NCBI GenBank assembly: GCA_964596415.1
Contig: CAZQSX010000001.1
Coordinates: 37,508 to 101,507 of the forward strand
Length of the DNA: 64,000 nucleotides
Source of the DNA: an uncultured Gammaproteobacteria bacterium
Lineage (GTDB): Bacteria; Patescibacteriota; Microgenomatia; Levybacterales; GWA1-39-11
Direction: 5' to 3'
Below, in pieces: positions 1 through 64,000 of this stretch (positions within the stretch are counted from its first letter, which is position 1; each line of letters starts with the position of its first letter). The position numbers and the translations under genes are program-made. The notes below the pieces were generated by a model. The model made no database searches. It was given only the letters and a program-made list of their open reading frames with translations, and was not told the DNA's origin.

Positions 1-12
1 GAAACGCAGTGA

Positions 13-98
13 GGCGGAGAGTACAGGATTCGAACCTGTGAGGGATTGCTCCCACTAGTTTTCAAGACTAGCGCCATAAACCGCTCGGCCAACTCTCC
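13..98 (-). tRNA. tRNA-Ser (anticodon UGA), class II with long variable arm
   Basis: Reverse complement reads GGAGAGTTGGCCGAGCGGTTTATGGCGCTAGTCTTGAAAACTAGTGGGAGCAATCCCTCACAGGTTCGAATCCTGTACTCTCCGCC. It has a 7-bp acceptor stem, a 3-bp D stem, anticodon stem CTAGT/ACTAG with loop CTTGAAA (anticodon TGA), a long extra arm, and T-arm CAGG-TTCGAAT-CCTG. CCA is not fully encoded. Confidence 0.8.
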
Positions 99-215
99 AA
101 ACATTATGCCTCGCAGTTTGCCTTTTTGCAAAGATAAAACCGCTCGGCCAACTCTCCAAACATTATGCCTCGCAGTTTGCCTTCTTGCAAAGATAAAACC
201 GCTCGGCCAACTCAT
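76..215 (-). repeat. Tandem 59-bp direct repeat (2 full copies + ~15-bp partial), each carrying a sigma70-like promoter (TTGCAA-17nt-CATAAT) plus the first ~20 nt of tRNA-Ser(UGA)
   Basis: Units at 81-139 and 140-198 differ by one base; a partial third copy lies at 199-213 (ccgctcggccaactc). Unit 1 is the native promoter and 5' end of the tRNA at 13-98. Confidence 0.9.
103..131 (-). promoter_or_regulatory. Promoter of tRNA-Ser(UGA): -35 TTGCAA, 17-nt spacer, -10 CATAAT, 4 nt before the tRNA 5' end
   Basis: Read on the minus strand: TTGCAAaaaggcaaactgcgaggCATAATgttt-GGAGAG. A duplicate copy lies at 162-190. Confidence 0.6.
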
Positions 216-225
216 TATAGTTTTC

Positions 226-318
226 TGCGGAGGGTACAGGATTTGAACCTGCGCGAGCTTGTTTAAGAGCTCAGGGGATTAGCAATCCCCCGCAATGGAC
301 CAACTATGCGAACCCTCC
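226..318 (-). tRNA. tRNA-Ser (anticodon GCU), class II
   Basis: Reverse complement reads GGAGGGTTCGCATAGTTGGTCCATTGCGGGGGATTGCTAATCCCCTGAGCTCTTAAACAAGCTCGCGCAGGTTCAAATCCTGTACCCTCCGCA. Anticodon stem is GGGGA/TCCCC with loop TTGCTAA (anticodon GCT). It has a long variable arm and T-loop TTCAAAT. Confidence 0.8.
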
Positions 319-508
319 TCACTTTTTATATTAGTTCGCACAAGCTTTGCTTATGCGAACCCTCCAGACTATAGCCATTCATTATAGCAGAGCAGGCACG
401 CAAATTGAAGCAGGTGGCAAGTCACAAATGACTAAATGTTTCTTTTAGAAAAATATGTACGAATGCATGCGTAGGTTGTATTAGTGGGATTTTTATATAT
501 AATACGCT

Positions 509-937
509 ATGGGAAAAATTATTGAATTACAAAGTTATAGAAGGAGAATATCGCGTGAACAGATTCCTGTTCCGTCTAGGGAAGAGCTGATTATTAATAG
601 ATTTAAAGAAGCTGAAATCCAATACGTAGGTTTTGTAAATGTTCTATTTTATAGTGGGAAGAAAGCTTCTAGAATGAGAAGAGTTTTGAATCGTTTAGGT
701 CGTAAATTAGATGAGCAGAATGAACAAACCGTACGTACTCTTTTTGATTCGCGTTTCCCCTTTCATGATGGGTTAGCAATGAGAGCGCAGGCTACGCTTT
801 TTGCTTCACATCATCACGCTGAGCAATTATCAAATAAAAACCTTCCATTTGGAGTTCGGGTATTTATACAAGAAAGAAATGATACGCTTAATAATAGAAT
901 TAGAGAATATAGAGAACAATACTCATCTGAGGCGTAA
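509..937 (+). CDS. hypothetical protein (142 aa), basic, no recognisable motif
   Basis: Intact ORF directly downstream of the tRNA pair, preceded by TATATAAT. No family recognised by eye. Confidence 0.5.
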   Translation: MGKIIELQSYRRRISREQIPVPSREELIINRFKEAEIQYVGFVNVLFYSGKKASRMRRVLNRLGRKLDEQNEQTVRTLFDSRFPFHDGLAMRAQATLFASHHHAEQLSNKNLPFGVRVFIQERNDTLNNRIREYREQYSSEA

Positions 938-973
938 CGTGATAAAAGTTTTTTTAGGCAATATTTGTAGTTT

Positions 974-1372
974 TTGATTTTCATAAGTATAATACAAGGC
1001 ATGAATGCAGAACGTAAAGAAATACTACTGCCAGTAAGTGTTGAATTTAAGGCAAGTCCAGAAATTCAGTCTGTTAGGCGTGCGCTTGCTGCCAAACAGG
1101 AAATACTTGAAAGGACACGAGAAAGGAAAGGCAGATCTAATCCCTCAATTTTAAGCGTAGAACAGGCCAATAATAGAAGAGATAAGGAAATAGAAAAACT
1201 GGAGAGATCTATTGCTGGAGCAGTAAGAATTATTGAGTTTGCAGATTCCATGTGGAAGTTAGGTGGCTCAGGGCAGCTGGAACATCTTGGGTTTTTCCCA
1301 TCTGAGGCAGCTGTTGAAACTGCAAAAAATCAAGTAGCTGAAAAAAGAAGACAGAAACGCAAAGAAATTTAG
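974..1372 (+). CDS. hypothetical charged/coiled-coil-like protein (132 aa; the real start may be the ATG at 1001, MNAERK...)
   Basis: ORF rich in K/R/E (ERTRERKGR, EKRRQKRKEI). A TATAAT at 989-994 inside the longer ORF favours the internal start. Confidence 0.45.
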   Translation: MIFISIIQGMNAERKEILLPVSVEFKASPEIQSVRRALAAKQEILERTRERKGRSNPSILSVEQANNRRDKEIEKLERSIAGAVRIIEFADSMWKLGGSGQLEHLGFFPSEAAVETAKNQVAEKRRQKRKEI

Positions 1373-1438
1373 CTTACATCTTCACGACCATAATAATAAT
1401 CTGCATCCCGCTCTGAGAAAGTTAAGAAGGAATTTCTT

Positions 1439-2188
1439 CTAAGCTTTATTTGAGATTACAATTATTTGAGACTCACCAGTGATGGAGGTGAGCGTATTAT
1501 CTATTCTAGTAACAATACCTACAAAAAAGTATTTGATATATCTAATAGTTTTTCCTGCGAATGGATTAAGGAATAAAAAATTTCTTAGCATGCTTTCTTT
1601 TTTATAAATCTTTTTTATTTTAAATCCACTTTTTCTTAATTTATTCTGCAGTTCCTCAGCAGTATAGCGCCTCAAATGTCCAACTTCTATATCAAACTTT
1701 TTTGCATAGCCCAATTTGTATAATGGCGCATTTTTTGACGGAGTGGAAAGAAAAAGTATTCCACCTGGTTTTAATAGTTTATAAATCTTTTGAAGCGCTA
1801 ATTCATCGTCTGGGAGATGTTCGATAACTTCACTAAAAAATATTAAGTCATATTTTCCCGACGGAATTTTATTTGGAAAATCACAAACTTCAAAGTTTGC
1901 ATTTTTTAGTCCAATGATTTCTACAGATTTTTTAGAAGCATCAATTGCTTTTTTTGAAATATCTATTCCTTTAACTTTGTATCCTTTAGATGCAAGGTAG
2001 AGAGATATGGTTCCGCTTCCACAACCTATGTCTAGAATGGATTTTATATTTTTTGAAAGACAAGAGTTTAATATGGGAATGATATTTATATAAGTGAAAT
2101 TATTTGCACTAATTACTTTTTTTTGAGCAGATGATTTACTATGGTATTTTTCGTATAAACTATTTAACAACATTTTATTTATTGACAT
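1439..2188 (-). CDS. class I SAM-dependent methyltransferase
   Basis: Motif I LDIGCGSGTISLYLA, an acidic residue ending beta-2 (KGIDIS), and post-motif II KPGGILFLSTP. Confidence 0.8.
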   Translation of the reverse strand: MSINKMLLNSLYEKYHSKSSAQKKVISANNFTYINIIPILNSCLSKNIKSILDIGCGSGTISLYLASKGYKVKGIDISKKAIDASKKSVEIIGLKNANFEVCDFPNKIPSGKYDLIFFSEVIEHLPDDELALQKIYKLLKPGGILFLSTPSKNAPLYKLGYAKKFDIEVGHLRRYTAEELQNKLRKSGFKIKKIYKKESMLRNFLFLNPFAGKTIRYIKYFFVGIVTRIDNTLTSITGESQIIVISNKA

Positions 2189-2221
2189 TGTATTACCATA
2201 GTGAGTTAATGTAAATATCGT

Positions 2222-4375
2222 ATGAAAATCATACTAAGATTATCTTCGATATTTTTTCTTTTATTACTTCTTTCTTTTTTCCCTGTTTCTGCGCATGCTG
2301 ATGATTTAACCAAATCATGGAACGTAACCACTAGTCTCCCCTACAGTCTAGCAAGCCACGTTGCATTTGGAAACGGGAAGAAAGCATTCGTATTAGACGG
2401 TTCTGCTCAAACTGGTAATAGTCATAATCAAATAATCTCAGCCATATCAGGAGTGAGCGGTGGGTTAAGTAACTGGAGTGTTGAAGCAAGTTTTCCTACT
2501 GCTCTGATATTTCATGCTATTGCTAGAAAAGATAATAATATTTACATTCTTGGAGGCAGAGAGGAAAATCCTGGGTCTGCAATGGATCATGTTAGTAAAG
2601 TTTTTGTAGCAAACATGAATTCGTTGGGTTCTTGGGGGCAGACATTTCCGTTGCCTAGCAATCGGTCATTGGGTGCTGCCGCAATTTCAGGTGATTACAT
2701 TTACTTTTCTGGGGGATTTAATACTACTGGTTATACCAATAAAGTATATGCTTCACATATTAAACCTGACGGTATGCTTGATCCCTGGTTTGAAGTGAGT
2801 GCTTTGCCGCTAACAAGAATTGGACATGGCATGATTGAAGACAATGGAAGTCTGTATGTGTTAGGAGGAGATAATGCGAATCAAGTATATAGAGCAACTG
2901 TTAACACAAGTAATGGGACTATTTCTTCATGGTCTCAAATATCTACATTGCCAGAGAAACTATATAGATCAGCTGTTATAAAAATAGGAAACCAGATATA
3001 TATGATCGGGGGTCATAATGGGACCTCTACGATTAATAAGATTTACTTCACAACTATAAACTCTGATGGTTCGCTTGGGTCTTGGCAGCTTTCAGCGAAT
3101 ACACTTCCTTTACCTGTTCAAGGGGGAGCGGTTGCACAAGCTGGAAAATATCTTTATCTTACTGGAGGATTTAGGTCCCCACCAGGCACATATCTTAACA
3201 GTGTTTATAAAACAGAGTTAAATATTTCAATAGAGCCTGATTTAAATGTTCCGCTTTTTAAACAAACGGATCCTGCATGGGGATCACAAGTATACGATTC
3301 AGCAAATATATGGCAACCAAATAATCCCGGGATTGATGCATCGGGATGCGCCCTTACTTCTGCTGCGATGGTATTTAATTATCATAAGATAACAAAATTA
3401 CCCGATGGATCAAGCCTTGATCCAAAATCTCTGAACATCTGGCTAAAAAACAACAACGGATATGTCGGGGGTGCTGTAAGTTGGGTAAGGTTATCGGCTC
3501 TGAGTGAGTTCGCTAAGTCTCAAAATTCTGCATTTACGTTTGATAGTCTGAAGTATTTCAGAGTAAATGAATTTAATGGAGAACAACTATTAAATGATTT
3601 AGAGCAAGGTATTCCTGGAATTCTTGAGGTTCCAGGGCATTTTATTGTGGGTAAGGGAGTTCAGAATGGAAAATTTTTAATTAATGATCCGTTTTATAAT
3701 AGAACTTCTCTTTCAGATTATGGGGACACGTTTCTTAGCTTAGGAAGATTTGTCCCAACAAATAGTGATGTATCTTATATTGAACTTGCTGTAGATGAAG
3801 GAGCAATTCTTTCAGTCAAAAATCAAAACGGAGAAGTTGTAGGAGAAGGATTTTTGCAAGAACCATATTCTGTTGATGGGCATCCTAGTTCTAATGTTGC
3901 GCGTTATTTTTACCTCGTTCCTGTGCCAGACAATGAAGAGCATACAATTATCGTTTCAGCTGGGGAAACAAAAGAATATACGCTTATTATTCGACTTCAA
4001 GGTGAAGATGGGGAGTTTACAGAAAAAACTGTAAAAGGCATAGTTGATTCAGGTTCCCACGATATTTTTTCTTTTAATTTCAGTAAGTCCGGTAATAATA
4101 AATCAGACATCCAACAAGAACTTTCTTTTGATTCTATTATTTCGGATCTGGAGTTATTGTATAACCTGGGTGAAATTTCAAATATTGGTATCTACATTAC
4201 ATTAAGGCAAAATATTTCAGTTTCACAACAGCTTTTATCCGTAAGTAAAGCAGCATCTACAGCGCATTTAAAAAACGTATTAAGCATACTAAAATCACAA
4301 AGAAAGAAATTTGTTTCAGAAACAGCTTATAAAATTTTATATCCGCAAGTTCAGCAACTCTTATCCACGATCTGA
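2222..4375 (+). CDS. secreted Kelch-repeat beta-propeller protein fused to a C-terminal C39-like (papain-fold) cysteine peptidase domain
   Basis: N-terminal signal peptide (LLLLSFFPVSAHA). Repeated Kelch blades: IYILGG, IYFSGG, LYVLGG, IYMIGG, LYLTGG. C-terminal C39-like catalytic residues: SGCALTSAAMVFNYH (Cys), PGHFIVGKG (His), LINDP (Asp). Confidence 0.75.
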   Translation: MKIILRLSSIFFLLLLLSFFPVSAHADDLTKSWNVTTSLPYSLASHVAFGNGKKAFVLDGSAQTGNSHNQIISAISGVSGGLSNWSVEASFPTALIFHAIARKDNNIYILGGREENPGSAMDHVSKVFVANMNSLGSWGQTFPLPSNRSLGAAAISGDYIYFSGGFNTTGYTNKVYASHIKPDGMLDPWFEVSALPLTRIGHGMIEDNGSLYVLGGDNANQVYRATVNTSNGTISSWSQISTLPEKLYRSAVIKIGNQIYMIGGHNGTSTINKIYFTTINSDGSLGSWQLSANTLPLPVQGGAVAQAGKYLYLTGGFRSPPGTYLNSVYKTELNISIEPDLNVPLFKQTDPAWGSQVYDSANIWQPNNPGIDASGCALTSAAMVFNYHKITKLPDGSSLDPKSLNIWLKNNNGYVGGAVSWVRLSALSEFAKSQNSAFTFDSLKYFRVNEFNGEQLLNDLEQGIPGILEVPGHFIVGKGVQNGKFLINDPFYNRTSLSDYGDTFLSLGRFVPTNSDVSYIELAVDEGAILSVKNQNGEVVGEGFLQEPYSVDGHPSSNVARYFYLVPVPDNEEHTIIVSAGETKEYTLIIRLQGEDGEFTEKTVKGIVDSGSHDIFSFNFSKSGNNKSDIQQELSFDSIISDLELLYNLGEISNIGIYITLRQNISVSQQLLSVSKAASTAHLKNVLSILKSQRKKFVSETAYKILYPQVQQLLSTI

Positions 4376-4464
4376 ATGTAAAGCACAAGTTATTAATTTT
4401 ATTAAGTTAAAAATCCATAATCCTATTCTTGATCTATTGCTTCCTTCTCCTGCATAATAAGTAT

Positions 4465-5292
4465 ATGTACGGGAAGTTTGTTATCAAAAAAAACGGTGAG
4501 CTAGAGCCATACAGTGAAGAAAAAGTAATTTCCTCCATGAATCGCGTTGGCGTTCCAAGCATTCTTCAGCCAGAAGTACTAGCTCACATACGGGATCGAT
4601 TTACGGGTGAATACATGGAAACAGATGAGTTGTTCAGGCACGTATTTGAGTTTTTAGAACCAAGAGATAAAAAATCAACGCTGAGGCTTAATTTGCGCCG
4701 GGCAATTTTTGAACTAGGTCCAACCGGGTTTCCGTTTGAAAAATATGTTGCAAGAATTTTTCAGTCCCAAGGATATAAGACTTTGGTTGGTTCATATTTA
4801 AATGGAGAGTGTGTTCGGCATGAAATAGATGTATTAATAGAAAAGGATGGGAAAAAAAGTAATGTGGAGGTGAAATTTCATAATGACGGAGGAATAAAAA
4901 CTGATATTCAGGTAGTTTTATATACATATGCTAGGTTTTTAGACATTTCAAAACAGAATGGCATATCTGAATGTTGGGTTATAACTAATACAAAACTTAC
5001 AACTGAGGCAATTACCTATGCAAAATGCAAAGGAATACACGTACTTGCTTGGAATTATCCAGGGGAAAATAATTTGCAAGATTTTGTGGAAAAACCAAAT
5101 ATGTACCCAATTACAACTATTACTGAGTTAACCCGTCAAGAAAAGCAGAGGCTTATTGAGGATAATATGATTCTAGCATCTGATCTTTTAAAAATTACCC
5201 CTGATGAAGTAAAAACATTTCCTCTTGTTAAGCGTCATAGATTAGTAAAGGCTATAAAATCCGCAGAAATTTTGTGTAATGGCGGGGTATAA
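4465..5292 (+). CDS. ATP-cone domain fused to an Mrr-like PD-(D/E)xK restriction-endonuclease-fold domain
   Basis: N-terminal KFVIKKNGELEPYSEEKVISSMNRVGV matches the ATP-cone consensus (V-KR-G--E-F---KI). The middle region GFPFEKYVARIFQSQGYKTL...HEIDVLIEKDGKKSNVEVK matches the Mrr_cat core (D...E-x-K). The ORF track starts at 4429; the ATG at 4465 (MYGKF) was chosen. Confidence 0.7.
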   Translation: MYGKFVIKKNGELEPYSEEKVISSMNRVGVPSILQPEVLAHIRDRFTGEYMETDELFRHVFEFLEPRDKKSTLRLNLRRAIFELGPTGFPFEKYVARIFQSQGYKTLVGSYLNGECVRHEIDVLIEKDGKKSNVEVKFHNDGGIKTDIQVVLYTYARFLDISKQNGISECWVITNTKLTTEAITYAKCKGIHVLAWNYPGENNLQDFVEKPNMYPITTITELTRQEKQRLIEDNMILASDLLKITPDEVKTFPLVKRHRLVKAIKSAEILCNGGV

Positions 5293-5345
5293 TTTTTACT
5301 CTACTTTTTATTGACAAGTGAAGTTTTTGACGGTAGTATAAGACA

Positions 5346-5813
5346 ATGAAGCTTACATTTCTTTTTAAAATTTTACCAGCACAATATGCACATGCTCATT
5401 GTGATATTCCATGCGGAATTTATGATCCAAACCAAGCGCAGCTTGCAGCTCATACCGTCTATCGTATGGTGCAGTTATTGGAGGAGCACCAGGAAAATGT
5501 TCATGATGTTGCTCGCATAACACATGTGAAAGAAGAACACGGAGAATTAGTTGAAGATGCACTCGGAACACTTGAAAATGATTATTTTAAGAAAGAAAAT
5601 TTTGAGAAATTTCCTGAGCTTAGGGATTTAATTTCTGATGCGGTACAGCTTTCAATAAAAACACGTCAAAAAGTTGATCTGCAACTTGCTGGAGAATTAG
5701 TTGAAAAAGTAATGCTTATTTCAGAAATCTTTTATAAGTCAAAAGGGGTTACTCCTGTTCGCATGAAATCTGTCTACCCTACAGAATTAGAATTTGTTAC
5801 TTATGCCGCATGA
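5346..5813 (+). CDS. sodN: nickel superoxide dismutase precursor (Ni-SOD)
   Basis: Leader MKLTFLFKILPAQYAHA is followed by the Ni-hook HCDIPCGIYDP, the diagnostic Ni-SOD N-terminus His-Cys-x-x-Pro-Cys-Gly-x-Tyr. Length is about 155 aa with a four-helix-bundle-like remainder. A promoter-like TTGACA-17-TAGTAT lies at 5321-5349. Confidence 0.85.
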   Translation: MKLTFLFKILPAQYAHAHCDIPCGIYDPNQAQLAAHTVYRMVQLLEEHQENVHDVARITHVKEEHGELVEDALGTLENDYFKKENFEKFPELRDLISDAVQLSIKTRQKVDLQLAGELVEKVMLISEIFYKSKGVTPVRMKSVYPTELEFVTYAA

Positions 5814-6073
5814 TTGTTAGACGTTTTAAAATTACTGGTCACAGTATGCAACCTACTTTTAGCCCTGGAGATCAAGTAATATCTTGGAAATTCTCAAAGA
5901 TAAAAAAAGGTGACGTTGTGGTTGTTCAATATCTTTCAAAACATATAATAAAGCGTGTTATACAAATATCAAAAGATTTCATTATTTTAACAGGAGATAA
6001 TAAAAAAGATAGTTTAAAAATTCCCCCAATCCCAAAACGTGATATTATTGGAAAGGTGATTCTAAAAATATAA
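5810..6073 (+). CDS. sodX: S26/S24-family signal-peptidase-like maturation protease for Ni-SOD (SodX)
   Basis: GHSMQPTF motif (Ser of the Ser/Lys dyad) and IKRVIQ (Lys). ATGA start/stop overlap with sodN. A Ni-SOD gene adjacent to an S26 peptidase gene is the classical arrangement. Confidence 0.75.
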   Translation: MIVRRFKITGHSMQPTFSPGDQVISWKFSKIKKGDVVVVQYLSKHIIKRVIQISKDFIILTGDNKKDSLKIPPIPKRDIIGKVILKI

Positions 6074-6075
6074 TT

Positions 6076-6591
6076 ATGCTTTTATATATTGCTGCGGCAA
6101 TTCTTATTATTTTATTACTTCTCCTTCTTTCCGCTGTCTGGCCACCTGATAGTCCATGGAGCCCTTGGTGGAAAACGTATAAAGAAGCAGGAATGGGCAT
6201 AATTACACTTGCAAACATTGATAAAAAAGATACGGTATATGAGTTAGGTTCAGGAGATGGCGAATTTCTTATTTTACTTGGAAAAAAAATAGGAGCAAAA
6301 AGTGTTGGCATAGAGATTGATCCATTACGGCATTATGTTGCAAAGCTTCGAGTAAAACTCGCTGGGCTTGAGAAGCATATTACCCTGAAAAAAAAATCAT
6401 TTCATGATGAAGACATTTCTCAAGCAACAGTTGTATATGTCTATTTAATTCCAAGAGTTTTAAAAAAAATTTTACCCAAACTTAAAAAAGAATTAAAAAA
6501 AGGAACAAGAGTTATATCATATAGATATCAAATGGATTTACCTCTTGTGAAAGAAGACAAAAAGCACAGATTATATCTTTACAAAGTCTAG
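6076..6591 (+). CDS. membrane-anchored class I SAM-dependent methyltransferase
   Basis: N-terminal TM helix (AAAILIILLLLLLSAVW), then motif I VYELGSGDGEF and acidic IEID. Confidence 0.7.
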   Translation: MLLYIAAAILIILLLLLLSAVWPPDSPWSPWWKTYKEAGMGIITLANIDKKDTVYELGSGDGEFLILLGKKIGAKSVGIEIDPLRHYVAKLRVKLAGLEKHITLKKKSFHDEDISQATVVYVYLIPRVLKKILPKLKKELKKGTRVISYRYQMDLPLVKEDKKHRLYLYKV

Positions 6592-6631
6592 CTTGCTAAA
6601 GCGTGATATACTTAAAAGTGGCAGCGTATAT

Positions 6632-6889
6632 ATGACTGAGTGCCAGAGCTGTGGGATGCCTCTATCCCTTGGCAATTATGGAACAAATGCAAGCGGTACC
6701 TATAATGATGAGTACTGCAGTATCTGTTTTCAGAAAGGACAATTTACTGATCCTGATTTAACTCTTCCTATTATGACTCAGATTATTGTTAACAGACTTG
6801 TTGGAGAAGGAATGAATGAAGATGAAGCCCGTATAAAAACTCAAACGATTGTTCCAACCCTCAAACGTTGGAGAAACGTTACGATTTAA
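6632..6889 (+). CDS. putative zinc-ribbon domain protein (Zn_ribbon_2-like)
   Basis: CQSCGMPL...GTNASGTYNDEYCSICFQKGQFT contains two CxxC pairs, typical of this small family. The start was taken at MTECQ (the ORF track starts at 6593). Confidence 0.6.
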   Translation: MTECQSCGMPLSLGNYGTNASGTYNDEYCSICFQKGQFTDPDLTLPIMTQIIVNRLVGEGMNEDEARIKTQTIVPTLKRWRNVTI

Positions 6890-7905
6890 ATACGTTTTTT
6901 TAAATTTAAAAATGCCCAACGGGCGGTATCTGCTACTTTTACAACTTCATACAGTTTTGTCATTACTACTAAATCATAGCTTCCCATAAATTCTGTAAGT
7001 GTTGCTCCGTATCCTTGTTTAAACTTGTGAAATCCATACCAAGGGTCTTGAGGGTTTGGGTTCTCAGAAAGTGCTCCCCACATGTCAAACTTTTTAAGAC
7101 CTATCTTTTTTCCCATTTTTATTGCTTCCCACATAATGAGATTGCTTGCCATTACATCTCTGTGTTCCCGTGAACTAGCACCGTATGGATAATATAATGT
7201 GTCCTTGAAAGAGAAAAGAACCCAAGAGGTCAGGATTTTTTTATCGTAAAATGCATGGAGTAGATGGTAGGAAAGATGATTCGTGTTTTGCGTTTGGTCT
7301 GTTGAGCAAAGAGTTTCCCAAAGCTTTTTGTGATATCTGGGAGTATGGGCATAGAATTTTTGACGTGTTGTTGTCTGCTCATACAGTTTTAAAAACTCCT
7401 TAAATCCTTTTTCTGAATTATCTTGCACTACTAAGACTTTGTGTTTTTGCGCGACTCTTATGTTATAGCGTGTTTTTGAGTGCATGTTTTTTAATAACTC
7501 ATCTTCTGAAGAGGTGAGATTAAGAATGAAAGAATACTTTGTGAATAACGGGTGAAAAGATTTTCGAATATCAAAATCTTTAATTTTTAATTCATTATTT
7601 TGAGTTACTTCATCCGGTTCAAGTTGGACATACACGCATTTGTGTTTTTTTGCTTGTTTCCGAACATCTTCTAGCATTTCTTTAGTAGGAAAATCAGATT
7701 TTGGAATATAGCCTATATAATAAGGAAGCTTTGGGACTTTATGGATAGTCATAGAGTAAGCGAACTTGAAATCATCACGTGCGCGTCTTACAACTTGGAT
7801 TCCTGTTGCGAGCCTAAATTCTCCCCACTCAAAAGATTGCAGCGGATGAGTTACAGCTTGATTAAATTTTTCTCGATCTTTTTCTGATACGTCAATAAAA
7901 TCCAT
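6886..7905 (-). CDS. FemAB-family peptidoglycan interpeptide-bridge aminoacyltransferase
   Basis: Length about 340 aa. FemAB-like segments: SKTRYNIRVAQKH, FKEFLKLYEQTTTRQKF, YYPYGASSREHRD. Confidence 0.7.
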   Translation of the reverse strand: MDFIDVSEKDREKFNQAVTHPLQSFEWGEFRLATGIQVVRRARDDFKFAYSMTIHKVPKLPYYIGYIPKSDFPTKEMLEDVRKQAKKHKCVYVQLEPDEVTQNNELKIKDFDIRKSFHPLFTKYSFILNLTSSEDELLKNMHSKTRYNIRVAQKHKVLVVQDNSEKGFKEFLKLYEQTTTRQKFYAHTPRYHKKLWETLCSTDQTQNTNHLSYHLLHAFYDKKILTSWVLFSFKDTLYYPYGASSREHRDVMASNLIMWEAIKMGKKIGLKKFDMWGALSENPNPQDPWYGFHKFKQGYGATLTEFMGSYDLVVMTKLYEVVKVADTARWAFLNLKKRI

Positions 7906-7907
7906 TA

Positions 7908-9794
7908 TTAGAGGAAATCTGGAGGTGCTTCTTCCAATTTCCTTTTATTATTATCTAACACTTCTTGTGGTAATTCAAAGATAAAACGAGATATGGAATT
8001 AGTTACGCGTTGTCCAAAGAATAATCTACGTTTTGCAAACGTGAGATACAGTTTTTCTTTTGCTCGTGTGATGCCCACATAGGCAAGTCTTCTTTCCTCT
8101 TCAATTGCAGATGAATCTAAAAGGGATTGTGCATGTGGGAAGAGACCTTCTTCCATGCCGATTAAAAAAACCATTTTAAATTCAAGTCCTTTTGCAGCAT
8201 GAATTGTCATGAAGGTTACAGCGTCTGGTTTGCCAAAATTTTTTGGCTGATCAGGCAAATGTTCTTGTTCAACGAGCGCAACATTTTCTAAAAATTGTGT
8301 AATATTTGGGAATTCAATCGCAACAGATCTAAGTTCCTTAATATTTTCAAGCCTATTTCTGTCTTCCGGATCCGATTCGTCATAAAGTGCAAGATAGCCA
8401 GTTTTTTCCAAAAGTAAATCAAGTAAGTCTATCGTTGGTTCTTCGTCAACATTCATGCCCTCTAATTCTTCAAGCAGTTTTGTAAAAATAGAAAACCTTC
8501 TTTTTCCAAGTTTCTCAATCCTTTTTTTTGCAACTGAATCTTTTCTGTTAACTAAAAAAGCAAGATAAGAAAGCGCATCTTTGATTTCTTTACGAGCATA
8601 AAATCTAGTTCCCCCAACTAATAAATACGGAATTGCGTGATGTATAAACGTTTCCTCAAGGGCACGTGACTGTGCATTCGTTCTATAAAGAACCGCAACG
8701 TCCGAGAAAGAAAAATGACGGTCATGATTTTTTTCCTCAAGTATTTTTTGTATGATAAATTCTGCCTCACTGTGTTCATTGTCTGCTAAAAATAAATCTA
8801 TATCTGCTCCGTAATTTTTATCAGTCCACAGTGCGAGAACGGGGTGAGATGAGTTATGAGAAATGACCGAATATGCAGCGTCTAGTATAGGTTTGGTAGA
8901 TCTATAATTCTGTGAGAGGGAAAGCTTTTTTGCGTTTGGAAAATCGATAATGAATTTTTCTAAATTTTTGTAGTCAGCTCCTCTAAAAGAGTAAATGCTT
9001 TGAGCAAAATCTCCCACAATGCAAATATTTTTAAAAACACCTGAGAGCATTTTTGTGAGTAAGTATTGTGGTTGATTTGTGTCTTGATATTCATCTACTA
9101 AAATATACCTAAATTGATTTTGATAATTTTCAAGAATTTGTTTTTGAGTTTTAAAAAGCTTTATAACAAGAAGCAGTAGGTCATCAAAATCAATTGCATC
9201 TGCTTCTTTTAACAGTTCTTGGTATAAAGGGTAAATTTTTGATATATGCTTTTGAAATTGTCCTCGTGCTAGTTCGGTATATGTTAAGGGATCAATCATT
9301 TGGTTTTTAATATCAGATATAGTGTGAAGTGCAGACCTTGGCTTAATATCTTTAATAGACAAGTCTAATTTTTGCATTGCTTGCTTTACGACCTCTAATT
9401 GATCTTCGCTATCATATATTCTGAAACTTGAAGAATAACCAACGTAGGCTGCATAGCGTCGTAAAATTCTTGCACAAAGTGAGTGAAAAGTTCCTACAAT
9501 CGGAAGATTTGAGTGTAGATTTAAATCGAGTAATGCTTTTTCAATTCTTTCCTTCATCTCAGAAGCGGCCTTATTTGTAAATGTGACCATGAGGATATTA
9601 TCTGCTTGAGCAGTTTTTTCAGTCATGAGGTATAAAACTTTATGAATAAGCACCTTTGTTTTGCCACTGCCTGCACCAGCAAGAATTATGATTGGTCCAT
9701 CTGTTTGCTCAACTGCTTTTGTTTGTTCCGGGTTCAGCGTATTGAGGATGTGATTCATATGTTGGTATAATAAGTGTACCTTAGAGTAACCCAT
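7908..9794 (-). CDS. UvrD/PcrA-type superfamily-1 DNA helicase
   Basis: Walker A AGAGSGKTKVL, motif II LVDEYQDTN, motif IV YRS, and a C-terminal GITRAKEKLYLT. Confidence 0.9.
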   Translation of the reverse strand: MGYSKVHLLYQHMNHILNTLNPEQTKAVEQTDGPIIILAGAGSGKTKVLIHKVLYLMTEKTAQADNILMVTFTNKAASEMKERIEKALLDLNLHSNLPIVGTFHSLCARILRRYAAYVGYSSSFRIYDSEDQLEVVKQAMQKLDLSIKDIKPRSALHTISDIKNQMIDPLTYTELARGQFQKHISKIYPLYQELLKEADAIDFDDLLLLVIKLFKTQKQILENYQNQFRYILVDEYQDTNQPQYLLTKMLSGVFKNICIVGDFAQSIYSFRGADYKNLEKFIIDFPNAKKLSLSQNYRSTKPILDAAYSVISHNSSHPVLALWTDKNYGADIDLFLADNEHSEAEFIIQKILEEKNHDRHFSFSDVAVLYRTNAQSRALEETFIHHAIPYLLVGGTRFYARKEIKDALSYLAFLVNRKDSVAKKRIEKLGKRRFSIFTKLLEELEGMNVDEEPTIDLLDLLLEKTGYLALYDESDPEDRNRLENIKELRSVAIEFPNITQFLENVALVEQEHLPDQPKNFGKPDAVTFMTIHAAKGLEFKMVFLIGMEEGLFPHAQSLLDSSAIEEERRLAYVGITRAKEKLYLTFAKRRLFFGQRVTNSISRFIFELPQEVLDNNKRKLEEAPPDFL

Positions 9795-9811
9795 TATACA
9801 CGTTTTTACAT

Positions 9812-10489
9812 ATGGACAAAAAGAAAATAATTGCGAATTGGAAATCCTTTAAAACCGCAGAGGAGACTATAGTTTTTCTGGACGTTTTAAAAGATGTACT
9901 TCCAAGCGTAAATCTATTAAACAAGGAAATAATTATTCTTCCATCCTATTTATCTATTCCACCTGCATTTGCATACATTGAAGCTGAGGGTTTACCCATT
10001 GCTATAGGCGCGCAGGACATATCAGGCTTTGACCCCGGTGCTTATACTGGAGAGGTGAACGGGGAGCAGATTGCTGAATTTTGTAGGTACGTTTTAATAA
10101 ATCATTCTGAGCGTAAACGGTATAATCATGAAGCGGATCAAGAGGCAAGAAGTAAGGTATTAATGGCGAAGAAATATAATTTGTCTTCCCTGTTTTGCAT
10201 TCAAGATGAAAATGCTGCTGTGCCTGATGGAGTTATTGATGTTATGTATGAGCCTCCGTCTGCAATTTCTACGTTTCAAAAAGATGCGCACGTAGAAGAT
10301 GCTTCAGAAATTGAATACGTATTTAAAAAAATGAAGGAGCGTATTCCATCAGCAAATTTTTACTATGGTGGGTCCGTTAATGCGGATAATATAGATTCAC
10401 TCTTGCAGATTCCAGGTATTTCAGGCTTTTTAGTTGGTGGAGCAAGTCTTGATATTGAAAAATTTTCAGAACTACTTCTGTCTTTTTAA
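9812..10489 (+). CDS. tpiA: triosephosphate isomerase
   Basis: ANWKSFK, GAQDISGFDPGAYTGE, HSERKRY, catalytic YEPP, YGGSV, GFLVGGASL. Confidence 0.8.
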   Translation: MDKKKIIANWKSFKTAEETIVFLDVLKDVLPSVNLLNKEIIILPSYLSIPPAFAYIEAEGLPIAIGAQDISGFDPGAYTGEVNGEQIAEFCRYVLINHSERKRYNHEADQEARSKVLMAKKYNLSSLFCIQDENAAVPDGVIDVMYEPPSAISTFQKDAHVEDASEIEYVFKKMKERIPSANFYYGGSVNADNIDSLLQIPGISGFLVGGASLDIEKFSELLLSF

Positions 10490-10495
10490 TTTTTC

Positions 10496-11626
10496 ATGAA
10501 ACAACGAAAAAAGAAAAAAATATTTCTCATTGTGTTTCTTCCAATTTCAATTCTTATTGTACTTATTATTATTAGGTTTTTTTCTCTGTTTTGGGGAGTA
10601 GTTGTTGATAAAAACATTCACATAAAAAAGAATGAACAAGGGGTTATTAATATATTACTTTTGGGGATAGGAGGGGGCGCACATGACGGACCAAACTTGA
10701 CCGATACTATTATTCTTGCATCACTTGACCCTAAAAAAAATACAGTAAATCTTATTGCTATCCCCAGAGATTTATACGTGCCTGCTCTAAAGGGAAAAAT
10801 AAATAGAGTGTATTCTGATGGGGAAGAAAAAGGGAAAGGAAAAGGGATACTTTTAGTAAAGTCTGCAATAAATTCAGTAACAGGAATAAAGCCAGATTAC
10901 GTGGTTGTTATTGATTTTTCAGGGTTTGTGAAATTGGTAGATTTACTTGGTGGGATAGATGTTATGGTTAAGAATCCACTGACAGATTATGAGTACCCAA
11001 TTACTGGTTCAGAAAATGAGCTTTGTGGATATGAACAGGATAGTATTGCTTCTTTTTCTGCACAGATTGCGACTGGTTCTGCAACAGAACCGGAAATATT
11101 TCCCTGCCGATATGAAACACTTCATGTAGATGCTGGAGATATTCATATGGATGGTGAATTAGCATTAAAATTTGTTCGGTCAAGACACGCGATAGGGATG
11201 GAGGGAACTGATTTTGCAAGATCAGCGAGACAGCAAGCAGTGATTAACGCAGTAAGAAGTAAGGTACTCTCCCTTGGTACCTTAACAAATCCGGTAAAAA
11301 TTGTGGGGATAATTGACATATTAACTGATCATATTAAGATGGATATTGCAGAAAATGAGATAGATGATTTCATAAAACTTGCCCAGAAAATGAAAGATGC
11401 AAAGATAACAAATTACGTATTAGATATGGGGGATGAGCGGGTAGCAAGACCTGGATTACTTGTTCATCCTGATATTTCTGAAGAGTATGGATTTCAGTGG
11501 GTCTTGGCGCCAAGACTTGAAGGGAATGATTTTTCAGAAATAAAAGAATATATAACCTGTATTGTTCTGGGTAAAGTTTGCGAAGTGACGAAAAATGCAG
11601 TAATTGTTTCAGAGCCTAATAAGTAA
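10496..11626 (+). CDS. LytR-CpsA-Psr (LCP) family cell-wall polymer transferase
   Basis: N-terminal TM, then INILLLGIGGGAHDGPNLTDTIILASLDP...NLIAIPRDLYV (the LCP signature). Confidence 0.8.
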   Translation: MKQRKKKKIFLIVFLPISILIVLIIIRFFSLFWGVVVDKNIHIKKNEQGVINILLLGIGGGAHDGPNLTDTIILASLDPKKNTVNLIAIPRDLYVPALKGKINRVYSDGEEKGKGKGILLVKSAINSVTGIKPDYVVVIDFSGFVKLVDLLGGIDVMVKNPLTDYEYPITGSENELCGYEQDSIASFSAQIATGSATEPEIFPCRYETLHVDAGDIHMDGELALKFVRSRHAIGMEGTDFARSARQQAVINAVRSKVLSLGTLTNPVKIVGIIDILTDHIKMDIAENEIDDFIKLAQKMKDAKITNYVLDMGDERVARPGLLVHPDISEEYGFQWVLAPRLEGNDFSEIKEYITCIVLGKVCEVTKNAVIVSEPNK

Positions 11627-13844
11627 GTTTGTAAATTATTGTTTTCTCCTGGGATCCTTTGAAGATTATTTTTCCAAGCGTTTTAAATTTTTCTTCTGAA
11701 ACATTATATTTTTCTTTTTCCTCATTTCCCACTATTACATATTCCACCTGATATTTTTTAAATAACGGTATTGAAGTTGCAAGATCTCCTTCATACATTG
11801 TTCTTACCTCCTCGATTCTTGGTGCAGGAATGTCATAGCTTCCACGCCATAACCATTCGTGTACTGTCCAGCCCAATATCGTTGGAAGACCGGTGTTTGC
11901 AGAAATTCGAGCGGCGTTCGTATAGGAATCTCCCTGAGCCTCTAAAATAACTGGTTGATTAGAGATAGATGAATTTAGAAATTGAATTGCTTGTAGGTCA
12001 TCTGGATTTATTTTTTTAATATAATCAGTTCCGTTAAGTCCTTTGTATTCTCTTAAGTCTGAATAATAGGATCGAATTGCAAAATAAGGATAAATAAGAA
12101 CTCCTGTCAGAAGGACAAATGTTATAAGAAAGAAAATTATTTTAAGTGCAACATTTTTTATACGTGAAAAAAGGAAAACTATGATATAGGCACTTGCAAG
12201 CGTAAGTAGCATAAATGCTTGATAAACTAATTTAAACATTGTATTTGCTCGGTAATGCGCTGGATAAATATCTTTTGCATATAAAAACTCAGGCGTGAGA
12301 ATAAGTAGAAATGAAATAATAATAATAAGTAGAATAAAAATATTTGTCATATTTTTGGGAAATGCTAAAATGTAGGACTTGTCTTTTTGGGAAAATTGAA
12401 AGATTTTTTTTGTTCTCATCATTAGAAACGCAACAAATGAACCGGTATAGAAAATAAAAAATCCGTATAAAATAAGCAGTTGATAAAGTTCAGATTTTTG
12501 ACAGTGATCTTTTTCAAATAAAAAAGGTCCAACCTTTCCGATATTCGTTAAGAAATCAGGAGCACATATAATTCCTACTCCAGATACAAACGGTTTGAAA
12601 AAGATATTGAAAGGTAGAGAAAATAAAAAATAGAAAATGATAATCAGTCCCACTGCGTATATGTTTTCTTTTATAAATTTTTTAAAATTATGAACGGCAC
12701 GTATATAGGGAAATACTAAGTGTTTTTCTTTTTTATGCATGGAAAAGTTGAGTAGTTTAATTTTTAGAATAATTATTATGAAAGTGGTGAGCCCTAAATA
12801 AATGATCCCGTCCCATACATTTGTCATATACATAATTGCAAGAAAAAGAGCTAATGTTGTAGTTTGAAGTTTTGTAAAAACCCCGTTTTTTAATACAGTA
12901 AAAGAAAGCGCCAGTGTTAAAAGTACGAATGGAATATCTAGAACGTGTCCATGCAAATCAGAGACAATAAATGAATACAGTGGAAATTCATGGATTGTTA
13001 AAGGGATAAATCTAGTCGCATTTGGATACCAGTAGTCATTTGGGAATGTATTTGGTAAAAAAACAAGATTCCATGGGGGAGTTGGTTTCTCTCCTATATA
13101 TGGTTGAAATAATGTATATATTGTATGTAGGTTTCCTGACAGGGATAGTAGTGTGCCGCCAAGAATTCCTCCTAGTATGCGTTTTTTTACTTCAAACTTT
13201 TCTAAGAAGTTGAAAAGAATGGAAAATCCACCACTTAGTGTAAATGCAAAAAGTGTAGCAATCATTAAGTTATAGGAAATATAGTTAGGAACCATAGATA
13301 ATTTTGTGAGCACTGCAGTTGCTAAATGACCAAAGAAATAATAATTTATGGGAAGTGGAGTAAACCACATATCTTTTGGAGGAAAATATTCACTTCTTAA
13401 GATTGAGTTTACAAACCCATAATCCATGAATTTTTCAAGCGATTGAATGCTTGGTTCATGTGCTCGAACATACGCCCAGAAACAGAGCGCTGAGAAAAAA
13501 AGAAGTTCTTCAAAAATAATTACTTTTGCAAGAAAAGAGACTTTTTTTGAAATGTGAATATTTTGTTTGAGGGTTTTTTTTAAAATATACATATTTCCAA
13601 TAAGTGAGATAAGTAAAACAAAAAGTATGGAGTAAACGTTAAACGGTAGAATGTGAAGCGTTCCTAAAACCAGAAGTACATAAGACAAAATGCCAATTCC
13701 CAATACTTTTGAGAAAATATAAAAATAGTCCTGACTTTTATGAAATAAAAGCATGGAGAGGGGAAGGAAAATAAATCCTATTCCTAAAAGTATCGCCCAC
13801 CATTGTAATATATATAAAAAATCACCTTGCATGAATGAAAACAA
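11616..13844 (-). CDS. large polytopic membrane protein (>12 TM) with a C-terminal extracytoplasmic domain; putative GT-C-fold glycosyltransferase (DUF2298/YYY-like?)
   Basis: 742 aa, a hydrophobic N-terminal two-thirds, and a C-terminal soluble domain of about 150 aa. Family assignment is uncertain. Confidence 0.55.
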   Translation of the reverse strand: MFSFMQGDFLYILQWWAILLGIGFIFLPLSMLLFHKSQDYFYIFSKVLGIGILSYVLLVLGTLHILPFNVYSILFVLLISLIGNMYILKKTLKQNIHISKKVSFLAKVIIFEELLFFSALCFWAYVRAHEPSIQSLEKFMDYGFVNSILRSEYFPPKDMWFTPLPINYYFFGHLATAVLTKLSMVPNYISYNLMIATLFAFTLSGGFSILFNFLEKFEVKKRILGGILGGTLLSLSGNLHTIYTLFQPYIGEKPTPPWNLVFLPNTFPNDYWYPNATRFIPLTIHEFPLYSFIVSDLHGHVLDIPFVLLTLALSFTVLKNGVFTKLQTTTLALFLAIMYMTNVWDGIIYLGLTTFIIIILKIKLLNFSMHKKEKHLVFPYIRAVHNFKKFIKENIYAVGLIIIFYFLFSLPFNIFFKPFVSGVGIICAPDFLTNIGKVGPFLFEKDHCQKSELYQLLILYGFFIFYTGSFVAFLMMRTKKIFQFSQKDKSYILAFPKNMTNIFILLIIIISFLLILTPEFLYAKDIYPAHYRANTMFKLVYQAFMLLTLASAYIIVFLFSRIKNVALKIIFFLITFVLLTGVLIYPYFAIRSYYSDLREYKGLNGTDYIKKINPDDLQAIQFLNSSISNQPVILEAQGDSYTNAARISANTGLPTILGWTVHEWLWRGSYDIPAPRIEEVRTMYEGDLATSIPLFKKYQVEYVIVGNEEKEKYNVSEEKFKTLGKIIFKGSQEKTIIYKLTY

Positions 13845-13856
13845 TTATATACTGTT

Positions 13857-15287
13857 TTAATATTCTTGACCAGAAGAGACAAGCCCACATTTTTTTACAG
13901 CTTTGCTATGAGAAAATTCTAATAGGTACGCAGTTATAGAGTCATTTTGTGGATCTGGGAATAGAAATCTACAATATTCTTGAGGGAATGTTATATCTTG
14001 GCGAATTATTTCAGTTCTTTTTTTAGCAATGAGCAGATACTGATAATTATATGTAATACCATCATTTCCTGAGAGATGATAATTAGTTGCATATACATTT
14101 TGCCCTAAAACGTTCACTTTTCCCCAGATAGTATTTGCAATTGGATCAACTGAGAAAAAAAGTCCTAAAATAGTGAGAAGAAATACTACAAAAATTGAAG
14201 TAGCCTTTACGAAAAAGTTTTTAAGTTGTGTAACAACCACAGAAAACCAAAGGAGAAGGAAGGGAATTATGGGAAGCGCGTATCTTGGGATTGTATAAGT
14301 TTGAAACGTTAGAACAGTTAATGCATACAAAATACAAAAAATTAAAATGAAAAGTATAGTTTTTGTTTGAGCATCAAATCGGGTTACTGTTTGAATGATT
14401 TTTTTTCGATTTTCCTTTCTTATTAAAATAATAATAGTTATAAAAATAGAAATCGCGATTATTATCCAATTGAAGTTTAAAAATAATAGCTGAAGAAAAT
14501 GCTGCGTAGCATATTCATTAAAAATTTTAAGTGTAACTACATTATTAACAATTGTATAGAATGTTCCCTGGTCAGCTGTGTCCGTAAAAATCCAATCGCT
14601 CCACTCACCTTTACCGTTCATATTTAAAAAATTGTCCCAAATATAATAAGCAGCAATAGGAATAATATAAAAGAAAATGTATTTAATTTGCTTCGATTTT
14701 TTTGTAAGTAATATAGTAGTGATATCCAAAAGTAAAAATGTTCCAACTATCAAAAGTCCAGTTTCCTTAGTGAGAATAATTAAACAGAGCAAAAGCGAAA
14801 AAAGTAGATGCTTTTTTTGCAAATATACTAACAAAGTCCAGATGAGAATAATTGTTATAACATAGTCTATTAGTGAAAAAAATGCAGTTGAAATAAGCAG
14901 AGGATTCATAGAAAAGATTATAGTTGAGATTTCTGCGGAGGGTTTACTTGATACTTTTTTGGTTAAGAAATACATTCCTATTATTCCAAGTACTCCCAAG
15001 ATGTATCCAAAGAGATTAAATCCTATACTAGAAAGTCCAAAGAACTGGAGAAGAAAAGCCGAAGACACAATTTTTAATGGTGGGTGTATCGAAGAAAATT
15101 GAGAAAAATAAAGATCAAATCCACCATTAAAAAAATAATACGATTTTACAAAGTCAATATTCCCATCAAGATATGGAAAGCTATTTATAAAAGGAAGAAA
15201 TAACAAGGAGAATATAACAAAGGAAATAAGAAGCGATATGTTATTTCGTGCAGTTTTTAGATACGTTGTAAATTTCAAATTCTCCAT
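13857..15287 (-). CDS. polytopic membrane protein, putative GT-C-fold (ArnT/PMT-like) glycosyltransferase
   Basis: 476 aa with more than 10 predicted TM helices and an acidic first-loop motif (PYLDGNIDF). Overlaps the upstream gene by 47 nt. Confidence 0.55.
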   Translation of the reverse strand: MENLKFTTYLKTARNNISLLISFVIFSLLFLPFINSFPYLDGNIDFVKSYYFFNGGFDLYFSQFSSIHPPLKIVSSAFLLQFFGLSSIGFNLFGYILGVLGIIGMYFLTKKVSSKPSAEISTIIFSMNPLLISTAFFSLIDYVITIILIWTLLVYLQKKHLLFSLLLCLIILTKETGLLIVGTFLLLDITTILLTKKSKQIKYIFFYIIPIAAYYIWDNFLNMNGKGEWSDWIFTDTADQGTFYTIVNNVVTLKIFNEYATQHFLQLLFLNFNWIIIAISIFITIIILIRKENRKKIIQTVTRFDAQTKTILFILIFCILYALTVLTFQTYTIPRYALPIIPFLLLWFSVVVTQLKNFFVKATSIFVVFLLTILGLFFSVDPIANTIWGKVNVLGQNVYATNYHLSGNDGITYNYQYLLIAKKRTEIIRQDITFPQEYCRFLFPDPQNDSITAYLLEFSHSKAVKKCGLVSSGQEY

Positions 15288-16866
15288 TCTTATATTCTAA
15301 TTGAAATTCTCTCTCAAATACATCTGATATTTTAGGTTGATCGGGGTTGTTTATTTGGCTTCTATTAATTTCTATATATGAGATTTTATTTTTAAGAAGT
15401 AATCTGCAAATTTCTCTTTTGGAAGCAGATGAAAACATTATGCTTCTTTCACTTCCTCTTTTTTCCGTGTCATACCCTGCTGACCAAGCAAAATATGGCC
15501 ACCCTAAAAATATTTTTCTTCCAACAATTGATTCAGGAGCAAGAAGAAATGTATTATTAAGAAAAATACTATCAGGAGCTGTGTTGTATAAAATCCATTG
15601 CGCCGTTTTATTATGAGTGTAATCCGAAAGTTGTATTTTTTGATCATTCAGGATGGGGAATAGATCTATAATTCCTGACAGTGTAAGAAAAAACACGAGT
15701 AGAATAGTAACAGGTTTCATGAATTTTTTACGCCAAAGCTTTATGAGAATAAATCCGGTAAACATACTACCCATAAGCATAAAATAATTAAAAAATTTGT
15801 GGTTAGCAGCCATTTCTGGAGAAAATTGAAATAAATTTCCTATTACAAACATGCTAAAAAATGCGAGAAGTACTTTTTTTTGATTTTTATTTGCAAAGAG
15901 AAAACCAAGAATGATAAGTAAAAAGTGAAGTCCTAAATTCATAAACCAATACAAGGTAAAATTTGCAACTGAAAGATTTTCAGAGATAAGATATCCCGGT
16001 TTAAAAACAATACCAAAAGCATTTCCTCCCGAATTCATGTAGAGATATTGGGGATACGAGAATAAACCTGCCATTAAAAGTAGAATTAGCAACTGGCTTC
16101 TTATTTTTGAAAAGAATAATCCAAGAAAAACTAAAACAATTCCGGTCATCATAAAAACGGCTACATGAAAGTAAAAAGAAAGACCAAGTAAAGACCCTAG
16201 TAGCAAGGATTCTGTAATTCCAAGATTTTTCTTTTTAGAAAATATAGGTTTTAACACTTGAGATATTACAAAAAGTGAAAGAGCGAGTGCTGCTGCAAAG
16301 TGTCTCTGGTTTGTATAGATGTTCAGATTCCAGAATGCAGATACAATACCAGTTCCATAATAGGGTGCGAACGAAGAGAAGGAGGTGTTTTTAATTATAT
16401 CCTGAATGTATAAAGTTGAAAGTGGATGTTTTTGAAAGAAATATATGAATGAGAGCGATCCGTTAAATAAAAAAAAGATTACGGTAAGAATTCCAACTGC
16501 CCTTGATGAGAAAACTAACTTTGCAAAAGAATATAACATAACAAGGAGGAGAAAAAATCCAATACTTGATGGAATATTTAATGCGAGATTTATGGGAAGT
16601 CCTATTTTTTCAAGTAGTCCCACAAATGCATAAAACAAGAAATGGTAGTGGATTGGTTCACCTGGGAATAAAGGGTATTCTACTGGAAAATTCCATCCTA
16701 ACGAAAAAGAGCGTATAAGCGGTATGTGCGAAGCGAAGTCGCTCCATAATTTTGAACCAATCAGTATGTTTCCGTTTTGGTATGAGAATGTTTGAAGCAT
16801 TAATATGCATGAGAAAAGGAAGCAGAGTCCAAAGAAGACGCGAATGAGGATTTTGTTAGAAAGCAT
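15241..16866 (-). CDS. polytopic membrane protein, putative GT-C-fold glycosyltransferase
   Basis: 541 aa with about 12 TM helices. Third of three co-oriented GT-C-like genes. Confidence 0.55.
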   Translation of the reverse strand: MLSNKILIRVFFGLCFLFSCILMLQTFSYQNGNILIGSKLWSDFASHIPLIRSFSLGWNFPVEYPLFPGEPIHYHFLFYAFVGLLEKIGLPINLALNIPSSIGFFLLLVMLYSFAKLVFSSRAVGILTVIFFLFNGSLSFIYFFQKHPLSTLYIQDIIKNTSFSSFAPYYGTGIVSAFWNLNIYTNQRHFAAALALSLFVISQVLKPIFSKKKNLGITESLLLGSLLGLSFYFHVAVFMMTGIVLVFLGLFFSKIRSQLLILLLMAGLFSYPQYLYMNSGGNAFGIVFKPGYLISENLSVANFTLYWFMNLGLHFLLIILGFLFANKNQKKVLLAFFSMFVIGNLFQFSPEMAANHKFFNYFMLMGSMFTGFILIKLWRKKFMKPVTILLVFFLTLSGIIDLFPILNDQKIQLSDYTHNKTAQWILYNTAPDSIFLNNTFLLAPESIVGRKIFLGWPYFAWSAGYDTEKRGSERSIMFSSASKREICRLLLKNKISYIEINRSQINNPDQPKISDVFEREFQLEYKNGEFEIYNVSKNCTK

Positions 16867-16870
16867 AACG

Positions 16871-18235
16871 TTATTGTACTATTATTTCTGTAATCCTTTT
16901 TCCTAGCTCTACCGCGTAATTTGTTCCTCTATCCCAAGGGTATACCTGTTCAATGTTTGCAAGATAAACATTTTTAAGAGGGGTTTTAAATTCTGGAATC
17001 TGTTTTGAATAATTTGGAAAAATAATGGGCTGGGCAAATGGCGCATGGAATAGTTCAGATCCAATGATATATTTTTTATAGTTAGGGTTTATTTTTTTAA
17101 GCCAGGGGTCATATAACTTAAGAAGTTGCTGTTCAGTCATTTTGAATCTTGGATCAGTTATTTCCATATAATTACCTAAATAAACGAGATGCTCATTCCC
17201 ATAGTGCTTTTTATCCATAAAATTCGTATGTTCAACGATTGCCAAAATCGGGGATTTTAAATCACACATGTTCAGCCAATATGTATTATCTGAAAAAAAC
17301 GGTTGTTTTAGTCGAAGTACTAAATTCATGGCTCCAATTCCAACTAGTTTTCCTAACTTCTCAGAATAATCCTTGGGGAGTGAGGGTGTAATTTTTTTAA
17401 AAAGAAATGATGGGGTAGTTACAATGACTGTATCATAATTACTAACTACTAACTTTTCTAGACCCACAGTTGAAGCCGAGGATCGCAAGCTTTGCTTACC
17501 ACGAACTTTTTTAAATGTCACTTGAGGATTATTATTTGATGTTAGGTTAACAACCTCTGTTTCATAAAAAAACTTTGCCCCATTTTTTTCCGCCGCTTTT
17601 TGCAGGTGAAGCGCAAACTCCAAAAATCCTCCTTCAGGATAAGCCAAGCTTGGAGTTCTTTTATAGATTCTTGCCCAAAACCAACTGAGAGATACGTCTT
17701 TTGCATATTTTCCCAGCTTGTTATCCATTAAAGGTTTCCAAATCATGTCATATCCTTTTTTTCCCATGAACTTTTTAAGGTACGGTTCTGCTTTGTATTT
17801 TTCAAGTGGGCGCCAGATAGGATTATATTTAAGAAGGGCAAGGGAGACTCCCATGCGGATCCGGTCGGTTAAAGAAAGCTTTGGAAATTTAAGAAGAGAT
17901 GTGGGGGAATCAAGTTGGAAAATTTTGTCATGCACAAATGATGAAGTTTTAGGTCTGACTATTTCAACTTGATGGTGAATCTCAGAGGCAAGATCCAGCA
18001 CATTTTTATCATTTGTGAACCAATGATGATAATGCTTTTCAAGCGTCCAGTCCCACTTCGTCGTTTTACTCCTCAGTGCAGGCACTTTTTTTCTTTGATT
18101 GACAGGCTTAAATCCGACTGCAAGACCTCCCGGTTTTTCATCGAGCTCAAAGACATTAACAGAATGACCACCCTTTGATAGATAGTAGGCTGCTGAAAGA
18201 CCGGTAAAGCCGGCACCGATAATTGCAATTTTCAT
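16871..18235 (-). CDS. FAD/NAD(P)-binding oxidoreductase (amine-oxidase / phytoene-desaturase / protoporphyrinogen-oxidase superfamily)
   Basis: N-terminal Rossmann dinucleotide motif MKIAIIGAGFTGLSAAYYLSKGGHSVNVFE...GG. Length 454 aa. Confidence 0.75.
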   Translation of the reverse strand: MKIAIIGAGFTGLSAAYYLSKGGHSVNVFELDEKPGGLAVGFKPVNQRKKVPALRSKTTKWDWTLEKHYHHWFTNDKNVLDLASEIHHQVEIVRPKTSSFVHDKIFQLDSPTSLLKFPKLSLTDRIRMGVSLALLKYNPIWRPLEKYKAEPYLKKFMGKKGYDMIWKPLMDNKLGKYAKDVSLSWFWARIYKRTPSLAYPEGGFLEFALHLQKAAEKNGAKFFYETEVVNLTSNNNPQVTFKKVRGKQSLRSSASTVGLEKLVVSNYDTVIVTTPSFLFKKITPSLPKDYSEKLGKLVGIGAMNLVLRLKQPFFSDNTYWLNMCDLKSPILAIVEHTNFMDKKHYGNEHLVYLGNYMEITDPRFKMTEQQLLKLYDPWLKKINPNYKKYIIGSELFHAPFAQPIIFPNYSKQIPEFKTPLKNVYLANIEQVYPWDRGTNYAVELGKRITEIIVQ

Positions 18236-18282
18236 ATATTTCGTTTTAACTTAATGAATTCTAATGAACTATAAATATCTTT

Positions 18283-19656
18283 CTAAAGAACAAAGAAGAG
18301 AACCGATCCTGCTACTATAAAAAGTAAAGCTGCTCCTGTCAAGAGGATGCCTTGTTCTGTCGTGCCAGTTTGGGGTAGTGGAATTTTTGTTGGAACAAAA
18401 GTAGTTGGAGTAGGGCTTGCTGGAGTAAGTGTTTCATTTGGCGCTCCAACAGGAATCGATGTAACGGTTATGCCAGTTGGTGTTGGTGTAACCGTTGTAA
18501 GAGGCTCAGAGGTTGGACTCACCGTAACACTTTCTGTAGGTGTAGGCGTTGGAGTGGATGGCGTTAGTGTTGCAGAAGGAGTAGCAGTCTCTGCAATTTG
18601 AGAACCACTTGAAAATACAGAAAATTCCTGTTTAACACTTCTGCCACCGCTTGTAACAGAGATGGTGTGGTCACCGGTTGAGAGTGGTGCACTAGACCTA
18701 AAAGACCAGTTTCCATTAGGCGACGATCTTAATTGTGCTGCATTTTTACCATCAATAGCTATTCTGACAATACTTCCTGCCGGTGCGGTTCCTCTAAATT
18801 GTGGACGAACATCTATAAACGTTTCGTTTTCTTTTGGCGACAACACTTGGAGAGTATTTGAAATATTTGGGTCAGGCTCTTTGAAAAGTGAAGATGGAGT
18901 AGCCAGTAATTGTTCATTTATATCCGCTATGAATTCGTAATTTTCTGATAGACTAATTGGTGGTATTGAGCCATTTGGGATAAAAGTGGTAGTTATCGTA
19001 GATGTTAGATTTTTTTGCAGTGCTTGAATTTGAATATTAATATGTTCAGAAGTATCTAGGTATTTTGTTCCGTCACTCGTTTTTAATAATCGAGCAGGTA
19101 TTGAATAGTTTCCATCATTATCTGTGACAACGGATGTAAGCATTCCATCAGTGGGAGTTATAAGAATTAATGTGTCGGATCCCTTACTACCATCAGGTAA
19201 TAAAATTTTTCCTTGCATGCTTACATCCTCTGGTTTTTCTGATATTTTTTCTGATGTTTTTCCTTGAAACAATTCATCTGATTCTGGGTAGGCAGTTCCA
19301 TTTGAAAGAATTTTATACCCATAATTATTGTTCGGTTTGAGACCGGGAATTGTTATTTCATGGGAAAAATATGCTTTCTTTTCATCCCCATCTCTATCAT
19401 CAAACAATAATGTTTCGGTCCCATCAATCGTTAGAGATATTGCAGAAACTGTTTTTTCATGCGTTGTAAACGCAACAGTAAATGATGAGCCGGTTCTGTT
19501 TGTGACTGAAACATTTTGAGGTTCCTGGTCCGGGGTGGCTCTTGTTATGGTAAAAATTCCTTGATTTATTAAAAGCATTGTAGTTGCTATGCCGCCAATT
19601 AAAAGAAACAGCGCAAAAACTGTTGGTATTCTTCTATCAAAAAATCCTTTTTTCAT
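18283..19656 (-). CDS. LPxTG-type surface protein (FN3-like, carboxypeptidase-regulatory-like and Ig-like domains; T/P/S-rich stalk)
   Basis: N-terminal signal anchor. C-terminal LPQTGTTEQGILLTGAALLFIVAGSVLFFVL carries an LPxTG motif plus a hydrophobic helix. CarboxypepD_reg-like GKILLPDGS...VVTDNDGNYSI. TPSxTP linker. Confidence 0.8.
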   Translation of the reverse strand: MKKGFFDRRIPTVFALFLLIGGIATTMLLINQGIFTITRATPDQEPQNVSVTNRTGSSFTVAFTTHEKTVSAISLTIDGTETLLFDDRDGDEKKAYFSHEITIPGLKPNNNYGYKILSNGTAYPESDELFQGKTSEKISEKPEDVSMQGKILLPDGSKGSDTLILITPTDGMLTSVVTDNDGNYSIPARLLKTSDGTKYLDTSEHINIQIQALQKNLTSTITTTFIPNGSIPPISLSENYEFIADINEQLLATPSSLFKEPDPNISNTLQVLSPKENETFIDVRPQFRGTAPAGSIVRIAIDGKNAAQLRSSPNGNWSFRSSAPLSTGDHTISVTSGGRSVKQEFSVFSSGSQIAETATPSATLTPSTPTPTPTESVTVSPTSEPLTTVTPTPTGITVTSIPVGAPNETLTPASPTPTTFVPTKIPLPQTGTTEQGILLTGAALLFIVAGSVLFFVL

Positions 19657-19660
19657 AATT

Positions 19661-19972
19661 TTAAAACTCTCCTTCTGCGGTTATTGTTGGTATTAAGTTT
19701 TGCTCCAAAAGAAGTGCTGATTTTGAAGATGTTGTCTCTTCCTCTGTTGTTGAGCTAATCGTTGACGGTTGTGATAGGTCAGCTTTTATCTGTTTTCTTT
19801 TTTTTAAATTTGAAATAGTTTCCCTATCAAAAGTTGCCTTGATAGGAACTATTTGAATTTGTGTAACTTCTGAAATTGTTGTTGTTGAGAAGTTGTGATA
19901 AATAGTTACTCCTATCCAAACAAGAACTATGAACGTTGTGAATATAGTAAGATAAACAAGATTTTTTAGCAT
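19661..19972 (-). CDS. small single-TM protein (103 aa), possible pilus-assembly accessory
   Basis: TM helix LVYLTIFTTFIVLVWIGVTIY. Sits between pilO and the LPxTG gene in the same operon-like run. Confidence 0.45.
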   Translation of the reverse strand: MLKNLVYLTIFTTFIVLVWIGVTIYHNFSTTTISEVTQIQIVPIKATFDRETISNLKKRKQIKADLSQPSTISSTTEEETTSSKSALLLEQNLIPTITAEGEF

Positions 19973-19975
19973 AGC

Positions 19976-20611
19976 TTAATTAGTAATATCTTTTGAAAAA
20001 TATACTTTTCCGCCTATAGATGTTTTATATACGTTTCCTGAAATATTTCCCGTTGTTATTCTATCAATACTGATAACTCTATTAAATGAGATGATGGTAT
20101 TAATAAAGCTGTTTATGTTTTTTTCAGCGCCTACTGCTTCAAGCGAGAAAGTATATGAATAGAGATCGTTTGCATTATTCTCAAGCGGAAAAAATTCAAC
20201 AGTACCAGAGGTAAGTGATTGTATATTTACGTTATTATCTTGTGCGATTGTTTCAACCTGTCTCATAAACGTTGGAATTTGTGACGAGGATGGTACCGCA
20301 CCATAAATATAAGGAAGATCTTTTTCTAGTAATTTATATTCTCGAGTCAAATTAGCAAGAGCATTCAGCTTGGTTTCCAAGGCATCAGCTATTTTTTTAT
20401 TATCTTCATACTGTTTATTAAGCGTTGATATTGTTGAAAAGGCAGGCAGAAGAGCAAATATTCCAAAAATAGAAATGGTAAGAAAACTGAAAACAAGGTA
20501 TGTGTATGTAATTACTTTCTCTTTATTTACACCTGTACCCAAAGGAGTACTATTTGGATTTTTTCTTGGTTGAATTATTGGTTGTTGTGTATTTGAAGAT
20601 GTAGGTATCAT
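19976..20611 (-). CDS. pilO: type IV pilus assembly protein PilO-like
   Basis: Short cytoplasmic N-terminus, one TM, a coiled coil (NKQYEDNKKIADALETKLNALANL), then a ferredoxin-like C-terminal region. 4-nt overlap with upstream pilN. Confidence 0.6.
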   Translation of the reverse strand: MIPTSSNTQQPIIQPRKNPNSTPLGTGVNKEKVITYTYLVFSFLTISIFGIFALLPAFSTISTLNKQYEDNKKIADALETKLNALANLTREYKLLEKDLPYIYGAVPSSSQIPTFMRQVETIAQDNNVNIQSLTSGTVEFFPLENNANDLYSYTFSLEAVGAEKNINSFINTIISFNRVISIDRITTGNISGNVYKTSIGGKVYFSKDITN

Positions 20612-21162
20612 ACTTCTTTTTTGTTAGACAATAACTGTACAGTTATTCTGAACCGAACTCCCTGATCAAGCGTTGAAAGCTCCTCCATGGAGATTGTTTC
20701 AACATTTGGATTTTTTTTCAGCGCTTCAACAAATGAGTTAAGAGAAAAAACAGAACTTGCCTGACCATCAATTGCGACTGTGTTGTCAGTAAGGTTTAAA
20801 CTGTTTGAGAGTAGAGCGCTTTGAGAAGCAAGCGAGAGTATGTCTTTTAAGAATTGAACTTTGGTTTGCGTATCAGAGGTTATTGATTGGATAGTATCTA
20901 TGCGTGACTGTAGGTTTCTGAATTGTTTTTCTTGCTGAGCTTGTGCCTGAATAAAAATTTGCTGGTTTTTGATTTCGTCATTCAAGTCTACAATTTTTTG
21001 ATCTATAAAAAACCGATATCCAAGCGCACCAAGCGCGAGAAGCTCTATTACTATTACAATAATTCTTCCTCGGCTAATAGCCCATTTTATAAATATATTT
21101 CCAGTGTTGGTTTCCTTCTTTTTTCCAAGGTTAATATTGAGACGATAGGCGTCATTCTGCAT
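20608..21162 (-). CDS. pilN: type IV pilus assembly protein PilN-like
   Basis: N-terminal ~33-aa cytoplasmic segment (LNINLG), one TM (IIVIVIELLALGALGY), a long coiled coil, and a C-terminal beta-rich domain. Confidence 0.6.
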   Translation of the reverse strand: MQNDAYRLNINLGKKKETNTGNIFIKWAISRGRIIVIVIELLALGALGYRFFIDQKIVDLNDEIKNQQIFIQAQAQQEKQFRNLQSRIDTIQSITSDTQTKVQFLKDILSLASQSALLSNSLNLTDNTVAIDGQASSVFSLNSFVEALKKNPNVETISMEELSTLDQGVRFRITVQLLSNKKEV

Positions 21163-21208
21163 AAATTTAGTTTAGATTGTTTTTGGGGGATTGTCAAAGA
21201 AAAAAAGC

Positions 21209-21529
21209 CTATTTTGTAGTTTTTTTAGAAGTTGTTTTTTTGACTGTTGATTTTGATTCAGGTTTTTTTTCTGTGGTTGTAGGTTTTGTTGTTTTTTTGG
21301 GAAGTAAGGTTGAAATTTTTGATTTTATTCTTGCAGCTTTATTTTTGTGGATAAGGTTTTTCTTAACAGCTTTGTCTACGAAAGAAAATGCAGCTGATGC
21401 AGCTTTTTGGGTTGGATTTTTTGTTGCTTCCTTTACTGCTTTTTCCACAGAAGCTCGAAACAGGTTATTTTCCTTTTCCTGTTTTTTATCTCGTCTCAAT
21501 TTTTTTATTGCAGATTTAATAACTGGCAT
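21209..21529 (-). CDS. rpsT: 30S ribosomal protein S20 with Lys/Thr-rich C-terminal extension
   Basis: MPVIKSAIKKLRRDKKQEKENNLFRASVEKAVKEA... matches the bS20 N-terminus. About 45 extra C-terminal residues (KKTTKPTTTEKKPESK...). Confidence 0.85.
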   Translation of the reverse strand: MPVIKSAIKKLRRDKKQEKENNLFRASVEKAVKEATKNPTQKAASAAFSFVDKAVKKNLIHKNKAARIKSKISTLLPKKTTKPTTTEKKPESKSTVKKTTSKKTTK

Positions 21530-21540
21530 AAATTAATTTG

Positions 21541-21564
21541 TGCCAGTAACATTCTTTACTGGCA
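21541..21564 (-). promoter_or_regulatory. Perfect 9-bp inverted repeat (TGCCAGTAA-6nt-TTACTGGCA) in the rpsT 5' leader, 12 nt upstream of the start codon
   Basis: Seen directly. The 3' arm is also near-complementary to the rpsT start region (ATGCCAGTTA). Confidence 0.6.
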
Positions 21565-21620
21565 TAGTATGAAAAAATCAGCAAAAGCTGCTGACAAGTG
21601 GTATTGTACCATGCTATACT

Positions 21621-21644
21621 TGAAAAATAAAGCCCTGTGGGCTT
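21621..21644 (-). terminator. Intrinsic-terminator-like hairpin on the minus strand (AAGCCC-aca-GGGCTT followed by TATTTTT)
   Basis: 6-bp GC-rich stem with a 3-nt loop and a T-run in minus-strand orientation. No annotated minus-strand gene lies immediately upstream (to the right). Confidence 0.4.
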
Positions 21645-21757
21645 GATTCGAGTTTGTTATTCTGCAGTTATTCCCATATATTCCGGTTTTGTTAGGAATA
21701 TAGATAAGGTTGCAGGATGGGCTTTTTTAAAATTACATAATTTGTAGACAATAATCT

Positions 21758-23401
21758 ATGCGAAAATTTTTTCAGAAAGGTCTTGGTGCGCTCACCTCAA
21801 AGCAAACTAATATTTTCTCTGCTGCTCTATTCATAATACTTACGACCGTATTTTCACAGTTTTTGGGACTTTTTAAATATAGGATTCTTGTTTCATTTTT
21901 TGGCGCATCTGAAGATTTAGGTGTATTTTTTGCTGCGTTTAGAATTCCAGACTTTATCTTTTCAGTCGTTATTGCAGGTGCTCTTTCAACTTCTTTTATT
22001 CCAATTTTTTCTGAATATGTAGCACAAAACAAAAGAAAAGAAGCAGATCTTTTTACCTCAAGTCTTTTAACGCTTGGGGTTCTATTTTATATTGTTGTAA
22101 GTATTATAATTATCATATTTGCACTCCCATTAAGCTCTGTTATCGCGCCTGGATTTTCTCCTGCAGAGCTGAGGCTTATGGCTCAGTTTATGATTGTAAT
22201 TCAGCTTGCACAGTTGTTTTTCATTTTAGGAACTGTTGCTACTGCCGTTCTTCAATCACTGCAACACTTTTTAATTCCCGGAATGGCAACTGCGTTTTAT
22301 AACTTAGGAATTATACTTGGACTACTACTTCTTGCTCCTTTTATCGGAATTTATGCAGCAAGCATAGGTGTTGTGATTGGATCGTTTTTGTTTTTTATTA
22401 TCCAAATACCAGTTCTTATTCATTCAGGGTTTCGGTATAGGCCTATTTTAGATTTTAAAAATGGGGTTATGAAGGTAATTCGCCTTATGGTTCCACGGTC
22501 TATGACTTTAATCGTTACGCAATTTGCAATAACAGCTAATGTTTTCTTTGCCTCATTTTTAGGAGCAAGAAGTCTTGTTATTTTTGATCTCGCGCAAACA
22601 CTCGTGCTAGCTCCTGTTGTTTTGTTTGGTCAATCAATTGCACAAGCGAGCTTTCCGGCTTTATCTCAGAAAACAAATGACAAAGAAACTTTTACGCATA
22701 TTTTTGTATCATCATTTACGCAAATTTTATATCTTACGCTTCCTATATCAGCGCTTCTTGCAGTGCTTCGGATTCCTGTTGTTCGGTTGTTTTTTGGCGC
22801 AAGCAGATTTGACTGGGTTGCAACGGTTGATACTGGACGAACACTCGCTTATTTTTCAGTTGCTATTGCCCCTGCAGCCCTTATTTATTTATTTGCTCGT
22901 GCTTTTTTTGCGTATAAAGACACAAAAACACCACTTATGGTAACGACTATTGCAGTAGGAGTAAATATTTTTCTTTCATACCTATTTTTACTTGTTTTAC
23001 ATCTTCCAATATTTTTTCTTGCAGCAGCGTATTCAATTTCTAACGTTTTAGCAATTGTGTTGTTGTTTATTTTACTTGACAGAAAAATCTTGCTTCCAAA
23101 AAAACAAATAATAACAGTAAGTGTGAAGATAGGCACTTGTGCATTTTTAACGGGAATTGCGCTTTATATTCCCATAAAACTTCTTGATCAATTAGTTTTT
23201 GATACAACAAGAACTATAAACCTAATACTTTTAACCGGAATTGCATCACTTGCTGGGTTTTTAACATACGTATTTTTTACGTGGATATTTAGAATTCAGG
23301 AGGCATCATACGTGTTGGCAGTGTTGAAGCGATTTAGTCAAGGGAAGAGTTCATTACGAGATATTAAAGAGATTATTGATGGTCCCAAGCAAACCCTCTA
23401 A
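21758..23401 (+). CDS. murJ: lipid II flippase MurJ/MviN
   Basis: 547 aa, 14-TM-type profile. N-terminal FSAALFIILTTVFSQFLGLFKYRILVSFFGASEDLGVFFAAFRIPDFIFSVVIAGALS is the canonical MurJ start. Confidence 0.85.
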   Translation: MRKFFQKGLGALTSKQTNIFSAALFIILTTVFSQFLGLFKYRILVSFFGASEDLGVFFAAFRIPDFIFSVVIAGALSTSFIPIFSEYVAQNKRKEADLFTSSLLTLGVLFYIVVSIIIIIFALPLSSVIAPGFSPAELRLMAQFMIVIQLAQLFFILGTVATAVLQSLQHFLIPGMATAFYNLGIILGLLLLAPFIGIYAASIGVVIGSFLFFIIQIPVLIHSGFRYRPILDFKNGVMKVIRLMVPRSMTLIVTQFAITANVFFASFLGARSLVIFDLAQTLVLAPVVLFGQSIAQASFPALSQKTNDKETFTHIFVSSFTQILYLTLPISALLAVLRIPVVRLFFGASRFDWVATVDTGRTLAYFSVAIAPAALIYLFARAFFAYKDTKTPLMVTTIAVGVNIFLSYLFLLVLHLPIFFLAAAYSISNVLAIVLLFILLDRKILLPKKQIITVSVKIGTCAFLTGIALYIPIKLLDQLVFDTTRTINLILLTGIASLAGFLTYVFFTWIFRIQEASYVLAVLKRFSQGKSSLRDIKEIIDGPKQTL

Positions 23402-23406
23402 TTTTA

Positions 23407-23448
23407 TTGTGTAACCTAGCCACATAGATTATAATTGCGAAGGAGAAC
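23407..23448 (+). promoter_or_regulatory. lepA promoter (-35 TTGTGT, 17 nt, -10 TATAAT) and RBS AGGAG
   Basis: TTGTGTaacctagccacatagatTATAATtgcgaAGGAGaactgtATG. Confidence 0.55.
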
Positions 23449-23451
23449 TGT

Positions 23452-25212
23452 ATGAAAAACAACATTAGGAATTTTGCCATCATTGCTCACGTGGATCACG
23501 GGAAGTCTACCCTTGCTGATAGGCTCCTTGTTTTAACGGGGACTATTCGTCGTGAAGATATAGGTGAGCAGTTCTTAGATTCCAGTGAAATTTCCAGAGA
23601 ACGAGGTATTACCATAAAGCTTGCTCCGGTTCGGATGAATTATAGCTTGAACGGGCAAGAGTATATATTAGATTTAATTGATACTCCTGGGCATGTGGAC
23701 TTTTCCTATGAAGTTGTAAGAACGCTTTATGCATGCGAAGGTGCAGTTTTACTCGTGGATGCAACAAAGGGCATTCAAGCTCAAACTGTTGCCAATCTTA
23801 ATTTTGCAAAAAAACTTAACCTAACAATTGTTCCTGCAATTAATAAAATTGACCTTCCTATGGCACGAGTAGACGCCGTTGAGAAAACGATGGTTGATAG
23901 TCTTGGCTTTGAGAAAAGTGAGATCCATTATATTTCTGCAAAAACAGGTGATGGAGTTGAAGACTTACTAACTGCGGTAATCGATAAAATTCCGCCGCCT
24001 AAAGTGTCTGAAAATTCAAAAACGCAAGCTTATATTTTTGACTCAAAATATGATGAGCACAGGGGAATTGTTATCTTCGTTCGGCTTGAGTCTGGTGAAA
24101 TTAAGAAGGGTGATGAAATATTATTTTTAGCAGATAAGACTTCAGCGCAGATTATGGATATAGGCTTTATGAAACCCACCTTTTATTCAAGTGAAAAATT
24201 ATCTGCAGGAGAAGTGGGATACGTTATAACAAACATTAAAGATATTACGCAAGCAAAAGTTGGAGATACCATGACGCTATTAAAAGATCCAGCAGAACCG
24301 CTTCCTGGGTTTTTACCCATGAAACCGTTTGTATATTTATCTATATATCCAAGCTCGAATTCAGAATTTCAGAGCTTACGAAAAGCAATTTATAAATTAA
24401 AGCTTAATGATGCTGCGCTTACTATTTCACCTGAAATGTCTACGATTTTTGGACCAGGATTCAGATGTGGATTTTTAGGACTTTTGCATTCTCAAATTGT
24501 AATTGAGAGGCTTGAAAGGGAAGAAGGAATTGAGGTGTTTACGGCTCCTCCTACCATAGAATATAAAATAGATGGAAAAAGCATAACATCACCAAAAGAT
24601 TTTAATAATGGAGCATTTGAAATGCTTGAACCTTTTATATTGGGTGAAATCTATACTCCCGGTGATTATTTGGGGAACTTACTTGAGATAATAAACAGCA
24701 GGCGAGGTGTACAGAAAAATGTAGAGTATTTTGAAAATTTAGTAAAACTTACATTTGAAATGCCACTTGCTTCAGTGGTCTATGATTTTTATGACAAAAT
24801 AAAATCTGCTTCGAGTGGATTTGCATCTTTTGATTATGAAATAAAAGAATTTAGGCCTTCAAAGCTTGTCAGAGTAGATATATTTGTAAACGAGCAAAAC
24901 ATTCCAGAATTATCATTTATAGTTCACGAGTCAGAGGTAGAGTCGTTCAGCAGAAGAATTGTTGAGATATTAAGTAAGGAAATACCCAGGCATAATTTTG
25001 TGGTTGCAGTGCGTGCGCAAGTAGGAGGGAAAATAATAGCATCAGAAAAAATCTCAGCTTTGAGAAAAGATGTTACTGCAAAATTATATGGAGGGGATAG
25101 AACAAGAAAAGATAAGCTTTTAGAAGCTCAGAAAAAAGGTAAGGCTAAAATGAAAACGATCGGAAATGTGAATGTGCCAAAGGAGGCATTTTTGAGTGTT
25201 TTGAAAGTTTAG
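23452..25212 (+). CDS. lepA: elongation factor 4 (LepA)
   Basis: G1 AHVDHGKSTL, G3 DTPGH, G4 NKID, and a LepA-specific C-terminal domain. 586 aa. Confidence 0.9.
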   Translation: MKNNIRNFAIIAHVDHGKSTLADRLLVLTGTIRREDIGEQFLDSSEISRERGITIKLAPVRMNYSLNGQEYILDLIDTPGHVDFSYEVVRTLYACEGAVLLVDATKGIQAQTVANLNFAKKLNLTIVPAINKIDLPMARVDAVEKTMVDSLGFEKSEIHYISAKTGDGVEDLLTAVIDKIPPPKVSENSKTQAYIFDSKYDEHRGIVIFVRLESGEIKKGDEILFLADKTSAQIMDIGFMKPTFYSSEKLSAGEVGYVITNIKDITQAKVGDTMTLLKDPAEPLPGFLPMKPFVYLSIYPSSNSEFQSLRKAIYKLKLNDAALTISPEMSTIFGPGFRCGFLGLLHSQIVIERLEREEGIEVFTAPPTIEYKIDGKSITSPKDFNNGAFEMLEPFILGEIYTPGDYLGNLLEIINSRRGVQKNVEYFENLVKLTFEMPLASVVYDFYDKIKSASSGFASFDYEIKEFRPSKLVRVDIFVNEQNIPELSFIVHESEVESFSRRIVEILSKEIPRHNFVVAVRAQVGGKIIASEKISALRKDVTAKLYGGDRTRKDKLLEAQKKGKAKMKTIGNVNVPKEAFLSVLKV

Positions 25213-25673
25213 GATTTTAATTTTGCTGCTTCTTGTATGTAAGCTTTTGCATGGTTAAGGATGTTACTAGTTTGCCTTAGCTCAACGTGTGATAATGGCC
25301 TTCTTGCGCCCTGCATTGTACGATTATTCTTTCTTGCTATAATTTCATCTCTATAGCCTTCTCGTAGGGTAGCAACCTCTTCTTGAACGTCAAGAGTGGT
25401 TGTACCTATCTCAATAGAAATGGTAGGATTGCCAATCTCAAAAGAATTGTTAATCCTAACTGCTCTTTTTAGCAAAATATACCATTCGACTTTTTGTGTT
25501 TCTATGTCAGATGTTAAAGGGATGAGTACGGTATCAGCCCTAGACTTATCAGAAGTTTTTGTTTCCCTTTGTGGTGGTTGCGAAGATCGAATTATGTGAT
25601 CTGCATAGTCTAGTAACTCTGCAGGAGTTGGAGCTGGGAGATATCGATCTCTTTGCTCAAGTGCTTGTGACAT
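25209..25673 (-). CDS. hypothetical protein (154 aa)
   Basis: Intact ORF convergent with lepA (4-nt overlap). No motif recognised. Confidence 0.45.
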   Translation of the reverse strand: MSQALEQRDRYLPAPTPAELLDYADHIIRSSQPPQRETKTSDKSRADTVLIPLTSDIETQKVEWYILLKRAVRINNSFEIGNPTISIEIGTTTLDVQEEVATLREGYRDEIIARKNNRTMQGARRPLSHVELRQTSNILNHAKAYIQEAAKLKS

Positions 25674-25741
25674 GAGGAGATTATATAACCTGGAAATGTA
25701 AAGTCAAGAGTTGGGGAAATTAGAGAAACGGATGTTCTCTT

Positions 25742-26839
25742 TCAGAGAATGAAAAGGAAGGCGCCTACCACAACGGCAACTGCTGCGGCACCTGCAACCA
25801 TAAGCGCTGTTTCAAAAGTTCCTGTCACGGGAAGTGTGGGAACAGCTGTTCCGCCTGTACCACCAGTTGATCCACCTGTTGAGCCAGATCCTGAACCTGC
25901 AGTGATGGTAACTGTTTGCGTGCATGATCCAGCTGTGCTTGTGAGCCCTCCATCATCAGTAAGCGTTGCCGTTACGTTATAGGTGCCAGCAGTTGTAAAG
26001 GTATGAGCTATTTGAACATTTACTGAATTTGTTCCAATTCCTCCACCTGTTGTTACAGCTTGGGCAGGTCCGTCTCCAAAGTTGAATGAAGCATTAGAAA
26101 TGGTGCCTCCATTATCTGACCCAGTTGCTGTAAATATGATTGCGTAGGGTGCTGCTCCAGCTGCTGATCTATCAAGTGAAAGTGCGGTGCAGACAGGTGC
26201 TTGGTTTGCCAAAGGAGTCGGGCTTAAAGTTCCTGTGGGATTGGTTCCACCGACTCCACCGGTTGGAGTAGGGGAAAGATTAGTGCCATCAGTTACCGTG
26301 ACAGATGCTGTGCCTCCACCCTGGAGAACGTTTTCTGTTTCACCATCTGCTGAAGCAAGCGAAAATGCTTGTGATGGTGGGGTATCAAACTTAATAATAG
26401 ATGGACCACTTGTTAGTTTTTTACTTTTAACAGTCAAAGTTGCCGCTTTTGTAACGGTTTGGATTGCACGAGCAACATCATTTGATGTTGACATGGCAGC
26501 AGTTACTGTGCCTGATTGGATATCAGGGCCTTTTAAGCTTACTGGAAATGCTGTTTCATTTCTCTCTAGGCTTACAATTTCAAAAACGTCAGGATCAACG
26601 GAGATGGTTACATCTAGAATGGAGACTACGTTTTGTCCAGGATCTACAAAAATATCAAACGTTGCGGTTTCGCCAAGTCCTATTTCAGCAGTTGCCGGTT
26701 GGAATGAAAGGTTTGTGGAAGGCGCAGCTTTAGATTTAAGATTTGTTTGTTGACGAACTACAAAAAGCGTGACAGGAATAACGATTAGTAAAAGAAGTAT
26801 GTTTCCTAAGATAAACCATTTATTTTTTAAAATACCCAT
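25742..26839 (-). CDS. LPxTG-type surface protein with cohesin-like and PKD-like domains
   Basis: Signal anchor (FILGNILLLLIVIPVTLFVV), a cohesin-like domain, a PKD-like region (YNVTATLTDDGGLTS), a Gly/Ser/Thr linker, and C-terminal LPVTGTFETALMVAGAAAVAVVVGAFLFIL. Start taken at the internal Met (MGILKNKWF); the ORF track starts at 26947. The gene is visibly G+C-richer than its surroundings. Confidence 0.75.
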   Translation of the reverse strand: MGILKNKWFILGNILLLLIVIPVTLFVVRQQTNLKSKAAPSTNLSFQPATAEIGLGETATFDIFVDPGQNVVSILDVTISVDPDVFEIVSLERNETAFPVSLKGPDIQSGTVTAAMSTSNDVARAIQTVTKAATLTVKSKKLTSGPSIIKFDTPPSQAFSLASADGETENVLQGGGTASVTVTDGTNLSPTPTGGVGGTNPTGTLSPTPLANQAPVCTALSLDRSAAGAAPYAIIFTATGSDNGGTISNASFNFGDGPAQAVTTGGGIGTNSVNVQIAHTFTTAGTYNVTATLTDDGGLTSTAGSCTQTVTITAGSGSGSTGGSTGGTGGTAVPTLPVTGTFETALMVAGAAAVAVVVGAFLFIL

Positions 26840-26912
26840 AGAACAGGCAAGAAATATGCCTCTATCAGCGTATCCAATTTGGTATGTATTGTCAACTATT
26901 TGAAAAAAACAC

Positions 26913-26966
26913 TTGACAAAGAATGAAGTTTTTCTTAAAATTAGCAATCAGAAGACTAAATTGATA

Positions 26967-26967
<1 letters not shown>
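26913..26967 (+). promoter_or_regulatory. groES promoter (TTGACA-17-TAAAAT) followed by a degenerate CIRCE-like operator TTAGCA-N15-TGATAA
   Basis: acTTGACAaagaatgaagtttttctTAAAATTAGCAatcagaagactaaatTGATAAtg. The outer half-sites match CIRCE TTAGCA/TGCTAA (one mismatch). Confidence 0.55.
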
Positions 26968-28984
<2,017 letters not shown>

Positions 28985-29120
28985 CGTAGAGAGATTAGAG
29001 CTTAGTGAATAGAGAATAGTTATTTTTCTATAGATTCGATTACCCACTCTTCATATTTTTCATTTAAACTACGTTCTCATTTATACTGAATACTAAATAC
29101 AGTATACTTGATACTGAATT

Positions 29121-29945
29121 ATGGTTGATGTGCATTGTCATTTAAATTTCTATAAATTTGAAAATGATTTTGATCAAGTGATAAAAGATGCATTTCAGGC
29201 TGGAGTTAAAACCATTGTTAATACGGGAACAAGTATTGAATCAAGTAAAAAAGCAGTTGATCTAGCCTCGAAATATCCTAATTTGTACGCTATTGTTGGT
29301 ATTCATCCGCATCATGCGGACAAATCAGATGAAAAATATGAGGGCTTGATGCCCGAGGATTGGCTGGAGCAACTCGAAAAATTAGCTAAAAATGAAAAGG
29401 TGATAGGAATCGGAGAAATAGGGATGGATTATTGGAATTACCGGACAAATGGGATAGTTCCAAAAGATTTGCAGGAAGATGCTTTTAGAAAACAAATTGA
29501 ACTTTCCATAAAGCTATCTCTTCCGCTTCAAATTCACACGCGTCTTGCGTGGGATGATACGCTTTCTATACTTTCTGATTATGTAAAAGACTTGCAGGAT
29601 GTGCCAGGAATGTTTCATTGCTTTTCAGGAAGTACTGAATTTGCAAAAAAAGTTCTTGACGCAGGTTTTTATGTAGGATTTGATGGGAACATTACGTATC
29701 CAGGTATTCCACCAGGAGAAAGTACTGCGTTGTCAGAACTTGTGAAGTATGTGCCAATTGAGCGTATAGTTACTGAAACAGATAGTCCATTCTTGTCACC
29801 ACAAATTCTTCGTGGAACCAGAAATACCCCTAAAAATGTTATAATTATAGCAGGGGAGATCGCCCGGTTAAAAGGTATATCCTTTGAAGAGGTAAATACT
29901 ATTACCACAAAAAACGCACAAACAGTTTTTAGAAACATTGTATGA
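29121..29945 (+). CDS. tatD: TatD-family metal-dependent hydrolase/DNase
   Basis: MVDVHCHLNF, GIGEIGMDY, and His/Asp/Glu ligand pattern through HCFSG and FDGNITY. Confidence 0.85.
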   Translation: MVDVHCHLNFYKFENDFDQVIKDAFQAGVKTIVNTGTSIESSKKAVDLASKYPNLYAIVGIHPHHADKSDEKYEGLMPEDWLEQLEKLAKNEKVIGIGEIGMDYWNYRTNGIVPKDLQEDAFRKQIELSIKLSLPLQIHTRLAWDDTLSILSDYVKDLQDVPGMFHCFSGSTEFAKKVLDAGFYVGFDGNITYPGIPPGESTALSELVKYVPIERIVTETDSPFLSPQILRGTRNTPKNVIIIAGEIARLKGISFEEVNTITTKNAQTVFRNIV

Positions 29946-31438
29946 ATTATTATTTGAGCCTGTTTTTTACCAGATATCCGAGAAAATCAATAAGACTTCT
30001 TGAATTAATCCCTCCTTTGACCGCCCTATTTCTTATTAGTATCCCGTTTTGGGGATCGTTTTTCTTTCCGGTAATTCTTGCTTACTTTATTATATTCTTT
30101 GATATTTGGTGGCTTTATAAGTCTGTAAATTTGGCAATTTGTTCATTTATTGCGTCTAGAAAAATAAAAATTGCTGAAAAAACAGACTGGATGGAGAAAG
30201 TAATGAGTTTGCCACAAAGTTTAAAAATACATCATATTATTATCATCCCTACCTATAAAGAATCGCTAAATAAGCTCATGGAGACCATAAATAGTATCCA
30301 GTCTCAGACATTTCCCAAAAAACAAATACATATTTATTTAGCAATGGAAGAGAGGGAGGCAGAGGCTTTTCAGAAAGCAAAAGAATTGATAAAGCATTAC
30401 AAAAATGTTTTTGGAACAATAACGGCAACATTCCATCCGGATTTACCAAATGAAGTAAAAGGAAAATCTTCGAACCAAGCATTTGCAAGTGTTAAAGCGT
30501 ATAAGGAGTTAGTTGAGGGGGGTCGCATTGATATAGATTATGCGACAATCTCATCTGTTGATGCTGATTCTATTTTTGATGAGCAATATTTTGCGCACGT
30601 AGCTTACACATTTCTTACTTGCAAGAATCCTCATCTCTCATTTTTTCAATCTGCAAATGTTTACTATAATAATTTTTGGAAAGTTCCAGCTGGAACTCGG
30701 GTTATTGCATTTTTTGGAAGCTTATTGAGGACTTCACTTCTCGTTCAGGGATTAAAACTTATTCCTAATTCAACATATACACTTTCCTTTAAGCTTTTGA
30801 AAAACATCGGATATTGGGATACAGATGTTATTCCAGAAGACTATCGGGTATTTTTTAAAGCATTTTTTATGAATGAAGGAAAGGTTTCAGTTGAGCCAAT
30901 TTTTCTTAAAACGTCTATGGATGCACCTCAATCTATGACGTATGTTGGAAGCCTTATGAATAAATATAACCAAGAAAGAAGATGGTCTTGGGGAATTTCA
31001 GATGATGCTGTGTTTCTAAGATGGTGGTTGACCGTAAAAAATGTTCCTTTTCTAAAAAAGACATATTTGGTTTCAAATGTTTTGCTAGATCATATTTTAT
31101 GGCCAGTAAACTGGTTTATTATTACCATTTCTGCAAATTTAGTCGTATTTTTGAATCCTGTTTTTTCAAGAACAAGTCTTGGATATACGCTTCCTCAACT
31201 TTCAGGGTTCATATTAACGGTATGTTTATTTACTCTTTTTATTATGATTTATGTTGATTTTGATCTTCGTTCAAATAAATACGCGAAACCTTCTAAAATG
31301 AAACAGTTTATGTTTCCTTTAGAATTTGTGCTTATGCCGATTGCTGGATTTTTACTTTCCACAATTCCAGCGCTTATGTCACACCTACAACTCATACGAG
31401 GAAAGAGGATGGAGTATAAAGTAACTGAAAAGGTCTAA
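29942..31438 (+). CDS. membrane-integrated processive family-2 glycosyltransferase (cellulose/chitin-synthase-like)
   Basis: N-terminal TM pair, a GT-A domain with DxD (SSVDADSIF), the QxxRW motif (QERRWSWG), then a C-terminal multi-TM region. ATGA overlap with tatD. Confidence 0.8.
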   Translation: MNYYLSLFFTRYPRKSIRLLELIPPLTALFLISIPFWGSFFFPVILAYFIIFFDIWWLYKSVNLAICSFIASRKIKIAEKTDWMEKVMSLPQSLKIHHIIIIPTYKESLNKLMETINSIQSQTFPKKQIHIYLAMEEREAEAFQKAKELIKHYKNVFGTITATFHPDLPNEVKGKSSNQAFASVKAYKELVEGGRIDIDYATISSVDADSIFDEQYFAHVAYTFLTCKNPHLSFFQSANVYYNNFWKVPAGTRVIAFFGSLLRTSLLVQGLKLIPNSTYTLSFKLLKNIGYWDTDVIPEDYRVFFKAFFMNEGKVSVEPIFLKTSMDAPQSMTYVGSLMNKYNQERRWSWGISDDAVFLRWWLTVKNVPFLKKTYLVSNVLLDHILWPVNWFIITISANLVVFLNPVFSRTSLGYTLPQLSGFILTVCLFTLFIMIYVDFDLRSNKYAKPSKMKQFMFPLEFVLMPIAGFLLSTIPALMSHLQLIRGKRMEYKVTEKV

Positions 31439-31463
31439 CGACCATTTTTCTATAACTTTGCGT

Positions 31464-31478
31464 CTTGCCTTTGGCAAG
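31464..31478 (+). terminator. weak hairpin (CTTGCC-ttt-GGCAAG) followed by TTTAAAAGTT after the GT2 gene
   Basis: 6-bp stem with a 3-nt loop. The downstream run is A/T-rich but not a clean U-tract. Confidence 0.3.
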
Positions 31479-31486
31479 TTTAAAAG

Positions 31487-33040
31487 TTGCCAATAAATTC
31501 TAGAATGGAGTTATTAAAAAAAATTTATAAAAAAGAAGTAAAGCCTGACTATGATTATTTCTTTCTCATTGGGGTTGTATTTTTATTTATCCTTCTAAGG
31601 ATTCCATCCCTTGTTGAGCCAGATTGGTATGGTGATGAAGGAATATATCAGGTAATTGGACGAGCACTTAATTCGGGGAGAATGTTATATTCTGGGATCT
31701 GGGATAATAAGCCGCCGCTTTTATACGTTTTATACGCGTTTGTAAATGGAGATTTATTTTTAATTAGATTGTTGTCTCTTGTTTTCGGAGCGCTTTCAAT
31801 AATTGTGTTTTTCTTTGTTGCAAGAAATCTTTTTCAGAAAAGGGTTTCATTATTTTCTGCAACTTTTGCTTTTGGATTTTTGTTTGGGATACCTCTTCTG
31901 GAAGGAAATATTGCAAATGCAGAGAATTTCATGATTCTGCCAATTCTTCTTGCTTTGTATCTTTTAATAAAACTTAAAAAATCTTCGTCAGTTTTTCAGC
32001 CTGCCCTTATAGGGATACTTCTTTCAGTTGCATTTTTAACGAAGATAGTTGCGTTGTTTGATTTTATTGCATTTGTTTTTATTTTATTTACGTTACGTTT
32101 TTATGATTTAAGTTTTATTGATTTGAAGCATTTTCTTTCACGTCCAAAAGAGCTTATCAGGGTTATAAAGCTTGAAACGATTCTTGCGGTTGCATTTCTA
32201 ACCCCCATTTTTTTAACAGGTCTGTACTTTTTACTCGTAGGTAGTTTTCAAGATTTTTTTAGGGCAGCGTTCTCCCAAAATGTAGGATATGTAGGATACG
32301 CGAATTTATTACAGTTTAAGCTGGGAACCATGGACGTGTCTGTGCCGCAAGGGATTTTAATACTGAAAGTAATTGCTTTATTTATCGCAATAATACTTAC
32401 CATTCTGTTTAGAAGAAAACTTGGAAGGGCAGGAGTAGCAATATATCTTTGGATGTTATTTTCACTTTTTAATACGTTTTTTTCAGGAAGACCGTATACG
32501 CATTATATGTTAGTTTCCCTACCTGCTTTTTGTTTATTTTTTGGTTTATTATTTGAAAAAGCAGAAGTGCGATTAAAAGTGTTTCATGTTTTCATATTTA
32601 TTATTGTCTTACTTCTTTTGCGAAAAAACTTTTGGATGTATACAAAAATCACACCGTACTATGCAAATTATGTTGAATTTATGAATGGGCAAAGGTCTAT
32701 TACAACATATCAATCTTTTTTTGATAGAATAACACCTAGAGATTATGAGATAGCTCGATTTATTGAGATAAATACAAAACCAGAAGATGCAATATTTTTA
32801 GTTTCTGACAGTGGGCAAATTTATTTTCTCGCGGATAAGTTACCACCTGGACGTTATATAGTTGCATATCATATTTCATTTTATAAAGATGGAATTTTAG
32901 AAACTCAGAAAGCAATAGATGAAGCAAAACCAAAATATATAATTGTTACAAAAGATGGTGAGTTGAAAAATAATTTTTTATCAAATTATGAATTAAGATA
33001 TTTACTAAATTCAATCCAAATTTATGAGCGTGAGGAATAG
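31487..33040 (+). CDS. GT-C-fold glycosyltransferase of the ArnT/PMT (family 39/83-like) type
   Basis: First extracytoplasmic loop DWYGDEGIYQVIGRALNSGRMLYSGIWDNKPPLLYVLYAF, with the DE/D-x-D acidic motif and hydrophobic pattern typical of PMT_2/ArnT. About 12 TM helices plus a C-terminal soluble domain. Confidence 0.7.
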   Translation: MPINSRMELLKKIYKKEVKPDYDYFFLIGVVFLFILLRIPSLVEPDWYGDEGIYQVIGRALNSGRMLYSGIWDNKPPLLYVLYAFVNGDLFLIRLLSLVFGALSIIVFFFVARNLFQKRVSLFSATFAFGFLFGIPLLEGNIANAENFMILPILLALYLLIKLKKSSSVFQPALIGILLSVAFLTKIVALFDFIAFVFILFTLRFYDLSFIDLKHFLSRPKELIRVIKLETILAVAFLTPIFLTGLYFLLVGSFQDFFRAAFSQNVGYVGYANLLQFKLGTMDVSVPQGILILKVIALFIAIILTILFRRKLGRAGVAIYLWMLFSLFNTFFSGRPYTHYMLVSLPAFCLFFGLLFEKAEVRLKVFHVFIFIIVLLLLRKNFWMYTKITPYYANYVEFMNGQRSITTYQSFFDRITPRDYEIARFIEINTKPEDAIFLVSDSGQIYFLADKLPPGRYIVAYHISFYKDGILETQKAIDEAKPKYIIVTKDGELKNNFLSNYELRYLLNSIQIYEREE

Positions 33041-33377
33041 TTTTATAGTACGAGATAGTAGCATAAAATATCCATTTTTTTTATGTATTTTTTTTCTGAC
33101 AATTCAAGTAATACTTATAGCCATTTTTTACAGTAGTCTTCCGCCTCTTATTCCACTTTTTAATAGTTTACCTTGGGGGGGAAATAGATTAGCTCTTTCC
33201 CAGCTTATTTTTTTAGTTCCTGCAGTTTCTATTGTTGTTATCTTTTTAAATCTATATATAGCAAAACTTATTTACACAAAACATACGCTTGTTGCTAGAA
33301 TACTAACGGTAAACGGTTTCTTAGTCTCATTATTAGGTTTTTTTGCATTGGTACAGATTTTACTGCTTATATTTTAA
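33024..33377 (+). CDS. small membrane protein (117 aa, 3 TM)
   Basis: Hydrophobic ORF overlapping the preceding gene by 17 nt and ending 1 nt before the next. Confidence 0.45.
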   Translation: MSVRNSFIVRDSSIKYPFFLCIFFLTIQVILIAIFYSSLPPLIPLFNSLPWGGNRLALSQLIFLVPAVSIVVIFLNLYIAKLIYTKHTLVARILTVNGFLVSLLGFFALVQILLLIF

Positions 33378-33378
33378 T

Positions 33379-34428
33379 ATGAATTTTTTACAACCAAGTA
33401 TTATTTTTTTAGTACCGTTTATTTTGTGTATTATTTTTGTTCCGGTGGTAATCTCCTTTGCTAAAAAGTATGGATTACTCGATGACCCTAAAACACATAA
33501 GCATCCTGCAATAATTCATAAAAAACCAATCCCTCGGGCGGGGGGGTTACCAATTCTTATTGCGATTATAATTTCTTCACTGTTTTTTCTTCCCGCTTAC
33601 CCTCAGCTACTTATTATATATATGTGCTCTATTGGGGTAGTTATCGTAGGTTTACTTGATGATAAGTATGATATTTCTCCTTACTTTAGATTTTTTACAA
33701 ATATTTTATTCGCTGGAATAGTTGTTTTTGCAGCAGGGGTTACTATTCCTTACGTGACGAATCCTTTAGGGGGAATAGTGCACTTTACGGGTTTTGAGCT
33801 TTCAAAACTATTTGTTCCTCAGCTTTTTGCAATCATATGGATTGTATGGATTATGAACATGTTGAACTGGAGTAAAGGAGTTGACGGACAAATGCCTGGT
33901 ATAGCTGCTATTTCATCAATTATCATTGGTGTTGCAGCGTATAGATTTCCTGAAGTTACTGAGGCAAATATTATTGCAGGCAATTTATCTTTCATAGTTG
34001 CGGGTGCAGCTGCTGGTTTTTTGGTTTATAATTTTTATCCTGCTAAGATATTTCCCGGGTATTCAGCAACTATTCTTGGTTTTTTAATTGGAATTTTGTC
34101 AATTCTTTCAGGCGTTAAGCTCGCAACTGCACTTCTTGTTATGGGTGTTCCCGCAGTTGACGCTTTATTAACCGTCTCAAGAAGGCTACTTTCCAAGAGA
34201 TCTCCTTTCTGGCATGATAAAGGTCACTTGCACCATCTATTACTTGATGCAGGAATGTCTCAAAAACAAATTGCCATATCATACTGGATCATGTCTCTTA
34301 TTTTAGGACTTATAGCATTAAACCTTTCAAGTAAAGGAAAATTATTTGCTATAATTTTGTTACTAGTGATAGTTGGTGGGGTAATCATTACGCTTAAGTA
34401 TATTTTAAAAAAAAATAAAACTGCATGA
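33379..34428 (+). CDS. polyprenyl-phosphate N-acetylhexosamine-1-phosphate transferase (MraY/WecA, GT4 family)
   Basis: About 10 TM helices. Cytoplasmic loop motifs MNMLNWSKGVDGQ and the YPAKIFPGYSATILGF region. Start taken at MNFLQP. Confidence 0.75.
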   Translation: MNFLQPSIIFLVPFILCIIFVPVVISFAKKYGLLDDPKTHKHPAIIHKKPIPRAGGLPILIAIIISSLFFLPAYPQLLIIYMCSIGVVIVGLLDDKYDISPYFRFFTNILFAGIVVFAAGVTIPYVTNPLGGIVHFTGFELSKLFVPQLFAIIWIVWIMNMLNWSKGVDGQMPGIAAISSIIIGVAAYRFPEVTEANIIAGNLSFIVAGAAAGFLVYNFYPAKIFPGYSATILGFLIGILSILSGVKLATALLVMGVPAVDALLTVSRRLLSKRSPFWHDKGHLHHLLLDAGMSQKQIAISYWIMSLILGLIALNLSSKGKLFAIILLLVIVGGVIITLKYILKKNKTA

Positions 34429-35366
34429 GAAATACAATTTTTTTCTATTATTTTAAATTATTAAGACCAAGGCAGTGGCTAAAGAATTTTGCACTTTTTG
34501 CAGCTCCTATGTTTGGTGGTCAGTTGTTTTTACCTGAAGTAATGATTCCGATTGTTTGGGGCTTTATTGCTTTTTGTTTACTCTCATCTGCAACATATGT
34601 TATTAATGATTTACTAGACATTGAAAAAGATAAACTACATCCATTCAAAAAAAATAGACCCATTGCAGCTGGGGTTATTTCTCCTCGGGCAGGGATTATA
34701 TATTTTGTGTTTTTGATTTCTACATCTCTGTATATTTCATTTCACACGTCAATTCTGTTTTTCTTAATTGCCGTTTTGTATCTTATTTTGCAACTTTCAT
34801 ATTCACTTATCTTTAAAAATATTGTAATCTTTGACATTCTAATTATTGCTTCTGGATATTTTTTACGTGTGTATGCTGGCGAAATTCTTTCAGGGTACCA
34901 TATATCTATTTGGCTTCTCTTAACAACCGTGTCTATTTCGCTCTTTTTGGCGGTAGGTAAAAGAAGATCAGAGTTAACGCTTTTAAAAGATAAAACAGGA
35001 AGCCATTTGGCAGCGGTGAGAAAAAGTTTATCTCATTATTCTGAGCATTTGCTTGATGCGTATTCTATGATGTTTGCTGCTTCAACGCTTATTTTCTATG
35101 CACTTTTTACTTTTCAGGAATCTTCCAGAGGAATTCAGGCCCCTGAGATTTTTCTTCCAGAATTTCTACCGGATTACTTTCAGCGTAAATGGTTGATGGT
35201 TACAACTTTTCCTGTGATTTACGGAGTTATGAGATATCTTCAGGATATTTATGAAAAGTCTGAGGGTGAAAGTCCTGAGCGAGTACTTCTTTCAGATAAA
35301 GCTTTATTATCAGCTGTTATTATGTGGGGGCTTCTTGTTATATTTGTTATTTACGTTATTGGTTAG
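34425..35366 (+). CDS. UbiA-superfamily prenyltransferase, decaprenyl-phosphate phosphoribosyltransferase-like
   Basis: KLLRPRQWLKNFALFAAPMFGG and the Asp-rich motif YVINDLLDIEKDKLHPFKKNRPIAAG (NDxxDxxxD). About 8 TM helices. ATGA overlap with the upstream gene. Confidence 0.7.
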   Translation: MRNTIFFYYFKLLRPRQWLKNFALFAAPMFGGQLFLPEVMIPIVWGFIAFCLLSSATYVINDLLDIEKDKLHPFKKNRPIAAGVISPRAGIIYFVFLISTSLYISFHTSILFFLIAVLYLILQLSYSLIFKNIVIFDILIIASGYFLRVYAGEILSGYHISIWLLLTTVSISLFLAVGKRRSELTLLKDKTGSHLAAVRKSLSHYSEHLLDAYSMMFAASTLIFYALFTFQESSRGIQAPEIFLPEFLPDYFQRKWLMVTTFPVIYGVMRYLQDIYEKSEGESPERVLLSDKALLSAVIMWGLLVIFVIYVIG

Positions 35367-36201
35367 AAAGCTTTGTATAATCTTCACTTACCCAACCTTG
35401 CTTACCTTCTGCTAGTTGTATTTGATACCATCCATCTTGCTCATTCACATAGGGAAAAATTTCTCCGGGTTTAACTTGGCTTACTTCTGAGAAGTTAACA
35501 CTTGGTCCGCTTCTTACCCGAAGGAATCCAACAGGCGTTGAGAGAATGGTCACTGTTTGTGAGTCTGGAGTGGGTGTGGGGGTTGGTGGTTCTTGTCCAG
35601 GAAGATTTTCTGTTTCAGTGGGTACGGTGCCAAGTACCGCTTCAACGATCAATTTATATCCAGGGACGGTTCTAACAAGAATTGTTTTTTTACCATACCC
35701 TCCTTTTTGAAGCTCAACTTCATGTTCAGATGTTGTTATATCAGTTATTGTTTTTGGAGTTACCCCAACGTCATCTCCGTCAAGTGTTATAAGAGAACCG
35801 TCTGGAATTGAGGTAACAAATAATTCTGTTTTTTGTCCTTTTATCTTTTCTAGATATAAGACATATGATGAGGCATATGATCCAGGAAGAAAAGTTCTGT
35901 CAACAGCTGTGAGTACTCCGTTTAGAATCTTAACTTTTGTGGAATAGGTTTCTGATCCGTCATCAGGAATAAGTTGAAGCGTATAGAGACCAGCGTTTAT
36001 GGTATCTTGTGGGTCGCATAGACAAAGAGGTGTGTTTCCGATTGCTTTTCCGTTTAGAACTACTTTTGCTCTTACATTGCTATCTACTTTTAATGCTCCT
36101 TTTCCTTTTGGTAAAAACCGGTCTATTAATTGGAAGAGAAGAAAAAATCCGATAAAAATAAGAATTATTGCGAAAAATGAAAACAAGCGTTTTTTCTTCA
36201 T
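35356..36201 (-). CDS. membrane-anchored PEGA-domain protein with C-terminal SH3b-like domain
   Basis: TM anchor, PEGA-like repeats (AKVVLNGKAIGNTPL; ITLDGDDVGVTPKTI), a PT linker, and a C-terminal GFLRVRSGPS...GWYQI...GWVSEDY region (SH3_3-like). Start taken at MKKKRLF; the ORF track gives 36279. Confidence 0.7.
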   Translation of the reverse strand: MKKKRLFSFFAIILIFIGFFLLFQLIDRFLPKGKGALKVDSNVRAKVVLNGKAIGNTPLCLCDPQDTINAGLYTLQLIPDDGSETYSTKVKILNGVLTAVDRTFLPGSYASSYVLYLEKIKGQKTELFVTSIPDGSLITLDGDDVGVTPKTITDITTSEHEVELQKGGYGKKTILVRTVPGYKLIVEAVLGTVPTETENLPGQEPPTPTPTPDSQTVTILSTPVGFLRVRSGPSVNFSEVSQVKPGEIFPYVNEQDGWYQIQLAEGKQGWVSEDYTKLSNQ

Positions 36202-36313
36202 AAAACAGTATGATTTATAATACCAGAGGAAAAGTGACGAGACAAGTAAAGATAAACTATATGATATTGACCCCACCAACTTACTTCTCGCCTTTTTAAT
36301 TCTATCTAAAAGA

Positions 36314-36336
36314 ACGAGTACTCGAGTATTCGAATA
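36314..36336. promoter_or_regulatory. Nested perfect palindromes GAGTACTC / TACTCGAGTA / GTATTCGAATAC in a divergent intergenic region
   Basis: Seen directly, between the PEGA gene (minus) and hsp20 (plus). Confidence 0.5.
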
Positions 36337-36381
36337 CGGCTCAAAGAGCGTTTATGGAGGGGTCTGCGACCTTTCAGGTAT

Positions 36382-36425
36382 TGACAAATTAGCAGTTAAT
36401 ATGCTAGACTGCTAATGTATAAATT
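36382..36425 (+). promoter_or_regulatory. hsp20 promoter with embedded CIRCE-like operator: -35 TTGACA, TTAGCA-gttaatatgctagac-TGCTAA, -10 TATAAAT
   Basis: The inverted repeat TTAGCA-N15-TGCTAA has exactly the spacing of the canonical CIRCE (TTAGCACTC-N9-GAGTGCTAA) and lies between the -35 and -10 boxes. Confidence 0.65.
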
Positions 36426-36587
36426 CTTAAGTATGAAGAGCAAAGGAGGTGAAAAAGAAACTACAAGTATATACCGCTAACTCTTGGTGCATCCCTCGGA
36501 TATAACCTCGGGATTTACCAGAGACTCTCGGTATAGTTTCATAAACGAATACAAATTAGATATATTCTAATGTAGTTTATTTCAATT

Positions 36588-37022
36588 ATGGCAATTATAA
36601 GATGGAATCCTTGGAATATAGATCGCTTCTTTGAAGACGATTTTGACATGCCGACCATTCCTGGTGTATCTAGGCTTATGGGTCAAGGTCTTAATATCTA
36701 TGAAACAGAAAGTGCAGTAGTTGCAGAAGCAGCACTTCCTGGAATACAGGAGGATAAAGTAGACGTGACTTTCGAAGATGGAGTGGTTCGAGTAAGTGCA
36801 TCAATGGAAGATAATAAGGAAGAAAAAGATAAAAGACGATATTTTATGTCTTCTATGTCTACTTCCTTCAACTATTCATTTAAGGTTCCAACAGGGATTG
36901 TTCAGGATAAGGAACCAGAGGCAGAGCTGGAAGATGGTGTTCTGAAACTTACATTCAAAAAGATTGAAAAGAAAGAACCCAAGAAAATTAAAGTTACTAA
37001 AAAAGCAAAAGTTTTAAAATAG
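36588..37022 (+). CDS. Hsp20/alpha-crystallin small heat-shock protein
   Basis: MAIIRWNPW...DRFFEDDF N-terminus, an alpha-crystallin domain (VDVTFEDGVVRV ... AELEDGVLKLTF), and a basic C-terminus. Confidence 0.9.
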   Translation: MAIIRWNPWNIDRFFEDDFDMPTIPGVSRLMGQGLNIYETESAVVAEAALPGIQEDKVDVTFEDGVVRVSASMEDNKEEKDKRRYFMSSMSTSFNYSFKVPTGIVQDKEPEAELEDGVLKLTFKKIEKKEPKKIKVTKKAKVLK

Positions 37023-37074
37023 TAACTTGATTTTAATAACTTCGAAAGCCTCCGAGATTATCGGGGGCTTTTTT

Positions 37075-38496
37075 CTAGGAAAGCCTGGGGAATACTGGAT
37101 CAGAAGATACAATTTTTTCTGCAGTGAATTGGTTGAGTATTTTTTCAGCGGTTGTTGGTAGAAATGGTTGCAGATTATACGCAATGTGAATAATCTGATC
37201 AACCAATTTCACAAGGATTTGTTTTAATTCTTCATTTTCTTTCTCCCAGGGTTTTTGTTCATTTATTGAAACATCAGCATTTTTTATTTCACTCCAAATG
37301 TGTTCTAGTCCGCGGCTAAAATCATAAAGATCAAGTTGTTCTTTTAATTTTGAGTCAAGTTTTTCCGGCACACTTCCTCCTTGAAGTTCTACTTTTTCAC
37401 AAAGTTTTGCAATCCTTGAACACAAGTTTCCAAGCCCGTTTGCAAGATCTGAATTGTATACTTCGCGCAGTCTTTGTTCTGAAAAATCACCATCTCCGGT
37501 TGCAGGAATTTGGGACAGAAAATAATAGCGCAGTGCATCTACTCCGTATTTTTGGATCAGTGCGTTAGGATCAACTACATTTCCTAGAGTCTTTGACATT
37601 TTCTGACCATCTACCGTGAAGTATCCATGTACAAAAATTTCTTTTGGTAATTTTAGTCCAGCAGATAGTAAAAACGCTGGCCAATATACAGCGTGAAATC
37701 TGATAATGCCTTTTCCAATAACATGTACATCTGCCGGCCACCATTTGTTATATTCTTCTTCATTCGTTGCAAACCCAATTCCTGATTGGTAAATGTTGAG
37801 TGCGTCAAACCACACATACATTTTTTGGCTGTCATCTCCTGGAACTGGTACTCCCCAATTTTTTGCGCGAGCGTTTGTTCTGCTGATACTGATATCTTGA
37901 AGTCCTGTTTTTACAAATGATAAAACTTCATTTTTTCTTGACTCAGGAATAATCTTAATTACGTCGTTACTAAGAAGATCTTCAATTTGAGTTTGGTATT
38001 TTGATAATTTAAAAAAGTAATTTTCCTCCGTTACTTCTTCCAGCTTTCTTCCCGGGTGCTCAAAACATTCTCCTTTTTCATTTAGCTCTTCTTTTTCATA
38101 GAAAAGTTCACAACCCACGCAGTAAAGCCCTGAATAAGATTTTTTATAAATATCCCCAGCAGCACTACATAGTTCCCAAAGCTTTTGTGAAGACTTATGA
38201 TGCATTTCACTTGATCCTTTTTGAAACACATCAAACTTAACATTTAAATTTTTTGAGAGCTGTTCAAAAAGTTCTGTGTTTTTGTCTATAAATTCCTGAA
38301 TGGGTATTCCTTCTTTTTCAGCAGCCTGAACATTCTTCATTGCATTTTCATCCCCACCACATAGCAGTAGCACATCATCCCCTAATAATTTGCGATACCT
38401 TCGCACAGTGTCTGACTGCACAAATTCTAGCGCATGCCCTACGTGAGGTTTTGCGTTTACATACGGAATAGCATTTGTTATATAAAACTTATTCAT
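37075..38496 (-). CDS. metG: methionyl-tRNA synthetase, core only (no C-terminal tRNA-binding domain)
   Basis: HIGH-class motif PYVNAKPHVGHA, KMSKTLGN, and the connective peptide with a CxxC...C knuckle. Start taken at MNKFYIT; the ORF track's upstream Met is judged noncoding. About 474 aa. Confidence 0.9.
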   Translation of the reverse strand: MNKFYITNAIPYVNAKPHVGHALEFVQSDTVRRYRKLLGDDVLLLCGGDENAMKNVQAAEKEGIPIQEFIDKNTELFEQLSKNLNVKFDVFQKGSSEMHHKSSQKLWELCSAAGDIYKKSYSGLYCVGCELFYEKEELNEKGECFEHPGRKLEEVTEENYFFKLSKYQTQIEDLLSNDVIKIIPESRKNEVLSFVKTGLQDISISRTNARAKNWGVPVPGDDSQKMYVWFDALNIYQSGIGFATNEEEYNKWWPADVHVIGKGIIRFHAVYWPAFLLSAGLKLPKEIFVHGYFTVDGQKMSKTLGNVVDPNALIQKYGVDALRYYFLSQIPATGDGDFSEQRLREVYNSDLANGLGNLCSRIAKLCEKVELQGGSVPEKLDSKLKEQLDLYDFSRGLEHIWSEIKNADVSINEQKPWEKENEELKQILVKLVDQIIHIAYNLQPFLPTTAEKILNQFTAEKIVSSDPVFPRLS

Positions 38497-38533
38497 GCAT
38501 GAATTGTACCAAGAGGAGGCTAAAATGACAATC

Positions 38534-38857
38534 CTAAGATCTTTTTTTAAGACCAATATCCAGTATGAGAACAATAAGAAGAAGAACAGTAATATAAAAA
38601 ACATTTGCATACCCTGTTATTTGAAGGATTAACAGTGCAGAAGTAAAAAATCCGATGAGTATTCCTCGTCTTATATTTAAAAACACATAACTTGACAGCG
38701 CAAAACAGGTAAGAAAAATAAAAAGAAAGAAGATAATGACTGGGGACACACCGTAAAAAGATTTTTCAGGGTCTACAAAGTAAAAAGTAAGTGCAACACA
38801 GATGAAAGATGCAACTGTGAGCAGTAGATATGGTAAAAACTCTTTTCTTTTTTTCAT
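38534..38857 (-). CDS. small membrane protein (~107 aa, 3-4 TM)
   Basis: Hydrophobic ORF. Start taken at MKKRKEF to avoid a clash with the pyrD-like gene on the opposite strand. Confidence 0.4.
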   Translation of the reverse strand: MKKRKEFLPYLLLTVASFICVALTFYFVDPEKSFYGVSPVIIFFLFIFLTCFALSSYVFLNIRRGILIGFFTSALLILQITGYANVFYITVLLLIVLILDIGLKKRS

Positions 38858-38922
38858 ACATCTTAGCGTAGCAGAAATTTTCTTAAATTGAAAAGAATTA
38901 TGTCTTGTGATATTATTCGGAT

Positions 38923-40014
38923 ATGTCAAGTGAGGTTCCATTTTATGACCCGGGTCAAAGTTATGAAGACAATTATGAAAATGGTCCTTTTGGTTCTTTT
39001 TCTGATGGTCGAAAAATTGAAGATCCTCTTCGTCCACCACAGCATGAGTTTATGGGACACAAGGTAAATCTTCCTTTTGGAATTCCTGCAGGTCCACTTC
39101 TCAATAGTAATTATATTAAGGCAGCTTTTGAAAAAGGGTTTGATGTTGCGGTATATAAAACAGTACGAGCTGGGGAGTTTCCATGTCATCCTTTTCCAAA
39201 TGTTTTAGGGGTACATCTAGATGGTGATTTAACTATGCAGCGAGCGAACGAACCAATTTTTGCAGATACAAATTATACAAACCCAATATCTATTACAAAT
39301 TCTTTTGGCGTTCCGTCTAAAGATCCCTCAGTTTGGCAGGAGGATGCAAGACGGGCTATGAGTTTTGCAGGTGAAGGGCAGGTAATGGTACTAAGTTTTA
39401 TGGGAACTGTAAAACCAAATCAAACAGCAGAAGAATTTGTTCAGGATTTTGTACGAACAGCAGAACTATCAAAAGAAACAGGCGCAAGAATTCTCGAAGG
39501 GAATTTATCTTGTCCCAATATCGGTAATGAAGGCTTGGTTTGTTATAACTTGGACATGACTGAAAGGGTTACGCATGCGACTCGAGATAAAGTTGGGGAC
39601 ATTCCACTTATTTGGAAAGTGGGTTATTTTGAGTCTGATGCTGATCTTAAAAGGCTTGCGAAAATTATGCATGATACACACTCTGGAATTTCAGTTATTA
39701 ATACGATTCCTGCAACGATTGTTGACATAAATGGAAATCAAGCGCTTCCTGGAAGCCCAGCCAGACTTAAAAGTGGTGTCTGTGGCTCTGTTATTAAATG
39801 GGCGGGAATGGATATGGTAAAAAGGCTTGATAGAATTAGAAAAGAAGATGGGTATGAATTTTCAATAGACGGAGTTGGTGGAGTAACAACTGTTCAAGAT
39901 TATTTTGATTATAAAGAGGCAGGGGCTGATGCGGTTTTCTCAGCAACGGGAGCAATGTGGCATCCGAATCTTGCGCTTGGAATAAAAAGAGAAGTTAAAA
40001 AAAGAGCAGCTTAA
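38923..40014 (+). CDS. pyrD: dihydroorotate dehydrogenase-like (class 1 DHOD/DHPD family) flavoenzyme; alternative start at 39052
   Basis: NLPFGIPAGPL...GFDVAVYKTV, catalytic-loop LSCPN, and a TIM-barrel FMN-binding pattern (GVGGV...DAVFSATGAMW). An N-terminal ~43-aa extension is present if the first Met is used. Adjacent to pyrE. Confidence 0.65.
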   Translation: MSSEVPFYDPGQSYEDNYENGPFGSFSDGRKIEDPLRPPQHEFMGHKVNLPFGIPAGPLLNSNYIKAAFEKGFDVAVYKTVRAGEFPCHPFPNVLGVHLDGDLTMQRANEPIFADTNYTNPISITNSFGVPSKDPSVWQEDARRAMSFAGEGQVMVLSFMGTVKPNQTAEEFVQDFVRTAELSKETGARILEGNLSCPNIGNEGLVCYNLDMTERVTHATRDKVGDIPLIWKVGYFESDADLKRLAKIMHDTHSGISVINTIPATIVDINGNQALPGSPARLKSGVCGSVIKWAGMDMVKRLDRIRKEDGYEFSIDGVGGVTTVQDYFDYKEAGADAVFSATGAMWHPNLALGIKREVKKRAA

Positions 40015-40634
40015 GACTTTTTACTTTCCAAAAACTTTTTTCCATGCCCCACAGTTGTGTTTATAGGGATCCCTTTTTTGCAAAGTGGACAGTTTCTTGC
40101 TTCCCATGTTTCCACGAATAATTCTCCCAAACTCATAAACGGGGCGCCTACTGTATCCCCATTTACTGTTTTTGGACTTCTATTTACCATGACAATTACT
40201 GAAACTACTCTTCCGCCGGCATTTTTTACTGTGGTTACAACTTTCTTAACAGATCCGCCGGTTGTAGTTAAGTCTTCAATTACCAGTACATTTTTATCCT
40301 TTACATACTTATCATACCCGCGGGTAAATACCTGGTTTTTATCTGCATCTTTTTCTGTGTAAATTCCCAGAATTTCTTTATTTTTTAAAGAAGAAAGGTG
40401 ATAGGCAGTCCACGTAGATAGAATAATTCCGCCAAGTGCTGGTGCTACTACTACATCTATGTCTAAATCTTTTGCGCGTTTTGCAAATAGCATTCCCACC
40501 CTTGATGTTTCCTCAGTGTGCGGATAGAGCGCATCTTTATTAATATAAATTGGCATGTGAAGACCAGAGGTTCCCACAAAATGGTCATCTACTAAAACTG
40601 CACCAACACTTTTTAAGATATCCAAAACTTCCAT
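40011..40634 (-). CDS. pyrE: orotate phosphoribosyltransferase
   Basis: PRPP-binding loop VLVIEDLTTTGGSVKKVV. Type I PRTase length. Confidence 0.8.
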   Translation of the reverse strand: MEVLDILKSVGAVLVDDHFVGTSGLHMPIYINKDALYPHTEETSRVGMLFAKRAKDLDIDVVVAPALGGIILSTWTAYHLSSLKNKEILGIYTEKDADKNQVFTRGYDKYVKDKNVLVIEDLTTTGGSVKKVVTTVKNAGGRVVSVIVMVNRSPKTVNGDTVGAPFMSLGELFVETWEARNCPLCKKGIPINTTVGHGKKFLESKKS

Positions 40635-40641
40635 ATAGATA

Positions 40642-41733
40642 TTATATAACTGGTTTTATAACTTGTCCAAATCCTTTTTCAGCTAAAATTTTTCCCTGCC
40701 TGCCGGTAGGCATGGTGTTTTCAAAAACGGTTGTTTCTCGAATAATTACCTTCTTAACCCTTCCCTTCATTCTTCTTCCTTCAAATGGTGACCAACCACA
40801 TTTAGTAAATAACATTTCATTGGTAAGTGCGTACTCTTCATCCGTGTCCACTTCAACAATCGCATCTTGGTCAGGTAGGTTAAAAATTTTCTTTGGATTG
40901 TCATGGCAAAGCCGAAATATATCTTCAATTTTAAGTCTACCCTCGCTCACTGCGGTTAATAGCAGAGGAAGGGTCGTTTCTAAACCTGGTACTCCAAATG
41001 GAGGAGTATCGCTTTCTTTTTCCTCTTTTGTATGCGGTGCATGGTCAGATTCTATGATATCAATTTGATCCAGATGATCCCATAAAAACTGAACATCTTT
41101 CTTTGATTTTAAATATGGTTTCATTTTCCCGTATGATCCTAATTTTTTACTATCTTCTTGAGTTAAAAATAAATGATGAGGCGTTACTCCGCAGGAAACA
41201 GGAAGTCCTTTTTCTTTTGCTTGCATGATTTGCTCTAGATCCGTTCTTAAACTAATATGACAAAAATGAGCGTGCTTTTTTGTTTTGGTTACGTTTTTTA
41301 TAACTTCAGAAACTGCGTCGTCTTCTGCATGAACGAGAATTGGTCTACCATTCCAAGCGTCATATATTTTTGCAAGAGTATTTGAGTCGATTAAAAAATT
41401 TCCAGTTGTTTCATTAAGATATAGTTTTAACCCAAATACTTTTTCTTTTACTTTTTCAAATTCAGAGAGGTTATCACCTAAAGATCCAAAATAAAAACCA
41501 ACATCACTTACTATGGATTTTTTTGCAAATTCTATTTTTTCAAGAAGAAGCTTTGCGGATGTGATGGGAAATGTATTATTTGGCATGTCTAAAATTTGCG
41601 TAAACCCACCAGCTATTGCTGCAGCAGTTCCTGTATAAAAATCTTCTTTATGGGTTTGACCAGGAGTTCTTAGGTGAGTATGGATGTCTATAAGTCCTGG
41701 CAGGGTAATGTTTTTCATCTGTATTCGCTCCAC
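40642..41733 (-). CDS. pyrC: dihydroorotase (amidohydrolase superfamily)
   Basis: PGLIDIHTHLRTPG (HxH metal ligands), later His/Asp ligands (HAEDD, DHAPH). Confidence 0.8.
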   Translation of the reverse strand: MERIQMKNITLPGLIDIHTHLRTPGQTHKEDFYTGTAAAIAGGFTQILDMPNNTFPITSAKLLLEKIEFAKKSIVSDVGFYFGSLGDNLSEFEKVKEKVFGLKLYLNETTGNFLIDSNTLAKIYDAWNGRPILVHAEDDAVSEVIKNVTKTKKHAHFCHISLRTDLEQIMQAKEKGLPVSCGVTPHHLFLTQEDSKKLGSYGKMKPYLKSKKDVQFLWDHLDQIDIIESDHAPHTKEEKESDTPPFGVPGLETTLPLLLTAVSEGRLKIEDIFRLCHDNPKKIFNLPDQDAIVEVDTDEEYALTNEMLFTKCGWSPFEGRRMKGRVKKVIIRETTVFENTMPTGRQGKILAEKGFGQVIKPVI

Positions 41734-44700
41734 GATTTTATAGGAAGATCCTCGAGTGTGTACTCTGTTAATGCTTTTATATAAAGATTAGCATTTTTTC
41801 TGTTTGTTATAAGGCGAATATTATGATCAACTGCAGCTCTTCTCATAATATATCCATCATCAACATCTTTTTTATGTTTTAGATCAACAATATTAATAGC
41901 AAGATCTACTTTTCCGCGAGCAAAAAAATCTAAGATGTTAGGGTTTTTATTTTCATGAATTTTGTAAAGACGTTTAGCGGGAATTCCATGATATCTAAAA
42001 AACTTTGCTGTATTTTCAGTCGCATATATTTGAACTCCTAATTCCTTTAAGCGAAAAGCACTATCTAAGAATCTGACTTTATTATCCTCTGAGCCAAGGG
42101 ATACAAAAATTCCTTTTTTTGGAATAACTCCATCTACTGAGAGTTCAGCTTTTAGAAATGCCTCATCAACATGCTCTCCAAAAGCAGCTGCTTCTCCGGT
42201 TGAAGCCATTTCTACTCGAAGCAGAGGATCTGCTCCTTCTAGTCTTGAGAATGAGAATTGCGGAACCTTTACAAGGTAAGATTTTGGGTAAGGGATAATT
42301 TCTTTTTTACCTTTATTAAAAAACGCATCAACTAAAACGTGGGCAAGATTAACCCCTGTTGCTTTGGAGATAAATGGAAATGTTCGGGATGCCCGAAGAT
42401 TTGCTTCAATAACGTAGACTTTTCCTTCACGTGCTAAAAATTGTATATTTATGGGTCCAGTAATATCTAATTTTTTTACAATTTTTTGAGCAATTTCTAT
42501 AATTTCTCGTTCATAGTGAATGTAAAGATTATGAGGAGGGTAAACAATTGACGCATCACCAGAATGTACACCCGCATTTTCTATATGTTGGGATATAGCG
42601 TATCGGATTAATTCTCCGTGTTGACCAACTCCATCAAGCTCTATCTCCCGAGCATGCTCTATGAATTTACTTACCGTAATTGGATGATCGCTGCTGATAG
42701 TAGTAGCAACTTTTTTTAAGAAAGATTTTAAGTCTTCTTCTGTATAGCATACACTCATAGCATCACCAGAAAGTACATATGACGGTCGAATAAGCACAGG
42801 ATACCCTTCCTCTGTTGCAAATGTAATTGCGGACTGTACTGTTTTAAACTGCTTCCATATGGGTTGTGCAATATTGAGTGTGTCAAGAAGGTGGGAAAAT
42901 GTATTTCTGTCCTCTGCGCGGTCAATATTTTCAGCGCTTGTTCCAAGAATAGGAACTTTATTAAGATCTAATTTTTTTGCGAGATTATTTGGCGTTTGTC
43001 CTCCAACAGAAATAATTACACCAAAAGATTTTTCAAAATCATAAATATCCAAGACCCGTTCTAGTGTTAGTTCTTCAAAATAGAGTCTATCTGAGATGTC
43101 ATAATCTGTTGAAACAGTTTCAGGGTTACAGTTTATGATGATTGATTGTTTTTTGTATTTTTTTAGAGCAAGAGCTGTGTTAACACATGTCCAATCAAAC
43201 TCTACGGAAGACCCAATTCTGTAAGGACCTGATCCCAGCACAATGACACCGTCATTTTTAATAGGTGTAACATCATTTATTGTTGCATGATATGTCATGT
43301 ATAGATAATTTGTTTTTGCTGGAAATTCCCCAGCGAGAGTATCAATCTGAAGAACAGAAGGGATTATCTTAAACGCGAGTCGCATCTTTCGAATTTCTTG
43401 TTCAGGTATTTTTAAAATAGATCCAATTTTTTTATCTGAAAAACCGAGTTTCTTCAGGTGGTATAAAGAGTCTTTTGTTATAATTTTTTTGTTCTCTAAA
43501 ACTGTTTCAGCATGTGCGATATTTTTTATACCAGTTAGAAACCATGGGTCAATTCCTGTAAGTTTATGAATTTTTTGAATTGTTTCACCATTTTTAAAAG
43601 CTTGAGCAATTGCAAAAATTCTTTTTGGAGTAGGAGTTTTTATAAAATGATGTAGGTTTTCTTTTTTTGTTGCGAACCGGTCTTTATTCCTGAGAATATT
43701 ACTGTCAGTAATTCCTTCATTTCCTGTTCCAAGCATCCTGATTGCTTTTTGAAGTGCTTCTTCAAATGATCTTCCGATACTCATAACTTCTCCAACAGAT
43801 TTCATGCTGCTTCCTATTTTTTCCTCAACCCCTTTAAATTTTTCTAGATCCCAGCGGGGAATTTTAACAACTAAATAATCAAGTGCAGGTTCAAAACAGG
43901 ATTGGGTTACAAGCGTCACCTGATTTTTAATTTCAGTCATGGAAAATCCTAACGACAGTTTTGCCGCAACATATGCAAGTGGATATCCGGTTGCTTTAGA
44001 AGCAAGAGCAGAAGATCTTGAAAGTCTTGGATTCATTTCAATTACCTGATACTCTAATGGCGGATTATTTAAGTGGGCTTGCCCTGAGCCTTCTGGCGAA
44101 GGGTGAAGTGCAAATTGGACATTGCATTCGCCAACAATATTTAAACTTCTCACAATCTTAATGGATACATCTCTGAGGTATTGATATTCATAATTGGTAA
44201 GCGTTTGAGAAGGCGCAACCACAATAGATTCTCCTGTATGAATTCCCAGGGGATCTAAATTTTCCATATTGCAAACTGTTATGCAGTTATCATATGCGTC
44301 TCGTACTACTTCGTACTCAATCTCTTTATAATGATGAAGATATTTTTCTATGAGAATTTGTGGTGAAAAAGAAAGGGCTTCTTCTATTTTGAGATTAAAT
44401 TCTTCCTCTGTGTAGCAGATTCCAGACTTCTGTCCTCCTAGAGCAAATGCAGCCCGTACCATAACAGGAAGGCCTAATTTTTTCATAACTTTTTTTGCCT
44501 CAGAGATACTTGCAGCTGCATAACTAAGAGGAGTATTTACTTGGATTTTTTTCATGTGTTTTGCAAATTCAGCTCTATCTTCTGCGATAATGATGCTTTC
44601 AACGGATGTTCCAAGAACTTTTGTTTGATATTTTTGAAGAACCCCTTTTTTATATAAGTTAACACCGCAGTTCAATGCAGTTTGTCCGCCAAAAGAAAGT

Positions 44701-44966
44701 GTTATGGCATCTGGTTTTTCTTTTTTTATTACTTCTTCTACAAAATGTTCAGTTACGGGAAGAAAATAAACGGTATCTGCTAAAAATTCAGAAGTTTGAA
44801 TGGTTGCAATGTTAGGATTTATAAGAACTGTTGTTATTCCTTCTTCTTTATATGCTTTAATTGCTTGTGAACCTGAGTAATCAAATTCACCAGCTTGTCC
44901 GATTTTTAATGCACCAGATCCAAGTATCAAAATTTTTTTAATTTTCTGTATTTTTTTATTTGTCAT
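41715..44966 (-). CDS. carB: carbamoyl-phosphate synthase large subunit
   Basis: 1083 aa, duplicated ATP-grasp halves (ILILGSGALKIGQAGEFDYSG ... IVLGSGPYRIGSSVEFDW), and a C-terminal MGS-like domain. Confidence 0.95.
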   Translation of the reverse strand: MTNKKIQKIKKILILGSGALKIGQAGEFDYSGSQAIKAYKEEGITTVLINPNIATIQTSEFLADTVYFLPVTEHFVEEVIKKEKPDAITLSFGGQTALNCGVNLYKKGVLQKYQTKVLGTSVESIIIAEDRAEFAKHMKKIQVNTPLSYAAASISEAKKVMKKLGLPVMVRAAFALGGQKSGICYTEEEFNLKIEEALSFSPQILIEKYLHHYKEIEYEVVRDAYDNCITVCNMENLDPLGIHTGESIVVAPSQTLTNYEYQYLRDVSIKIVRSLNIVGECNVQFALHPSPEGSGQAHLNNPPLEYQVIEMNPRLSRSSALASKATGYPLAYVAAKLSLGFSMTEIKNQVTLVTQSCFEPALDYLVVKIPRWDLEKFKGVEEKIGSSMKSVGEVMSIGRSFEEALQKAIRMLGTGNEGITDSNILRNKDRFATKKENLHHFIKTPTPKRIFAIAQAFKNGETIQKIHKLTGIDPWFLTGIKNIAHAETVLENKKIITKDSLYHLKKLGFSDKKIGSILKIPEQEIRKMRLAFKIIPSVLQIDTLAGEFPAKTNYLYMTYHATINDVTPIKNDGVIVLGSGPYRIGSSVEFDWTCVNTALALKKYKKQSIIINCNPETVSTDYDISDRLYFEELTLERVLDIYDFEKSFGVIISVGGQTPNNLAKKLDLNKVPILGTSAENIDRAEDRNTFSHLLDTLNIAQPIWKQFKTVQSAITFATEEGYPVLIRPSYVLSGDAMSVCYTEEDLKSFLKKVATTISSDHPITVSKFIEHAREIELDGVGQHGELIRYAISQHIENAGVHSGDASIVYPPHNLYIHYEREIIEIAQKIVKKLDITGPINIQFLAREGKVYVIEANLRASRTFPFISKATGVNLAHVLVDAFFNKGKKEIIPYPKSYLVKVPQFSFSRLEGADPLLRVEMASTGEAAAFGEHVDEAFLKAELSVDGVIPKKGIFVSLGSEDNKVRFLDSAFRLKELGVQIYATENTAKFFRYHGIPAKRLYKIHENKNPNILDFFARGKVDLAINIVDLKHKKDVDDGYIMRRAAVDHNIRLITNRKNANLYIKALTEYTLEDLPIKSWSEYR

Positions 44967-46003
44967 ACTTTTTTAAGAAATTCATCAAACAAAAAGTCAG
45001 TATCTTGTGGCCCTGGATAGCTCTCTGGATGAAACTGTACAGACATAAACGGCAATGAGTTGTGGATAATTCCTTCATTGGTGTTATCATTTGCATTCGT
45101 AAACCAAGTTTTGAACCCAGGAGGAATTTTCCCAACTGCGTATCCGTGGTTTTGCGTTGTGATATAGCATCTATCAGTTCCCGTCATCACGCAGGGTTGG
45201 TTTTGGGATCTATGTCCATACTTTAATTTATAGGTGTCTCCGCCAGCAGCAAGTGCAAGAATTTGATTTCCCAAACAAATACCAAAGGTAGGAATTTTTT
45301 TCTCAAGTGCTTTTTTTATAATCTCAATTGTTTTTACTGCCATTTTTGGATCACCTGGTCCATTTGAGATAATAATTCCATCACATAAAACGTTATGCTT
45401 AAAAATATCATAATCCCACGGGACAGTTATTACTTCAACGCCACGATTCAAAAGGCTTCTTACGATATTTCTTTTTGCACCGCAATCAAATAAAACAATT
45501 TTTTTCTTGCCAGTTCCTTGCCTAACTATTTTTTTTGTTGAAACTTCAGCAACTAAATTTTCAATATTTGGATTGTATTGTTCTAATCCGCCAGCTGGTG
45601 GATTTATCAATATTTTTCCAAGCATCGTTCCTTTTGTTCTTAATTTTTTTGTTAAGAATCTTGTGTCTGAAATTTCAAGACCAGGAATACCTTCTTCTTT
45701 CAACCAGCTCGCAAGCGTTTTACGACTGGTGTGATGAGAGGGGTTGTCAATATAATTACAAACAATAAGACCTTTTATATGAATAGAATCTGATTCAAAA
45801 TATTTGTTATCTGTTACGCCGTAGTTTCCAATTAATGGATAGGTAAATATGAGAATTTGTCCTCTGTATGAAGGGTCGGTAATTGATTCTGGATACCCAA
45901 CCATGCCAGTTGCAAAAACCACTTCCCCTGCGGTTGAAGTGGGCGCTCCAAATGAAGCACCTTCAAGATGTGTTCCATCTTCTAAAATTAAATAACCTTT
46001 CAT
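44963..46003 (-). CDS. carA: carbamoyl-phosphate synthase small (glutaminase) subunit
   Basis: Class I GATase catalytic GICLGNQ (Cys) and HPE near the C-terminus. ATGA overlap with carB. Confidence 0.9.
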   Translation of the reverse strand: MKGYLILEDGTHLEGASFGAPTSTAGEVVFATGMVGYPESITDPSYRGQILIFTYPLIGNYGVTDNKYFESDSIHIKGLIVCNYIDNPSHHTSRKTLASWLKEEGIPGLEISDTRFLTKKLRTKGTMLGKILINPPAGGLEQYNPNIENLVAEVSTKKIVRQGTGKKKIVLFDCGAKRNIVRSLLNRGVEVITVPWDYDIFKHNVLCDGIIISNGPGDPKMAVKTIEIIKKALEKKIPTFGICLGNQILALAAGGDTYKLKYGHRSQNQPCVMTGTDRCYITTQNHGYAVGKIPPGFKTWFTNANDNTNEGIIHNSLPFMSVQFHPESYPGPQDTDFLFDEFLKKV

Positions 46004-46965
46004 AATAATCCAAGAACAAGAGATATAAGAGCCATGCGTAAATACATCCCATTTCTTATTTGGGATGTGAGATATACTGCCCGAGGATCAGAGTCAACAC
46101 CTGTATCAATTTCACCTACTCTTGGAAGTGGATGCATGAAGATAGTTTTTGCACCTGCATAATTTTCAATAAGTTTTGGAGTGAGTATATATTTATTTTT
46201 TACTTTTTCATATGCTTCATGTTTTGAAAAACGCTCTTTTTGAACTCTTGTCCAATACCAGAAATCAGCATTTTTAGGAATATCTTCTTCTTTTGAAATT
46301 TCATGAATGGTAATTCCTGAGTCTTTGAATTTTGTTAATTCAGTTCTATTAATCATTAATTCCTTTGGTGACAGAAGATATACAGTGTTTTTCTTAAACA
46401 AGCTTAAAGCTCTAATTAAAGAGTGTACTGTTCTTCCATTCAGCATATCTCCTGCAAGAACTCCTGTAAGATTATCTAAGTGTTTTGTGTGTTCATAGAT
46501 GGTATAAAGATCAAATAATGCTTGTGTAGGGTGCTCATTAGTTCCGTCACCTGCGTTAAGAATTGGAACAAAGTTTGCAGCATCAGCAGCTTTTTTAGCA
46601 GCTCCTACTTCCGGATGTCTTATGACAATTGCGTCACAATATGCTTCAAAAACACGAATAGTATCTTCAAGTGTTTCACCTTTTGAAACTGAGGAAAATT
46701 GCTGCGGATTTAAGATTTCAATTGTTTGACCTCCCAATTGTTTAACTGCTGCGCCAAAAGAGGCAAAGGTTCTGCTTGAGGGTTCGTAGAATAATAAGGT
46801 AACTATTTTTCCTTTTAAAAGACTTGAAGGGCGACCGTTTTTGGCAATTAATGCCATCTTGGGAACGTGTGAGAAAAGTTTTTCAATTGAAGAGGTATCA
46901 AATTGAGAAAGAGAGAGGATGTCTTGGTTTTTAAACTTGCCAGAAATTGTTTTAGTGTTTTGCAT
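46000..46965 (-). CDS. pyrB: aspartate carbamoyltransferase catalytic subunit
   Basis: FYEPSSRT (STRTR-type carbamoyl-phosphate site), HPTQAL, and HPLP motifs. Alignment with canonical ATCase N-termini favours the start at 46965 (MQNTK); the ORF track extends to 47046, and 46989 is another candidate. Confidence 0.8.
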   Translation of the reverse strand: MQNTKTISGKFKNQDILSLSQFDTSSIEKLFSHVPKMALIAKNGRPSSLLKGKIVTLLFYEPSSRTFASFGAAVKQLGGQTIEILNPQQFSSVSKGETLEDTIRVFEAYCDAIVIRHPEVGAAKKAADAANFVPILNAGDGTNEHPTQALFDLYTIYEHTKHLDNLTGVLAGDMLNGRTVHSLIRALSLFKKNTVYLLSPKELMINRTELTKFKDSGITIHEISKEEDIPKNADFWYWTRVQKERFSKHEAYEKVKNKYILTPKLIENYAGAKTIFMHPLPRVGEIDTGVDSDPRAVYLTSQIRNGMYLRMALISLVLGLL

Positions 46966-47035
46966 TGATTTTACGACGTTCTGGAACATAACTTTACCAG
47001 AATATAGGCTCTTTTTCAATATTGAAAAAATTCCC

Positions 47036-47073
47036 CTTGACACCAATTAGCAGTCGTGGTATATTATTGCTAA
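47036..47073 (+). promoter_or_regulatory. hrcA promoter region with CIRCE-like operator TTAGCA-gtcgtggtatattat-TGCTAA preceded by TTGACA
   Basis: Outer half-sites are perfect with a 15-nt spacer. Lies in the pyrB/hrcA divergent intergenic region. Confidence 0.6.
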
Positions 47074-47124
47074 TCCTTCGACTCGCTCTGTTTGCTCAGG
47101 ACAAGCACAAGGATTTTTAATACC

Positions 47125-47850
47125 ATGTATGATTTGACACCACGCCAAGTAGATATCTTAAAGCTTATTGTCAAGGAGTATATAGATAATGCAGAGCCTG
47201 TTGGCTCTGAAACCCTTGAAAAAAAATATGATATTGGGGTTTCACCCGCAACTATCAGAAATGAGATGGCAGAGATGGTGAAGCTTGGATATCTTTCAAA
47301 ACCTCATACATCAGCTGGTCGAATACCTTCTACAAAGGCATTAAAGCTTTACATAAATGAGCTTATGCGTGAAAAAGAAATTTCAGTAGCTGATGAAGTT
47401 CAAGCAAAAGAAAAAGTGTGGGATTATAGGGCAACACGAGATAAGTTTTTGCGCGAAGTTACAAAAAATTTAGCCCAAAAAACACATTCGCTTGCGGTTA
47501 CAACTACTTCTGAGGGAGATATTTATTATGCAGGATATGGAAATATTTTGGAGATGCCTGAATTTTACGATATTGATATAGCAAAAAATTTTCTTACCCT
47601 TCTTGATAATACTTCTTGCTTTGAAAGCATCATTGAACGTATGGAAAACGATTTTGGAATTTTTTTGGGTGATGAGTTAGGGAGCGAGCTGTATAAACCA
47701 TACAGTTTTATTTTTAGTAGATTTGATGTAAAATCTCATCAATGTCAGGGTTCAATTGGAGTGGTAGGTCCAGCTAGAGTAAGGTATGATTCGCTTGTAC
47801 CAACCGTTAAATTTTTTGGAGGGCTTATAGAAGACGTTGCTGAATGGTAG
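47125..47850 (+). CDS. hrcA: heat-inducible transcription repressor HrcA (short form, ~241 aa)
   Basis: N-terminal wHTH LTPRQVDILKLIVKEYIDNAEPVGSETL...SAGRIPSTKALKLYINELM. C-terminal GSIGVVGPARVRYDSLVPTVKFFGG is HrcA-like. Confidence 0.85.
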   Translation: MYDLTPRQVDILKLIVKEYIDNAEPVGSETLEKKYDIGVSPATIRNEMAEMVKLGYLSKPHTSAGRIPSTKALKLYINELMREKEISVADEVQAKEKVWDYRATRDKFLREVTKNLAQKTHSLAVTTTSEGDIYYAGYGNILEMPEFYDIDIAKNFLTLLDNTSCFESIIERMENDFGIFLGDELGSELYKPYSFIFSRFDVKSHQCQGSIGVVGPARVRYDSLVPTVKFFGGLIEDVAEW

Positions 47851-47897
47851 GATTTGAAACAGTAGTTTTAGAAGTTATAATTTATAATTAAATTCAG

Positions 47898-48443
47898 ATG
47901 GATAAGAAAAATAAGCAAAGCTTGCGACCCTCAGATGAGTCTGAAGGTCTAAAGAAACATGAAGAAACAACAGAAGAATTTGAAGAGGAGCTTGATCAGG
48001 AAGAGCACGTAGGAGAGGAACAAGAGGAGTCAGAAGCAGATGCTAGGGTAAAAAACTTAGAGGATCAATTAAAGCGGGCAGTTGCAGATTATCGTAATCT
48101 TGAAAATAGGGTGCAGGAGGAACGGATTGAGTTTGTAAAATTTGCAAATAAAAATTTGTTAGAAAATTTACTTCCTGCTTTTGACACAATAATTTTGGCC
48201 TCTCAATATTCTGAGGACCAGAACTTGCAAGTGACCGTAAAGTATTTACTTGATATTTTAAAGCAGGCAGGAGTAGAAAAAGTAGAAACAATTGGTCAGA
48301 AATTTGACCCGGTGACCATGGAGGCAATTGAGGTTATTGCGGGAAATGAAGGAGAGGTTGTAGAAGAGTCTCAGCCAGGATTTACACTGCATGGTAAGAT
48401 ATTAAGACCTGCGAGAGTAAAAGTGGGAAGGGAGAAGGAGTAA
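47898..48443 (+). CDS. grpE: nucleotide exchange factor GrpE
   Basis: Acidic N-terminus, long coiled coil (LKRAVADYRNLENRVQEERIEF), and a C-terminal beta-domain (GKILRPARVKV). Confidence 0.85.
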   Translation: MDKKNKQSLRPSDESEGLKKHEETTEEFEEELDQEEHVGEEQEESEADARVKNLEDQLKRAVADYRNLENRVQEERIEFVKFANKNLLENLLPAFDTIILASQYSEDQNLQVTVKYLLDILKQAGVEKVETIGQKFDPVTMEAIEVIAGNEGEVVEESQPGFTLHGKILRPARVKVGREKE

Positions 48444-48530
48444 GAAAAAACTATAATTTAAAATTTTTAATTTCTCATGAATTTTTAAAAGTGATTGAAA
48501 ATTTAAGATTTATAATTTAAAATTAAACCT

Positions 48531-50462
48531 ATGTCTAAAATTATTGGTATTGATTTAGGAACAACAAATTCATGCGTTGCTGTTATGGAAGCAGGCACGC
48601 CTAAGGTTATTTTTTCTGCTGAAGGTAGAAATGTTACTCCTTCTGTGGTTGATCCAGTTGATCGTGTTGTGGGAGATGTGGCAAAGCGTCAAATGGTTTT
48701 AAAGCCAAAAAGAATAATTTTCTCCATAAAAAGACTCATGGGAAGACGTTTTAAAGATAAGGAAGTGCAAGATGATTTAAAGCTTCTTCCGTATACCATA
48801 GAGGCAGGAAAAGAAGGCATGGCGATAGTTGAAGTAGAGGGTAAAAAATATACTCCAGAGGAAATTTCTGCAATGATTTTAACAAAGCTTAAAAATGACG
48901 CAGAATCATACTTGGGTGGAAAAGTAACACAAGCAGTTATTACAGTTCCAGCATATTTTGATGATTCTCAGCGTCAAGCAACAAAACAAGCAGGAGAAAT
49001 TGCTGGACTTGAGGTGCTTCGAATAGTAAATGAGCCAACAGCAGCGGCACTTGCCTATGGGCTTGATAAAAAACATGCGCATACCATTGCAGTTTATGAC
49101 ATGGGAGGCGGAACATTTGATATTTCTATACTTGAACTTGGTGAAGGAGTATATGAAGTAAAAGCAACAAATGGAGATACCCATTTAGGTGGAGATGATT
49201 TTGATCAAAAAATAATTGATTATATTGCTGATGAATTTAAAAAAGAAAATAGTATTGATTTGCGAAAAGATTCTCAGGCACTTCAAAGACTCAAAGAAGC
49301 AGCAGAAAAAGCAAAAATTGAACTTTCAACTTCTCAAGAGGCAGAGATTAACCAACCGTTTATAACACAAGGCGCAAATGGTCCGCTTCATCTAACCATG
49401 AAGTTAACGCGTAGCAAGCTTGAAAGCATCGTAGGTGAGTTAATAACAAACTCCTTTAAGCCAGTTGAGGCAGCCTTGAAAGATGCTGGAATGGATGCAT
49501 CTAAAGTAGATGAGGTGATTTTAGTAGGAGGTATGACGCGTATGCCAAAAATTGTTGAAGAAGTTGGAAAGTTCTTTGGAAAAGAACCAAATAAATCTGT
49601 CAATCCTGATGAGGTTGTTGCGGTTGGAGCAGCTGTTCAGGCAGGAGTTTTGGGTGGAGACGTGAAAGATGTACTGCTTTTAGATGTAACACCATTGACA
49701 CTGGGGATAGAAACATTAGGAGGAGTTGCAACGCCATTAATAAATCGCAATTCAACAATCCCTACTAAAAAATCTCAAGTATTTTCAACAGCTGCTGATA
49801 ATCAGACTCAGGTTGAAATTCATGTAGTTCAAGGGGAACGACCAATGGCTGCCGACAACAAGTCATTGGGTAGATTTATTTTAGATGGAATTCCACCAGC
49901 GCCCCGTGGTGTTCCCCAGGTTGAAGTGACCTTTGACATAGATGCTTCAGGACTTTTATCAGTTACCGCAAAGGATAATGCTTCAGGAAAAGAGCAAAGC
50001 ATTAAGATAACCGGTGGAACTGGTTTGTCAAAAGAAGAGGTTGAGAAAATGACAAAAGAAGCAGAAATGAATGCTGCTGAAGATGAAAAGAAAAAAGAAA
50101 TGATTGAAGTGAAAAACCGCGCGGATGGACTGATCTTTACTGCAGAAAAATCCCTTAAAGACTTGGGGGATAAAGTGCCCGCAGATTTGAAAACAGACGT
50201 TGAAGCAAAAATTGAGGCGCTAAGAGAAGCGCTGAAAGGTGATGATAAAGAGGCAATTGAAGCAAAAACAACAGAACTTTCAGAGCATCTCTCAAAAATA
50301 GGTGAACAGATGCAGCAGCAGCCAGGAGGACAGCCTGGAGCCGAACAGGCATCAGGGGAAACAGCGGGAGAACAGGCTGAGACTTCTTCAGAAGAAAACG
50401 GAGAAAAAAAAGAAGAAACGAAAGATAAAGACGAAGCAGTTGAAGGTGAAGTGGTGAATTAG
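48531..50462 (+). CDS. dnaK: molecular chaperone DnaK (Hsp70)
   Basis: [22 protein letters not shown], and an acidic C-terminal tail. Confidence 0.95.
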
Positions 50463-50591
50463 GAATTAGATACGAGGAATTAAAGATTAGAAAAATGCAA
50501 GAAACATCTTTACCAATGCCTACGCAAGACATCCCAATGGGATGTTTAATGTGTGGGAAGATGTAGAAAATAGCTTCAGTAGTAAATTGCA

Positions 50592-50619
50592 GATCTCCCA
50601 CAAAAGGGGAGATTTTTTT
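50592..50619 (+). terminator. rho-independent terminator after dnaK (AGATCTCCC-acaaaag-GGGAGAT followed by TTTTTTT)
   Basis: 7-bp GC-containing stem followed by a 7-T run, directly before the next ORF. Confidence 0.7.
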
Positions 50620-50630
50620 ATGTTAAAAAT

Positions 50631-50957
50631 ATGGTTACAAGAATAGAAATTAGAAGGTTTTATGAGAAGAAAATATCAGACACTTCTCTGCATATTATTG
50701 CGGAGCTTCCTGATGTTTCGGGGGAATATAGACTTAACTCAGGCGAAATTGTTGAGATAAGCTTTGAAAAAGATACAAAACAAGGATATAGGTTTGTTCG
50801 GTTGAAAACAGAGAGTCTTAGAAATTTTCAAAGAAGAGGTAGAAAAGAAAGGAAAGTGAATGTTTCTAATGAGGGTAAGGGTTCTATAACTCTTTCTGCA
50901 AATGAAGTGCTTTTTGTTTCAACAGATGCTAAAGAAGATCAGTTTAAAAGCATATAA
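50631..50957 (+). CDS. hypothetical protein (108 aa)
   Basis: Intact ORF. No motif recognised. Confidence 0.45.
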   Translation: MVTRIEIRRFYEKKISDTSLHIIAELPDVSGEYRLNSGEIVEISFEKDTKQGYRFVRLKTESLRNFQRRGRKERKVNVSNEGKGSITLSANEVLFVSTDAKEDQFKSI

Positions 50958-50971
50958 AGGAGGTGGTATGA

Positions 50972-51307
50972 GTGATTTCATATGATGATTTTGAAAAAGT
51001 TGATATTCGAGTTGGAAAAATAATTGAGGTGAAAGATTTTCCAGAAGCCAGAAAACCTTCCTACAAGTTCACAATAGACTTTGGCTCTGAAATAGGCATT
51101 AAAAAATCAAGCGGTCAGTACACTAAATATTATAAAAAAGAAGAGCTTTTGGGAAAACTTGTTTTGGGTGTAGTTAATTTTCCGGAAAAACAAATTGGAC
51201 CTTTTATGTCACAATCTTTGACTCTTGGAGTTCCAGATAGTGAAGGTGCGGCGATTCTTATTGAGCCAAGTAATGAAAATGCAGTTATTGGCGGAAAGTT
51301 ATTTTAG
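50972..51307 (+). CDS. stand-alone tRNA-binding OB-fold protein (Trbp111/CsaA/MetRS-beta-like)
   Basis: FEKVDIRVGKIIEV...GVVNFP matches the tRNA-binding domain found at the C-terminus of MetRS/PheT and in CsaA. Confidence 0.75.
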   Translation: MISYDDFEKVDIRVGKIIEVKDFPEARKPSYKFTIDFGSEIGIKKSSGQYTKYYKKEELLGKLVLGVVNFPEKQIGPFMSQSLTLGVPDSEGAAILIEPSNENAVIGGKLF

Positions 51308-51730
51308 TTTATCAATTTTTCCATTCAAAACTATTGGTTGCATGGCGGAGATCTCGTCATAAAATGGGTGAGTTTTTAAATATGGATGCAGGAGGTAGAT
51401 TTTTATACCCGCATTAAATGCGATTCCCATTTCCATGAGTGCGTTTCCTCCTACATAACCCTTTATTCCATTCTTCGTCTTATTTACCACAAGAATTGCG
51501 CTTGATGTTAGCTCTTTTTCAAAGTGAAGTTTAATAAATTTAGCTTTGTCTTTTGCGGTAATGTGTTTTCTAAATTCAATAGGGTCAAAGTTTTTGGTCT
51601 TTTGCATGATGAGCGCTGATTCAGGGTAAAGAACTTTCCACCCTTTTCTTTCGAGTTTCTGCCCAAGTTTTAAAACCTCAGGATAAAACGTCATTGAAGA
51701 GCAAATGGTTATTGTTTTCATTGAGCTCAT
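51299..51730 (-). CDS. nucleoside 2-deoxyribosyltransferase-like protein
   Basis: ITICSSMTFYPE ... AILVVNKTKNGIKGYVGGNALMEMGIAFNAGIKIYLL resembles the Rossmann-like NDT/YtoQ fold. Confidence 0.55.
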   Translation of the reverse strand: MSSMKTITICSSMTFYPEVLKLGQKLERKGWKVLYPESALIMQKTKNFDPIEFRKHITAKDKAKFIKLHFEKELTSSAILVVNKTKNGIKGYVGGNALMEMGIAFNAGIKIYLLHPYLKTHPFYDEISAMQPIVLNGKIDKLK

Positions 51731-51784
51731 TATATCAATGGAATTGTTTCTTTCAAATAGTCTTTTGTGATACTATAAATAGGT

Positions 51785-52075
51785 ATGGAATGTGCTGTTA
51801 ATGAGGTGGCAACAGATTTAGGTTGTCTACCTAATGATCCTGTTGGATTTATTCAAAAGTTTTATGGTATTGGCCTGTCACTTATTGGCATGGTTGCATT
51901 ACTATTTCTCATTTATGGAGGGTATCATATTTTAACCTCTGGTGGAAATTCCGAACAACTTCAAAAAGGAAAAGAATATATCTATTATGCTATAGCAGGA
52001 TTATTGCTTGCTATTTTTGGATTTGTTTTTGTGCAGTTTATTGCTGCAGGATTAAGAATTCCCGGATTTTCGTAA
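51785..52075 (+). CDS. small two-TM protein resembling the TrbC/VirB2-type T4SS pilins common in CPR-like genomes
   Basis: Two Cys near the N-terminus (CAVNEVATDLGCLPNDP). Helix 1 IGLSLIGMVALLFLIYGGYHILTSGGN, a short polar loop (EQLQKGKE), then helix 2 YIYYAIAGLLLAIFGFVFVQFIAAGL. No cleavable signal peptide. Confidence 0.5.
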   Translation: MECAVNEVATDLGCLPNDPVGFIQKFYGIGLSLIGMVALLFLIYGGYHILTSGGNSEQLQKGKEYIYYAIAGLLLAIFGFVFVQFIAAGLRIPGFS

Positions 52076-52086
52076 AAGGTAACACT

Positions 52087-54345
52087 ATGTATAAAAAACT
52101 GCCCATTTTTATAACCTGTTTTATATTTGTAAGCATACTTTTCTTTGGATTTGTCAAAAGTGTTTTCGCTCAGACAACAACAACTTCTGTTACTCCAACG
52201 CCTGAATTAATACAAGAAATTCAGCAAAGTTTTCCAGGTCTTCCTATAGATATTCCAGATTTAACTAATCCATCTGGAGGGCTTCCGATTGGAACAAGTC
52301 CAGTTGCTGAGGGCACTTGGGTTTCTGATTCAAATGTAACGTTTGTTGGAAAAACCGCATCTCGGTCAGGAGATTTTCTTGATTGGACTTTAAGAAATTA
52401 TGATTGGGCATGTGCTACAAAAAATGCAAATGGGTCATGTTCTAACCAAGGAAATCCACTTGTTGGGTTTTGGGCTTTAATTAGAAATATTGTGTACGCA
52501 CTTCTTATAGCAGTTGTACTTGTTGCAGCATTTGTCATGATTATAACTCGCGGAAGAAGCATTACCGTTATGCGTTTTATTCCTCGATTTATCTTTATTC
52601 TTGTTCTTGTGACTCTTTCGTATTCCTTGATACAGTTTATTTATCAAATAACAGATATTATAACTGGTTTTTTTCTTAGAGTAAGCGGATCTCTTATTTC
52701 AACAAAAGATTTAATTTTTATAGGATTTAACTATCAGACTTTTGAGGGTTTAAGGCTAGCTGGTTCAAAGTATGACGAGTCTGCGTTTATAACGCTTTTA
52801 TTAGTCAGGCTTACTGCCATAACGTATTATGTTATGACAGGGATTCTTCTTATTAGAAAAATTATTCTTTGGTTTTTTATAGTACTTTCCCCTATTTTCC
52901 CTCTTTTATTTTTCTTTAGGCCCGTAAGAAATACAGGAAAAATTTGGATAGGAGAATTTTTTAGATGGTTATTATATGCGCCGCTTTTCGCAATCTTTTT
53001 GCATGGATTGGTTGTTTTATGGAGTAGTGGAAGTCCTGATAAACCAGGAATTCCACTTGCTTTTGATTTGACAAGTCCAGGGCGCATTCCAGGTGTTGAG
53101 GCAAATGTTGTATATCCAACTGCCGTGAACATATTAATTGGTGGTCCAGGTCAGCAAATTGGAATTTATAATTCAGTTAATCTTCAGGACACATTTGCGC
53201 TTTATGTTGTTGCTCTTCTTATGCTTTGGGTTGTGATACTTCTTCCATTTATCTTACTTAAAATCTTCTTAGACTATCTGACTAATATTTCGCTTAAGGA
53301 TAATGTAACGCTTCAGAAGATGTGGGATAGGGGTATGGCGCCATTTAATCCAAAACCACCTTCTCCTGCGACCCCACCAATAGTTCCACCACCTGCTACA
53401 ACAGGGCTTGCAAAGTCTTTGCCATTTGCAGCAGGAATTTCTAGAACATTAAATCAAACAAAAAACATCACAGAAAATAAGACTGTTAATCAAGCTATGT
53501 CTAGTCCTGTAAATACGCAAATTCTCCAACTCTCAAATCTCTCAATTCCAAAAATGAGAGATATCGCAAAGTTTGAGACTTCTATGGTTTCAAAAGATAC
53601 AACTCGTCAACACGAAGTTAATAGATTAAAGACTTCACTTTCAAGAATTGCGAATCCAAGCTCAGTTCAAAGCGCATCAGAAAGAGATCGTTACACGCAG
53701 GTGAAACATCAGTTGACACAAGAAAAACAAAAAGGTAACGCTTTGGCTTCATCTATTCTTTCCGCAGCAAACACAACAAATCAGGCTTCCCGCGCTCATG
53801 TACCTGGGCAAAAAATTGCAGCCGTAGCAAATCTTCCAACTGTTAATAGGGTTCAGCAGGTTTCACTTGAAGATTATGAGGAGGTTAGAAAAATGTGGGT
53901 TGAAACATATCAATCATCAGAGCCCCCAACTGATCTAGCAGGAAAACAGGCAAATCGTGAAGAATGGATTAAGGGTGATATTGATAAGATTAATCAAGCA
54001 ATTACGCTTCTATCATCTATTGATCCAAGTCGTTCACAAGAAGGGATGGATATGGTTTCAAATATTTTGCCATTTCTAATGGTTGGAGGATTTTCAAAAA
54101 CTGAAGTTATAGCATACCTAAAAGCAAAACTTGAAGCAGCAAAGCAGGTAATGTCAGACACTAATAAAAAGAAAGAGGATGAGGAGGGTATGGTTGAAAG
54201 AGCCACTGGAACAACAACCGCTGAAAAACATATGACAATGGAAGCAGAAGCAAAAATTCCAGATGAAGAAGCGCCTAAAAAAACATTTGATACCCCTGAA
54301 GATGGTCAAGCAAAAATTGACGATTTGAGAAAAACAGGAGTGTAG
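52087..54345 (+). CDS. signal-peptide-bearing polytopic membrane protein (6 TM) with a long C-terminal hydrophilic domain; VirB6/TrbL-like topology
   Basis: SP MYKKLPIFITCFIFVSILFFGFVKSVFA, a Thr-rich N-terminal exodomain, six hydrophobic helices between about aa 125 and 400, and a C-terminal domain of about 350 aa rich in polar residues. Confidence 0.45.
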   Translation: MYKKLPIFITCFIFVSILFFGFVKSVFAQTTTTSVTPTPELIQEIQQSFPGLPIDIPDLTNPSGGLPIGTSPVAEGTWVSDSNVTFVGKTASRSGDFLDWTLRNYDWACATKNANGSCSNQGNPLVGFWALIRNIVYALLIAVVLVAAFVMIITRGRSITVMRFIPRFIFILVLVTLSYSLIQFIYQITDIITGFFLRVSGSLISTKDLIFIGFNYQTFEGLRLAGSKYDESAFITLLLVRLTAITYYVMTGILLIRKIILWFFIVLSPIFPLLFFFRPVRNTGKIWIGEFFRWLLYAPLFAIFLHGLVVLWSSGSPDKPGIPLAFDLTSPGRIPGVEANVVYPTAVNILIGGPGQQIGIYNSVNLQDTFALYVVALLMLWVVILLPFILLKIFLDYLTNISLKDNVTLQKMWDRGMAPFNPKPPSPATPPIVPPPATTGLAKSLPFAAGISRTLNQTKNITENKTVNQAMSSPVNTQILQLSNLSIPKMRDIAKFETSMVSKDTTRQHEVNRLKTSLSRIANPSSVQSASERDRYTQVKHQLTQEKQKGNALASSILSAANTTNQASRAHVPGQKIAAVANLPTVNRVQQVSLEDYEEVRKMWVETYQSSEPPTDLAGKQANREEWIKGDIDKINQAITLLSSIDPSRSQEGMDMVSNILPFLMVGGFSKTEVIAYLKAKLEAAKQVMSDTNKKKEDEEGMVERATGTTTAEKHMTMEAEAKIPDEEAPKKTFDTPEDGQAKIDDLRKTGV

Positions 54346-54438
54346 ACGAAAGCCTAAGAAATAGCTACATTGTTATAATAGTTAAATAGTTTATAATTAT
54401 TCTAGCCATTTAGCTATTTTTAACTAATTATTATTTTT

Positions 54439-57204
54439 ATGTTTGGTAATTTATTTTCTGTAAAGCATGACGCACAACAAGATAGCGGACAATCACAAGT
54501 TGTATCTGCTGGGACTACTATGAGTATTGGCGAGCAACCTGTTCATAGTACAAATATTTCCATAAATAGTAATCCATTAAACGTTCCACCTTCTCAACAG
54601 CCAGTTGTAGATCCTTCAGTTGGACAAGGAGGCATGGATCCTCAAAAACGCCAGAACCTTTTTGCCATGAGTAAGCTTGACCCACGAACTATTCAGGTTT
54701 TGCATCATGCACAAGAAGAAACAAAACGAATTGCCCAGCAATTTATTGGTCCGGAGCAGCTTTTAATAGGAATGTTTTATGACGGTGAGATTTTTAAAGT
54801 TTTCCAAAACTTTAATGTAGATGTAGCAAAGTTAACACGTGAAATCCAAACAAAAGAAGTAAGTGGGAGTTTTACCGGAGAACCCACATTATCTGATTCT
54901 GTTAAGCATATTTTTGAAGAGGCCTACACGGCAGCACAGGGAAGAGGGGCAGATTTTGTTTCTCCGGAAGATGTACTCGTTTCACTATTTTCACAACCAG
55001 TAACTTCTGAATTTTTAAAATCTTTTGGAGTAGAAAAGCAAAAATTGGAAGAAAACCTATCTAAATCTTCAGGTTATTCTGCTTCCAGAAAATCAGTATT
55101 AGATAAGTATGGAATAGATTTAACAAAAGAGGCGCGTGACGGAAAATTAGATCCTATTACGGGACGCGATAAAGAAACTGAGCGACTGATTCATATTTTA
55201 CTTCGAAGAACTAAAAACAACCCAATTATTATTGGTGAGGCAGGAGTTGGAAAAACTGCCATAGTTGAAGCGCTTGCGCAAAAAATTGTGCAAGGCTCTG
55301 TCCCTCACGATTTATTAAACAGAAAAATTATTCAGCTTGAATTATCATCTTTGGTAGCAGGCGCATCCCATAGAGGTGAATTTGAAGAGCGACTTCAAAA
55401 TGTCATCAAAGAAGCGCAAGCATCAGCTGGTCAGATAATTTTATTTATTGATGAAATTCATACGCTTATAGGAACTGGTGATACACAAGGCGCAATGGAT
55501 GCATCCAATATAATAAAGCCGTACTTAGCGCGTGGTCAATTACAATTAATAGGAACAACAACAACTTCAGAATATAGAAAATATTTTGAGAAAGATAAAG
55601 CTTTTGAAAGGCGGTTTCAGGCAGTTCTTGTTGAAGAACCATCAGAAGAAGTAGCAATGCAAATGCTTGAAGCGCTTAAGGCAAAATATGAGAAATATCA
55701 TCAAGTTGTTATTACCCCTCAAGCAATTGAGGCGGCTGTTAAGCTTTCTAAAAAATATATTGGTGAAAGATATCTTCCTGATAAGGGTGTAGATTTACTA
55801 GACGAGGCAGCGGCTGAAGTGAAACTCCAACATACTGAAGGAAAACGACCGGATAACCAAGTGGTGAAAGCAGATATTGAAAAAGTTGTATCTGCCTGGA
55901 CAGGAATACCAATAACAAAACTTACTGAAGATGAATCTGCAAAGCTTATTAATCTGGAGGATACAATTCATAAACGGTTTATTGACCAGGCAGAAGCTGT
56001 AAAAGCTGTGGCAGAAGCTGTAAGGCGCGGAAGAATTGGACTTGCTCCAGGAAATAGACCAATCGCATCCTTTATTTTCTTGGGACCAACAGGAGTTGGA
56101 AAAACAGAACTTGCAAAAACACTTGCTGAAATATTATTTGGTCGCGATGACCTCATGATTCGACTTGATATGTCTGAATATATGGAGAAGCACGAGGTAG
56201 CAAAACTTATCGGTGCTCCTCCTGGGTATGTGGGATATGAAGAAGGGGGTCAATTAACTGAAGCAGTGAGAGCAAAACCGTACTCCATAGTTCTTCTTGA
56301 TGAAATAGAGAAAGCACACCCTGATGTTTTTAATATACTCTTACAGCTTCTTGAAGACGGAAGACTGACTGACAATAAGGGAAATACTATTTCATTTAAA
56401 AATACAATTGTTATTGCCACATCAAATATTGGATCAGCTCTTATACAACAACAACTTCTTGCGTCGCAAAAAGATGGAACAAAAACAGCTGTAACAGAAG
56501 AAGATGAGAAGAAAAAATATGAAGCGCTTTCAAAGACACTTATGGATGAACTCCGAAAATTCTTTAAGCCTGAGCTTTTGAATCGTTTTGATGATTTAGT
56601 TATGTTTAAACCACTTCGTCAGCAAGATATGGCACAAATTGCAAAGTTAGGAATTGCCAAAACAAAAAAACTTTTGAAAGATCAAGAACTTGATTTGCAA
56701 ATATCAGATTCTGCTCTTCAAGTTTTGGCGAAAGAAGGATATGATCCGGTTTATGGAGCCAGACCTTTGAGACGTCTTATTCAATCCGCAATAGAAAACC
56801 CGATTGCTATTTTAATAATAAATAAAACATTTGTTCCAAAAGACACTATTCTTATTGATTATGATACTGCAAAAACTGAGTTTACATTTAAGAAAACAAC
56901 TCCTCCTCAGCCGTTAGTTCCGGGTCAGTACCCGCCTGGGGCTCAACCTCAACAAAGCGTTACAGGTATGAATCAAAACGGACAAGCGTTACAGGGTCAG
57001 CCAGTTATTGCAAATGGTATGTCATCTCAGGCAGGAAACCAAGCAGTACCAGGTGGATCTCAAGGAGGCGGTGGTATATTAACAAGTATTGCACAGGAAC
57101 ATACAGCAACTACTCCTCCAGCTGCTTCTCCTTCGTCTCCGACGTCTTCACAGAATCCGCCTCCCGTGATAGGCACAGATGGTACTGCCATGCAAAGAGC
57201 ATAA
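54439..57204 (+). CDS. Hsp100/Clp double-AAA+ ATPase (ClpC-like) with Q/P-rich N- and C-terminal low-complexity tails
   Basis: Clp_N repeats ([17 protein letters not shown]; EDVLVSLF). D1 Walker [13 protein letters not shown] and Walker [10 protein letters not shown]2 Walker [13 protein letters not shown], Walker [15 protein letters not shown], and a sensor. Short D1-D2 linker with no long M-domain. C-terminal ~130 aa Q/P/G/S-rich. Confidence 0.85.
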
Positions 57205-57225
57205 TGCTGTACAATAATAGTACGT

Positions 57226-59019
57226 ATGCATAAGGTTCGTAAGATTCTTCAGATTCAAGGAAAATTGGCTTATTCATTTTTACTACTCGGTATAGGAATT
57301 GGGATAGTGCTCATTCTTTTATATTTCTTTTTTTCAAGCAGAATTGCGGCAGAAAATGTCAGAACAGAAATATTTCCAGAAGGAGCAAGATATGCAAAAA
57401 ATCAAATAATTGTTAAATATAGATCAGGTTTTTCTCCACATGTATTAAACGCGCAAAACAAAAAACAAGACTTAGATCTTCTTGAAAATAAGCTAAAAAG
57501 TATTGGGGTTATTTCTCAAAATCGATTGTTTATTTCAGATAATATATTGCTTGAAAATTATTACATTTTAAATTTGCCTCAGGATAGTGATATTTTTCAG
57601 GTTTACACAAAGCTTTCAAAATTTTCAGAAATTGATGCAATCACCCCAGATTACATCTTAAGTGTTCAGGAGGTTCCTGATGATCCGGCGTATTCCTCTC
57701 TTTGGGGACTTTCTGAAATTTCAGCACCGAAAGCTTGGGATATTAAAAATGGGAAGAGTAATGTAATAGTAGGAATTGTTGATACTGGAGTTGATTTGAA
57801 TCATGAAGACTTGAAGGGAAACGTAATAAAAGGTGTAAATACTGTTGATGAAACTCGTGATCCTTCAGATGATCACGGGCATGGGACGCATGTTGCGGGA
57901 ACAGTTGGTGCAATCACTAATAATGCAATTGGAATTTCCAGTATTTCTTGGGGCGCAAAGCTATTGGCAATAAAAAGTTGTGATGAAAATGGAGATTGTA
58001 AAACCTCAGATGTATCAAAAGGTATAAAATACGCAATAGATAACGGCGCAAAAATTGTAAATGTGAGTGTTGCGGGTGAAGGGAGTTGTCGGGGTACATA
58101 TGATGATATGAGTAAATATGCAAAAGAAAAAAATGTACTACTTGTTGTTGCTGCCGGAAATGGAATAAATGGGAGAGGAGTAGATGCGAGAAAATGGATA
58201 CCTGCCGGATGTAATGATATATTTACTATTGGTGCGTTTGGTCCGTCTGGAGATCGGGCTCCATATTCAAACTATGGGAATGTTTTGTCTATGTCAGCTC
58301 CAGGAGGAGATAGGGGTTCAGAGGCGTGTACAGAATCAACTTGCATCTTATCAACCAGCAATAACAATACATACTCGCTTCGTCAAGGTACTTCTATGGC
58401 GGCGCCTCAAGTAAGTGGAGCCGCAGCGCTTTTGTTATCATATAATCCATTACTTTCTGTTAGTCAGATTCGCTCGTGCTTGATTCAAGGCGGAGATGTC
58501 TTAACAACTGATAAATACATTGGAAAAAAATTAAACACCCAAAAAGCGCTTATGAGATGTGCGCCCATTGCATCTCCTACGCCTATTCAGAAAGTTGAGG
58601 ATTCTGGAAACTTATCTATTTCTGGCATTGTATATGCAGATGAAAATAATGATAAGTCTTTTGACTCAAATGAGATGCCAATTGTTGGTGCACAGGTTAT
58701 ACTTTCAGGATATGATTCACAAAGTGTTCTCTCAAATTCTACTGGTCGTTATATCTTTCCAGATTTAAAACCTGGTTTTTATACGATTTCAGTTTCAGTA
58801 GGCGGTCAAAGCGCGGGAGATTTGTATGATGTTTCGCTTCTCAAGTTATTTCCAAATGTACAAATAGATCTTCCTATTTCCTCTGAGTATATACCTTCAC
58901 CTACTCAGGATCAAAATCCAAAACCAACCCAGCAAGCATCCAGTATTCAATGTGTCCCTGACCCTGCTTGCGAATCTGCTGAGGGAAGTATTCAAATCTG
59001 CTCGCTGAAATGTGAATAA
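57226..59019 (+). CDS. secreted subtilisin-family (S8) serine protease with I9-like propeptide and C-terminal SdrD-B/Cna-B-like domain
   Basis: N-terminal TM/signal. Catalytic triad motifs VGIVDTGVD (Asp), HGTHVAGTVGA (His), GTSMAAPQVSGAAALL (Ser). C-terminal GIVYADENNDKSFDSNEMPIVGAQVILSGYD...GRYIFPDLKPGFYTISV. Confidence 0.9.
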   Translation: MHKVRKILQIQGKLAYSFLLLGIGIGIVLILLYFFFSSRIAAENVRTEIFPEGARYAKNQIIVKYRSGFSPHVLNAQNKKQDLDLLENKLKSIGVISQNRLFISDNILLENYYILNLPQDSDIFQVYTKLSKFSEIDAITPDYILSVQEVPDDPAYSSLWGLSEISAPKAWDIKNGKSNVIVGIVDTGVDLNHEDLKGNVIKGVNTVDETRDPSDDHGHGTHVAGTVGAITNNAIGISSISWGAKLLAIKSCDENGDCKTSDVSKGIKYAIDNGAKIVNVSVAGEGSCRGTYDDMSKYAKEKNVLLVVAAGNGINGRGVDARKWIPAGCNDIFTIGAFGPSGDRAPYSNYGNVLSMSAPGGDRGSEACTESTCILSTSNNNTYSLRQGTSMAAPQVSGAAALLLSYNPLLSVSQIRSCLIQGGDVLTTDKYIGKKLNTQKALMRCAPIASPTPIQKVEDSGNLSISGIVYADENNDKSFDSNEMPIVGAQVILSGYDSQSVLSNSTGRYIFPDLKPGFYTISVSVGGQSAGDLYDVSLLKLFPNVQIDLPISSEYIPSPTQDQNPKPTQQASSIQCVPDPACESAEGSIQICSLKCE

Positions 59020-59044
59020 TAACGTTAGCAAAAAAGGACTTAAT

Positions 59045-59071
59045 TTGCTAAAATATATGCTCAAAGCTGGA
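59045..59071 (+). promoter_or_regulatory. CIRCE-like operator TTAGCA-aaaaaggacttaatt-TGCTAA upstream of the dnaJ-like gene
   Basis: Perfect outer half-sites with a 15-nt spacer, followed by TAAAATAT and the start codon at 59082. Confidence 0.6.
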
Positions 59072-59081
59072 TAAAGAAAAA

Positions 59082-59954
59082 ATGAAAAAGGATTTTTATG
59101 AAATTTTAGGTGTAGCAAAAACCGCAACTGCGGACGAGTTAAAACGTGCCTATAGAAAGCTTGCTCTTGAGTATCACCCTGATAAAAATAAAGGAAAAGA
59201 TACAGAGGAGAAATTCAAAGAAATAAACCAAGCCTACGAGGTTTTATCAGATCCTCAGAAACGTGCAACGTATGATCAGGTTGGACGTGCAGGATTTGAT
59301 GCAGGGGCGGGAGCTGGTGGTGGGCCTTTTGGTGGATTTGGCGGACAGCAAGGTGGCGGATTTGGACCATTCACCTACTCTTATTCTACCGGTGGAGGGG
59401 CTCAGGGTTTTGATTTTGGTGGCGGTGCTGACCCTTTTGAAATATTTGAGCAATTTTTTGGTGGCGGATTTGGAAGGAGAAAGCCACGATATAGTATTTC
59501 AATAGATTTTTTAGAGGCAGTAAAAGGTGTGACAAAAAAAGTCAGTATAGATGGGAAAGCGCAGAATATTAAAATTCCAGCAGGGGTTGATAATGGTTCA
59601 CGAATTCAATTTCCAGATTATGATGTAGTGGTACAAGTAAAGGGAGATAAAAATTTTCACAGAGAAGGGTATGATATATTAACAGAAAAGCAAATTTCAA
59701 TTGCACAAGCAATTTTGGGGGATGAAGTAGATGTTGAAACTGTTCATGGGTCTGTAAAATTAAAAATTCCAGAAGGCACGCAATCAAATATTCTTATTAG
59801 AATTAAAGGAAAAGGAGTGCCTCATGTAAGGGGGAGAGGGTTTGGTGACCACTTTGTGAGAGTGAAAGTAGAAATTCCCGGGAAAGTAAGTAATAGACAA
59901 AAAGAATTGATACAAGAATTTGAAGAAGAAGGAAAGAAAAAAGGTTGGTTTTAG
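59082..59954 (+). CDS. dnaJ: DnaJ-family co-chaperone lacking the zinc-finger domain (CbpA/type II-like)
   Basis: J domain [35 protein letters not shown], a G/F-rich region, and a C-terminal substrate-binding beta domain. No CxxCxGxG repeats. Confidence 0.8.
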
Positions 59955-60012
59955 TTTTTTCGTCCACATCAATCCTTGATTTGTAAGCTCATCCACTCTA
60001 AACTAATACCAT

Positions 60013-60342
60013 ATGGGGATTCTGCTCTATCCTATTGCTGTGGTTCTGTTTTGGTACAAAGATGGTGCTTTCGCGCTTTTATTATATTTTCGTTCTTTGA
60101 ACGATTATTGCATTAGGCTTTTTTCCCTCCCAGGTTTATTTGTAACTTTTTTTAGACCTCTTAAGAATGAATATAGAAAAAATTTAGTAGTATTCTCTAT
60201 TTTATTCGGAATGATTGTTAAGACATTTTTAGTTATTGCTTCTCTTGGAGTACTTGCGGCGCTTTTTGCGTTAGAGGTTTTAATTTTTGTTTCCTATATA
60301 CTTTTTCCTATTTTACCGATTTTAGTTTTATTCTATGTCTAG
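60013..60342 (+). CDS. small membrane protein (109 aa, ~4 TM); possible N-terminal module of the downstream Hsp100-like gene (8-nt overlap, +1 frame)
   Basis: Hydrophobic ORF whose stop overlaps the start of 60335..62731. Confidence 0.45.
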   Translation: MGILLYPIAVVLFWYKDGAFALLLYFRSLNDYCIRLFSLPGLFVTFFRPLKNEYRKNLVVFSILFGMIVKTFLVIASLGVLAALFALEVLIFVSYILFPILPILVLFYV

Positions 60343-62731
60343 ATATTTATTTTTATACTATCAGATTAACAACACGCTTCTTGCGCGAGTGATTCGCTTA
60401 TTTTTCTTAGTGGGTGGGTTTATTGGAGTATTTTTTATAAGCACAAATACAGAAGTTTTTAAAATTGTGCTAATCTTCTACTCTTATTTTATTCTTCATG
60501 AAATTTTTATTCACTTTCATGTAGATAAAGCATTTCCGTATATAAAAGTCATTGATAATCCGCAGCAGATTTTAGATACAGTTCTTTTTAAAACAAGAAA
60601 AAAATATGTATCTGGAAAAGATGGACTGAAAGTTATTCAAAAAATTATGCATGATAAGGATGTTGAATTTATGATACAAAAAATAGGCGGTTTTAAGATA
60701 GATAATTTTTCTATTCCAAAAGATGAAATCTTAAAGAAAGCATTCGAATTAGTTTTAGAGATAAAAGGTGCTTATATTACTTCTGCAGATATGTTTACCG
60801 CTTATCTTTTACTTACTGAACTTCAGACGAAAATATTGCAAGAAAAAGAGTTGACGGAAAAAGATTTACTGGAAATATTAATATGGACACGTCAAGAATT
60901 TCATCTTGAACAGCCCAGAAAACAGGTTTTGCATTTTACCGGGTATGGGGTTTTTGATTTCTTTATCTACGGTTGGGATACATATATAAAGGAGTTTGCA
61001 TATGACATTACGTATTCTGTCTTAGGTAAGAAAGCATACCCAATTGTTGGTCGAGAAAAAGAATTTAATGAACTGACTGAAATCCTTTCAAAATCAACAG
61101 TAAATAACGCATTACTGGTGGGTGAGACGGGTGTTGGAAAAACATCACTTGTTTATAGGCTCGCTCTTGAATCATATCGTGATCCACGTTTTATTTTGGG
61201 ACATCGAAAAGTATATGAGGTAATGGTAGATAGATTACTTTCTGGTGTAAATTCATCAAGCGATTTAGAATCTCGGCTTGGATTGTTATTCGCTGAGGTT
61301 AATCATTCTGGAAATATTATTTTGTTTTTTCAAAATATTGAAAATATTTTTGGTGGAGGAGGTTTTGGGTTTGACATGTCTGGAATTCTATTTGAGTATT
61401 TAAAAAACGGAAGCATTCAAATTATCGGAAGTACTACGCCTGGATCCTACAAGGAAATTATAGAAAAAAAACAAAGCATTTTGCATTTATTTGAAAGAGT
61501 TTCTATTCAAGAACCAGAAAGAGAGCAAGTGTTTGAGATGATTGCGTCACATATTCCGGTAATAGAACACGAGTATGGAGTTTCTATTTCATACAAAGCA
61601 ATTCACGATGCTACAGAACTTGCATCTTCATATTTTCCAGATCAGGTATTGCCAGGAAAGGCGATAAACCTATTAACAGATGTTGCGGCAAAAGTAAGAC
61701 ATAGTGGTGGAAAAACTGTTGATAAAGATGATGTGGTAGCGGTAGTTCAGGAAAAAACAAATATTGTATTAGAGAAGCCATCAGATGAGGAGAAGGATAC
61801 ACTGCTTCATTTAGAGGAGCAAATGCATAAGCGTGTTATCGGACAAGAAGATGCGATAACAGCAGTTGCCAAAGCGATTCGACGACTCAGGTCTGGTTTC
61901 ACACAGCATACACGTCCTATTTCTGTATTTCTCTTTTTAGGTCCAACTGGAGTTGGAAAAACAGAAACTGCAAAGACGCTTGCCGATCTTTATTTTGGAG
62001 ATGAAGCTCATATGATTCGACTTGATATGTCTGAATACCAAACCCAGAATGAGGTAGAAAGGTTATTGGGAGGTTTGCCTGGGGGTGAAGAAATTTCTGG
62101 TTCACTACCTGATCAGGTTCATGAACATCCCTTCTCTTTGATTTTACTTGATGAATTTGAGAAGGCACATCCGCATATATTAGACATATTCTTACAAGTT
62201 TTTGAAGATGGAAGACTTACTGATAATCAAGGGAAAACTGTTTCATTTAAAAATACTATTATTATTGCTACTTCAAATGCAGGATCTGAAACAATTCGCG
62301 AGATGGTTGGAGGAGGGATGGATATAAGCACTGAGAAGAATAAAATTATAGATGGGCTGCTACAATCTGGAATTTTTAAACCAGAACTTTTAAATCGTTT
62401 TGACGATGTAATAATTTTTCAGCCGTTAACAGTAGAGGATGCAAAGCAAATTGCTGAATTATTAATAAAAACTTCTCTTCAGGCATTAGAAAGTGACCAG
62501 ATATATCTTACGTTTGATGAAAAAGTGATAAATAAGGTAGTTACTGAATCATTTGATGTGGAGGCAGGAGCTCGGAATATGAGAAGGTATATTGGAGCAG
62601 AGATTGAAGATTTCATTTCTCAGCTTATCTTAAAAGACCAGCTTCCTGCAGGGGTGCACGCGATGCTTTCAACTGATGATAACAATAAATTTATTTTAAT
62701 AAATGAAAAAGAGGTTGTAGCAGAAGCATAA
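60335..62731 (+). CDS. membrane-anchored Hsp100/Clp-family double-AAA+ ATPase paralog with degenerate D1 Walker B
   Basis: Two N-terminal TM helices. D1 Walker A GETGVGKTS is intact, but Walker B reads IILFFQNIENIF (the canonical h-h-h-h-D-E is replaced by Q-N). D2 Walker [13 protein letters not shown], Walker B LILLDEFEKAHPHI, and sensor-1 ATSNAGS are intact. Confidence 0.8.
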   Translation: MSRYLFLYYQINNTLLARVIRLFFLVGGFIGVFFISTNTEVFKIVLIFYSYFILHEIFIHFHVDKAFPYIKVIDNPQQILDTVLFKTRKKYVSGKDGLKVIQKIMHDKDVEFMIQKIGGFKIDNFSIPKDEILKKAFELVLEIKGAYITSADMFTAYLLLTELQTKILQEKELTEKDLLEILIWTRQEFHLEQPRKQVLHFTGYGVFDFFIYGWDTYIKEFAYDITYSVLGKKAYPIVGREKEFNELTEILSKSTVNNALLVGETGVGKTSLVYRLALESYRDPRFILGHRKVYEVMVDRLLSGVNSSSDLESRLGLLFAEVNHSGNIILFFQNIENIFGGGGFGFDMSGILFEYLKNGSIQIIGSTTPGSYKEIIEKKQSILHLFERVSIQEPEREQVFEMIASHIPVIEHEYGVSISYKAIHDATELASSYFPDQVLPGKAINLLTDVAAKVRHSGGKTVDKDDVVAVVQEKTNIVLEKPSDEEKDTLLHLEEQMHKRVIGQEDAITAVAKAIRRLRSGFTQHTRPISVFLFLGPTGVGKTETAKTLADLYFGDEAHMIRLDMSEYQTQNEVERLLGGLPGGEEISGSLPDQVHEHPFSLILLDEFEKAHPHILDIFLQVFEDGRLTDNQGKTVSFKNTIIIATSNAGSETIREMVGGGMDISTEKNKIIDGLLQSGIFKPELLNRFDDVIIFQPLTVEDAKQIAELLIKTSLQALESDQIYLTFDEKVINKVVTESFDVEAGARNMRRYIGAEIEDFISQLILKDQLPAGVHAMLSTDDNNKFILINEKEVVAEA

Positions 62732-62780
62732 ATATTTTTGTATGATAAGAAGTGTGTAAAGTATTTTAGTATTTAAGATT

Positions 62781-63794
62781 ATGAAAATTGCATGTTTTGA
62801 AGTTGAAAAGTGGGAAGAGGATTATTTAAAAGAAGGTTTACCCCAAGACGTAACGCTTCTTTCCTTTGATCATCCTATAAAAAAAGAAAACATTGAGGAA
62901 ATAAAAGACGTGGAAGGACTTATTGTGTTTATTTACTCCGGCATAACAAAGGACATAATTGATTTACTTCCAAATCTTAAGTTTATCGCTACGATGTCAA
63001 CAGGTTTTGATCATATTGATTTGGAGGCATGTAAGAGTAGAAATATTATTGTATCTAATGTTTCAGGATATGGGGAAACTACAGTAGCTGAGCATACATT
63101 TGCGTTACTACTTGCAATTTCAAGAAGAATTATTGAATCATATGAACGAGTGAGGGAGGGATATTTTTCCCCAGAAGATTTAACAGGATTTGATCTTTAT
63201 GGAAAAACACTTGGAGTTGTCGGGATTGGTAGCATCGGAAAACATGTTATTAAAATAGCAAAAGGATTTGGAATGAATGTGATTGGGTATAAGCGCTCAC
63301 CAGATCCAGAGCTTGAAAAGGAATTGGGATTTAAAATTGTTGACATGGATACGCTTTTGAAAACTTCAGATGTAATTTCATTACATGTTCCATATAATCC
63401 TGAGACGCATCACATTATTAACGTAGAAGCTTTTGAAAAAATGAAGCAAGGAGTAGTAATACTTAATACCGCACGTGGTCCACTTATTGATACGAGTGCT
63501 TTATTAAAATATGTTGAAAATGGGAAGGTCGGTGGTGTGGGCCTAGACGTATGTGAAAATGAGCCACTTCTTCGAGAGGAAAAACAAATTCTATCAAAAG
63601 AATTCAACAAGGAAGATTTGCTTTGTTTACTTGAAGAAAAAATGCTGATACTTCATAAAAATGTTATTCTTACACCGCATAATGCTTTTAATAGTCATGA
63701 GGCTTTGACTAAAATTCTTAAAACAACGGTTGAAAATGTACGTGGTTTTATTGGAAATATTCCCCTGAATGTTGTTAGTCAACAAGCGAGTTAA
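62781..63794 (+). CDS. D-isomer-specific 2-hydroxyacid dehydrogenase (D-lactate/glycerate/phosphoglycerate dehydrogenase family)
   Basis: NAD-binding GVVGIGSIGKHVIKIAKGFGMNVIGYKR. Catalytic Arg/Glu/His pattern (ARGPLID ... LDVCENEP ... TPHNA). Confidence 0.85.
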   Translation: MKIACFEVEKWEEDYLKEGLPQDVTLLSFDHPIKKENIEEIKDVEGLIVFIYSGITKDIIDLLPNLKFIATMSTGFDHIDLEACKSRNIIVSNVSGYGETTVAEHTFALLLAISRRIIESYERVREGYFSPEDLTGFDLYGKTLGVVGIGSIGKHVIKIAKGFGMNVIGYKRSPDPELEKELGFKIVDMDTLLKTSDVISLHVPYNPETHHIINVEAFEKMKQGVVILNTARGPLIDTSALLKYVENGKVGGVGLDVCENEPLLREEKQILSKEFNKEDLLCLLEEKMLILHKNVILTPHNAFNSHEALTKILKTTVENVRGFIGNIPLNVVSQQAS

Positions 63795-64000
63795 GAAAAG
63801 AGCTCACAAGTGAGAGTACTATTGCAAAAAGAAGTGCCCACCAAAAATTGTCTACGATAAAACCTGGAATAACAGCTGATGCTAGAAGAATAAGTAATGC
63901 GTTGATAACAAGAGCAAAAAGTCCAAAGGTGAGAATTGTAATTGGTAAAGTAAGAAGAAGTAAGATGGGTTTAATAAACGTGTTTAGTACGCCAAGCACA
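63775..64000 (-). CDS. YvlD/holin_4_2-family small membrane protein, 5'-truncated by the window edge
   Basis: FIKPILLLLTLPITILTFGLFALVINALLILLASAVIPGFIVDNFWWALLFAIVLSLVSSFLN closely matches the recalled B. subtilis YvlD core. That core sits mid-protein, so the N-terminus lies beyond position 64000. Confidence 0.55.
   Translation of the reverse strand, partial: VLGVLNTFIKPILLLLTLPITILTFGLFALVINALLILLASAVIPGFIVDNFWWALLFAIVLSLVSSFLNSLVD

Follow-up and report, generated by a model that had tools for sequence, protein, structure and literature searches.

Partial copies of tRNA 5' ends in the leader and spacer of a probable two-gene serine tRNA operon from a Levybacteria-like genome

Two serine tRNA genes near the left end of the 64,000-nucleotide stretch of DNA analyzed here (the window) are accompanied by repeated fragments of their own 5' ends (heads) and by promoter-like hexamers, which raises the question of whether the arrangement is a stack of promoters, a scar of recombination at a tRNA gene, or a by-product of local duplication. 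The host is a low-GC, Levybacteria-like (Patescibacteria/CPR) chromosome. A sequence-only reading of the window had considered both replication slippage and site-specific recombination; overall it is partly supported, in that its anatomy and a slippage-type origin of the extra repeat unit stand and the recombination scar does not.

Both tRNA genes are intact, belong to class II, and lie on the minus strand. The tRNA-Ser(UGA) gene occupies positions 13 to 98 (ARAGORN; Rfam RF00005, 60.1 bits), encodes no CCA, and is 100% identical in sequence in five related loci (L004, L005, L006, L008, and L021). The tRNA-Ser(GCU) gene occupies positions 227 to 318 (ARAGORN; Rfam, 52.8 bits) and is 100% identical in L008 and L021. 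Transcription therefore runs from right to left, through tRNA-Ser(GCU) (318 to 227), a 128-nt spacer, and tRNA-Ser(UGA) (98 to 13), so that the extra UGA heads precede the real UGA gene. The pair has a conserved promoter at positions 381 to 409 of the minus strand, consisting of TTCAAT (409 to 404), 17 nt, and TATAAT (386 to 381). This block is 97% identical to that of L008 and L021, compared to 61% in the noncoding DNA upstream and 41 to 53% at four-fold sites of the neighboring genes. The same layout, TTCAAA-17-TATAAT, occurs upstream of the GCU gene in L017, and in L011 both serine tRNAs lie 1 nt apart behind a single promoter, indicating that cotranscription is normal in this clade. The GCU trailer (214 to 226, minus strand) consists of GAAAAC followed by TATAAT (219 to 214), with the same letters in the sister species. 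Read directly from the sequence, the trailer's ATAATG followed by AGTTGG equals the unit sequence ATAATGTTTGGAGAGTTGG minus 7 nt (TTTGGAG).

The spacer is largely made up of an array at positions 78 to 213, for which Tandem Repeats Finder gives a period of 59, 2.3 copies, 98% matches, and no indels. A repeat search divides it into two full units (78 to 136 and 137 to 195) with one mismatch between them and an 18-nt third copy (196 to 213); the array thus contains three 18-nt direct repeats at intervals of 59 and 59 nt. The minus-strand sequence of the unit is TATCTTTGCAA(A/G)AAGGCAAACTGCGAGGCATAATGTTT followed by GGAGAGTTGGCCGAGCGGTTT, that is, a 38-nt spacer containing TTGCAA-17-CATAAT and 4 further nucleotides, and then positions 1 to 21 of tRNA-Ser(UGA). 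In the direction of transcription, the array begins with an old partial UGA head, GAGTTGGCCGAGCGGTTT (196 to 213, minus strand), which is without the first GGA and is common to the sister species, with one mismatch there. It continues with the distal 38-nt spacer, or unit B (158 to 195, minus strand; -35-like hexamer at 190 to 185, -10-like hexamer at 167 to 162), and a full 21-nt copy of the head (137 to 157, minus strand), a decoy 5' acceptor strand with the 5' part of the D arm that is specific to the window lineage and absent from L008, L021, and L022. The proximal 38-nt spacer, or unit A (99 to 136, minus strand), carries TTGCAA at 131 to 126 and CATAAT at 108 to 103, the promoter-like part of this spacer stopping 4 nt short of tRNA position +1. 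Unit B differs from unit A by one substitution, G for A just after TTGCAA, and it is unit A that keeps the sister-species state. Unit A also contains an imperfect inverted repeat, TCTTT-GCAA-AAAGG-C-AAACTGC, which can pair with GCGGTTT of the preceding head copy. Two near-identical 59-bp units plus a partial third, each with promoter-like hexamers and a tRNA head oriented as the gene, are what the sequence-only reading had described, and our repeat analysis bears this out.

A separate duplication lies in the GCU leader, where GGAGGGTTCGCATA is present both at 365 to 352 and at the start of the gene (318 to 305), with 14 identical nucleotides, a differing 15th, and a spacing of 47 nt. The upstream copy (352 to 365, minus strand) begins 15 nt past the TATAAT box and is specific to the window lineage. 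It had been reported as a 15-nt copy at 347 to 361; the copy is real and its distance from the TATAAT box was correct, but those coordinates are 4 nt off and its length is 14 nt. The 33 nt between the two heads, AGCAAAGCTTGTGCGAACTAATATAAAAAGTGA (319 to 351, minus strand), are window specific and occur once in the window. Pairing of the 3' portion of the head copy with the beginning of this insert gives a 12-bp hairpin or quasi-palindrome, GTTCGCATAAGC-AAA-GCTTGTGCGAAC (334 to 360, minus strand), the insert start being an 11/12 inverted copy of the sequence immediately before it. The hairpin is near perfect (DNA fold, -11.1 kcal/mol; z = -6.59; 0 of 200 shuffles as good), and its stem recurs in the RNA fold. 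It is followed by UAAUAUAAAAAG, with no U-run, and the sole terminator-like call was a 7-pair stem with 3 G-C pairs, with G-T pairs allowed. Reading the head plus T-run as a terminator or attenuator was rejected, as the stem is weak and missing from the sister species.

To gauge chance, we used the longest exact match between the first 30 nt of a tRNA and the 250 nt upstream for 38 tRNA genes of the fetched loci. This match was 4 to 8 nt long except in the loci described here, next to a paralogous neighboring tRNA (L017), and upstream of a tRNA-Ile gene (L021; 10 nt). Neither head repeat is attributable to chance.

The sister species is represented by three syntenic contigs (L008, L021, and L022) from four samples or sequencing runs, and it has the gene order of the window: UGA, GCU, ORF1, methyltransferase, and Kelch/C39. 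Its array consists of the partial head and one unit (1.3 copies versus 2.3 in the window), and it has no GCU head copy. Alignment of the two (A1) contains exactly two clean window-specific insertions, one of 45 to 47 nt in the GCU leader and one of 59 to 60 nt in the spacer, the latter as a single gap in register with the repeat. The copy-number difference and the order of events are thus visible in the alignment: the partial UGA head is common to both species and so is ancestral, and by sequence comparison the extra 59-bp unit and the 47-bp GCU insertion are specific to the window lineage. This same-layout comparison rests on one sister species, and a strain contig (L019; 97% identical) ends 41 nt before ORF1. 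The sequence-only reading had named slippage as a possible origin and copy-number variation among relatives as a way to check it; such variation exists, and with one unit fewer in the sister species the extra unit looks like ordinary variation of the replication-slippage type, and not like a mobile-element scar or a proven promoter stack.

Beyond the sister species, the fetched loci served mainly as controls. A 44-nt tRNA pattern recovered 13 loci from genome and metagenome collections, which were used as controls for promoter spacing and gene order; all 13 have a single head and are too distant for tracing the old partial head. An exact search of JGI metagenomes for the 31-nt promoter plus head gave no match. 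In more distant contigs with Kelch homologues (L016, L017, and L018), the tRNAs are absent from the locus or in another arrangement without a head copy. A 7-mer (ACTGCGA) shared between the unit and the L014 promoter region was judged compatible with chance.

The reading that we prefer, and to which we give somewhat more credence than doubt, is that this is a two-gene minus-strand tRNA operon whose noncoding parts record three separate local duplications of tRNA 5' ends, as neutral or mildly harmful by-products rather than as a device. The old event, common to the sister species, would have placed a partial UGA head and one 36- to 38-nt spacer upstream of the real gene. Misalignment of the two 18-nt direct repeats, whose present distance is 59 bp (~57 bp in the sister with its single unit), may then have followed in the window lineage, through replication slippage or unequal sister-strand exchange, giving one more 59-bp unit with a complete 21-nt head. 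Also in the window lineage, the GCU leader would have gained 47 bp, made up of the 14-nt head copy and 33 new nucleotides that begin with an inverted copy of the head. The simplest cause would be a fold-back template switch during replication, and the hairpin suggests template switching as the origin. The 15 nt that follow the hairpin (TAATATAAAAAGTGA) are not copied from the old leader, so that a simple fold-back and return fails for the insert as a whole. Quasi-palindrome template switching is an established mutational route, and an inverted copy with a near-perfect hairpin such as that of the GCU insertion is the signature of strand-switch copying (PMC7202029, PMC6357072). In the classical events, a few bases are changed so that an imperfect palindrome already present becomes perfect, whereas here a new 33-nt insert and a 14- to 19-nt direct duplication stand beside the inverted copy, and the remainder of the insert falls outside this pattern. 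On this view, the tRNA pair would come mainly from a single precursor that starts at the conserved GCU promoter; RNase P and RNase Z would release the two tRNAs, and the head copies would be lost along with the leader and spacer. RNase P RNA, though diverged, is present in CPR genomes (PMC8172020). Some internal initiation at the unit hexamers may occur, although these are not established promoters. What we infer here is how the copies arose at the molecular level, how the pair is transcribed, and that the duplications serve no function.

If the repeats were instead adaptive, each 59-bp unit might be a working sigma70-type promoter, and its duplication would lift tRNA-Ser(UGA) output independently of GCU, with the proximal start at or next to the mature 5' end. 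We consider this doubtful, and the stacked-promoter reading is unproven. Both units carry TTGCAA-17-CATAAT, with 9 of 12 consensus positions, which the sequence-only reading had called a complete sigma70-like promoter; the hexamers and their 17-nt spacing stand, but conservation in the sister species and a suitable placement do not. Matches of this quality are common in the AT-rich DNA of this locus: a promoter scan gave 9 consensus sites in 1.5 kb compared to 3.8 ± 2.2 in shuffles, and four of the nine are the two repeated unit sites, each counted in two registers. The promoter-likeness of the units, taken alone, is within chance. The window's CATAAT is nearer consensus than the sister -10, which would fit a promoter that was improved and then duplicated, and a -35-like TTTACA (5/6) is retained in the sister species; its counterparts of CATAAT, however, are the degenerate ATAAAT or TAAATG, which lack either A at the second position or T at the sixth. 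The unit -10 leaves 4 nt to tRNA +1, compared to 10 to 17 nt at the clade's other tRNA promoters, and transcription starting 6 to 8 nt past CATAAT would begin inside the tRNA, at positions +2 to +4, and yield a truncated tRNA, although a short distance from -10 to start is apparently used elsewhere in this genome (at ORF1, 5 nt separate TATAAT from the ATG). An RNA initiated at the upstream unit would start with the decoy head, which is predicted to capture the 3' acceptor strand (decoy-paired fold, -52.1 kcal/mol; native fold, -48.3 kcal/mol). Between the two species, aligned positions of the spacer itself show 92% identity, though neutral sites are near saturation, and this could reflect selection on the spacer, including the partial head and hairpin, or recent exchange, given that the methyltransferase close by is 87% identical at four-fold sites. 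Such conservation is in keeping with a promoter stack and also with a functional RNA or DNA element in the leader and spacer, comprising the conserved partial head with its hairpin and the GCU leader hairpin, that acts in precursor processing or isoacceptor balance, for example as a decoy titrating folding or RNase P, a proposal that we find quite improbable. In its favor, the 92% compares to 41 to 61% for neutral DNA, the spacer hairpin is kept in the sister species (z = -3.1 in L021), changes preserve pairing (T to C giving C-G in L021 and A to G giving U-G in unit B), the GCU hairpin is strong, and the decoy is energetically competitive. Against this, the unit hairpins of the window are no better than shuffles (z = -1.3 and -0.6), the GCU hairpin is missing in the sister species and is not an intrinsic terminator, and gene conversion from the real head or recent exchange would equally preserve the similarity. 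No Rfam family covers the element: with Rfam 15 on the leader and spacer, only the two tRNAs reached threshold and subthreshold matches overlapped them, and a permissive search of positions 1 to 520 and of the L021 tRNA-Ile region returned only tRNAs.

Exchange with other DNA offers a further set of explanations. Incoming DNA carrying a related tRNA gene with its own upstream region could have replaced the promoter or leader by homology-facilitated illegitimate recombination, through the tRNA body on one side and with an illegitimate joint inside the resident head on the other, leaving the resident promoter, a resident head fragment, a foreign upstream sequence with a -10 box, and the tRNA. 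This model, which we regard as improbable, would cover the old UGA event as well as the GCU insertion but not the extra 59-bp unit. In its favor, a -10-like box closes each insert just ahead of the new head (TAATAT, with 9 nt to the head, and CATAAT, with 4 nt), and the order of promoter, ~10 to 15 nt, head fragment, 33 to 75 nt, and real tRNA recurs at the L021 tRNA-Ile and possibly at the L004/L012 GCU genes. The locus is also mosaic, with the nearby methyltransferase 87% identical at four-fold sites versus 41 to 53% for its neighbors, and the position of the tRNA cassette varies among close relatives. However, no donor was found: a search of the window and of 23 related loci gave no further copy of the 33-nt or the 38-nt insert, both are unlike the upstream regions of the same tRNAs in L004 to L006, L011, L014, and L017, and the fold-back hairpin of the GCU insertion is not predicted by the model. 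Site-specific integration or excision of a mobile element, the origin that the sequence-only reading had offered beside slippage, would be suggested by the choice of tRNA genes, which are common integration targets, by the two orphan genes that follow (ORF1 and ORF2, 509 to 1372), and by the differing places of the cassette in relatives. Integrase scars at tRNA genes duplicate the 3' part of the gene, flank kilobases of DNA that include the integrase, and have a fixed crossover point. The att-site repeats that result are likewise directly oriented tRNA-gene fragments near an intact gene, but all of those other features are missing in the window array. Here the duplicated parts are 5' ends, their end points differ (tRNA position 14 for GCU and 21 for UGA), merely 33 to 38 nt lie between copies, and no further copy of any part of positions 1 to 420 exists within the 64 kb. 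Of the ORFs in the first ~14 kb, 10 proteins were tested and none has an integrase domain, and the Pfam hits for genes in the 6 kb flanking the opposite side in L021 include none either. Neither ORF1 nor ORF2 matches a Pfam or PHROG family (the L021 neighbor likewise has no PHROG match), ORF1 is conserved beside the methyltransferase and Kelch genes whether or not a relative has the tRNAs at the locus, and the two junction patterns have no match in 2.9 million viral contigs. We therefore consider an integration scar extremely improbable. An assembly artefact, in which the assembler passed one time too many through a graph loop or joined two strain variants end to end, is very unlikely. The source is evidently a metagenome-assembled contig, and the one-position difference between units could be a strain single-nucleotide polymorphism; nevertheless, four independent runs gave identical assemblies of the 1.3-copy precursor, the extra unit keeps exact register, and the copies are nonidentical, unlike those of a simple loop. 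As the GCU insertion is unique sequence, it cannot be a repeat artefact.

Local duplication, our preferred reading, leaves the question of how widespread such events are. Five tRNA-end duplications are found among ~20 nonredundant tRNA genes: the partial and the full UGA heads, the GCU head, a head-like fragment upstream of the tRNA-Ile(UAU) of L021, and a 26-nt copy of a 3' end after the GCU gene of L006. It is conceivable, though we think it improbable, that duplication of tRNA-gene ends is a systematic process in Levybacteria-like CPR genomes and not a set of three accidents, driven by replication-transcription conflict or by recombination with imported DNA, and that the conserved spacer with its partial head and hairpin was co-opted for precursor processing or internal initiation. 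By GC skew, the tRNAs are head-on to replication in the window, L008, L021, and L017 and codirectional in L005 and L006. Head-on conflict as the cause was set aside and is kept as speculation, as L017 is head-on without a duplication and short loci give noisy skew. As a separate observation, several of the five duplications adjoin a fold-back hairpin, and their loci change position and orientation between close relatives.

The closest known parallel is the partial-gene arrays of plastids, such as the trnF(GAA) pseudogene repeats of Brassicaceae and Solanaceae and the trnY-derived repeats of the fern Vandenboschia and Douglas-fir (PMC3786074, PMC3098776). In these arrays, as in the window, short units (27 to 73 bp) made from spacer and part of the adjacent tRNA gene follow one another head to tail immediately upstream of the intact gene, related taxa differ in copy number, and copies of sigma70-type -35/-10 motifs lie in or next to the repeats, with the function of the extra motifs disputed (PMC3786074, PMC3098776). 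The likeness is a resemblance of pattern, as the type of genome and the copied part of the tRNA differ. The plastid arrays belong to organelle genomes, can be long (as many as 17 units of 27 bp in the fern array derived from trnY), and mostly hold anticodon-, D-, and T-domain pieces, usually without the acceptor stem, whereas the window array belongs to a free bacterial chromosome, has 1 to 2 extra copies, and holds the 5' acceptor strand and the 5' part of the D arm. Among bacteria, the tyrT operon of Escherichia coli has 178-bp tandem repeats downstream of the tRNA, each with the last 19 nt of tRNA-Tyr, a small ORF, and a terminator, and these repeats are thought to arise and vary by unequal recombination. 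As at the window locus, a tRNA operon in a bacterium carries tandem repeats that contain one end of the neighboring tRNA gene; the tyrT repeats, however, are downstream, longer, and derived from the 3' end, whereas those of the window are upstream, derived from the 5' end, and equipped with promoter-like hexamers.

On its own merits, this locus is a small structural polymorphism in a tRNA operon. Its value lies in a clean dated series, one copy and then two, in which repeats seeded by a partial duplication let promoter-proximal DNA expand. It also cautions that consensus "stacked promoters" and tRNA fragments near orphan genes need not mean regulation or mobile elements. If duplications of tRNA ends proved to be unusually frequent in CPR genomes, they would represent a lineage-specific source of instability at highly transcribed genes and could confuse both tRNA annotation and att-site prediction.

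Two serine tRNA genes lie on the minus strand of the window, tRNA-Ser(UGA) at positions 98 to 13 and tRNA-Ser(GCU) at 318 to 227 (both by ARAGORN; Rfam scores of 60.1 and 52.8 bits, respectively), so that transcription proceeds leftward and reaches tRNA-Ser(GCU) first. Tandem Repeats Finder reports an array at 78-213 with a period of 59, 2.3 copies, 98% matches, and 0 indels, and a repeat search recovers two full units, proximal (78-136) and distal (137-195), with 1 mismatch between them. A third, partial copy of 18 nt follows (196-213), without the first three bases (GGA). Both searches thus confirm the near-identical 59-bp units and partial third copy described in a sequence-only reading, but the copies that it called downstream are actually upstream of the real tRNA-Ser(UGA) gene, since both tRNAs are on the minus strand. 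On the coding strand, the unit reads TATCTTTGCAA(A/G)AAGGCAAACTGCGAGGCATAATGTTT, then GGAGAGTTGGCCGAGCGGTTT, which equals positions 1 to 21 of tRNA-Ser(UGA), the 5' acceptor strand and 5' part of the D arm. The tRNA-Ser(GCU) gene also has a copy of its head (its first bases): the 14-nt GGAGGGTTCGCATA, 47 nt upstream of the identical gene start. This copy was correctly recognized as real and as starting 15 nt past a TATAAT box (386 to 381), although its true site is 365 to 352 rather than 347-361. We looked for exact matches between the first 30 nt of each of 38 tRNA genes in the loci compared and the 250 nt upstream of it. The longest per gene was 4 to 8 nt; the exceptions were the UGA/GCU repeat loci, a paralogous neighboring tRNA in locus L017, and a 10-nt match before tRNA-Ile in locus L021. 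Chance is ruled out for both the 59-bp array and the GCU head copy.

We recovered 13 loci sharing one 44-nt tRNA-Ser(UGA) stretch from genome and metagenome collections, and the head is single in 13 of 13. At loci that include upstream sequence and have no tRNA immediately before tRNA-Ser(UGA), the gene shows its own promoter-like -35/-10 pair, clearest in L004 to L006 and L014, and the -10 box lies 10 to 14 nt from the tRNA. The tRNA-Ser(GCU) gene is usually nearby: it precedes tRNA-Ser(UGA) by 0.8 to 2.4 kb in L004 to L006 and L012 and by 1 nt in L011. Three contigs of one sister species (L008, L021, and L022), derived from four sequencing runs, were reached via the Kelch/C39 protein (69% identity) and the orphan gene ORF1 (58%). 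Their order and orientation are those of the window (UGA, GCU, ORF1, methyltransferase, Kelch/C39), and neither tRNA differs from its counterpart in the window (100% identity). Exactly two clean differences separate the aligned loci. First, the sister species carries a partial head and one unit, 59/60 nt less than the window, so the copy number of the unit does vary among relatives. Second, it has no copy of the GCU head, and the window is 45 to 47 nt longer at that point. This distribution indicates that the partial head and one spacer are older than the split of the two species and that the window lineage later gained a further full unit and the GCU insertion.

The old event would have left two 18-nt direct repeats about 57 to 59 bp apart, whose misalignment, by replication slippage or unequal sister-strand exchange, would gain or lose whole units. 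The extra unit of the window is in exact register and carries one substitution relative to its twin, at which the proximal unit retains the sister-species base. With the sister species one unit short, slippage, as the sequence-only reading proposed, or unequal exchange between the 18-nt repeats appears well supported as the origin of the extra unit. The old partial head (ATAATG+AGTTGG) matches the unit sequence minus 7 nt (TTTGGAG), from which we infer that an older unit probably decayed to this form, losing its upstream half once tRNA-Ser(GCU) came alongside. The GCU insertion adds 33 new bases that have no other copy in the window and open with an 11/12 inverted copy of the bases just before. 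The resulting 12-bp hairpin, GTTCGCATAAGC-AAA-GCTTGTGCGAAC, has a predicted energy of -11.1 kcal/mol as DNA (z = -6.59; 0 of 200 shuffles as good). Inverted copies of this kind are the hallmark of copying that resumes on another strand when a replication fork stalls (PMC7202029, PMC6357072). The GCU insertion thus probably stems from strand-switch copying during replication, although this leaves the final 15 nt of the insert unaccounted for. Within the UGA unit, GCGGTTT of the head pairs with AAACTGC of the spacer around an inner 5-bp stem; this hairpin does not outperform shuffled sequence in the window (z = -1.3 and -0.6) and does so only moderately in L021 (z = -3.1). The evidence does not support a scar of site-specific recombination, which had also been proposed. 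The repeats copy 5' ends and stop at different points, and the copies are only 33 to 38 nt apart. No further copy of any part of positions 1-420 was found in the window (best other matches, 14 nt; E = 0.08). Ten proteins from ORFs within the first ~14 kb were tested and had no integrase domain, and none appeared among the precomputed Pfam matches of genes across 6 kb of the opposite flank in L021. Neither ORF1 nor its orphan neighbor ORF2 has a Pfam or PHROG match, and the junction sequences were not found in a viral contig collection. ORF1 steadily adjoins the methyltransferase and Kelch genes, whether the tRNAs are present or not.

The sole clearly conserved promoter, TTCAAT-17-TATAAT (409 to 381, minus strand), is 97% identical to the sister species, compared with 61% in the noncoding DNA just upstream and 41 to 53% at four-fold sites of neighboring genes, and TTCAAA-17-TATAAT occurs in the same layout in the more distant L017. 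Because the two genes are 1 nt apart in L011, a dicistronic GCU-UGA precursor appears to be the normal state in the clade. RNase P RNA is present in CPR genomes, though diverged (PMC8172020). As neither gene encodes CCA by direct reading, tRNA 3' ends would come from RNase Z-type cleavage and CCA addition. In this dicistronic model, the head copies would be discarded along with leader and spacer. The unit's own TTGCAA-17-CATAAT matches the consensus at 9/12 positions, and shuffled sequence gives 3.8 ± 2.2 such matches per 1.5 kb. Its -10 box ends 4 nt short of the mature 5' end; transcription usually starts 6 to 8 nt downstream of the -10, and such a start would therefore truncate the tRNA. 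The sister species has ATAAAT/TAAATG at the -10 position. In addition, the full upstream head is predicted to capture the 3' acceptor strand (-52.1 kcal/mol for the decoy versus -48.3 for the true 5' end, in a model that leaves out tertiary structure and cotranscriptional folding), and no such decoy pairing is predicted for the sister's partial head. For these reasons, the duplication is, in our view, neutral or slightly costly; the stacked promoters envisaged from the sequence remain unproven. Against a neutral or costly duplication, the -10 is better in the window than in the sister species, and the spacer shows 92% identity between the two species despite near-saturated neutral sites. Selection on the spacer could explain this identity, and so could recent exchange. 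The adjoining methyltransferase (window 1439-2188, minus; L008 3118-3879) is 92% identical in protein and 87% at four-fold sites, and its flanks are far more diverged (Kelch/C39, 70% and 53%; ORF1, 58% and 41%). This contrast marks the locus as a mosaic and suggests recent recombination between lineages.

The closest ORF1 apart from that of a 97%-identical strain (L019) is in L020 (71%), where ORF1 and ORF2 are present and the tRNA pair is missing. There, a YgaP-like gene abuts the ORF1 promoter, and similarity between L020 2516-2616 and window 366-508 ends just past the ORF1 -10 region. In L004 to L006, the tRNAs are oppositely oriented relative to an Mrr-like gene. Together, these arrangements indicate that the tRNA pair was repeatedly moved and inverted in the clade. 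In ORF1 (498-937, plus), a TATAAT ends 5 nt ahead of the ATG, so its mRNA is probably leaderless; the family comprises only three clusters among 5.8 billion proteins. ORF2 (974-1372, plus) is found in L020 and L019 and missing from L008 and L021. The window has a G+C content of 36% and encodes nickel superoxide dismutase, FemAB, UvrD, LytR, a DUF2298 membrane protein, and the Kelch/C39 peptidase, which has named homologues in Candidatus Levybacteria and other Patescibacteria. A nickel superoxide dismutase gene followed by its S24/S26-type maturation peptidase (5346-6073, plus) in this Patescibacteria-like genome is kept in all syntenic relatives (L009, L016, L017, L018, and L021). By GC skew, the tRNAs are transcribed opposite to the replication direction; those of L017 are too, yet without duplication. 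The sole stretch of the window with negative skew on the plus strand, 40001-46000, may be a local inversion or an opposite-strand gene block.

The closest described pattern is in plastids, where tandem partial trnF or trnY copies lie just upstream of the intact gene; their copy number varies with the taxon, and the function of the duplicated sigma70-like -35/-10 motifs is disputed (PMC3786074, PMC3098776). The present case differs in lying on a CPR bacterial chromosome, in copying exactly the 5' acceptor strand and 5' part of the D arm, and in offering a dated one-to-two copy series. A bacterial parallel is Escherichia coli tyrT, whose 178-bp repeats each contain 19 nt of the tRNA 3' end.

Similar layouts occur elsewhere in the clade. 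L021 has a tRNA-head-like fragment, GGAGCCGTAGCTCAGCGGTAAGC (2345-2367), 10 nt past a promoter-like TTGGTT-17-TTAAAT and about 75 nt upstream of tRNA-Ile(UAU) (2441-2513), whose head it matches at about 19/24 positions; the intervening sequence has no Rfam family match. In L006, a 26-nt direct repeat (1138-1163 and 1244-1269) comprises the last 17 nt of tRNA-Ser(GCU) and 9 nt of trailer, with an inverted repeat (CGTCAAAC/GTTTGACG) directly after the first copy; it could be either the 3'-end equivalent of a duplicated head or a scar resembling an att site. In L004 and L012, 8 nt of the GCU head recur 12 nt past a TATAAT, a length within chance. Unmodified A34 serine tRNAs are unusual in bacteria, and ARAGORN predicts a class II tRNA-Ser with anticodon ACU (A at position 34; anticodon loop TTACTAA) in three Levybacteria-like relatives (L004 4901-4986, L012 3910-3995, and L017 371-454), 24 to 27 nt past another tRNA-Ser gene; the window has no such gene. 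The hints from the partial tRNA copies in the relatives allow, and do not establish, that this lineage may have a general tendency to duplicate the ends of its tRNA genes.

What the first reader, a model, noticed from the sequence alone, without database searches (positions are those of the whole stretch)
4465..5292. ATP-cone fused to an Mrr-like PD-(D/E)xK nuclease domain: a candidate nucleotide-gated nuclease
The N-terminal ~45 aa match the ATP-cone, the allosteric (d)ATP-sensing module of NrdR and ribonucleotide reductases. The central region matches the catalytic core of Mrr-type restriction endonucleases (GY...HEIDVLIEKDGKKSNVEVK, i.e. D...E-x-K). An allosteric nucleotide sensor wired to a restriction-type nuclease is the logic used by several anti-phage systems that sense nucleotide-pool perturbation. 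The gene is solo, with no methyltransferase of DNA-MTase type, helicase or partner NTPase adjacent. It could therefore be a single-gene defence or stress nuclease rather than a classical R-M component.
Basis: partly seen in the sequence, partly recalled or inferred. Interest (0 to 1): 0.55.

Follow-up and report, generated by a model that had tools for sequence, protein, structure and literature searches.

The report
ATP-cone-gated nuclease, probably not defence
The gene really does join an adenine-nucleotide sensor (ATP-cone) to an intact restriction-type nuclease and a DNA-binding tail. It belongs to a very large, vertically inherited and uncharacterised family whose context points to nucleotide or energy housekeeping rather than phage defence.

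Summary
ORF 4465-5292 (+) encodes 275 aa with three domains:
- a full ATP-cone (aa ~4-82, not just 45 aa);
- an AF1548/Mrr-type PD-(D/E)xK nuclease (aa ~88-195);

The nuclease residues E92, E120, D122, E135 and K137 are invariant across relatives down to 30% identity. So is the ATP-cone lysine K8. V6, E14 and K20 match the residues whose mutation reduces nucleotide binding in NrdR.

The family is very large: at least 595 hits in the scan of GTDB species-representative genomes, and thousands of protein clusters. Members are uniform in length. In this lineage the gene is syntenic and about as conserved as UvrD.

I found no relative in phage or IMG/VR collections, no dedicated PADLOC model, and no defence or nrd genes recurring nearby.

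In Bacteroidota and on a Chlamydiota plasmid it heads an operon: nuclease, beta-CASP RNase-like hydrolase, AMP/thymidine-phosphorylase-like enzyme, PRPP synthetase, sometimes PPK2. That operon sits among fermentation and stress genes.

My best reading is a nucleotide-pool-gated nuclease for nucleic-acid turnover or salvage, not a defence gene. Its function has never been tested. The ATP-cone-to-nuclease wiring is a new variant of known allosteric logic.

The parts
4465..5292 (+). Complete gene: 275-aa ATP-cone / PD-(D/E)xK nuclease / AF1548-like_C protein (the stop codon is included)
   Evidence: ORF list and sequence. Relatives start at the same position. An exact 100% match is P0001.
4429..4458 (+). 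Promoter-like site TTGATC-18-CATAAT. It ends 6 nt before the ATG, so the mRNA may be leaderless. This is a consensus match only.
   Evidence: A second, stronger site (TTGACA-17-TAGTAT, 5311-5339) precedes the next gene, which suggests the nuclease gene is transcribed on its own.
4474..4710 (+). ATP-cone domain (aa 4-82): a beta-hairpin (aa 5-15) and four helices. V6, K8, E14 and K20 are the putative nucleotide-contacting residues.
   Evidence: The residues were mapped onto E. coli NrdR V51/K53/E59/K65 using the alignment and the mutational data in PMC12176259.
4714..4740 (+). Invariant junction motif L84-G85-P86-x-G88-x-x-F91-E92. It links the last ATP-cone helix to nuclease helix 1, which carries the acidic residue E92.
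   Evidence: G85, P86, G88, F91 and E92 are invariant in 46 sequences at 30-68% identity.
4726..5049 (+). PD-(D/E)xK (Mrr_cat / AF1548-type) nuclease core, aa 88-195
4822..4875 (+). Catalytic strands: H119-E120-x-D122 ... E135-x-K137
   Evidence: E120, D122, E135 and K137 are invariant. D, E and K correspond to the D38/E51/K53 predicted for AF1548 in PMC1821046.
5074..5277 (+). AF1548-like C-terminal helical domain (aa 204-271). It looks (HhH)2-like and is a presumed nucleic-acid-binding module.

Best explanation
The gene encodes a cytoplasmic, chromosomally inherited endonuclease whose activity is set by the adenine-nucleotide pool.

Shown. A complete ATP-cone with the inner-site nucleotide-contacting residues is joined to an AF1548-type PD-(D/E)xK domain through an invariant LGPxGxxFE junction. 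The nuclease domain has an invariant E...ExD...ExK active site. It is followed by a helix-hairpin-helix-like domain.

Inferred. As in ribonucleotide reductases and NrdR, binding of ATP versus dATP/ADP to the cone changes the oligomeric state or the domain packing. This either exposes or sequesters the nuclease and DNA-binding surfaces. I commit to product-type feedback: high (d)ATP holds the enzyme off, and a depleted pool releases it.

Physiological role (inferred from context). The enzyme performs controlled cleavage of nucleic acid to feed nucleotide salvage or energy recovery under limitation, not immunity. In Bacteroidota and Chlamydiota it would be the first step of an operon-encoded route: endonuclease, then a beta-CASP hydrolase, then an AMP/nucleoside-phosphorylase-like enzyme, then PRPP synthetase, sometimes PPK2. 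In Patescibacteria such as this one, which cannot make nucleotides de novo, the stand-alone gene would do the same job for salvage.
For: Architecture and residues. The NrdR residues shown by mutation to be needed for nucleotide binding (V51/K53/E59/K65; PMC12176259) align with V6/K8/E14/K20 of this protein. K8 is invariant, and V6 and K20 are nearly invariant. E14 conservation was not scored, but the family consensus has E there.

Nucleotide-driven oligomer switching is how ATP-cones work in NrdR (PMC9110341; PMC12176259).

Housekeeping-like evolution:
- 994 clusters at 50% identity, nearly all of the best 150 being 265-295 aa and full-length.
- At least 7,522 clusters at 90% identity in the Bacteroidota branch.
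- Syntenic, and as conserved as UvrD, in the window's clade.
- One copy per locus.

Operon. A beta-CASP hydrolase lies directly downstream, 0-30 bp away or with a 4-bp overlap, in 9 distinct non-Patescibacteria loci. The full nuclease / beta-CASP / TP-family / Prs set is in Owenweeksia, a Cyclobacterium-like TARA contig, L087, a Pontibacter plasmid and a Criblamydia plasmid. L084 and L087 add PPK2. The flanks hold PFK, 2-hydroxyacid dehydrogenase, Usp, phosphoketolase, glycogen phosphorylase and acetate kinase.

The MBL / Prs / TP trio is induced by microoxia in Bradyrhizobium (PMC6515984).

CPR bacteria are described as unable to synthesise nucleotides (abstract of bioRxiv 10.64898/2026.07.13.738296).
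Against: - No biochemical or genetic data exist for any member. My literature searches found none.
- The operon partners are absent from all Patescibacteria loci and from this 64-kb window. Carrying the inference from Bacteroidota over to this gene is therefore an extrapolation.
- Part of the cross-phylum operon conservation reflects horizontal transfer of the whole module. The Criblamydia TP and Prs proteins are 67% and 73% identical to those of Owenweeksia.
- Other Bacteroidota loci put the gene next to metal-efflux genes and P-type ATPases, which this model does not explain.
- Neighbours in Patescibacteria include DinB, an MGMT-like protein, a Cas4-like nuclease and UvrD. These would fit a repair role equally well.
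- The substrate (DNA or RNA) and the sign of the regulation are guesses.
Confidence: 0.5

Rival explanations
1. DNA repair or recombination nuclease (NucS/EndoMS-like or Hjc-like) whose activity is tied to the dNTP/ATP pool by the ATP-cone. For example, it might cut damaged or branched DNA only when precursors for resynthesis are available.
Against: These neighbourhoods are lineage-specific synteny. DinB is convergently oriented and not co-transcribed. Outside Patescibacteria the tightly coupled partners are metabolic, not repair, genes. None of the 88 loci showed a recurrent PCNA/clamp, RecA, Ruv or MutS/L link.
Confidence: 0.2
2. One reading: a single-gene anti-phage nuclease that senses phage-induced disturbance of the nucleotide pool through the ATP-cone and then degrades DNA (abortive infection or restriction-like).
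For: The logic of a sensor domain fused to a PD-(D/E)xK effector is that of Can2/Card1/Cap4, and those nucleases are structural neighbours. PADLOC gives weak domain-level hits to the ZorD Mrr-like nuclease (22 bits) and to a CARF_PDDEXK model. The gene is solo in this window. Two full-length homologues lie on plasmids.
Against: - The position is stable and syntenic, and conservation equals that of UvrD.
- The family is large and uniform, with no sign of the domain shuffling typical of defence genes.
- No relative was found in phage or IMG/VR collections.
- Among 150 distinct neighbouring gene clusters, only three singleton PADLOC hits look defence-specific.
- The operon partners have no PADLOC hits and are metabolic enzymes.
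- No methyltransferase or immunity partner was found.
Confidence: 0.12
3. A non-catalytic, nucleotide-sensing DNA-binding regulator. It would be an NrdR analogue in which the nuclease fold and HhH domain only bind DNA.
For: The ATP-cone-plus-DNA-binding-module layout mirrors NrdR. Pfam gives a weak hit to an inactive restriction-endonuclease family, NA-iREase1, in 17 of 43 relatives.
Against: The full acidic/lysine catalytic set (E92, E120, D122, E135, K137) is invariant across 46 divergent sequences. Inactivated PD-(D/E)xK domains usually lose these residues. There is no linkage to nrd genes.
Confidence: 0.08
4. An ordinary Type II or Type IV restriction endonuclease, as database names such as 'restriction endonuclease' suggest.
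For: Mrr_cat domain hit. Several records name it so.
Against: There is no DNA methyltransferase partner here or in relatives. There is no DNA-modification reader domain. Conservation is high and inheritance looks vertical. The names derive from the domain hit only.
Confidence: 0.03

Closest known systems
AF1548 of Archaeoglobus fulgidus (PDB 1Y88; Pfam Mrr_cat + AF1548-like_C)
   Different: AF1548 has only about 22 residues before the nuclease core, so it has no ATP-cone. It too is uncharacterised, having been solved by structural genomics with its function only predicted.
ATP-cone regulators: NrdR and the ATP-cones of NrdA/NrdD/NrdB
   Same: The N-terminal domain has the same fold and the same inner-site nucleotide-contacting residues. 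The expected mode of action is nucleotide-dependent oligomer or conformation switching (PMC9110341, PMC12176259).
   Different: The output domain is a nuclease, not a reductase or a Zn-ribbon repressor. There is no genomic link to nrd genes. The outer-site residues of NrdR (F127/Y131) are only partly matched, so whether one or two nucleotides bind is unknown.
Ligand-gated PD-(D/E)xK nucleases of CRISPR/CBASS signalling (Can2, Card1, Cdn1, Cap4)
   Different: The sensor is an ATP-cone that reads primary adenine nucleotides, not a CARF/SAVED domain that reads cyclic oligonucleotides. There are no cyclase or CRISPR genes nearby, and the context and evolutionary behaviour are not defence-like.
NucS/EndoMS and Hjc-type archaeal repair nucleases
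   Different: This protein has no NucS N-terminal DNA-binding domain and no PCNA-binding motif was sought or seen. Its sensor and C-terminal domains are different.
Microoxia-induced MBL / Prs / thymidine-phosphorylase-family gene trio (B. diazoefficiens bll3115-3117)
   Same: The same three enzyme families follow the ATP-cone nuclease gene in Bacteroidota and Chlamydiota operons. In Bradyrhizobium they are induced at low oxygen (PMC6515984).
   Different: The paper reports no ATP-cone nuclease next to the Bradyrhizobium trio. The biochemical pathway of the trio is itself not established.

Membership tests
ATP-cone (Pfam PF03477) | The sequence scores above the Pfam gathering threshold | tested here: not met
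   The window protein scores 17.8 bits against a cut-off of 25.8. Relatives do better: all 43 hit at E<=0.01, best 5.4e-7.
ATP-cone (Pfam PF03477) | Profile-level homology to experimentally solved ATP-cones over the whole domain | tested here: met
   The family N-terminal profile gives NrdR E=3.6e-7 (positions 4-74), NrdD 2.3e-5 and E. coli NrdA 1.4e-3.
ATP-cone (Pfam PF03477) | Fold: a beta-hairpin lid plus a four-helix bundle | tested here: met
ATP-cone (Pfam PF03477) | Conserved nucleotide-contacting residues (NrdR V51, K53, E59, K65) | tested here: met
   They align with V6, K8, E14 and K20. K8 is invariant, V6 is nearly invariant in the close set and K20 in the divergent set. E14 conservation was not scored, but the consensus has E there. 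The role of these residues comes from PMC12176259.
ATP-cone (Pfam PF03477) | Actually binds ATP/dATP and transmits the signal | not testable with these tools
   This needs ITC or nucleotide-binding assays and activity assays.
PD-(D/E)xK nuclease, Mrr_cat / AF1548 type | Pfam Mrr_cat above threshold and close similarity to 1Y88 | tested here: met
PD-(D/E)xK nuclease, Mrr_cat / AF1548 type | Catalytic E...D...ExK residues present and conserved | tested here: met
   E92, E120, D122, E135 and K137 are invariant in 46 sequences at 30-68% identity.
PD-(D/E)xK nuclease, Mrr_cat / AF1548 type | Metal-dependent nuclease activity | not testable with these tools
   No member has been assayed, and none was found in the literature searches.
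Restriction-modification / Type IV restriction enzymes | A cognate DNA methyltransferase or a modification-reader domain, with mobile and patchy distribution | tested here: not met
   No DNA methyltransferase is adjacent here or recurs in 78 loci. The gene is syntenic and as conserved as core genes.
Catalogued anti-phage defence systems (PADLOC v2) | Matches a system-specific protein model | tested here: not met
   The only hits are a 22-bit local match to the ZorD nuclease domain and a 23-bit match to a CARF_PDDEXK nuclease domain for a Bacteroidota member.
Catalogued anti-phage defence systems (PADLOC v2) | Located in defence islands | tested here: not met
   I scanned 150 distinct gene clusters from the two genes on either side in 78 loci. 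The hits were domain-level ones to housekeeping-type proteins, plus three singletons (PDC-S01, LmuA, Avs1a). No formal background rate was computed.
NrdR / ribonucleotide reductase regulon | Linked to nrd genes or to other ATP-cone proteins | tested here: not met
   The family ATP-cone profile finds exactly one ATP-cone ORF, the gene itself, in each of 90 loci with flanks of about 7-8 kb, and only one in the 64-kb window. RNRs that lack an ATP-cone would escape this test.
CARF/SAVED-nuclease effectors (Can2, Card1, Cap4) | A CARF or SAVED sensor domain that binds cyclic oligonucleotides | tested here: not met
   The N-terminal domain is an ATP-cone. Only the nuclease domains are similar.

The most novel reading that the evidence does not exclude
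The ATP-cone nuclease is the gatekeeper of a previously unrecognised 'self-digestion' pathway controlled by energy charge. When the adenylate or deoxyadenylate pool falls, the cone releases the endonuclease. Its products are trimmed by the co-transcribed beta-CASP hydrolase to nucleotides. These are then phosphorolysed by the AMP-phosphorylase-like enzyme and fed, through pentose phosphates, PRPP and PPK2, into ATP regeneration and salvage. In Patescibacteria, which cannot make nucleotides, the stand-alone enzyme would be a near-core salvage nuclease. This would be the first ATP-cone shown to control something other than ribonucleotide reduction.
Probability: 0.25. Interest if true: 0.75.

Novelty: new variant of a known kind. 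Interest (0 to 1): 0.5.

Why it matters
So far, ATP-cones are understood mechanistically only in ribonucleotide reductases and their repressor NrdR. A nuclease under ATP-cone control would extend that allosteric switch to nucleic-acid degradation.

The family is very large in Patescibacteria and Bacteroidota, with some members in Chlamydiota, Dependentiae and Actinomycetota. It is currently mislabelled 'restriction endonuclease', 'ATPase' or 'Holliday junction resolvase'. Correcting that matters for defence-system censuses, because this Mrr-like hit should not be counted as restriction. It also matters for models of how ultra-small, auxotrophic bacteria obtain nucleotides.

Culturable carriers such as Chitinophaga pinensis and Pontibacter actiniarum make the question directly testable.

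Tried and rejected
- NCBIfam has no model for the family; the best hit is 12 bits.
- PADLOC gives only domain-level hits.
- Four literature searches combined ATP-cone with nuclease, Mrr, endonuclease or AF1548. They found no study of this architecture. The only relevant text is the 2007 GOS paper predicting that AF1548 is a nuclease.
- I followed a lead from memory that the Burkholderia lxa low-oxygen locus might contain this gene set. The paper mentions no thymidine phosphorylase, MBL or ATP-cone nuclease, so I dropped it.
- I looked in this window for the Bacteroidota operon partners (beta-CASP, TP family, Prs, Usp) and the Patescibacteria neighbours (DinB, MnmA, Cas4-like, MGMT-like). None is present.
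- Phage GenBank records and IMG/VR gave no relatives.
- My first attempt to scan all neighbours by pasting sequences was impractical. I replaced it with a container alignment built from coordinate references.
- I could not read the coordinates of the predicted model. Distances such as C116-C188 or cone-nuclease contacts were therefore not measured.
- I did not measure how many family members lack the ATP-cone, as AF1548 does.

Full report
**What is there**

The window carries an 828-nt ORF at 4465-5292 on the + strand, encoding 275 aa. An identical protein and 566 relatives exist in public data. Most are about 275 aa long and 55-86% identical, and the named ones come from Levybacteria/Patescibacteria MAGs. 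The window has 35.7% G+C. Together with those best hits, this suggests a Patescibacteria (Microgenomates/Levybacteria-like) genome.

**Domain anatomy**

- *Nuclease core.* Pfam Mrr_cat covers aa 88-193 at E=4.4e-7, above threshold.
- *ATP-cone.* The Pfam hit on this single sequence is sub-threshold (17.8 bits against 25.8). Four further results support the assignment. Every one of 43 close relatives hits the model, best E=5.4e-7. A profile of the family's N-terminal 83 residues finds solved ATP-cones: NrdR 3.6e-7 over the full domain, NrdD 2.3e-5, E. coli NrdA 1.4e-3. The AlphaFold model (pLDDT 95.4, pTM 0.90) shows the hairpin-plus-four-helix fold at aa 5-82. That part superposes on NrdR, NrdD and NrdB cones.

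The protein is therefore sensor, then nuclease, then a putative nucleic-acid-binding tail.

**Are the functional residues kept?**

In 46 sequences spanning 30-68% identity, the invariant positions are:
- K8;
- G85, P86, G88, F91 and E92;
- G114 and C116;
- E120 and D122;
- E135 and K137;
- R157 and D160;
- N175, C188, P199 and P215.

E92 together with E120-x-D122 and E135-x-K137 is the classic PD-(D/E)xK set. D, E and K correspond to the D38/E51/K53 predicted for AF1548 (PMC1821046).

In the cone, the profile alignment to E. coli NrdR places V6/K8/E14/K20 on V51/K53/E59/K65. Substituting those residues in NrdR reduces nucleotide binding and alters its oligomeric state (PMC12176259).

The invariant LGPxGxxFE segment is exactly the junction between the last cone helix and the first nuclease helix, which carries E92. 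I take it as the likely route of allosteric coupling; this is inference.

**How the family behaves**

- A full scan of 1.84 billion representatives gives 994 clusters at 50% identity with E<=1e-3 and 413 with E<=1e-30. The best 150 are almost all 265-295 aa and aligned from residue ~5. The three-domain layout is therefore the norm.
Taxa include many Patescibacteria lineages, Bacteroidota (for example Chitinophaga pinensis), Dependentiae, Actinomycetota and Balneolaceae.
- A search with a Pontibacter member returned at least 7,522 clusters at 90% identity. Their names are 'ATP cone domain-containing protein', 'restriction endonuclease', 'ATPase' and 'Holliday junction resolvase'.
- No relative was found in 50,697 phage records or, by the motif-seeded scan, in IMG/VR. 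Only two full-length copies lie on plasmids.

**Context in the window's own clade**

In the seven closest loci the order is conserved: class I methyltransferase, Kelch/C39 protein, nuclease, Ni-SOD, its protease, methyltransferase, FemAB, UvrD, TpiA, LCP. The nuclease is 55-67% identical, compared with 60-72% for UvrD, 35-62% for TpiA and 38-68% for Ni-SOD. This is the behaviour of a vertically inherited gene under strong constraint.

Promoter-like sites precede both this gene and the next one, which suggests it is transcribed alone.

**Context across 78-90 loci**

I called ORFs, clustered them and counted neighbours. Recurrent neighbours are lineage-specific:
- *Levybacteria.* A large membrane protein lies upstream, and a convergent DinB lies downstream.
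- *Parcubacteria/Saccharibacteria.* MnmA and MltG-like genes lie upstream. A Cas4-like PDDEXK_1 nuclease and an 87-aa MGMT-domain protein lie downstream.
- *Bacteroidota.* A beta-CASP metallo-hydrolase lies immediately downstream, with Usp proteins and a 2-hydroxyacid dehydrogenase nearby.

Annotated records and Pfam-annotated contigs extend the Bacteroidota picture. On the Criblamydia and Pontibacter plasmids, in Owenweeksia, on a TARA Cyclobacterium-like contig and in L087, the gene starts a co-directional array:
- the nuclease;
- a beta-CASP hydrolase;
- a thymidine-phosphorylase-family protein (archaeal-type 'ARCH_P_rylase', close to AMP phosphorylase);
- a PRK07199-type ribose-phosphate diphosphokinase;
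- where the flank extends far enough (Owenweeksia, L084, L087), a 229-aa protein;
- in L084 and L087, PPK2 and a P-type ATPase.

The flanks hold PFK, a GAPDH-like protein, lactate-type dehydrogenase, Usp, phosphoketolase, glycogen phosphorylase or acetate kinase. Gene overlaps of 4 bp suggest translational coupling.

The MBL / Prs / TP trio is induced by microoxia in Bradyrhizobium (PMC6515984). Other Bacteroidota loci instead show Cus/Czc efflux genes and P-type ATPases, which I cannot explain.

**Tests of the defence and nrd hypotheses**

- PADLOC has no model for the protein. The only hit is 22 bits to the ZorD nuclease domain.
- The operon partners have no PADLOC hits.
- I scanned 150 distinct neighbour clusters, taken from the two genes on either side in 78 loci. 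The hits were domain-level ones (Cas4-like, MBL, PP-loop, four 'mad2' hits I take to be generic methyltransferases) plus three singletons (PDC-S01, LmuA, Avs1a).
- The family's ATP-cone profile finds exactly one ATP-cone ORF per locus in 90 loci and one in the window. There is therefore no adjacent NrdR or cone-bearing RNR.

**Interpretation**

The defence reading is weakly supported. It rests mainly on analogy with Can2, Card1 and Cap4, which are structural neighbours of the nuclease domain only.

The evolutionary behaviour and the only tight, cross-lineage operon point instead to nucleotide and energy metabolism under limitation. I propose a (d)ATP-gated endonuclease that opens nucleic acid for salvage or energy recovery. 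In Patescibacteria, described as unable to synthesise nucleotides, such a gate would be valuable. That may explain the family's breadth and conservation there.

The main rival is a repair or recombination nuclease tied to the precursor supply. The Patescibacteria neighbours (DinB, MGMT-like, Cas4-like, UvrD) and the fold neighbours NucS and Hjc favour it. The direction of regulation, the substrate and the oligomeric mechanism are all inferred by analogy with NrdR and RNR (PMC9110341, PMC12176259).

**Novelty**

The domain combination is already visible in databases, and PGAP calls members 'ATP cone domain-containing protein'. The architecture itself is therefore not a discovery. I found no paper that studies it. 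An ATP-cone driving a nuclease would be a new variant of a known allosteric principle.

The operon link to beta-CASP, phosphorylase, Prs and PPK2 genes, and the conclusion that the family is not defence, are the useful new points. I score interest at 0.5.

Noticed in passing
window 5346-6073: A nickel superoxide dismutase gene lies here (sodN, TIGR02753 E=1.8e-33, with an HCDIPCG Ni-hook after a leader). It is immediately followed, with a 4-bp overlap, by a short S26/S24 peptidase resembling the Ni-SOD maturation protease (42 bits, below the 63-bit cut-off). The pair is syntenic in the related Patescibacteria-like loci L001-L007.
   Followed up: partly
window 2222-4375: A 717-aa secreted protein has Kelch beta-propeller repeats followed by a Peptidase_C39_2-like domain. 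It is conserved just upstream of the nuclease gene in the same clade (cluster 25).
   Followed up: partly
window 4810-4812 and 5026-5028 (C116, C188 of the protein): Two cysteines are invariant across the whole family and are also present in AF1548. They could form a disulfide or a metal or redox site.
   Followed up: no
window 4429-4464: The promoter-like -10 hexamer ends only 6 nt before the ATG, and no Shine-Dalgarno sequence is obvious. The mRNA may be leaderless.
   Followed up: no
L081 (Criblamydia plasmid) vs L041 (Owenweeksia): The thymidine-phosphorylase-family and Prs proteins of the chlamydial plasmid are 67% and 73% identical to those of a Bacteroidota chromosome. The nuclease is about 51% identical. 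This indicates inter-phylum transfer of the whole nuclease / beta-CASP / TP / Prs module.
   Followed up: partly
L086, L088, L090 (Bacteroidota loci): In several Bacteroidota the ATP-cone nuclease gene is embedded co-directionally between Cus/Czc-type heavy-metal efflux genes (HMBD, CusB, ACR_tran) and a P-type ATPase. No hypothesis considered here explains this association.
   Followed up: no
L001-L004, L006 and other GTDB loci: Many records carrying close homologues are titled 'uncultured Gammaproteobacteria bacterium'. Their gene content and synteny match Patescibacteria loci, so the record titles look unreliable.
   Followed up: no
window 6076-6591 and 1439-2188: Two small SAM-dependent methyltransferases flank the block, one DOT1-like and one generic class I. 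Both are conserved in the clade. Neither scores as a DNA methyltransferase above threshold.
   Followed up: partly
L084 11659-12348; L087 11664-12347; L089 7924-8601; L041 12641-13330: A conserved protein of about 229 aa with no Pfam hit follows the Prs gene and precedes PPK2 in the Bacteroidota operon. In L089 it lies directly after the nuclease gene. It may be a further unknown component of the module.
   Followed up: no

Follow-up and report, generated by a model that had tools for sequence, protein, structure and literature searches.

The window, by which we mean the whole 64,000-nucleotide stretch of DNA analysed, carries a genuine nickel superoxide dismutase (Ni-SOD) gene, sodN, with a leader-cutting protease encoded next to it. 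These are the first two of four open reading frames on the + strand (Table 1); all four had been claimed in the original prediction, and each lies where it was placed. The translation of sodN has the claimed leader followed directly by HCDIPCGIYDP, and the stop codon of sodN and the start codon of sodX share positions 5810-5813 in the ATGA overlap that had been noticed. The two further genes were said to follow without gaps. They are indeed co-oriented with sodN and sodX, but 2 nt separate sodX from the methyltransferase gene, and a longer gap precedes the Zn-ribbon gene. In relatives of the Zn-ribbon protein the homology does not begin until query residue 15-17, and near-identical contigs, whose genes were called independently, have a protein of 85 aa, so that the start is most likely ATG 6632; this leaves 40 nt after the methyltransferase gene. 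The GC content of the operon (0.34-0.35) agrees with that of the window.

Table 1. Features of the sodN locus, in window coordinates.
Feature	Position	Strand	Description
sodN	5346-5813	+	155-aa Ni superoxide dismutase precursor; TIGR02753 and PF09055 above cut-offs
sodX-like peptidase gene	5810-6073	+	87 aa; PF10502 and PF00717 above cut-offs
Methyltransferase gene	6076-6591	+	171 aa, class I SAM, aKMT/DOT1-like type
Zn-ribbon ORF	6593-6889	+	Likely gene 6632-6889 from ATG 6632, 85 aa; PF12674
Promoter-like site TTGACA-17 nt-TAGTAT	5311-5339	+	Sigma-70-type pattern, putative function
Leader peptide	5346-5396	+	17 aa, MKLTFLFKILPAQYAHA, Ala-x-Ala end
Ni-hook HCDIPCGIY	5397-5423	+	His18, Cys19, Cys23 = Ni ligands; Tyr26 = gate residue
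C-terminal β-hairpin extension	5751-5807	+	Residues 136-154; outside Streptomyces structures and Pfam/TIGRFAM models

The promoter-like site is the best + strand match (10/12) in a scan of positions 4300-8000, and its pattern suggests that it would function as a sigma-70-type promoter. The same layout, TTGAC(A/T)-17-TAxxAT and then 6-12 nt to the ATG, stands upstream of sodN in seven related loci (L002, L003, L005, L007, L008, L011, and L014). In the window the end of the -10 box lies only 6 nt from the sodN ATG, and the gene lacks a Shine-Dalgarno sequence; the sodN mRNA is therefore probably leaderless or nearly so. We considered whether this might be a special feature of sodN and rejected the idea. 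A Shine-Dalgarno-like core precedes only 4 of the 44 window ORFs, so its lack is a genome-wide trait.

The SodN precursor and its adjoining peptidase

The core of the original prediction was a Ni-SOD precursor beside an S26-type peptidase in a CPR-type bacterium, and family models, residue conservation, fold, and synteny agree on it. SodN scores 115.8 bits against the NCBIfam sodN equivalog TIGR02753 (cut-off 90) and 109.4 bits against PF09055 (cut-off 25; E-value 2.3e-31), a family match well past chance. A phmmer search of the PDB matches it to 1q0d and 1t6u with an E-value of about 1e-19, the alignment beginning exactly at His18. When SodN is aligned to Streptomyces SodN, the check proposed with the original prediction, HCDIPCGIY at residues 18-26 corresponds residue for residue to residues 1-9 of mature NiSOD (1q0d). 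Residues H18, C19, D20, I21, P22, C23, G24, and Y26 are invariant in a 47-sequence alignment (A1), and the Ni-hook is intact in 14 of 14 related genomic loci. All 14 also have the junction A-(H/F/Y/L)-A followed by HCD, with leaders of 15-19 aa. By analogy with Streptomyces, the leader would be cleaved after Ala17.

The AlphaFold2 (AF2) model of SodN (pLDDT 90.8) has the canonical four-helix bundle. Foldseek superposes this model on 1t6u, 1q0d, 3g50, 1t6i, and related NiSOD chains with TM scores of 0.92-0.95 and rmsd of 1.0-2.3 Å, while the next match outside the NiSODs has an E-value of only 0.18. The likeness to the enzymes of Streptomyces coelicolor and S. seoulensis (1t6u, 1q0d) and their SodX extends to the gene pair itself, a leader-bearing precursor with an adjoining S26 peptidase, and to the small residue at leader position -1. 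The Ni-hook HCDxPCGxY is identical at every liganding position, although overall identity is about 32%. Nickel binding, superoxide dismutase activity, and a hexameric assembly of SodN would be expected from the Streptomyces and cyanobacterial paradigm.

The 87-aa peptidase has both elements of the SodX-like Ser/Lys dyad that had been claimed for it, GHSMQPT (Ser12) and IKRV (Lys48). Since a word-indexed homologue search gave only 6 proteins, its conservation was judged from genomic loci. Across 20 orthologues S12, M13, P15, K48, G62, N64, and S68 are invariant, as are the S26 boxes SM..P, K(R/K), and G(D/E)N..(D/E)S; all 20 match the SodX model (best E-value 2.4e-16). The peptidase shares with the type I signal peptidases of family S26 (LepB, SpsB) the Ser-Met, Lys-Arg, and Gly-Asp-Asn boxes and an Ala-x-Ala type of substrate site. 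It differs from them in having no membrane anchor and no extra domain, and in being dedicated, as judged by its context, to one cytoplasmic substrate. It also differs from Streptomyces SodX in that it falls below the cut-off of the SodX equivalog (TIGR02754), so the name SodX rests on context and motifs. These properties describe a minimal, anchor-less core of an S26 Ser/Lys-dyad enzyme, a SodX-like maturation protease that by the Streptomyces and cyanobacterial paradigm would cleave SodN.

Leader, neighbours, and history of the locus

One may ask whether the leader is instead a secretion signal, the enzyme being exported and cut by signal peptidase, with the adjoining S26 protein an ordinary signal peptidase I and no dedicated cytoplasmic SodX involved. 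In favour of this, the leader combines a basic residue with a hydrophobic stretch and ends in an Ala-x-Ala site. The peptidase scores just above the cut-off of the signal peptidase I model TIGR02227 (47.6 bits versus 47) and under that of the SodX equivalog (42.2 bits versus 63.25; E-value 8e-11), and its profile matches signal peptidase I structures, SpsB and LepB being its best solved relatives. However, the hydrophobic stretch is short and broken by Lys8 (LTFLFKILP), and no transmembrane segment is predicted anywhere in the 87 aa of the peptidase. The two models are also matched very differently: that of SodX end to end (positions 2-88 of 90), that of signal peptidase I over positions 20-85 of 162 only. 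Finally, sodX adjoins sodN in 14 of 14 related loci, an adjacency as strict as would be expected of a dedicated partner. We consider export extremely unlikely. In Streptomyces, the equivalent NiSOD leader, of 14 aa as against 17 in SodN of the window, is removed in the cytoplasm.

A related question is whether the methyltransferase and the Zn-ribbon protein are working parts of a four-gene Ni-SOD operon, for example with the four-cysteine protein delivering nickel as a metallochaperone and the methyltransferase modifying SodN or SodX. Both proteins are what they were predicted to be. The methyltransferase has one predicted N-terminal transmembrane segment, and the Zn-ribbon protein has two CxxC pairs (CQSC...CSIC), matches Pfam Zn_ribbon_2 (PF12674) with 77.9 bits (cut-off 22.5), and could in principle bind metal; we found no solved relative of it in the PDB. 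The genes share one strand with tight spacing, the two short gaps given above, and all four are called together on the independent near-identical contigs. The methyltransferase gene follows sodX in 10 of the 14 loci. Against this, sodN-sodX is kept without it in L004, L010, L012, and L014; sodX directly abuts FemAB in L004 and L014, and in L010 and L012, where the context is different, only sodN and sodX are still paired. The Zn-ribbon gene occurs in L001-L003, the three closest of the 14 loci, and nowhere else among them. The grouping of these two genes with the dismutase operon holds in this species only, and as no more than physical linkage (the genes are present in 10/14 and 3/14 loci).

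The relatives of the methyltransferase likewise argue against a shared function. Its PDB matches are 5bxy, 5fa8, and 5jwj, with E-values from 5e-21 to 2e-19 (5jwj, 1.7e-19), and the nearest of its relatives with a solved structure are aKMT, a protein-lysine methyltransferase of archaea, and a chain that was deposited under the name RNA methyltransferase; neither has a link to metalloenzyme maturation. With aKMT (5jwj, 5fa8) it shares the class I SAM core and the E-x-G-x-G-x-G motif over about 125 residues (E-values 2e-19 to 5e-20). It differs in carrying the N-terminal transmembrane segment and in scoring 88.1 bits against the aKMT-type protein-lysine model NF041081, below the NCBIfam cut-off of 200; against DOT1 it scores 28.8 bits (cut-off 23). 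By sequence comparison the relationship to aKMT is one of family level only. A functional four-gene operon is improbable in our judgment. The methyltransferase gene is probably a co-transcribed neighbour outside SOD maturation, and the Zn-ribbon gene is a lineage-restricted neighbour. A reading of the region as a defence island, suggested by an Mrr-like nuclease upstream and a methyltransferase match to PADLOC mad2, was also rejected: the matches are at the domain level only, and the synteny of the upstream gene is kept in the manner of a core gene.

The original prediction called Ni-SOD in a CPR-like context unusual, and this part of it does not stand, given abundant close homologues, a conserved Levyibacteriota block, and earlier publications. 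A homologue search with SodN returned 1,924 sequences; the best 120 of these are 59-99% identical to it, and the named ones among them are "superoxide dismutase, Ni" of Candidatus Levybacteria or Patescibacteria. Ni-SOD has been described in a Saccharibacteria genome (PMC6031116). Patescibacteria NiSODs form at least 3 clusters, with transfers to Woesearchaea, according to the available passages of a preprint on SodN phylogeny (bioRxiv 10.1101/2021.01.12.426412). The window SodN belongs to the Patescibacteria/Chloroflexota-type clade described there, that of the NiSODs of Patescibacteria MAGs, of which related copies occur in Woesearchaeal/Nanoarchaeal MAGs (compare L012). The term sodX is absent from the available text of that preprint, and its available passages contain neither the Ala17/His47 signature and hairpin described below nor the Levyibacteriota locus or in-place allele replacement. 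Among groundwater Patescibacteria MAGs, the share with SOD genes is 83% for oxic-enriched and 66% for anoxic-enriched ones (bioRxiv 10.1101/2021.07.28.454184). Because the sodN-sodX pair is common in Levybacteria and already published, the find is real but ordinary. It is one more case of the known fact that many CPR/Patescibacteria, Levybacteria included, carry Ni-SOD with its own protease, and it adds little to the published idea of "anaerobe-type" CPR organisms meeting oxygen.

Could the operon nevertheless have come to this one genome by recent horizontal transfer, as the word unusual would imply? The NiSOD phylogeny is rich in horizontal transfer, with Patescibacteria clusters nested within Chloroflexota sequences (bioRxiv 10.1101/2021.01.12.426412, available passages), and sodN alleles in Levyibacteriota can be discordant with their flanks: between L004 and L014, UvrD is 89% identical and SodN 45%, which indicates in-place replacement of the sodN allele. 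However, sodN-sodX lies at the same locus in most recovered loci of Levyibacteriota, and most Levyibacteriota loci also share the flanks Kelch/C39, ATP-cone-Mrr, FemAB, UvrD, and TIM. The composition of the operon is unremarkable, its flanks in the window are free of mobile-element genes, and the same lineage has many relatives at 60-82% identity. A recent arrival is very unlikely; what is seen agrees with a locus of long residence in which the allele is replaced from time to time. We read the locus, with a probability of about 0.9, as a two-gene sodN-sodX cassette belonging to a Levyibacteriota (Patescibacteria/CPR) bacterium and residing there in a conserved block of the chromosome.

Proposed mechanism, SodN subtype, and nickel supply

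A mechanism can be proposed on the Streptomyces and cyanobacterial model. Transcription would most likely start at the sigma-70-type promoter abutting the sodN ATG, and sodN, sodX, and, in this species, the two unrelated downstream genes would probably form one transcript. SodN would be made as an inactive 155-aa precursor, and SodX, a cytoplasmic peptidase using Ser12 and Lys48, would cut after Ala-His-Ala17 to leave His18 as the new N-terminus. The N-terminal amine, the Cys19 backbone amide, the thiolates of Cys19 and Cys23, and the His18 imidazole would then fold round nickel as the Ni-hook, and cycling between Ni(II) and Ni(III) would dismutate superoxide. The likely role of sodN is tolerance of episodic exposure to oxygen or superoxide in an otherwise fermentative small-genome organism.

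In its second sphere and its C-terminus, SodN departs from the Streptomyces enzyme. A hydrogen-bond triad of His1, Glu17, and Arg47 has a second-sphere role in the studied Streptomyces enzyme (PMC5722923), and is to be read as a feature of that enzyme, not of the whole NiSOD family. In SodN of the window the positions of Glu17 and Arg47 are taken by Ala34 and His65, and the triad is not conserved by any of three comparisons (the structure-chain alignment, A1, and cluster representatives). Among 92 full-length NiSOD cluster representatives, the [A/S/G/D]17/His47 state is found in 43 and Glu/Arg in 34. Those 43 and the whole Levybacteria SodN group are without the Glu17/Arg47 triad, and a subset adds a β-hairpin. 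In SodN of the window this conserved C-terminal hairpin, which the Streptomyces enzyme does not have, is about 22 aa long. In the AF2 model the hairpin strands span residues 136-141 and 149-154 (pLDDT about 92), beyond residues 133 and 135, where the Pfam and TIGRFAM matches stop; P137, R139, S142, T146, and V151 are invariant in A1. No such hairpin was found in any of the 34 Glu17/Arg47-type cluster representatives examined. SodN thus belongs to a non-actinobacterial subtype with Ala34/His65, an invariant His36 (mature position 19), and the C-terminal β-hairpin.

To our knowledge, no enzyme of the Ala17/His47-type NiSOD subtype has been assayed so far, and what is known to us of NiSOD structure and mechanism was all learned from the Streptomyces-type enzyme with Glu17/Arg47. 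It is tempting to speculate, and we do so only tentatively, that we are dealing with a biochemically unstudied subtype (Ala/Ser17, His47, invariant His19, and hairpin) in which a second sphere of another kind, based on histidine, tunes the axial His1. Subunit packing or nickel loading could be altered by the hairpin, which might suit the enzyme to small-genome anaerobes without dedicated nickel chaperones. The sodN alleles, moreover, appear to be swapped in place among close Levyibacteriota. Expressing one such enzyme would test the need for the His1 hydrogen-bond network in catalysis. With 43 of the 92 full-length representatives lacking the Streptomyces-type triad, enzymology is the useful remainder of this analysis.

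As to the supply of nickel, it had been noted that the window shows no nickel transporter, and this holds among the ten multi-pass membrane ORFs (at least 3 predicted transmembrane segments) that were scanned, none of which is a NiCoT, HupE/UreJ, or CbiM/Nik importer. They encode DUF2298, a weak DUF2079-like match, MurJ, glycosyltransferases, UbiA, and a weak TrbL-like match, and two have no Pfam match. Nor is a Fe/Mn or Cu/Zn superoxide dismutase found among about 20 further soluble window ORFs. In six of the related loci (L004, L013, L001, L014, L010, and L012) other genes are inserted beside sodN, none of them for a nickel transporter or chaperone. These inserts encode a NUDIX hydrolase, an EamA transporter, a dihydroorotate-dehydrogenase-like protein, and an OmpR-type regulator, along with TrxB-like, T4SS coupling-protein, and recombinase-like genes.

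Genes, motifs and proposed maturation

By its genes, motifs, predicted fold and gene linkage, the feature is a correctly identified sodN-sodX cassette (Ni superoxide dismutase, NiSOD, precursor gene plus adjacent S26-type peptidase gene) typical of Levyibacteriota. The ORF list gives four co-oriented genes exactly where the original prediction placed them (see the table). SodN starts with MKLTFLFKILPAQYAHA, a 17-amino acid leader, followed by the Ni-hook (HCDIPCGIYDP), and the ATGA overlap of the sodN stop and sodX start is seen in the DNA (5810-5813). SodN reaches 115.8 bits with the NCBIfam sodN equivalog, whose cut-off is 90, and matches Pfam Sod_Ni (E 2.3e-31). Aligned to Streptomyces NiSOD, His18 falls on residue 1 of the mature chains 1q0d and 1t6u (E about 1e-19), and all Ni-liganding and gate residues are kept in the structure-chain alignment. 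The AlphaFold model, built on 47 relatives (pLDDT 90.8), is a four-helix bundle; Foldseek superposes it on crystal structures of NiSOD (TM 0.92-0.95, rmsd 1.0-2.3 Å), the next unrelated match being at E 0.18.

The second protein has the anticipated GHSMQPT and IKRV motifs and exceeds the Pfam cut-offs for Peptidase_S26 and Peptidase_S24. It covers the SodX equivalog model end to end at 42.2 bits, below the cut-off of 63.25. Among 20 aligned orthologues, Ser12, Met13, Pro15, Lys48, Gly62, Asn64 and Ser68 are invariant; judged by sequence these are the S26 catalytic boxes, with Ser12 and Lys48 as the expected Ser/Lys dyad. A profile search of solved structures matched the SpsB/LepB signal peptidases, and no membrane anchor is predicted in the peptidase. 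By analogy with the Streptomyces paradigm, this soluble enzyme would cut the precursor after Ala-His-Ala17. Ni would then be held by the freed amine and the imidazole of His18, the amide of Cys19 and the thiolates of Cys19 and Cys23, and would cycle between Ni(II) and Ni(III), conferring superoxide dismutase (SOD) activity.

The third protein is, as proposed, a membrane-type class I SAM methyltransferase, with a single N-terminal hydrophobic (TM) segment preceding an aKMT-like core. Its nearest solved structures are an entry deposited as an RNA methyltransferase (5bxy) and aKMT, a protein-lysine methyltransferase of archaea (E 5e-21 to 2e-19); PADLOC gives a domain-level match to mad2 of the methylation-associated defence system (42.7 bits). 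The fourth protein is indeed a Zn-ribbon protein (Pfam Zn_ribbon_2), with no solved relative among the known structures searched. Its start is most likely ATG 6632 (85 amino acids): relatives align from residue 15-17 of the long ORF onwards, and genes called independently on near-identical contigs are 85 amino acids long. This start would leave 40 nt behind the methyltransferase, so that the four genes share an orientation but are not gapless as first described.

The promoter layout upstream of sodN is repeated in at least seven related loci. No Shine-Dalgarno (SD) sequence precedes sodN in the window. This is a genome-wide trait here and not particular to sodN, since an SD-like core lies within 25 nt of the start in 4/44 ATG-start ORFs of the window. 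Many window ORFs have a TATAAT-like box a few nucleotides before the ATG. These patterns suggest that translation in this organism often starts without an SD sequence or on leaderless mRNAs.

Coordinates of features in the window and, where named, in related loci
Feature	Position	Strand	Remarks
Kelch/C39 protein	2222-4375	+	717 aa; N-terminal hydrophobic segment, Kelch β-propeller repeats, C39-like peptidase domain
ATP-cone-Mrr protein	4465-5292	+	ATP-cone and Mrr-type restriction-endonuclease fold; immediately upstream of sodN
Sigma-70-type promoter candidate	5311-5339	+	TTGACA-17-TAGTAT; sequence scan; ends 6 nt before sodN ATG
sodN	5346-5813	+	155 aa; ORF list
sodX-like peptidase	5810-6073	+	87 aa; ORF list
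Methyltransferase	6076-6591	+	171 aa; ORF list
Zn-ribbon ORF	6593-6889	+	98 aa as listed; ORF list
Multi-pass membrane protein	52087-54345	+	752 aa
ORFs with TATAAT-like box, SD-less (examples)	upstream of 509, 1439-2188(-), 4465, 25209-25673(-), 40011-40634(-), 47898, 48531
sodN, locus L004	6001-6450		'LGTLENDYFK' subtype
sodN, locus L014	6001-6498		'VRIIWGDYFK' subtype
sodN-sodX surroundings, locus L010	5006-9613 and 10758-11627		sodN-sodX directly 3' of thioredoxin-reductase-like gene
sodN-sodX, locus L012	3478-4223		DATBWR010000015.1

A distinct NiSOD subtype

In Streptomyces NiSOD, His1 is hydrogen-bonded in a triad with Arg47 and with Glu17 from a neighbouring subunit (PMC5722923). The window SodN differs, having Ala34 and His65 at these positions; His36 and His65 are invariant in close relatives. 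When 1.84 billion cluster representatives were searched exhaustively, 575 NiSOD clusters emerged, and the best 150 of these provided 92 full-length, hook-bearing representatives. At Streptomyces positions 17/47, 34 of the 92 are Glu/Arg (none with the C-terminal hairpin described below), 43 are Ala, Ser, Gly or Asp/His (hairpin in at least 10), and 15 are mixed (hairpin in 4). The window SodN has a C-terminal extension of 22 amino acids that forms a highly confident β-hairpin in the AlphaFold model (residues 136-154). P137, R139, S142, T146 and V151 are invariant in the 47-sequence SodN alignment, and the hairpin falls beyond the Pfam and TIGRFAM models. The window SodN belongs to a distinct NiSOD subtype. 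We know of no assay for any enzyme of this subtype, which is probably the 'Chloroflexota/Patescibacteria' deep clade of a published phylogeny (bioRxiv 10.1101/2021.01.12.426412).

Two variants may be mentioned. A ~12-residue insertion ('...SSxEPPFxERKKIISQ...') in the loop between helices 1 and 2 (near residues 48-52 of the window SodN) occurs in L006, L007, L009, L011, L013 and L014, a mosaic pattern touching some alleles of both SodN subtypes seen among the related loci and not others. The homologue P0041 (224 amino acids), from one 2,775-bp JGI contig, looks like a fusion of SodN and SodX in which the peptidase follows straight after SodN '...YKTKGVT' and the hairpin is lost; the fusion could be genuine or a sequencing or assembly deletion.

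A shared locus with probable allele exchange

Scanning one genome per species, we found 14 loci (L001-L014) with SodN relatives of 43-71% identity; their informative titles are Candidatus Levyibacteriota or 'Patescibacteria group' MAGs. By tblastn of the window genes, the peptidase directly follows sodN in 14/14 loci and the methyltransferase comes next in 10/14 (missing from L004, L010, L012 and L014), while the Zn-ribbon gene is confined to the three closest (L001-L003). Most loci share a block of Kelch/C39, ATP-cone-Mrr-like, sodN-sodX, FemAB, UvrD and triose-phosphate isomerase genes. The cassette has other surroundings in L010 and L012, where of the window's genes sodN and sodX alone stay together. 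The functional unit is therefore this pair; of the four genes originally grouped, the methyltransferase and Zn-ribbon genes are lineage neighbours.

Inheritance of the cassette is both vertical and horizontal, on different scales. The sodN-sodX locus is old and common to relatives, and its composition is unremarkable within the window. Across loci, however, sodN alleles are out of step with their flanking genes. Between L004 and L014, close relatives that carry two SodN subtypes, identity is 89% for UvrD, 73% for FemAB, 58% for SodX and 45% for SodN, and SodN and UvrD identities correlate weakly across loci (Spearman 0.31). The low SodN identity relative to UvrD and the weak correlation point to in-place replacement of sodN alleles, with what looks from the sequences like a breakpoint near sodN/sodX. 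This agrees with the HGT-prone NiSOD history in the published phylogeny (bioRxiv 10.1101/2021.01.12.426412).

Several neighbourhoods deserve comment. In L010, genes 3' of the pair resemble a type IV secretion coupling-protein ATPase and, by eye, a tyrosine recombinase, which hints at a mobile element. L012, from a MAG labelled as a DPANN archaeon ('Candidatus Nanoarchaeia archaeon'), has a FemAB-like gene nearby and, unlike the Levyibacteriota loci, a canonical AAGGAGG Shine-Dalgarno before the pair. It fits the onward transfer from Patescibacteria to Woesearchaea reported in that phylogeny, and is also consistent with mis-binning. Among L001, L002, L004, L005, L008, L010 and L011 are MAGs titled 'uncultured Gammaproteobacteria bacterium'; they have Levyibacteriota gene order, with UvrD, FemAB and SodN 52-72% identical to those of the window, and their titles have the look of placeholder names, wrongly assigned in a bulk submission. 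The Kelch/C39 gene is kept upstream in several Levyibacteriota loci. The ATP-cone-Mrr protein holds its position in 7/14 loci and has a weak PADLOC match to the ZorD nuclease domain only; we considered it as a defence-island gene, but it behaves like a positionally conserved core gene.

Occurrence and nickel supply

The view that NiSOD is unusual in a CPR-like genome does not hold. A protein search with SodN returned 1,924 homologues, the best 120 being 59-99% identical and, where named, 'superoxide dismutase, Ni [Candidatus Levybacteria / Patescibacteria]'. NCBI already has the identical SodN, on a 113-kb contig, and four independent sequencing runs contain near-identical operons. A Saccharibacteria genome carrying nickel SOD was described in 2018 (PMC6031116), and the NiSOD phylogeny places at least three clusters from Patescibacteria inside Chloroflexota sequences (bioRxiv 10.1101/2021.01.12.426412). 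Among groundwater Patescibacteria MAGs, SOD genes occur in 83% of the oxic-enriched and 66% of the anoxic-enriched ones (bioRxiv 10.1101/2021.07.28.454184). The cassette is an ordinary feature already covered by database annotation and published phylogeny; what is modestly new is the second sphere with Ala17 and His47, the C-terminal β-hairpin and the evidence for in-place allele exchange.

In line with the original note, no Ni transporter was found in the window: its ten multi-pass membrane ORFs all fall outside the known Ni-uptake families. A scan of ~20 other window ORFs gave no Fe/Mn or Cu/Zn SOD, and no transporter or chaperone adjoins sodN in the related loci inspected. These results cover the 64-kb window and cannot settle Ni supply or other SODs for the whole genome. 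One of the window's proteins, the multi-pass membrane protein at 52 kb, weakly resembles TrbL/VirB6 (21 bits, a sub-threshold score); with the large ORFs downstream it may belong to a cluster for type IV secretion or competence.
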